The notes beneath the pieces were generated by a model. It was not told the DNA's origin and did no database searches. It saw only the letters and a program-made list of their open reading frames with translations. Below are positions 1 through 20,000 of a stretch of 20,000 nt of DNA, in pieces. Position numbers and translations under genes: made by a program. Where the stretch lies: the IMG/VR virus record IMGVR_UViG_3300005675_000019; one strand, given 5' to 3'. The stretch comes from an uncultured virus (IMG/VR IMGVR_UViG_3300005675_000019). Taxonomy: Duplodnaviria > Heunggongvirae > Uroviricota > Caudoviricetes. How positions within the stretch are numbered: the first letter of the stretch is position 1; each line of letters starts with the position of its first letter.

Positions 1-3000
1 ATATTATCTCTACACAGAAGTCCCCTGCCCCTAGTCTGTATCTATCCTTACCTGGAGTCATAATATAGTCACCCACACCATCAAACTGAGCAGATGACCC
101 AAGAGTAAAAGGCCCTGTTGAGGTTGTAGTCTTGACCTCCCCAGAACTAGACATAAGCGCACCCCTAACATCCCTGAACCTCTTGTTACCTTCAGCGCCT
201 GTGTTAGAGGTAAGGAACACAACCTCGTTAAAGTTAGGGTCTGCGAGGTTTGCACCATTAAAACTAGACCCTGGGTATATTGCCGGAGCGCCCCTACCAA
301 CAACTGATGAGACCTGGTACACCTTGAAGAATACAGCCGTTTTGACAGTTCCTTGATCTATTATCTGGTCGCCAGACGTGTAGGTACATTCAGCAGATGG
401 CACTCTAATCGTGCGGTGAACTGTAGTAAAACTAGCGTCAGAGTAAATCTCAACATCATAAGACTCCTCATACTCGCCTAAGTCAGCGTCGACATTATCT
501 CTCCAGGCCCAGTCTGTGCGGCTTCTGCGAATCCAGTAAAAGTACCAGTTATTTGTGCTTAAATCACGAAAAGTTTTCACGTAGACGGGTGACAAGCACT
601 CCAGGTTTACGGCTTGGTAGGTAAAATCATAGTCCTTGTAGACGTCCAGGGAGTTGATGTCATCCCCACTCCTGTATGTTCTAGGGAGGCCTATCAACTG
701 ATTACTTATACCTACAAGGCTGAGGTGATTCTCATCAAGCAGTATCAGGTAATCGCCTATACTGTGTTCGCCCATTGCCCATTCGGTCCCAAACTTCCCA
801 CGGATCATGTCAGTACATGTATAGCGACCAGGTCCGGTTAGAGTGCACAACTGTATACTTATTATCTCCCACCTGCCGTCTGCGCCATAAGCAAAGAGAT
901 TAGCCCCGTTTAACACAGCCAGGTCAGTAACGCTGGTAAGGCTGCTACCACCGACCATCCTAACGTTAAGTACACTGGCCTTATCCCAAACACCAGTATC
1001 CACTGCGGTGATTGCATTTGTTGCAGTCGCTACAACACCTCCGGGAGGACTGAAACCCTGCACAAGGTCCCAACTAACTCCATCATCCTCTGTACGGTAT
1101 ATCTCCCCGCCACCAAATGTGTCGCTTGGGGCATACATAGTCCACAGGAAAGACGGGCGGTCCATCTGCCTGTCCATATAGGGTACATCCATCAAGACAT
1201 ACCCAGGCTCTAGGGCGTATTCTATAATGATGGGGCCACTGACTACTGGGTCAGCGCCCACTGCATTAGGTGAGTAAACAGCAGCTGAATTGTACTTGGC
1301 CTTACACACAACAACACCGTCAGTTGTGTTGTCCACTGCGGTCAGCCTGAGTTGAATGTTACCCTCCAGAGATTGAAGAGTTACTACATCAGCGGGCTCT
1401 AGTTGATTATATGTAGGAGGTAGGCTGAAAGAAACGTCGTACCTCTCAAGCCAGTATAGATATAGTAATAGCTCTGCTAAGTTAGCAGCCTCACTCCCAG
1501 TAAGTACTACGGGTATGTCAATAACACGAAGATTTACTGAGTTACCATCGTTACGCTCTGCATATTGTTCACCTACATCATACTCCCTGTTGAAGTCTAG
1601 GTACTTTAATGTAACGTTATTTGGCAACTGCGCGTCTGACTCCCTAGACGTAGTCAAACTCACACCTCTCTCAGACGATGCGCTTCTAGCGTCTAAATCG
1701 CCCATCGGTATGTCTACTACAGAGCCTGAATTGCGAGGCTTAAACTGAACCTTGTAACCGTGCTGTACAATATCAAATGGCCAGACAGACTGTAACGGTT
1801 CCACTGCTGATCTGATTGCACCTATTGACCCAACGCGGTAACCCCTTACCTGCTGAGTTAGGGCAGTTACATCTATGTCTGTATCCGCTAAGATGCTAGA
1901 GTTTCTACACTCTACAGAAACTATATGGCTCAAACTTACTGGTGTGGCTGCTATCTTATATGGCTGTATCGTAGCTGCTACCCCACCAGAACCTCTTACA
2001 CCAACAAAGACATCACCGCCCCAGACTAAGGAATTCCAGGTATTTACTGGCCCGCCTGGGAATTGTTTTATTTCCCATGTTACACCGTCTGGGGATAGGC
2101 AATAGGTTGAATAGGACGTAGCACAGAATAGTGATCCATCAGATGCAACCTGAGAACCAAAACCAGCGAAATTCACAGCATTGTACGTCCAGGCGTAACC
2201 ATCATCAGATGTGTACGTGCCAGCAAAATTTGTTGAAGTTATGCAAAATCTACCATTATTAACACCTATAGACTTCCAATTGTTACCATTAGTAGCTACA
2301 TATCTAGTCCATGTACCAGTTGTCCCAGTCTTTGAGGTCAAAAACCTTGTGCCTTGTGCCACTGTTACAAAAACTGAACCATTCCATGCCAAGCCTTTGT
2401 AAGCTACACTCCCTAGCCCCATAGCCTCCTCTGGGGCTCTCTCTGATGTCCACGCAAACCCGTCTGGAGACTTAAAGAATGGTCCACTATCAGTTGCAAC
2501 TAAAAACACAGAACCGTTGTAACAAGCGTCAGTGCAGTAGTAGTTCCCTGGCATTGAGACCTCTACCCATGTAACCCCATCATCCTCAGATACACATACG
2601 GACCCGAATGAGAATGCCAAAATAATGTTTGGATTGGATACGATGCACTGCCAGGATGCCGATTTAGGCATGAGGTACTCAGTCCACGTTACACCATCTG
2701 GTGATGTGGCGCATATATTTGTATTATTTGCTAGTGTGCAGTATACCCTACTGTTGTACGTAACACACGTCCACTGCCTGCTTCCTATAGCCTGCTGTGT
2801 AGCCTCATAGACATGCTCCGAGCCCGCAGCTACAATCTCTACCTTTATCTGTGCAGCAGCCAGAGAGTTGCCGTACTTAGCTAGTGGCAGGTCATAGAAA
2901 ACTATGTAGGCTAGGCCTCGGTACGCTGATGCGTTTACGCCTAAATTAGCGCTAATCCGTGGGTCAACTAGCTGCGTATCAGAGCCTCTATACAATTCAA

Positions 3001-3484
3001 AGCCTACAGCAGCAGCATTTGAGGCAGCGATAGTGCCAGGGTCTGTTGACCCCGCGTCATACCAAAGGTCAGGGCCTATCCATATCCTCTTAACCCCGGT
3101 GATGGGCTCTCCGAGAGCCCTTGTATCTACTAACCCTACAGCAAAAGTAGCTGAGTACAGGTATGTTTTAGTTGTTGTCTGTGAGCCGCCACCTTTACCG
3201 CCCGACTTCTTCTTAGACACTGTCTCTTTTAACTTATTGTTCTCTAGCCAAAACACATTCCCAGACACAGTTATCGTGCCATAGGCTCTAGGTACAGTAG
3301 CCCCATAGGTACTGGTCTGTATTGTCAGGTCTTCTAGCCTAGGACCGTTAATAGTTGGCCCTTTTGGTGGGTCAAGGGCACCCCCAAGCATCATACCAAG
3401 CTGAGCGCCAAGCATGGGGTAGCCGACAAATGTCCCGACTACAGTCCCTACTACACCACCTACTATTTGGCCAGTGCTACTCAT
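1..3484 (-). CDS. Large tail-tip / host-specificity protein (RcGTA g15 'megatron'-like) with an internal Asp-box beta-propeller and a C-terminal LamG-like domain; 3' end lies outside the window
   Basis: Absent from the ORF track, consistent with having no stop inside the window. ATG at 3484 overlaps the NlpC/P60 stop (ATGA). Hand translation: MSSTGQIVGGVVGTVVGTFVGYPMLGAQLGMMLGGALDPPKGPTINGPRLEDLTIQTSTYGATVPRAYGTITVSGNVFW...KKSGGKGG; later SxDGxxW repeats, then YQVSSVVGRG, then DPNFNEVVFL...SSAQFDGVGDYI...LGAGDFCVEII at the window edge in the same frame. About 370-1730 and a short stretch near 2880-3050 were not translated codon by codon. Confidence 0.88.
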   Translation of the reverse strand, partial: MSSTGQIVGGVVGTVVGTFVGYPMLGAQLGMMLGGALDPPKGPTINGPRLEDLTIQTSTYGATVPRAYGTITVSGNVFWLENNKLKETVSKKKSGGKGGGSQTTTKTYLYSATFAVGLVDTRALGEPITGVKRIWIGPDLWYDAGSTDPGTIAASNAAAVGFELYRGSDTQLVDPRISANLGVNASAYRGLAYIVFYDLPLAKYGNSLAAAQIKVEIVAAGSEHVYEATQQAIGSRQWTCVTYNSRVYCTLANNTNICATSPDGVTWTEYLMPKSASWQCIVSNPNIILAFSFGSVCVSEDDGVTWVEVSMPGNYYCTDACYNGSVFLVATDSGPFFKSPDGFAWTSERAPEEAMGLGSVAYKGLAWNGSVFVTVAQGTRFLTSKTGTTGTWTRYVATNGNNWKSIGVNNGRFCITSTNFAGTYTSDDGYAWTYNAVNFAGFGSQVASDGSLFCATSYSTYCLSPDGVTWEIKQFPGGPVNTWNSLVWGGDVFVGVRGSGGVAATIQPYKIAATPVSLSHIVSVECRNSSILADTDIDVTALTQQVRGYRVGSIGAIRSAVEPLQSVWPFDIVQHGYKVQFKPRNSGSVVDIPMGDLDARSASSERGVSLTTSRESDAQLPNNVTLKYLDFNREYDVGEQYAERNDGNSVNLRVIDIPVVLTGSEAANLAELLLYLYWLERYDVSFSLPPTYNQLEPADVVTLQSLEGNIQLRLTAVDNTTDGVVVCKAKYNSAAVYSPNAVGADPVVSGPIIIEYALEPGYVLMDVPYMDRQMDRPSFLWTMYAPSDTFGGGEIYRTEDDGVSWDLVQGFSPPGGVVATATNAITAVDTGVWDKASVLNVRMVGGSSLTSVTDLAVLNGANLFAYGADGRWEIISIQLCTLTGPGRYTCTDMIRGKFGTEWAMGEHSIGDYLILLDENHLSLVGISNQLIGLPRTYRSGDDINSLDVYKDYDFTYQAVNLECLSPVYVKTFRDLSTNNWYFYWIRRSRTDWAWRDNVDADLGEYEESYDVEIYSDASFTTVHRTIRVPSAECTYTSGDQIIDQGTVKTAVFFKVYQVSSVVGRGAPAIYPGSSFNGANLADPNFNEVVFLTSNTGAEGNKRFRDVRGALMSSSGEVKTTTSTGPFTLGSSAQFDGVGDYIMTPGKDRYRLGAGDFCVEII

Positions 3485-3897
3485 ACTGTGACCTCATTAA
3501 ATCTGTAAGCGTGCACTACTCTATTCCACCACTTTGTGTTCATGGTATGCCTCACGCATTTGCCTACAGCCTCATAGGCGTGAATAACCTCATCGTGACC
3601 CATTATTGCCAGATGTTGGGGCTCCCCAAGGAACCGCATAAGCATCATGTCACCGGGCCTTACTTCGGCCTTGGTAATACGTGAAACAAACGGTTGGTAG
3701 TCAAGGGCAGACTCAAGCTGACCATTCAAGGGAGTCCTGCCGTAGCCCACCACATCGGCTGGCTCAAGTCCCAATCTCTTACAGACATGGATTGCCACGC
3801 CAACACAATCAAGGCCGGCCCCAACCACCCGCCCCTGGTGCATGAAGGGGGTATCAATGCACTCCAAAGCGGCAGTGATGATGTCGTCTGGCGTCAT
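3481..3897 (-). CDS. NlpC/P60 family peptidase, tail-tip associated
   Basis: TPFMHQGRVVGAGLDCVG (catalytic Cys), PQHLAI (His), VIHA. Start moved to the ATG at 3897 (MTPDDII), immediately after the hub stop codon. Position between hub and tail-tip gene is typical. Confidence 0.92.
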   Translation of the reverse strand: MTPDDIITAALECIDTPFMHQGRVVGAGLDCVGVAIHVCKRLGLEPADVVGYGRTPLNGQLESALDYQPFVSRITKAEVRPGDMMLMRFLGEPQHLAIMGHDEVIHAYEAVGKCVRHTMNTKWWNRVVHAYRFNEVTV

Positions 3898-3898
3898 G

Positions 3899-4747
3899 TT
3901 AGTTAGCCCCTCTCTGGGCATAAACGGAGCCAGTTGGTATGTACTCGAAACCGCCAAAGTTCACCATATTTGAGTAGGTAGTGAACCCGTCCCACCTATT
4001 TTTACAGTCTATTGACCTCTTCAGACATCCACGAATTATTCTATACTGGTTACCTATAACAGGCATGTAGTAAAACGCTTCATGTGTCTCTATAATGCCA
4101 GGGACAGTGAAGCTCTTTATCTCCAGCGGTTTAAGGCCAGCGTTTGGACCAGTTAAGAACTCTATTGTCCCAGCCTGGAACACACCAGATGTCTCAGGCC
4201 TAGTACCATCACTGAATACTCTTGCTGACGATACACCAGTTAATGTCCCCATCTCAGTCTGGAGTGCAAGATTTACACCACACCCTGCATACTCTGTTCC
4301 CCCGAACTTTTTTGGGCACTGTACTGAGTATGTAGCGCCCACTGTTTGATTTAGAGCATCTATCATGGAGGTCCCATTGATGACATACTTATCATCTAGT
4401 AGGGTAGTTTTACCAAACACTCCAGCAGTTATAGGCTCCTGATCTTCAACGGGTGCTACCCAAGATGTTGCAAAGCAGTAGCACCTAGCCCCATCAAACA
4501 CACCACTGGATACAGTTGCACGGGTGATACCAGCCAACCCCACTATCCCCTCTATGTCTATGTTGGAGGGGGTAAATCCAGCGGTGGAACTGTTACCCGT
4601 AAACTGATAACCAGACGTAGATAGGTACGTGTGCCCACTCATGGTCAAGTCTGTGACGTGGTCCGTAAGGTAGACAGGTGTCCCAGTTTTTGGCACTATC
4701 CTCATACATAGGGCTCTATACCTATAATCGGCGACTATTGCTTTCAT
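3899..4747 (-). CDS. Baseplate hub protein (DUF2163 / phage BR0599-like)
   Basis: 282 aa. N-terminal LTDHVTDL, Cys pattern CPKKFGGTEYAGC...GCLKRSIDC, and C-terminal NMVNFGGFEYIP are characteristic. ATGA overlap with the upstream gene. Confidence 0.9.
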   Translation of the reverse strand: MKAIVADYRYRALCMRIVPKTGTPVYLTDHVTDLTMSGHTYLSTSGYQFTGNSSTAGFTPSNIDIEGIVGLAGITRATVSSGVFDGARCYCFATSWVAPVEDQEPITAGVFGKTTLLDDKYVINGTSMIDALNQTVGATYSVQCPKKFGGTEYAGCGVNLALQTEMGTLTGVSSARVFSDGTRPETSGVFQAGTIEFLTGPNAGLKPLEIKSFTVPGIIETHEAFYYMPVIGNQYRIIRGCLKRSIDCKNRWDGFTTYSNMVNFGGFEYIPTGSVYAQRGAN

Positions 4748-5616
4748 GGGTCAATCAACTCAATGATGTCAATCCCGCCACAATCCCTAACTCCTTCGGA
4801 TATAGCAGCCACATCTATCCTGCTGTTAAAGCGGCAAGGCAGATCAAAGTAGCAACCGCCAGAGACTACCTCACCTACTTGGGGTGCCGTATTTACGGCT
4901 CCACCGCTTGTGTAATTGCTATAAGCTATGGTATCTAAATTTATTGTGACTAGCCCACCGATATCCGTGCTGACAACTGTCACACGCTTGTTGTTTATCT
5001 GTGTCATACCAACAACACCAGTTACGTAGATTGATCTTCCAGCAACAAGTGCATTCCCTGGTATAGTAAGTACAGCTTGAACTTCCTTGGTTATATTAGT
5101 GATAGCCCAAGTACCATTGGCTAGAAAAGTAACACGCCCGTTAGTGGTGTCAACCGTAAAGTTAGAGCTATCTAGCTGCACTGCACCAACAGCTACAACA
5201 GTACTCCCAGCCACAGGTTTATACACTTTCCTGTAAGGCAGTCCCAAGGTAATCGGTGTTCCCCCAGAGCCGTAGGCTGTGACTAACTGATACACCCCAG
5301 TAGAGATCAAAGGTAACTGCCAATCTCCTGCAGTTGGTACATTGACGCTGCCATTAGTACTGAAGTCATCCTCGCACCTAACCCTGAATCCAGCATACAT
5401 ACCGTACACTCTACTGTACATGGCCAGTACACCTTGAGCTATCGTGGACCGCCAGTTGGTAAAGTTAATTTGAAAACTACGGACAGGGAAAGGATGAATA
5501 AGCCTGCGATACTCCTTGCCAGATGCTGTGGTCACTATCTGCACAGCGAACTCGTCGTTGTAGGTTGCCCCCATCCTGACATTAACTGGTAGCCTACCCT
5601 CATGAAACTCAGCCAT
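4744..5616 (-). CDS. Distal tail protein (DUF2460-like) with an inserted beta domain
   Basis: Likely start ATG at 5616 (MAEFHEGRLP), overlapping the tape measure stop. Motifs IVTTASGKEYR, GFRVRCEDDF, KVYKPVAGS, VDTTNGRVTF, FDLPCRF. Lies directly after the tape measure gene. Confidence 0.88.
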   Translation of the reverse strand: MAEFHEGRLPVNVRMGATYNDEFAVQIVTTASGKEYRRLIHPFPVRSFQINFTNWRSTIAQGVLAMYSRVYGMYAGFRVRCEDDFSTNGSVNVPTAGDWQLPLISTGVYQLVTAYGSGGTPITLGLPYRKVYKPVAGSTVVAVGAVQLDSSNFTVDTTNGRVTFLANGTWAITNITKEVQAVLTIPGNALVAGRSIYVTGVVGMTQINNKRVTVVSTDIGGLVTINLDTIAYSNYTSGGAVNTAPQVGEVVSGGCYFDLPCRFNSRIDVAAISEGVRDCGGIDIIELIDP

Positions 5617-8600
5617 ATCTGCGTGCTCCATTAAGTGCTGACAAGGCCTCTCGTGCACCTTGTCCAGCGGCCCTTCTCACATCCGGGGCGTTAGTACCAT
5701 TGACGTTGACCGTGATGTTGACCACCTTCGACCCACCAAAGCCCTCAGCCTGCACGCCTAGCCGCCCATAGGAGTCACGCTTCAGGGGCATGACTGCCTC
5801 CGGCCCGGCCTCGGCGAAGATGCCACCCTTGGCGAAGCCATGAAGGTTCTGGAAGGCAAAGGTCTTCGGACTGGTCTGCACCGTGTTGGCGTAGGCGTGC
5901 AGGCTCGGGGAGCCTGAGAAGACGTTGCCTTTGGCGCTGTCAATGAAGCTGGCCGCCAGGTTGGCGAAGTCACCACTGCTGAACCCGCCTCCACCCCCGC
6001 CGAACATCCCGAGGATGCCGTTGACAATGCCGCCGAAGCCTCCCTCGCCCCCGCCGATACTGCTCATGGCCTTGGCAGCCAAAGCCTTGGCCTCGATCTT
6101 GGCGATGTCCAGGATCACGGATTGGGCGAACTTCGCAAAGTTGAGTTTGCCCGTGGTAAGAAACTCGTCCAGTGCGCCCTCAATGGCGCTGGACATCGCT
6201 TGATATGAGTCAGCAGCCTGCTTGGCAGCGTTGGTCGCGTCATCCACGTAGGCCTTGTGGGCCTTCTTCCACCCCGCCACATAGCTCCGCTGAAACTCCT
6301 GGTCCTGCATCTGGGCGGCGGCTTTGGCGTCGATCGCTCCACGCTCAGCCTTTGCAACCTCCGGGTCGACCTGGTTCCTGTCGACACGTCTTTGGAGGTC
6401 CTCAACGGCTCTCAATTGCTCACGCTCGATTCGGAGCTGGGCCACTTCCTGGGCCGTTTTGTCGAGGGCGATCTGCTCGAACTGAAGGTCGTCAATGTAC
6501 CTGCCGGTTGACACGCTCAGGTCGTCAATGGCATTCCTGTTTGCTGTGCGGGCCTTGGTTGTGTCGAGCAGCGCTTGCTGCTGCTGCTTCTCCAGCTTTA
6601 GGGAGTTCTCGGCTAGGTCGTTCAGGAACTTCTCGACCTGGACCTTGTCACCAGCCGCCTTGGCGTCAGCCAGAGAAGCCTCAATGAGCAGGCGCTCGAT
6701 CTCAAGTGATGCCATCGTCGCCTGGTTCTTCTTCTCCGTGGCCACTGTCGTGCTGATGGTCTGGGCAGCGAGGTCGATCTCGATCTCGATCAGCTCACGG
6801 CCAAGCTGAATCTTTTCCTGCTTCAAACCTGATTCAAGGTTATCGTTCAGGATGGAGCGAGCGTCCTTCAGGGCACCACGACCGGAGCCTCCAGCGCCCC
6901 TGCCTTCAGACCCAAGAATCTCCGAGGCCTTGCGTGTCGGCTTCTTCGTTTCTCCGGCCACGGCAGCCTTCAGACCCTCGGAAGCGTTCGAGGCCTTGTA
7001 CTTCTCCCTCTCCAGACCCTCAACTACCTTGCCCCATTTGGCGACTGACTCACGTGCATCGGAGAGAGCGGTGCCCGTAGCCCGGCCCTCAACCCTCAAA
7101 CTGAGCAGCTTCTCAGCCTTGTCCAATTCTTCCTGGGCCTCGCCCAGGTCCCCGACCCCGTACTTCTCCCGGCGAGAAACCTTGTCCAGAGCGGCTGATG
7201 CCCTGACGGCAGCGTCATAGGCCTTGTCACCGGCCCGTGAGGCGTTATTGCCCCAGATAGTCCAGGCGACTGCACCGGCTGCCAACCCCCCAGCAATGAT
7301 CGTGAGAGGTGTTGGGATGGCCATGAGGAGTGAGGGCAAGCCAGCAACAATGGCCTTCATGGACGCCATTGGCCCAAGTGCTGGACCCATGATGCCACTG
7401 GCAATCTGCATGCTCGTGGCAAAGCCCATGACTGCTGTAGAAGTGGCAGTCCAAACAGCAGCGGTGATCATCCCAGCCTTGTACACTACCCAAGCCTGTG
7501 CCAGAGTGATTAAGTGTGGGGCCATCTCTATTACGGCATTGGTCAGCGATGCCATACCCCCGACAATCGACTTCAGATTTTGTAGGAATGCGGGGTCAGC
7601 GAACAACGCCTTGAGGTTGTCTGCTAACTGACTGAAGATGGGCTCCATCTCATTGAAGGCAGTGACTAGCTGGACCTTCATGGTGTTTATTGCTTGAGCC
7701 CACTTACCTTTGGCTGTGTTCTCAAGTTCGGTGGCAACTCCCTCCATGAATCCTTTAGAGTTCTTGATCTCATCACGCAGCTCTATCCACTTGTCTTTGG
7801 TAAGAGCAAGCATGGCAACAGCTTCTTTAGCACCTCTCTCACCAAACAGCCTCTGAAGTATCTCTACCTGGTCTCCCTTACTGAAGTCTGCCAACTTACC
7901 CTTCATATCGAACACCACATCAGCAAAGTTTCTGAGATTGCCCTCAGCATCTTTTGTTTTCAGGCCAAGGTTCTCCATGGCCTTGGCTGACTGTGGTACA
8001 GGGGCGTACAGTTCCTTGAGCATATTGCGGAAGGATGTGCCCGCAGCAGTTCCAGTGATGTTGACTTTTGCAAGCAGCGTGATGGCAGTCGCTGTGTCTT
8101 CGAGGTTTGCGCCATACTGTTCGCCAACAACGGAGGCTGTCTTCATGGCCTCAGTCATACCCTGGACCGAGGTCTGCGACAGGGCAGCCGCCTTGGCGAA
8201 CACGTCCCCCACGCGCTCAGAGTCCTTGACTGTCAGATTGAAGGCTTTCATCACACCAACCAGGGTGACAGCCGCCTGCTCCATCTCCATCTCACCGACC
8301 GTGGCAAGGTTCAATGTCTGTGGCATCGCCTCAAGAGCCTCGGACGCATCAAGGCCTGCCTGAGCCAGTATCCTGAAGCCGCTGGCAATCTCTGTAGGTC
8401 CTCGCAAACCGGTCTGTGAAAGGCCCAGGGCAGCATCAGACAGCTTCTGTACTGCCTCAGCAGACTCACCTCCCAGGGCTTTCACAAAGGTGAGCTGGTA
8501 GGCGAACTCGGAGCCAGCCTTGGCTGCGTTTATGAACGCGCTGCCAATGGTTGCTCCAGCCAGCAGCGGGATGAGTGAGCCGTAAGTGATCCACAACGTC

Positions 8601-9543
8601 CCCAGCGAACCGGCCAAACCCCTCGCCGCCGCATGCCCCTCGTTAGCGACCTTGTTCCAGTGAACCTGGGAGGCGGCGCTTTCTTTGGTGGCAGTGGACA
8701 ACGACTTGTAGGCTGCCTCGGCTGCGACAACACTGCCCCGCGCCTGAGCGGCTGCAAGAGCTTGAGACGACCCCGCAACACCGGGCAACTGCTCCTGTCT
8801 AGCTCCCCCGTAGAAAGCCTTCGCGGCCTGAACAGTAGCAGATGCTCGCTGCTTATCAGTTAGCGCCAGCCATTTGGCCTGAGCCTCCAGCTCTTTGGTT
8901 ATCTGCTTTTCCGCAGCCNNNNNNNNNNNNNNNNNNNNNNNNNNNNNNNNNNNNNNNNNNNNNNNNNNNNNNNNNNNNNNNNNNNNNNNNNNNNNNNNNN
9001 NNNNNNNNNNNNNNNNNNNNNNNNNNNNNNNNNNNNNNNNNNNNNNNNNNNNNNNNNNNNNNNNNNNNNNNNNNNNNCCAGTGCCCTGGCTCTTTCAGAG
9101 GCATTGGTTCCGGCTGCGTTAAGTTCCCGCAGACCCGCCTGTGCCCTAGCCCTTTGCTCGTCACCCCTCAACAATTCGCTATAGACAGCCGCTTGGGCCG
9201 CCTTCAGTCTGTCAAGGTTCTTGATCTGGGCTTCGCCAGCTTTAATGGAGGCAGCCCCGGTCATCTCGGCGCTTCGCAACATGATCTTCATGTTGTTGGC
9301 CATGCCGTCAGACGCCACAGCAGTCTTCGCCTGCAGCGTAGCTACCTGCTTCGTCAGGCTGTCGATCTTTTTGGCGGCGAACTCAGCATCTGCGCCGATC
9401 CCCTCCACGCCCTTGCCGGTCGCGGGTGCCCGCATGACAGCCAGCAGGTCGCCGTACTTTTCCTTGAGTAGTTCGAGATCGGCCTTGGCCTGCCCGGTGT
9501 CAATCCTCAGAGTTAGGGTTGCTGCTGCGTCCGTACCACTCAT
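5609..9543 (-). CDS. Tape measure protein (~1300 aa, spans assembly gap)
   Basis: The N-terminal ORF from 9543 (MSGTDAAATLTLRIDT) and the long ORF ending at 5609 are both open up to the N run. Ala-rich and helical, with a TP901-type core (AGTSFRNML, LFGERG) and lambda-type C-terminus (FLTTGKLNF, FAKGGIFAEAGPEAVMPL). The frame offset across the gap is attributed to inexact gap length. Confidence 0.92.
8919..9077. other. Assembly gap (159 N)
   Basis: Run of N bases seen directly. Confidence 1.
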
Positions 9544-9553
9544 GACCTAACTC

Positions 9554-9850
9554 CTAAGATTTGTGCATCTGCGTTATTGCTGAGGATGACATCACTCGTA
9601 TTGCGCGTAGCGTATCAAGCCTCTCGTCCGTACCCTGGACCTCGAACAGGTCCATGACCTGGAAGACCACGTTGAGGTCCAACCCTACCGGGCCGCCTTG
9701 CTCCATTCGCCACTGGTCCGAAACCTCGCAGAAAATCTCGTAAGGCAGCCAGTTGTCAGGCCACACCTCGAAGTCCGAGGTGTCCATCACGTCTTCCCGC
9801 AACAGGCCGATGGCCTTCAGCTCAGCGTCTGACGGCCCGGAGTCGTACAT
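9554..9850 (-). CDS. Tail assembly chaperone, second ORF (DUF1799-like), probably expressed as a frameshift fusion
   Basis: WPDNW...QWR...GPVGLDL motif. The frame is open back to the slippery site (LVALAAR-MYD). Lies between the chaperone and tape measure genes. Confidence 0.85.
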   Translation of the reverse strand: MYDSGPSDAELKAIGLLREDVMDTSDFEVWPDNWLPYEIFCEVSDQWRMEQGGPVGLDLNVVFQVMDLFEVQGTDERLDTLRAIRVMSSSAITQMHKS

Positions 9851-9877
9851 CCGGGCAGCCAGGGCTACGAGTTTTTT
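9829..9877 (-). other. Programmed -1 ribosomal frameshift signal
   Basis: Minus strand CAA AAA AAC TCG TAG contains heptamer A AAA AAC (9877-9871). An 8-nt spacer is followed by stem-loop CTGGC-t-GCCCGGA / TCCGGGC-c-GTCAG (9862-9829). The -1 frame joins the 9554-9850 ORF. Confidence 0.85.
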
Positions 9878-10185
9878 TGCCGCCCCTCGAACAGGCCCTT
9901 GTTGTAGCCCTCGAAGATGGCACGGGCTGCGGACGGGTAGTTGTCCAGCAGCATGTCCAGGGCGGCAGCATCGAACGGGACATCGACGCCTTCCCAGCCC
10001 TCGACCAGCTCCTGGAGCGCGTCCAGATCGGTGCGGGCGGTCTCGCCATCACCCAGGCTGTCGAAGAAAGCCTTGAGGGCCTTGCGCCCCTTGTGCTTGA
10101 ACACGAACGTGACTGTCGCATCGCCATCGGTGGTCGGGATGGCCACGGGTTGCTTGAAGGTGGGTTTCGGTTGCAGTACAAACAT
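9865..10185 (-). CDS. Tail assembly chaperone (gpG-like)
   Basis: 106 aa, MFVLQPKPTF...LVEGWEG...LLDNYP. GAGG Shine-Dalgarno 7 nt upstream. Follows the major tail protein and ends at a slippery site. Confidence 0.9.
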   Translation of the reverse strand: MFVLQPKPTFKQPVAIPTTDGDATVTFVFKHKGRKALKAFFDSLGDGETARTDLDALQELVEGWEGVDVPFDAAALDMLLDNYPSAARAIFEGYNKGLFEGRQKNS

Positions 10186-10190
10186 GGTAT

Positions 10191-10312
10191 CGCCTCATGT
10201 GATTGGTCCACCTCTAGGTTGGTGCCACTGACCTGTCCGCGAGGCGGGTACGGACACGGATCGCTCCGCTGGTCAGTGGGTTCTGGAGCCGCTAACTGCC
10301 TACAGCTAGCGG
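10191..10312 (-). promoter_or_regulatory. Putative structured cis-regulatory RNA between the major tail protein and chaperone genes
   Basis: Minus strand: a 10-bp hairpin (10312-10289), then a three-way junction with P1 CCACTGACC/GGTCAGTGG, P2 CGGA-GCGA-TCCG (GNRA loop) and P3 TGTCCG/CGGACA. The P3 loop contains CGCCTC, complementary to GAGGCG at the chaperone RBS. Confidence 0.65.
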
Positions 10313-10323
10313 TTATGTCAGGA

Positions 10324-10992
10324 TTACGTCGAGTAGCGCAGCGGCTCGGCGGCGTAGGACAGGCTGATCTGCGTCATCAGGGCCTCGTTCGTGGCCATGG
10401 TCGGCACCTTCAACAGCGACCAGTAGGCGTTCGCAGCCAGCTTCGAGCCATTTGGGAAGGTCATGAGCAGTCCGTAGGGAGCCCGCGCTTCGTCCGCCAC
10501 GCTCACGTCAGCGTACCAGGCCAGGGTCGGATCATCGAACACGTCGATGGTCATGTTGACCGCGTCCTTGATGGTCGGAATCTGGCGCTTGACCGTGTCC
10601 GTGATCGAGGTAATGTCGGCGAACTGCTGCGCACCACCGGAAGCGCTCACGCCCTTGACCTGCGACAGCACGGACCAGGCGGTGATCTTGCGGAAGGTAC
10701 CAGCACCCGCCGAAACACCACCAGCGTACTTGGTCGTGTCAGAGGTATCGACGCCTTCAAGGGTCATGGAGACACCAGCGGCGACCGCTGACACGCGGCA
10801 AACCCGTTGGTCAAGCAGGCCCCAGCCAGACGAGATGACGACATAATCACCAACGGTGGGAGGGGTAGCCGTACTGGCGACTGCCGGGTTGGCATTCGTG
10901 ATGGCGGTGATCGTGGTGCCAGCCAGGGTGAGGACGGGGGAGTAAGTTTTGGCCACAGCCACTGTGGCTCCGGTAGAAAGTGTGATGCTCAT
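10324..10992 (-). CDS. Major tail (tube) protein, Phage_tail_3-like
   Basis: 222 aa, ITAITNANPAV...SSGWGLL...LEGVDTSDT...SASGGAQQF...RQIPT pattern. Lies upstream of the chaperones and tape measure gene. Confidence 0.92.
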   Translation of the reverse strand: MSITLSTGATVAVAKTYSPVLTLAGTTITAITNANPAVASTATPPTVGDYVVISSGWGLLDQRVCRVSAVAAGVSMTLEGVDTSDTTKYAGGVSAGAGTFRKITAWSVLSQVKGVSASGGAQQFADITSITDTVKRQIPTIKDAVNMTIDVFDDPTLAWYADVSVADEARAPYGLLMTFPNGSKLAANAYWSLLKVPTMATNEALMTQISLSYAAEPLRYST

Positions 10993-11146
10993 GGAATATG
11001 CCCTTTCGGCTTCAAGCCAAATGATAGATAATCTTCGGCCTTAGTCGAAAACGATTTTGGGCCTACTGGAATTCTAGCGCTCTGGCATTTTCTCGCTTGG
11101 GCACGAGAGTTGAATGGTCCTCAGATGCGAACTGTGGTCCCACGAT

Positions 11147-11174
11147 ATGCTAAAATGCCGGGAAAGGAGATGCC
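11147..11174 (+). promoter_or_regulatory. Extended -10 promoter and RBS of the HTH gene (inverted copy of 14089-14116)
   Basis: TGcTAAAAT at 11148-11156 followed by GCCGGGAAAGGAGATGCC-ATG. No convincing -35. Confidence 0.55.
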
Positions 11175-11396
11175 ATGACGCCCGCCCCTACCCCGGAAAA
11201 TCTCGCCCTGATCATGGACGAATACAATCTGAATGTGAAGAAGACCGCAGGTCTGCTGCATGTTTCCACCAGGACAGTTAATCACTGGCGAAAAGGCGAC
11301 AGGGTTATGTCGCAAATGGCTTGGGACTGCCTTTTATTGAAACTTCAGAAACCAAAATCATTGACCATTATTGGTAATGACTGGCACATCCAGTAA
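11175..11396 (+). CDS. Small helix-turn-helix DNA-binding protein (Cro/XRE-like)
   Basis: 73 aa, with the HTH pattern LNVKKTAGLLHVSTRTVNHWRKG. AAGGAG RBS. Occupies the gap between tail terminator and major tail genes without overlapping either. Confidence 0.82.
   Translation: MTPAPTPENLALIMDEYNLNVKKTAGLLHVSTRTVNHWRKGDRVMSQMAWDCLLLKLQKPKSLTIIGNDWHIQ
11349..11380 (-). terminator. Possible weak intrinsic terminator for the neck operon
   Basis: Minus strand TCATTACCA-ATAA-TGGT(C)AATGA followed by TTTTGGTTT, starting 16 nt after the tail terminator stop. The stem is AT-rich, so support is weak. Confidence 0.3.
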
Positions 11397-11804
11397 TTAC
11401 TGGAAGAAGTAGAAAGGCACGATCAGGTCCTGGCTGGTCCAGCCGTTACGGCTTTGCTTCCGGCCAAACCTCGGGCAGTCCAGGTCCACGCCAGTCAGGC
11501 GCTGGTACTTCAGTAATTCACGCAGGTAGTTCAACTTGACTAGGGCGTCGCGTGTACCCTGGCCCTCCTTAGAGAACAACTGCAGGATCACTTCCCCATA
11601 GCTGGCTGTGTACGGGGCAAGGTCAATGCCCTGGCGGACGCTGTCTGTGAACTCGATCATCACCCGTAGAAAGCTGCTGCCCACAGCATCGAGATCGACC
11701 TTGACCGCGTTCTCATAGAACAGCTTGACGGTGGGGTAGGTCAGAGCCCACGCAGGGTTCAGGTAGGCCACGATGGCATCGCGGACTTGGACTTCAGTGG
11801 TCAT
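11397..11804 (-). CDS. Putative tail terminator protein
   Basis: 135 aa, YEN...FLRVMIEF...GEVILQLFSKEGQG...WTSQDLIVPF pattern. Last neck gene before the tube gene; ATGA coupling. Confidence 0.72.
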   Translation of the reverse strand: MTTEVQVRDAIVAYLNPAWALTYPTVKLFYENAVKVDLDAVGSSFLRVMIEFTDSVRQGIDLAPYTASYGEVILQLFSKEGQGTRDALVKLNYLRELLKYQRLTGVDLDCPRFGRKQSRNGWTSQDLIVPFYFFQ

Positions 11805-12328
11805 ACACCGAGACTCCTGAGAATGGTGAGCTGTGATCTGCCGATGCTGGCGAACCTGTGCTTCGTGAAATCTACGGCCCTGGACACGACATGGGATGAA
11901 CTTGGGTTGACTGATCGGAAGTCGATCTCGCCACGTTCAATCTTCCAAGCGTAGGGCTCATCATGCACTGCTGAGTTGGACAGGTAGATGTCGGTGCCAA
12001 GGGGCTGCGCCTTGGCCGCTGACAGCCGTGGCCAAGCCTTATTGAGGGCGTGCTCTATGGCCGGAGCATCCCCTTTCTCGTATGGGTCAACGACACCGGA
12101 CGAGATCATCTTGTGGGTCAGGAGTTTTGCAGGTCTCCAGATGTTGGGTGGGTTGTTGAATCCCACCTCCCACCCAGAGACAAAGTCACCAGTGAACTGC
12201 GGAGACTCCTCTAGGACTTGTTGCAGGGCGATCTCGGCAAGGCCCGCCGCCGCGTCCTGCGCGGCCCTCTCCACCGCCCCGAACCACGCCCCTACATCAG
12301 CGTCGAATTTCTCAAGCCCTTCGAGCAT
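11801..12328 (-). CDS. Putative tail completion / neck protein (HK97 gp10-like)
   Basis: 175 aa. SPQFTGDFVSGW and IYLSNS...PYAWKIE resemble the PVDTG...W and IxNNxPYAxxLE motifs. Synteny agrees. Confidence 0.68.
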   Translation of the reverse strand: MLEGLEKFDADVGAWFGAVERAAQDAAAGLAEIALQQVLEESPQFTGDFVSGWEVGFNNPPNIWRPAKLLTHKMISSGVVDPYEKGDAPAIEHALNKAWPRLSAAKAQPLGTDIYLSNSAVHDEPYAWKIERGEIDFRSVNPSSSHVVSRAVDFTKHRFASIGRSQLTILRSLGV

Positions 12329-13139
12329 GGCAGCTCCAGGTCAGGCCCTCATCCTGTGCGGAGAGGATGCGCCAGACGCCATCTGAGAGCGTCAGGGTGT
12401 CCGGTGGATCAGGGGTCACGGCCTTGAGCATCATCACGGTCAGGTCCCCGCGCTCGTACTGCTCTGTGGCCTTGCTCAGGTACTCGAAGTGCTCTGCCCA
12501 CTTGATGCGGAACACCTTGATAGCTGAGGGTGTGTCCACGTAGGTGTCCGTCAGCGGGGCATAGACGCGGGAGGTGAACGTCGCCATCTCAAAGTTCGGG
12601 GACTCGACCACATTGGCCAGCGACACTCGCAGCCCGGAGGTCGAGACATAGGACTCCTTGACCAGGTACCAGACCGAGTTGAGGTAGATCAGGGAGTCGG
12701 CAGGGGCAGACTCCGTGCCCGACAGAAAGACCTGGTACTGCGGTGGGTACTTCGAGGAGTCCTCAGCATCCGGCAGGTACTTGGCGAAGGCCAGCGCAGC
12801 GTAGGCGGTGCCCGGTGCAGTGCCAGCAAGCTCGTCAGCGATCGTTGTCAGGTTGGCAAGGCCGTCCGCGCCCTGGACAACGTAGTTGAGCCGGATGGTC
12901 TCATCATCCCAGAAATCTGGCGCTCCATGCCCGACGAGATAGGTCTGCCCATGAATGGTAACAACCCGTCTCGCCGGGATGGTAACGCTAGAAGCTGTAC
13001 TTATCTGGCGTTTCTTAACAGCTACACCGTCGATCTTGGAATACGCCAGGACCTCGAACTGACACTTGAAAGTAGTCGCACTATAGGCGTCAGTAGCTGT
13101 AGTTTTGTCGAAGCGTCTGGCTGCGTCCAGGAGTCTCAT
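12312..13139 (-). CDS. Putative head-closure (stopper-like) protein with three ~91-aa units
   Basis: 275 aa, beta-rich, in the neck cluster. Internal similarity between aa 45-69 and aa 136-160; the third unit has RVYAPLTDTY...DTLTLSDGVWRI, stopper-like. Confidence 0.55.
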   Translation of the reverse strand: MRLLDAARRFDKTTATDAYSATTFKCQFEVLAYSKIDGVAVKKRQISTASSVTIPARRVVTIHGQTYLVGHGAPDFWDDETIRLNYVVQGADGLANLTTIADELAGTAPGTAYAALAFAKYLPDAEDSSKYPPQYQVFLSGTESAPADSLIYLNSVWYLVKESYVSTSGLRVSLANVVESPNFEMATFTSRVYAPLTDTYVDTPSAIKVFRIKWAEHFEYLSKATEQYERGDLTVMMLKAVTPDPPDTLTLSDGVWRILSAQDEGLTWSCHARRA

Positions 13140-13603
13140 ACCTCCCCCGTTCTCATCATGTTAGCTAGCCTGACAGCCCTGCCCTTTACCTGTGATGCCC
13201 ATTTACTGTCTAACATACATTTAGCCGCCTCTTGGTATTCTCCTGCCTGCACACTTGATAAAGTGTCCTTAAATCTTTTGAGACCTTCAACACCAAGATT
13301 AAACGCCATATTGACTAGAACACTGCGTCTTGTGTCGTCAAGGGTAGACCACCAAGGTAGGCACCTGTCTAGCGACTCCATCGTCCTTGTAATATCATTA
13401 GTAAGGAGTAACTCAGCCTGCGCAGCAGTTATAGGTTTGCGTCTACCGTCGTGCCCTACCTTACGAAGTTCCTCAGTAGTAAGTGGGCATGAGTCAAGGT
13501 TCCTGCCAACTCCAATTGTCAAAAACCCCTTGGTGCAGCGGTAGGGAGCCAGCTTTAAGCCCTCATCCCTGATCAAATCCTGTCTGAGGCTGATCATGTC
13601 CAT
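13136..13603 (-). CDS. T4-type (GH24-like) lysozyme
   Basis: DEGLKLAPYRCTKGFLTIGVG gives E-X8-C-X5-T; also LVNMAFNLG and MLDSKWASQVKGRAVRL, as in T4 lysozyme-like proteins. Confidence 0.92.
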   Translation of the reverse strand: MDMISLRQDLIRDEGLKLAPYRCTKGFLTIGVGRNLDSCPLTTEELRKVGHDGRRKPITAAQAELLLTNDITRTMESLDRCLPWWSTLDDTRRSVLVNMAFNLGVEGLKRFKDTLSSVQAGEYQEAAKCMLDSKWASQVKGRAVRLANMMRTGEV

Positions 13604-13605
13604 CG

Positions 13606-14088
13606 TTATACGCCTGTCACCGGGTCCACGCTGGGAGACACGATCCCGAAGTACGACTTGGCCACGGTCGCTGTCGTGACCGCGCCAATGGCCCCGAACG
13701 CGGCTACCAGCCGGGTGCGGGCCTTCTCGTACTGCGCTGTCACCTGCGCAATCACGTCCCTGTAGGGGTTGTCGAAGCGGCTTATCTGAGCCTTCCCATC
13801 CGTCACCTGCTTGGCGGCGAACAACGGCATGGTGGCGGTCAACTGCTTGGCCACCGAGTAAGTGGCGAACAGGTTGCAGGCTGTAAGGAACCTTGCCTCA
13901 GCAGCAGTCTTCACTGGCAGGGCCTTCGTCGTTGTGTAGGTGGACTCAAGGGTCAGATCAATCTCCTCGAACTCCTGCGTGAGCGTGTCAGCGTACAGGT
14001 TCAGGTCCAGGACCACGTCCGGGATGTCTTCCTCGCTGACGCCCAGGGCAGCCCGCACGTCGTTGTAGGTGGTATAGGTCGTCAGCAT
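13606..14088 (-). CDS. Putative head-tail connector (adaptor) protein
   Basis: 160 aa, helical, N-terminal YTTYNDVRAALG. AAGGAG RBS. First minus-strand gene after the capsid gene. Confidence 0.65.
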   Translation of the reverse strand: MLTTYTTYNDVRAALGVSEEDIPDVVLDLNLYADTLTQEFEEIDLTLESTYTTTKALPVKTAAEARFLTACNLFATYSVAKQLTATMPLFAAKQVTDGKAQISRFDNPYRDVIAQVTAQYEKARTRLVAAFGAIGAVTTATVAKSYFGIVSPSVDPVTGV

Positions 14089-14116
14089 GGAAATCTCCTT
14101 CCCGGCATTTTACCAT
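14089..14116 (-). promoter_or_regulatory. Extended -10 promoter and RBS for the neck operon
   Basis: Minus strand TGgTAAAAT (14115-14107) then GCCGGGAAGGAGATTTCC-ATG. A promoter is expected here because a terminator follows the capsid gene. Confidence 0.6.
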
Positions 14117-14139
14117 GTTGTGACTGATGTTGGCTAAGG

Positions 14140-14168
14140 TTGACAGAACGGTGCGGTGTTGCTAGCAT
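14140..14168 (+). promoter_or_regulatory. Sigma70-type promoter for the RHH-endonuclease cassette
   Basis: TTGACA (14140-14145), 17-bp spacer, TGc-TAGCAT (-10 at 14163-14168). Palindrome TGCTAGCA (14160-14167) overlaps the -10. Confidence 0.72.
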
Positions 14169-14190
14169 AACAACTTTACTGGAGACCCGA

Positions 14191-14340
14191 ATGAAAACCG
14201 AGAAAATCTTCACCTTCCGCATCCCTGTTGAACTGCTCGATGCTGGCCACGCTCTGGCTGAAGCGCAGGACCTTACGTTGGCCCAACTCATGCGCCGCCT
14301 ACTGAAGGAGGCCGTGGCAAAGGAGGGGCAGCAATCGTGA
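14191..14340 (+). CDS. Ribbon-helix-helix (CopG/Arc-like) DNA-binding protein
   Basis: 49 aa from the ATG at 14191, with GGAG RBS. IFTFRIP alternating strand, helix VELLDAGHALAEAQD, helix TLAQLMRRLLKEAV. Confidence 0.78.
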   Translation: MKTEKIFTFRIPVELLDAGHALAEAQDLTLAQLMRRLLKEAVAKEGQQS

Positions 14341-15236
14341 CAGAGACCCTGCCCCAGTCCCCTCGGCGGGCAATGATCGAGTCCATGTCATTTTCAAAGC
14401 TGCCAGACTATCGTTTCATGGGCGTGTACTACATCCAGAACCGTACCTCAAACAAGTTCTATGTAGGGTCCAGCTTCGATGTCTACAGCCGGATAAAGTC
14501 CCATCTAAACCTGCTGCAGCGCAACTGCCACACAAACATCCACATGCAGAGGTCCTACAACAAACACGGACAAGACAAGTTTGCTTGGGGTATCTGTGAG
14601 GAGGTCTTTGACATTGACCAACTACTGGTAGTAGAGCAGGTGTGGATTGACGTCATGGGTGACTACAACATCTGTGCTGAGGCTGGCAGTACTAGAGGGT
14701 ACGTGGCTACGGAGGAGACTAGGGCTAAGTTAAGGGCCAAAAATGCTGGAGAGGGAAACCCAATGTACGGGACCAAGAGACCAGAAGTTGGTGAGGCTTT
14801 TAGGAAACTACACACTGGAAAGGTCTTATCTGAGGACCATAAGCGCAAGTGTAGTGAGGCTCTCAAAGGAAAGCGTGGCCCGTGGGACAACCCAGAAAGT
14901 GCAGCCAAGGTAATCGAGGCAGCGCGTATGGCCAATACTGGAAGGAAGCACTCAGAAGAAACACGAGCAAAAGTATCGGCTGCTGGTATTGGGCGGGTAG
15001 TTTCTGAGGAGACTAGGGAGAAGATGAGAGCTAATAAATTAGGCACTACACATACAGATGAAACAAAGGCCCTGCTCAGTAACATGAAAAAGGGAAAGAA
15101 GTTAAACTTGTCTGATGCTGAGAGGATTAGAAGGTCAGATCGAGCTAAGCTGATACGCAGCAAAATGACTGAGGAGCAGAAGAAGGCTATGGTTGAGAAA
15201 ATGCTAGAGACAAAACACCTAAAGATGTTTGGGTAG
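14337..15236 (+). CDS. Free-standing GIY-YIG homing endonuclease with NUMOD3 repeats
   Basis: GVYYIQN...FYVGSS...R...H...EQVWID...YN catalytic pattern. Repeats TEETRAKL, SEDHKRKCS, HSEETRAKVS, SEETREKM, HTDETKALLS. GTG start overlaps the RHH stop (GTGA), with AGGAGG upstream. Confidence 0.92.
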   Translation: MTETLPQSPRRAMIESMSFSKLPDYRFMGVYYIQNRTSNKFYVGSSFDVYSRIKSHLNLLQRNCHTNIHMQRSYNKHGQDKFAWGICEEVFDIDQLLVVEQVWIDVMGDYNICAEAGSTRGYVATEETRAKLRAKNAGEGNPMYGTKRPEVGEAFRKLHTGKVLSEDHKRKCSEALKGKRGPWDNPESAAKVIEAARMANTGRKHSEETRAKVSAAGIGRVVSEETREKMRANKLGTTHTDETKALLSNMKKGKKLNLSDAERIRRSDRAKLIRSKMTEEQKKAMVEKMLETKHLKMFG

Positions 15237-15240
15237 GCAC

Positions 15241-15268
15241 AAATAAAGCCCGGCACATGGCCGGGCTT
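15241..15268 (-). terminator. Intrinsic terminator after the major capsid gene (possibly bidirectional)
   Basis: Perfect 9-bp inverted repeat AAGCCCGGC-N5-GCCGGGCTT (15246-15268). The minus strand continues TTTATTT. Lies between convergent genes. Confidence 0.88.
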
Positions 15269-15286
15269 GTAGGGAGCCTGTATTAT

Positions 15287-16453
15287 TTACAGGACAAGGT
15301 TCAGTCTATGGAACGCACGGGTGTAGAATCGTGCGGCGACAGCTCCATAATCTATCCTGAACTTTGTCGACCGACGGGTAACGAACTGCTCAACGGACGA
15401 ATAGTTTGCTGTGCTCGACTCGTGCAGAACGATGGCGTTCGGCTTCGAGATGCCCAGGATCGTATTCGCCGGCCAGTTCGCATCGGTCACGATGTAGATC
15501 GGCAGGTTGGACGGCCACAGCGGGTCCATCACGACTTCGATGGTGTCCATACGCTGGCTGGTCTGGTTGTCCGTATTGGCAGTCGGGCGACCGGTACGGT
15601 TCTGGATGGCCAGGGCACCGTCGATGTCCGTGATCACGTGGGTGATCGGGGCACGCTTGCTGTGCTTGGCAATCCACTTGATCCAGGCCTTCTGCGTCAG
15701 GACGCCGGCAGCCGCGATGGAGCTGTCGATCGTGACCGCCTTCTCGACCTGATCACCAGACAGGGCAGCCATACCGTGGTCGGCGTCGCCGGCCATCATC
15801 GAGAGCAGCCAACCATCAGCACGCTCGGCGATGTCGTAGGTAGCCATGATCGACATGCACTTCTGGACTTCAGCGAAGCCGAAATAGTCCATGGCTTGGT
15901 CACTGATTTCCAGACCCGACGCGAAGATCGGGATCGTACCGGACTGTTCGCCAACCGTCAGCATGCCGATGGAGGTCGGTTCAGCCAACTGGGCGACAGG
16001 CTTGGAACGACTGTTGCGGGCCGGGTCATAGTTGAAGACCGGCTTCTCATATCGGTTGCCAGCAACCGACTGCGTGAACGCGACCAGGTTCATGAACTGG
16101 GCCAGGACACCCGAACGGTCCTCGTAGATGTCGTTCTGCACGCCGGCCAGGATGGCGGCGGGGGCGACAAAGCGGGAGATGCCAGTGCTGCCGGGCGCGG
16201 TACCAGCCGCCGACAGGCCACCGCCATCGAGGATGTCACGAATCTTGGCCGGCTTGATGCCAGACTTCAGATCAGCCGTGCGGTACAGGCCACACTGGGC
16301 AAAGAGCTGCTCGCTCGCCGTGGGCATGCCCTGGGGCGTGGGGAACTGGCTATTGAGAGCGCCGACAAAGCCCTGCTCGGACTTGTACAGGCCCATGTCC
16401 AGGGTAATCTCGTGCTGGCCGGTGCCATCTTGAAGTGTTGCTTTGAATTCCAT
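15287..16453 (-). CDS. Major capsid protein
   Basis: 388 aa with strongly biased codons and AAGGAG RBS. Follows the protease and decoration genes and is followed by a terminator. Call rests mainly on size and synteny. Confidence 0.82.
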   Translation of the reverse strand: MEFKATLQDGTGQHEITLDMGLYKSEQGFVGALNSQFPTPQGMPTASEQLFAQCGLYRTADLKSGIKPAKIRDILDGGGLSAAGTAPGSTGISRFVAPAAILAGVQNDIYEDRSGVLAQFMNLVAFTQSVAGNRYEKPVFNYDPARNSRSKPVAQLAEPTSIGMLTVGEQSGTIPIFASGLEISDQAMDYFGFAEVQKCMSIMATYDIAERADGWLLSMMAGDADHGMAALSGDQVEKAVTIDSSIAAAGVLTQKAWIKWIAKHSKRAPITHVITDIDGALAIQNRTGRPTANTDNQTSQRMDTIEVVMDPLWPSNLPIYIVTDANWPANTILGISKPNAIVLHESSTANYSSVEQFVTRRSTKFRIDYGAVAARFYTRAFHRLNLVL

Positions 16454-16464
16454 GCTGGCTCTCC

Positions 16465-16950
16465 TTAGAGCAGTTCGATGACGATGGCAGTACCGACAGC
16501 ACCGGTACCGACCGGGCCGAGGGACACGACGCGGGCCAGGAAGGGCAGAGCCTTCGCGGTCGCCTGGTTGGTGGCGCTGACGACACGGATGGTGGTGCTC
16601 AGCGTTTCGGCGACCTGGACGGCAGCCGGGGCAGCCGCATAGACGTATTCGCCGATGGCGATCACGCCAACGCCGGGAGTCGCTTGCAGGCCATAAGCCG
16701 TGGCGTCCACATAGCCCTTGGTCTGGACGCCGCCGAGGACGTAACCGTCATAGACGCCGGTCTCGACGCTGGTGCAGATGCCTTCGATCGGGTCAGCCGC
16801 CGAGAGCAGGTTGTATTGTGAGTCGCCGGTCAGTTTGACGCCCTTGCCAACGTCCACGTCGGTAAAACGGGTGTTGGCCGCGTTGGCACCAACGCGAGCC
16901 GTGATGATCCGCTCAGACTGAGTTGTCGGCGTAATGAGAAACTTTGCCAT
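16465..16950 (-). CDS. Putative head decoration / cement protein
   Basis: 161 aa, Gly/Ala/Val/Thr-rich beta protein (DVGKGVKL...IEGICTSVE) between protease and capsid genes. Confidence 0.65.
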   Translation of the reverse strand: MAKFLITPTTQSERIITARVGANAANTRFTDVDVGKGVKLTGDSQYNLLSAADPIEGICTSVETGVYDGYVLGGVQTKGYVDATAYGLQATPGVGVIAIGEYVYAAAPAAVQVAETLSTTIRVVSATNQATAKALPFLARVVSLGPVGTGAVGTAIVIELL

Positions 16951-16962
16951 GTTGATATACCC

Positions 16963-17520
16963 TTATTTGGAACCACGTACTGCGTTGAGTTGGGCTTGGG
17001 TCACGTTGGTCATGACATACGCCGCGCTTTTCTTGGGCTCGTTGCTTGCGGAAACCGCTGCAACGCCGCCAATGGGAAACTGTTTCTGGAACAGGTCGGA
17101 CAACCGGGCATGCTCGGCAAGGACCTGCGCTGCTGGCGTGCTGAGGGTTGCGACCGGGGCCGACTTGAGGGCCACCGCCATATTGGTGACGGACTTGACG
17201 GCGATGCTCAGCAAAGGATCTACGGTCGCCTTCAGTTCGGCGAGCTGCTCCTCGACCTTGGCCAGCTTGATGCCAGCCTGCAGAAGTTCGCTGTCCTTGT
17301 CCTTGATCTGCGATTGCAGATACTGAACAGTTGGGTCGCTTGTGGCAACTTTTTCGACTACCTCTTCGGTGGCCGCTTCTTCTTGCACGCCATTGGGAAC
17401 CTCGGCTGTCACGGTTTCGGTTGTATCTGCTTGCTCGATAACTGCCTCCACCACGGCTTCAATAGCCGCTCCTGCGGCCAGAGCTGCGATGTCTGCTTCG
17501 GTCAAAGCCTTTTTGGCCAT
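16963..17520 (-). CDS. Putative nested in-frame scaffold protein (185 aa)
   Basis: In-frame ATG at 17520 (MAKKALTEAD) with GAGG 8 nt upstream and a promoter-like sequence ~65-90 nt upstream. Analogous to lambda C/Nu3. Confidence 0.6.
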   Translation of the reverse strand: MAKKALTEADIAALAAGAAIEAVVEAVIEQADTTETVTAEVPNGVQEEAATEEVVEKVATSDPTVQYLQSQIKDKDSELLQAGIKLAKVEEQLAELKATVDPLLSIAVKSVTNMAVALKSAPVATLSTPAAQVLAEHARLSDLFQKQFPIGGVAAVSASNEPKKSAAYVMTNVTQAQLNAVRGSK

Positions 17521-18408
17521 GGTGGAATCCTCGGGAGTTGTGGGCGCTAGGTCGCCAGATAGCTTGAACCTATTGGTACCAGTATTATCCATAGGTTTTG
17601 ACAATGACGCAAGGATTTTCTTCTTCAGGCCTCCAACCACGGCGTCGAACGTGGTAATGCCATCGGTAAGGCCCACATCTACCGCTGCCTGGCCGATGAA
17701 TTCCTGCCCGTCAGCCATCGTCTTGTCGGTGTACTCATAGGTCCGGCCGCGCATCTCTGCCACGTGATCGACAAAGACTCCGTAGGAGGCGTCAACCATG
17801 GCCTGAATCTGGGCTTCGCCGGCCTTTGTCAGTGGCTCGTTGGAGTCGGCCAGGGCCTTGTACTTGCCCGCACGGATAACCGTTACCGTGACCCCTGCCA
17901 TTTCGTTGGCCTTGGAGTACTCCTTGAACGTGGCCTTGACACCAATACTGCCGACGAGCGCTGCCTTGCCGGAATAGACCCGGCCAGCGGAACAACCCAG
18001 CCAATAAGCAGCGCTGGCCATCGTCTCACCATAGGTGGTGATCGGCTTGACCTTGTGTGCCGCCCTGATCAGCGCACCGGTATCGGCACAGCCAGAGACC
18101 GCGCCACCACCTGAATCGACATCGAGCAGGATCTGCTTCACCTCCGGGTCACTGACGGCAGCCAGGACCGCGTCCCTGATCTCCGGGTAACCGGTTACCC
18201 CGAAGTACTTCAGGTAAGGGCTGTCGCTGTTGACCAGTGGCCCTTTGATCGTGATGGTAGCCAGGCCATCACTCACGGCCAGAAGGCGTGGAGACTCACA
18301 CTCGTCTTCCTTGTCAAAGCCTCCGGCTGCGATCTTGATCTCGGCTTCCATCGCTGTTTCATAGCTGGCTTCTGATCCGGCCCAGCAGCGTTCTTCTTTA
18401 GTGCTCAT
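16963..18408 (-). CDS. S49 family prohead protease with C-terminal scaffold-like region
   Basis: LLDVDSGGG, MASAAYWLG (Ser), VGSIGV, RAGKYK (Lys) motifs. The C-terminal 185 aa are acidic and coiled-coil-like. Confidence 0.93.
   Translation of the reverse strand: MSTKEERCWAGSEASYETAMEAEIKIAAGGFDKEDECESPRLLAVSDGLATITIKGPLVNSDSPYLKYFGVTGYPEIRDAVLAAVSDPEVKQILLDVDSGGGAVSGCADTGALIRAAHKVKPITTYGETMASAAYWLGCSAGRVYSGKAALVGSIGVKATFKEYSKANEMAGVTVTVIRAGKYKALADSNEPLTKAGEAQIQAMVDASYGVFVDHVAEMRGRTYEYTDKTMADGQEFIGQAAVDVGLTDGITTFDAVVGGLKKKILASLSKPMDNTGTNRFKLSGDLAPTTPEDSTMAKKALTEADIAALAAGAAIEAVVEAVIEQADTTETVTAEVPNGVQEEAATEEVVEKVATSDPTVQYLQSQIKDKDSELLQAGIKLAKVEEQLAELKATVDPLLSIAVKSVTNMAVALKSAPVATLSTPAAQVLAEHARLSDLFQKQFPIGGVAAVSASNEPKKSAAYVMTNVTQAQLNAVRGSK
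17584..17612 (-). promoter_or_regulatory. Putative internal sigma70 promoter
   Basis: TTGCGT (17612-17607), 17 bp, GATAAT (17589-17584), in a locally AT-rich patch encoding the protease-scaffold linker. Confidence 0.5.
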
Positions 18409-18447
18409 AGGTATCCTGCAGTGAAATCTTTGGAAGATCAGTGGCCA

Positions 18448-18672
18448 TCAAACTTCCCATCCGGCGTAGTGGTGGATGAATGGTTCTGCGGGCAGGATCG
18501 GGTCCCCGTCTTCGTCGAAGTTGTCCGACGAGTACAACACCGTTCCGTCAGTGTCCCAGTCGTCTGGTACGAGCACGTCAAGCACGTCGAGCCCGGACAC
18601 GGGCAGCCGGTAGTACGTCACGATGTCGGGGATAAGCTCATCGACCGCTGGCTGATAAATCACGCGAATCAT
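18448..18672 (-). CDS. Small acidic hypothetical protein
   Basis: 74 aa. ATGA coupling with the upstream gene and GAGG RBS; fills the gap before the protease gene. Confidence 0.7.
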   Translation of the reverse strand: MIRVIYQPAVDELIPDIVTYYRLPVSGLDVLDVLVPDDWDTDGTVLYSSDNFDEDGDPILPAEPFIHHYAGWEV

Positions 18673-19343
18673 GCGATGCCTCTTTTCAGCTTGAAGATGT
18701 CGAACGTGGATTGCAGCGTTGCCAGTTGCGCAGTACGAGTCGCAAGAGTAGATTCATTCTTCGCCAGATTGCCTTGGCGAGTGGTCAGCCTTGTTTGGTC
18801 AGCCTCGCGTGCAGCCAGTGCCGTGTCGTACTGCGTCTGTCTTGTGGCAAGAGTTGCAGTCCTAGTAGCCACCTGCTCTGGTGTAGTAGCTGCTGCCAGA
18901 CTTGCTTGCGCAGTAGCAAGAGCGGTTGCCCTGGTAGCCAGTAGAGCATTAGAGGCTGTGAGGTCCGCAGTAATGGTCGTAATCTGAGCATTCAGAGTAT
19001 CGATGTTCTGCTGAGTGCCAGCTATCGACACGTTAAGCGCTGCGATTCTCGTAGTCAGATCAAGGTAACGTGCGGCAATTACCTCTTCTCGTCGTAGTGC
19101 GATAGCCTTGAGCTTCTGCGCTTTATGCTCAGCCAGTGCGAGCTTCCGCAACTCCAGTCGAGTCTTTATTGTCTCGCCGGGAGCAGTGAAAGTAGCTGTG
19201 CCAGCGTTATTGACATCCTTGCGCTTTACATTAACAAGAGTAAAAGGCGCTGGCTCAAGAATATCGAACTTGCCGTTTCCGCGATAGACAGAGCCGGGAG
19301 GAATATTAGAATAGGGATGCAGTGTGGCTAGGATATTGCTCAT
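18669..19343 (-). CDS. Hypothetical protein with long Ala/Thr-rich coiled coil
   Basis: 224 aa with ATGA overlaps at both ends and heptad repeats LATRATA / VATRTAT / LATRQTQ / LATRTAQ. Confidence 0.78.
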   Translation of the reverse strand: MSNILATLHPYSNIPPGSVYRGNGKFDILEPAPFTLVNVKRKDVNNAGTATFTAPGETIKTRLELRKLALAEHKAQKLKAIALRREEVIAARYLDLTTRIAALNVSIAGTQQNIDTLNAQITTITADLTASNALLATRATALATAQASLAAATTPEQVATRTATLATRQTQYDTALAAREADQTRLTTRQGNLAKNESTLATRTAQLATLQSTFDIFKLKRGIA

Positions 19344-20000
19344 GCTGTAATCGCCTGTAGTTCTGCGTCGGTCATCTGGTAGTTGTAGATGGCGACGGGG
19401 CCGACGTAGCCGTTGATGGACTGCCCGATTATAATTGTAGCACCAGACCCAAAAGATCCGTCAAATGAGCCAGACGCAGGGGATAGACCATCACCCGTCA
19501 CTTTTAGCCCTGTTCCCCAAGCAATGGCGCGTTTTCTTTTTCCTGTGGAAATATCAGATAGCCCGCTTTTTATTACTATGTTCGTTCCATCATATGCTTT
19601 CCATACGGTATTGGCGTCTCCGGTGTTGATGTATGAAAACCCATCTGAACCAACGAGTACCGCCCTTCGAGACGTCAAAGAGGAGGCAATCTGTGTTTCA
19701 CAATAAAGAGTCCCCACAGCAAAATCAATGTTACTAGCCGTCTGGAACGTCAGCGAATCCGCATTCCTTGTAATCGTCGCAGTCGTCGTAACAATCGGAC
19801 TCGTAGCTACCGAACCCGCCTCATTCTGCACGCAGTCCACGTCTATCGCATCGCCGCTCGTGCTGATCTTGAAACCAACCGATGGGTTAGCCAGTGTTGC
19901 AGTGATCTGTACTCTCGACCACGTGCTGCTGTTGATCTGAGACGTAATGTCTGTCCAGGAACCTCCTCCATCCTGAGTAAAGGAAATAGTCCCGGTTCCA
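19340..20000 (-). CDS. Putative virion fibre / head-spike-like beta protein, 5' end outside the window
   Basis: The frame of ORF 19340-19840 stays open to the right edge (GTGTISFTQDGGGSWTDIT...). QNEAGSVATSPIVTTTATITRNAD resembles the QxExGxxATSxIxT...TRxAD motif of phage fibre proteins, followed by a lectin-like C-terminal domain. Confidence 0.65.
   Translation of the reverse strand, partial: GTGTISFTQDGGGSWTDITSQINSSTWSRVQITATLANPSVGFKISTSGDAIDVDCVQNEAGSVATSPIVTTTATITRNADSLTFQTASNIDFAVGTLYCETQIASSLTSRRAVLVGSDGFSYINTGDANTVWKAYDGTNIVIKSGLSDISTGKRKRAIAWGTGLKVTGDGLSPASGSFDGSFGSGATIIIGQSINGYVGPVAIYNYQMTDAELQAITA

Follow-up and report, generated by a model that had tools for sequence, protein, structure and literature searches.

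The window, meaning the whole stretch of 20,000 nucleotides that was analysed, encodes on its minus strand a tail tube protein, which is followed downstream by a tail assembly chaperone and further tail genes. The spacer between the tube and chaperone genes holds a hairpin (hairpin 1), a three-way junction (3WJ) built from helices P1, P2 and P3, and two short boxes, the second of which lies on the ribosome-binding site (RBS) of the chaperone gene (Table 1). The chaperone gene is presumed to be the regulated gene, and residues M1, F2, P6 and P8 at the N-terminus of its product are invariant (n=14 homologues). The 3' end of this gene reads ...CAA AAA AAC UCG UAG on the minus strand, in which A_AAA_AAC (9871-9877, minus strand) is a canonical -1 slippery heptamer 4 nt ahead of the chaperone stop codon; together with the DUF1799 ORF in the -1 frame, it makes up the usual frameshift pair of G/GT-type tail chaperones. 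A 214-aa ORF (8899-9543, minus strand) with no match in Pfam or PHROG separates the DUF1799 ORF from the tape measure gene, and a 209-aa ORF on the opposite strand overlaps it.

Table 1. Genes and RNA features at the tube/chaperone junction of the window
Feature	Position	Strand	Description and evidence
Tail tube gene (222 aa), upstream neighbour	10324..10992	-	Pfam Phage_tail_3 7.8e-41; PHROG 584 major tail protein 1.7e-56
Tube-to-chaperone spacer, 138 nt	10186..10323	-	
Hairpin 1, after tube stop codon	10289..10312	-	10 bp including one G-U; loop UAGG; no U tract
3WJ, 55 nt	10225..10279	-	MFE fold; covariation; CM R1 107.8 bits
P1	10279-10271/10233-10225	-	9 bp
P2	10269-10265/10260-10256	-	4 bp + closing G-U; loop GCGA 10264-10261
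P3	10255-10251/10239-10235	-	5 bp; 11-nt loop 10250-10240 UACCCGCCUCG
Effector segment of P3 loop	10241..10247	-	CCGCCUC, flush with loop 3' side
Box 1	10208..10214	-	GAGGUGG; 7 bp with loop, one G-U; duplex -12.9 kcal/mol
Box 2, holds chaperone SD (GAGG)	10191..10197	-	UGAGGCG; pairs with loop CGCCUCG; duplex -11.3 kcal/mol
Tail assembly chaperone gene (106 aa), presumed regulated gene	9865..10185	-	Pfam Phage_TAC_4 9.7e-23; AUG 10185-10183
DUF1799 ORF, -1 frame	9554..9850	-	
Tape measure gene	5609..8788	-	

An earlier note, made from the sequence alone, had described a hairpin and a three-way junction on the minus strand of this spacer, and all of the features that it named are found at the positions it gave. 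Both structures are returned by an unconstrained MFE fold of the minus strand (10180-10330), without further guidance. Its energy is -55.7 kcal/mol, where 200 dinucleotide shuffles average -43.1 (z -3.29) and a single one of them is as good. The plus strand reaches -57.8 kcal/mol with a z of -1.48 and 17 of 200 shuffles as good. The argument that a G-U pair works on the mRNA strand alone holds as well, as the G-U pairs of the stems become C-A mismatches on the opposite strand, which supports the mRNA sense. P3, which had been given 6 bp, is present as a stem of 5 bp, the proposed sixth pair (U10256-A10234) competing with the closing G-U of P2. The complementarity of the P3 loop, CGCCUC(G), to the (U)GAGGCG that contains the chaperone Shine-Dalgarno (SD) sequence is likewise present as claimed. 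In addition, the same loop has a second site, box 1, that was absent from the earlier model. This box lies 10 nt past P1 and 22 nt ahead of the AUG, and it needs no start codon of its own; it is separated by a gap of 10 nt from box 2, which ends 5 nt before the chaperone AUG at 10185.

The element does not correspond to any RNA family in the collections searched, and the earlier note had likewise been unable to match it to one. Searches against Rfam matched no family to it, C4 (which we take to be RF01695) included, either in the window (9800-10700, E<=10) or in 14 member loci totalling 37 kb (E<=1). The single hit in this region, a weak Hammerhead_II match (17.9 bits, gathering score 37, E 0.97), lies inside the tube gene at 10363-10436 on the minus strand and is taken as chance. 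ARAGORN reports 0 tRNA or tmRNA genes in 9800-10700, and neither promoter-like nor terminator-like sites were found in the spacer. Hairpin 1 was considered as an intrinsic terminator and rejected; it has no U tract, CUCCAGAA follows the stem, and no terminator was called there. A conserved leader ORF was also considered, since an upstream AUG (10198-10196) is conserved in the close family, and was set aside, as this AUG is in frame in L016, out of frame elsewhere and missing in several classes. Further targets of the loop were sought with the motif GAGGYG, which occurs 21 times in the window against 25.6 expected, with no occurrence at other gene starts and none inside the tube gene on the minus strand. 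The full-text literature that was searched, in which subscription journals are largely outside the scope, describes no such element.

One IMG/VR record matches the window at 100% identity across the 1128 bases compared. A tube-protein search of viral contigs produced 106 relatives, of which 80 were retained. Relatives with tube identities of 69-99% have spacers of 118-139 nt in which the 3WJ is kept and the stem sequences differ. In a MAFFT alignment of 14 close sequences, 97.5% of cells are paired, versus 28-36% when the partners are slid by 1-3 columns; both sides have changed in 8 of the 19 3WJ pairs (three in P1, three in P2 and two in P3), and the covariation score was matched by 0 of 500 shuffles. 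The P3 loop (..CCGCCUC.), the boxes and the SD region show zero variation within this close family, so no covariation between loop and SD is gained there, and the case for covariation between loop and boxes rests on comparisons with more distant classes. Every sequence of this set has the second SD-like motif, which precedes the SD by 8-12 nt and in most of them reads GAGGCG(G/A), and the single-stranded flanks around the fold are rich in A, U and C. At the place of hairpin 1 the close relatives carry a hairpin of unrelated sequence, and in distant members, where the 3WJ begins 5-12 nt after the tube stop codon, hairpin 1 is absent; it is regarded here as a hairpin in its own right at the 3' end of the tube gene.

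A covariance model (CM R1) built from the 14 close sequences recovers 21 members at E<=2e-4, with four other loop classes among them, and it matched no non-member spacer and no second copy in the window. The six members that it misses (L244, L248, L256, L259, L263/L264 and L291) belong to the most distant classes. Among the 21 sequences as aligned by the model, 95% of cells are paired versus 28-37% when slid, and 0 of 500 shuffles reach the score. In the same alignment, which is fitted to the model and is to be read accordingly, both sides have changed in 16 of the 19 3WJ pairs, bearing out the proposed fold, as well as in 4 of 7 pairs between loop and box 1 and 3 of 7 pairs between loop and box 2.

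The pairing of loop and boxes was examined with a pattern that consists of two boxes and a start codon and requires nothing upstream. Among viral contigs this box-only pattern matched 16 stretches, 14 of which are tube/chaperone junctions, all with the loop, and two of which are unrelated. Among metagenome contigs, it matched at least 14 tube/chaperone loci within the 80 loci listed; CGCCUC is found upstream in 14 of these 14 and in 1 of the 66 remaining loci among the matches listed. Two distant relatives, L019 (tube 45%, chaperone 33% identical) and L092 (tube 28%, chaperone 43% identical), both have a 3WJ with entirely different stems, the same loop core and the two boxes. They are without hairpin 1, their 3WJ beginning 11-12 nt after the stop codon, and the architecture is thus kept at a tube identity as low as 28%. 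A search with the chaperone of L092 added 27 loci and one with a chaperone alignment added 38, many of them with the same architecture and other loops; the chaperone of L019 as a query matched only itself.

A scan blind to the 3WJ was then applied to 68 distinct regions of 165 nt upstream of chaperone homologues. It required a hairpin whose stem has 5 bp or more and whose loop has 7-15 nt, followed by two non-overlapping downstream sites that each form at least 6 bp with the loop with at most one G-U, the sites being 3-20 nt apart and the second ending at most 12 nt from the AUG. Under these rules 33 of the 68 regions are positive; the corresponding figures are 53 of 1360 for dinucleotide shuffles and 1 of 68 for reverse complements. 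Leaving out the doubtful L070, we count 32 members. P1 is present in all 32 with 8-13 bp, P3 has 5-8 bp and a loop of 7-13 nt, box 1 follows P1 at 5-10 nt, the boxes are separated by 3-12 nt, and box 2 ends 0-9 nt from the AUG in every member. The P2 hairpin is present in 31 of 32, missing in L248. Its length is free, and its loops of 3-10 nt are unrelated between members: some are GNRA tetraloops (GCGA, GUAA, GCAA, GUGA) and others are AUUG, UUAU, UUU or loops of 5-10 nt. The GNRA loop that the earlier note had singled out is therefore real in the window and not conserved across relatives, and it was dropped as a defining feature. A Phage_tail_3 gene lies upstream in 10 of 10 member loci tested, and in every case the element has a Phage_tail_3 tube gene on one side and a Phage_TAC_4 chaperone gene on the other.

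The 32 distinct member spacers have 8 loop sequences, each complementary to both of its own boxes (Table 2). The effector CCGCCUC, invariant in the close family, is replaced in the other classes by seven other sequences, each with matching boxes. Using class assignments and a class-level matrix that follow our own scripted criteria, both boxes are matched in 8 of 8 cognate and 2 of 56 non-cognate combinations, and at the level of member pairs in 404 of 426 within classes versus 7 of 598 between them. This covariation supports the pairing of the loop with the boxes. Exchanging the loop alone for shuffled loops is a weak control, in which 0.8-24% of shuffled loops still match both boxes, because the boxes are near-repeats and the loops are of low complexity; it was therefore replaced by the shuffles of whole regions and the cross-class matrix. 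Members of the GGCCUGA class have box 2 directly against the AUG and, farther upstream, a distinct AAGGA sequence as SD, so that box 2 has been selected as a partner of the loop and not as an SD alone. Box 2 of the AAAUCGGGG class includes AAAUC, which is not SD-like.

Table 2. Loop classes among the 32 members and the boxes of each class
Loop	Box 1	Box 2
CCGCCUC	GAGGYGG	UGAGGCG
GCGCCUUG	CAGGGCGC	CAAGGCG
CCCCGAUUU	AAAUCGGGG	AAAUCGGGG
GGCCUGA	UCAGGCC	UCAGGCC
UUGGCCCUG	CAGGGCC	AGGGCCA
CCACUCCAG	CUGGGGUGG	UGGAGUG
UCCCACUUCA	UGAAGUGGGA	UGAGGUGG
UCCCCUUG	CAGGGGGA	CAAGGGGA

The pairing segment lies flush with the 3' end of the loop: on this side 0 nt stay unpaired in 28 of 32 members when the partner is box 2, and 0-1 nt in 31 of 32 when it is box 1, and 0-5 nt are left free on the 5' side. 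By the rules of H-type pseudoknots, such an arrangement stacks the new helix on P3 and a short 5' loop crosses the deep groove, and the geometry of loop and boxes fits a stacked pseudoknot of this kind. Calculated as simple duplexes, the pairings of the members range from -9.7 to -17.3 kcal/mol for box 1 and from -9.8 to -13.5 kcal/mol for box 2, and the one loop is unable to cover both boxes at once. The pairing with box 1 is equal to or stronger than that with box 2 in 29 of 32 members, suggesting that the SD is not simply sequestered and instead competes with a decoy. The SD sequestration put forward in the earlier note thus stands insofar as the pairing of loop and SD covaries over 8 classes, and falls short in having omitted box 1.

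Within the relatives of the window, all parts of the element are gained and lost together. Three loci with tubes 75% identical to that of the window (L013, L014 and L034) are without the 3WJ and box 1, and have also lost the part of box 2 that does not belong to the SD (the CG extension). Their 77-nt spacers contain a simple hairpin and a plain GAGG SD, in effect a natural knock-out of the complete element. Other relatives (L035-L040, L051 and L290) carry GC-rich hairpins followed by U runs, resembling intrinsic terminators, at the tube/chaperone junction, and a terminator is annotated at this junction in the record of phage HK639 (L313 855-878). The presence of terminators at the same junction fits selection for lower expression downstream of the tube. 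In the L059-L077 group and L269, a long hairpin 5' arm with its loop (..UCCUUCGCGGGG..) is, by eye, nearly complementary to an AAGGAA SD stretch, and this design may be another way of masking the RBS. The records of Ralstonia phage YO (L309-L311, about 22 kb, labelled 'UNVERIFIED_ORG') encode a chaperone approximately 50% identical to that of the window, which begins 5 nt past the upstream gene and without an RNA element.

All members are contigs derived from metagenomes. A tube-protein scan of genome contigs for a cultivable carrier returned 11 loci, none of them close; CM R1 had no match in 5 genomes, the class-A pattern gave a single, chance-like match in 401 genomes of one order, and the element is absent from the 6 phage records examined, out of 129 deposited with relatives of the chaperone. 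The locus itself is covered by contigs of four metatranscriptome-labelled runs from three studies, a type of contig from which ends, strand, level and small RNA species are not readable. Near-identical relatives (L004, L005 and L191) differ by a C/T variant at 10222, within the stretch that links P1 to box 1. In two runs (X16 and X17) there are contig breaks at 10221/10230, which coincide with this variant and are most simply due to it, and a depth peak at 10148-10309 in a third (X19) includes the contig of a relative similar to L011 (loose end 10259). These runs are taken as giving no evidence on processing.

Taken as a whole, the conserved fold, the single loop complementary to two adjacent boxes and the position of box 2 on the RBS are best read, with a probability of about 0.5, as a cis-acting translational gate, in which the loop either rests on the decoy, box 1, leaving the SD free, or on the SD, blocking it. 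The element would be a regulatory RNA on the late tail mRNA, whose 55-nt 3WJ holds out the P3 loop so that the 3' part of the loop can form a helix of 6-10 bp with either box, stacked on P3 in the manner of an H-type pseudoknot. Pairing with box 2 would cover the SD and the start region and block binding of the 30S subunit; pairing with box 1, the decoy 3-12 nt upstream, would occupy the loop and keep the RBS open. The balance between these two mutually exclusive pseudoknots would set initiation of the chaperone on an mRNA shared with the tube protein, of which far more is made, and translational polarity would probably extend the control to the downstream tail genes. That the pairing controls translation and does so in cis is what we infer, and the element presumably sets chaperone output relative to tube. 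As the loop generally favours box 1, the RBS may be open by default, in which case the SD at equilibrium would be mostly free and net repression small unless the loop is displaced from box 1. A point against the two-box gate is that a bare P3 hairpin would suffice for it, yet P1 and P2 are conserved.

Foremost among the competing explanations, though we regard it as unlikely, is an antisense RNA that is processed like c4 (P1/P7) or CI (P4). Here the 3WJ would be excised from the late transcript, with P1 as a protective terminal stem, and would accumulate, its loop binding the boxes in trans as well as in cis and shutting off the chaperone and the downstream genes, with the 8 loop classes as specificity determinants. 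The architecture does resemble that of c4 (PMC5320573), and the P4 CI segment also pairs with two sites on its own transcript (PMC4825925). Moreover, two boxes are sensible if more than one loop is available, the closed P1 stem of 8-13 bp recurs in 32 of 32 members, and discrete classes with little cross-matching are the pattern of heteroimmune antisense systems. However, the window (E<=10) and the 14 member loci (E<=1) gave no Rfam match to C4, a single loop is complementary to the targets and the P2 loop of 3-10 nt is not conserved, the element sits in a structural operon and not in an immunity region, the spacer has no promoter-like site, and no conserved CCA-like tail follows P1. A constitutive element appears more doubtful still: a fixed pseudoknot of loop and box 1 together with the 3WJ would insulate or enhance the chaperone RBS, or protect the downstream message from nucleases, and the loop would seldom pair with box 2, or to no effect. 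In 29 of 32 members box 1 does indeed pair as strongly as box 2 or more so, and it is also the closer box and the one transcribed first; A/U/C-rich single-stranded flanks surround the fold, and translation of repZ requires a pseudoknot between a loop and an RBS flank (PMC8053102). The difficulty is that in 8 of 8 classes box 2 follows the loop, even in stretches that do not resemble an SD, such as the AAAUC of AAAUCGGGG, and that in one class it abuts the AUG beside a separate SD, which is hard to explain unless pairing with box 2 has been selected.

More speculative, and to be given only a small chance, is a self-titrating riboregulator, in which box 1 would be a decoy of high affinity and box 2 a site of lower affinity. 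The loop of each transcript would at first be absorbed by its own decoy, so that the chaperone is translated; the compact 3WJ would outlive the message, accumulate and later block box 2 of newer transcripts in trans. If true, this would make the element a timer, under which the chaperone, tape measure and tip genes are switched off and tube production goes on; the 8 classes would be orthogonal specificities through which co-infecting relatives are not cross-regulated, and they would form a natural set of orthogonal translational repressors. A riboswitch or protein switch, in which a ligand, the tube or the chaperone binds the 3WJ and decides the choice of box, is improbable. Three-way junctions are common platforms for ligands and proteins, and a two-state design invites an input; the earlier note had allowed for a switch by a protein or ligand. 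On the other hand, the junction has 1-2 unpaired nt and conservation across classes is limited to the pairing loop and the boxes, themselves variable between classes; so few unpaired nucleotides and the lack of conserved bases argue against a ligand pocket and make the suggested ligand switch unlikely. P2 is also free in length and loop and missing in L248, and no riboswitch in Rfam matched. Finally, a chance fold without function is scarcely credible. GC-rich sequence folds readily, as the -57.8 kcal/mol of the plus strand illustrates, but chance is contradicted by the covariation (16 of 19 pairs in the model-fitted alignment, slid controls of 28-37%, 0 of 500 shuffles) and by the persistence of the architecture down to a tube identity of 28%.

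Long-tailed phages require hundreds of tube subunits for every handful of chaperone, tape measure and tip proteins, and produce them from one late transcript. To our knowledge, control of the ratio between tube and chaperone is understood mainly for the frameshift of the chaperone itself. The element reported here represents a genuine and undescribed family of structured RNAs located at the Phage_tail_3/Phage_TAC_4 tube/chaperone junction, and as a translational gate it would be a conserved RNA device placed exactly at this boundary, apparently interchangeable with the terminators of related phages. With one loop and two competing targets, it offers an unusually clean natural case, and its 8 naturally co-varied specificity sets make the mechanism directly testable by class swaps. 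The family is ready for inclusion in Rfam and for the design of synthetic riboregulators. Should the RNA be a processed antisense RNA instead, control of the c4/CI type would extend from immunity regions to structural operons.

Several known systems share parts of this design. The c4 RNA consists of three stem-loops (P1-P3) that are excised by RNase P from the transcript of their target, and one of its loops occludes a downstream RBS (PMC5320573). The element and c4 have in common three helices closed by P1, a location on the same transcript as the target and upstream of it, a loop that pairs with a site covering the RBS together with a second site farther upstream, and sequences of loop and target that differ between relatives with complementarity kept. 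The c4 RNA differs in using two loops (a' and b') for its two sites, whereas one loop serves here and the other is not conserved; in lying in an immunity region and controlling icd/ant, whereas the element stands between the tube and chaperone genes; and in its length of 77 nt as opposed to 55 nt. The element is also without a match to the Rfam C4 model. In the CI RNA of P4, one segment pairs with two sites on its own transcript (PMC4825925), and the element is similar in having one antisense segment and two complementary sites on the same transcript. The CI sites flank the RNA upstream and downstream, and their pairing leads to transcription termination; here both boxes lie downstream within 40 nt, the second is the RBS, and no terminator-like site follows.

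A further parallel is found in the repZ/repA genes of IncI1/IncB plasmids, where a pseudoknot between a hairpin loop and the RBS flank decides translation (PMC8053102). In both cases the partner of the hairpin loop is a short sequence next to the RBS. The repZ pseudoknot activates translation, is opened by translation of a leader peptide and is blocked by a separate antisense RNA, whereas the element has no conserved leader ORF and its competitor is a second box in cis. The intrinsic terminators of related phages occupy the same position and probably serve the same purpose of lowering expression behind the tube, but they act on transcription, and the element has no U tract and targets the RBS. 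Among cis elements that sequester the SD, such as riboswitch platforms and RNA thermometers, an anti-SD similarly masks the SD and an alternative partner frees it. The complementarity of loop and RBS, kept by compensatory change in 8 classes, places the element functionally with these SD-sequestering RNAs; unlike them, its anti-SD is a hairpin loop, its anti-sequestor is an SD-like repeat, and it has no evident sensor domain. The masking of an RBS by a complementary loop is thus the known part of the design, and the unusual part is a single loop with two competing boxes and interchangeable specificities.
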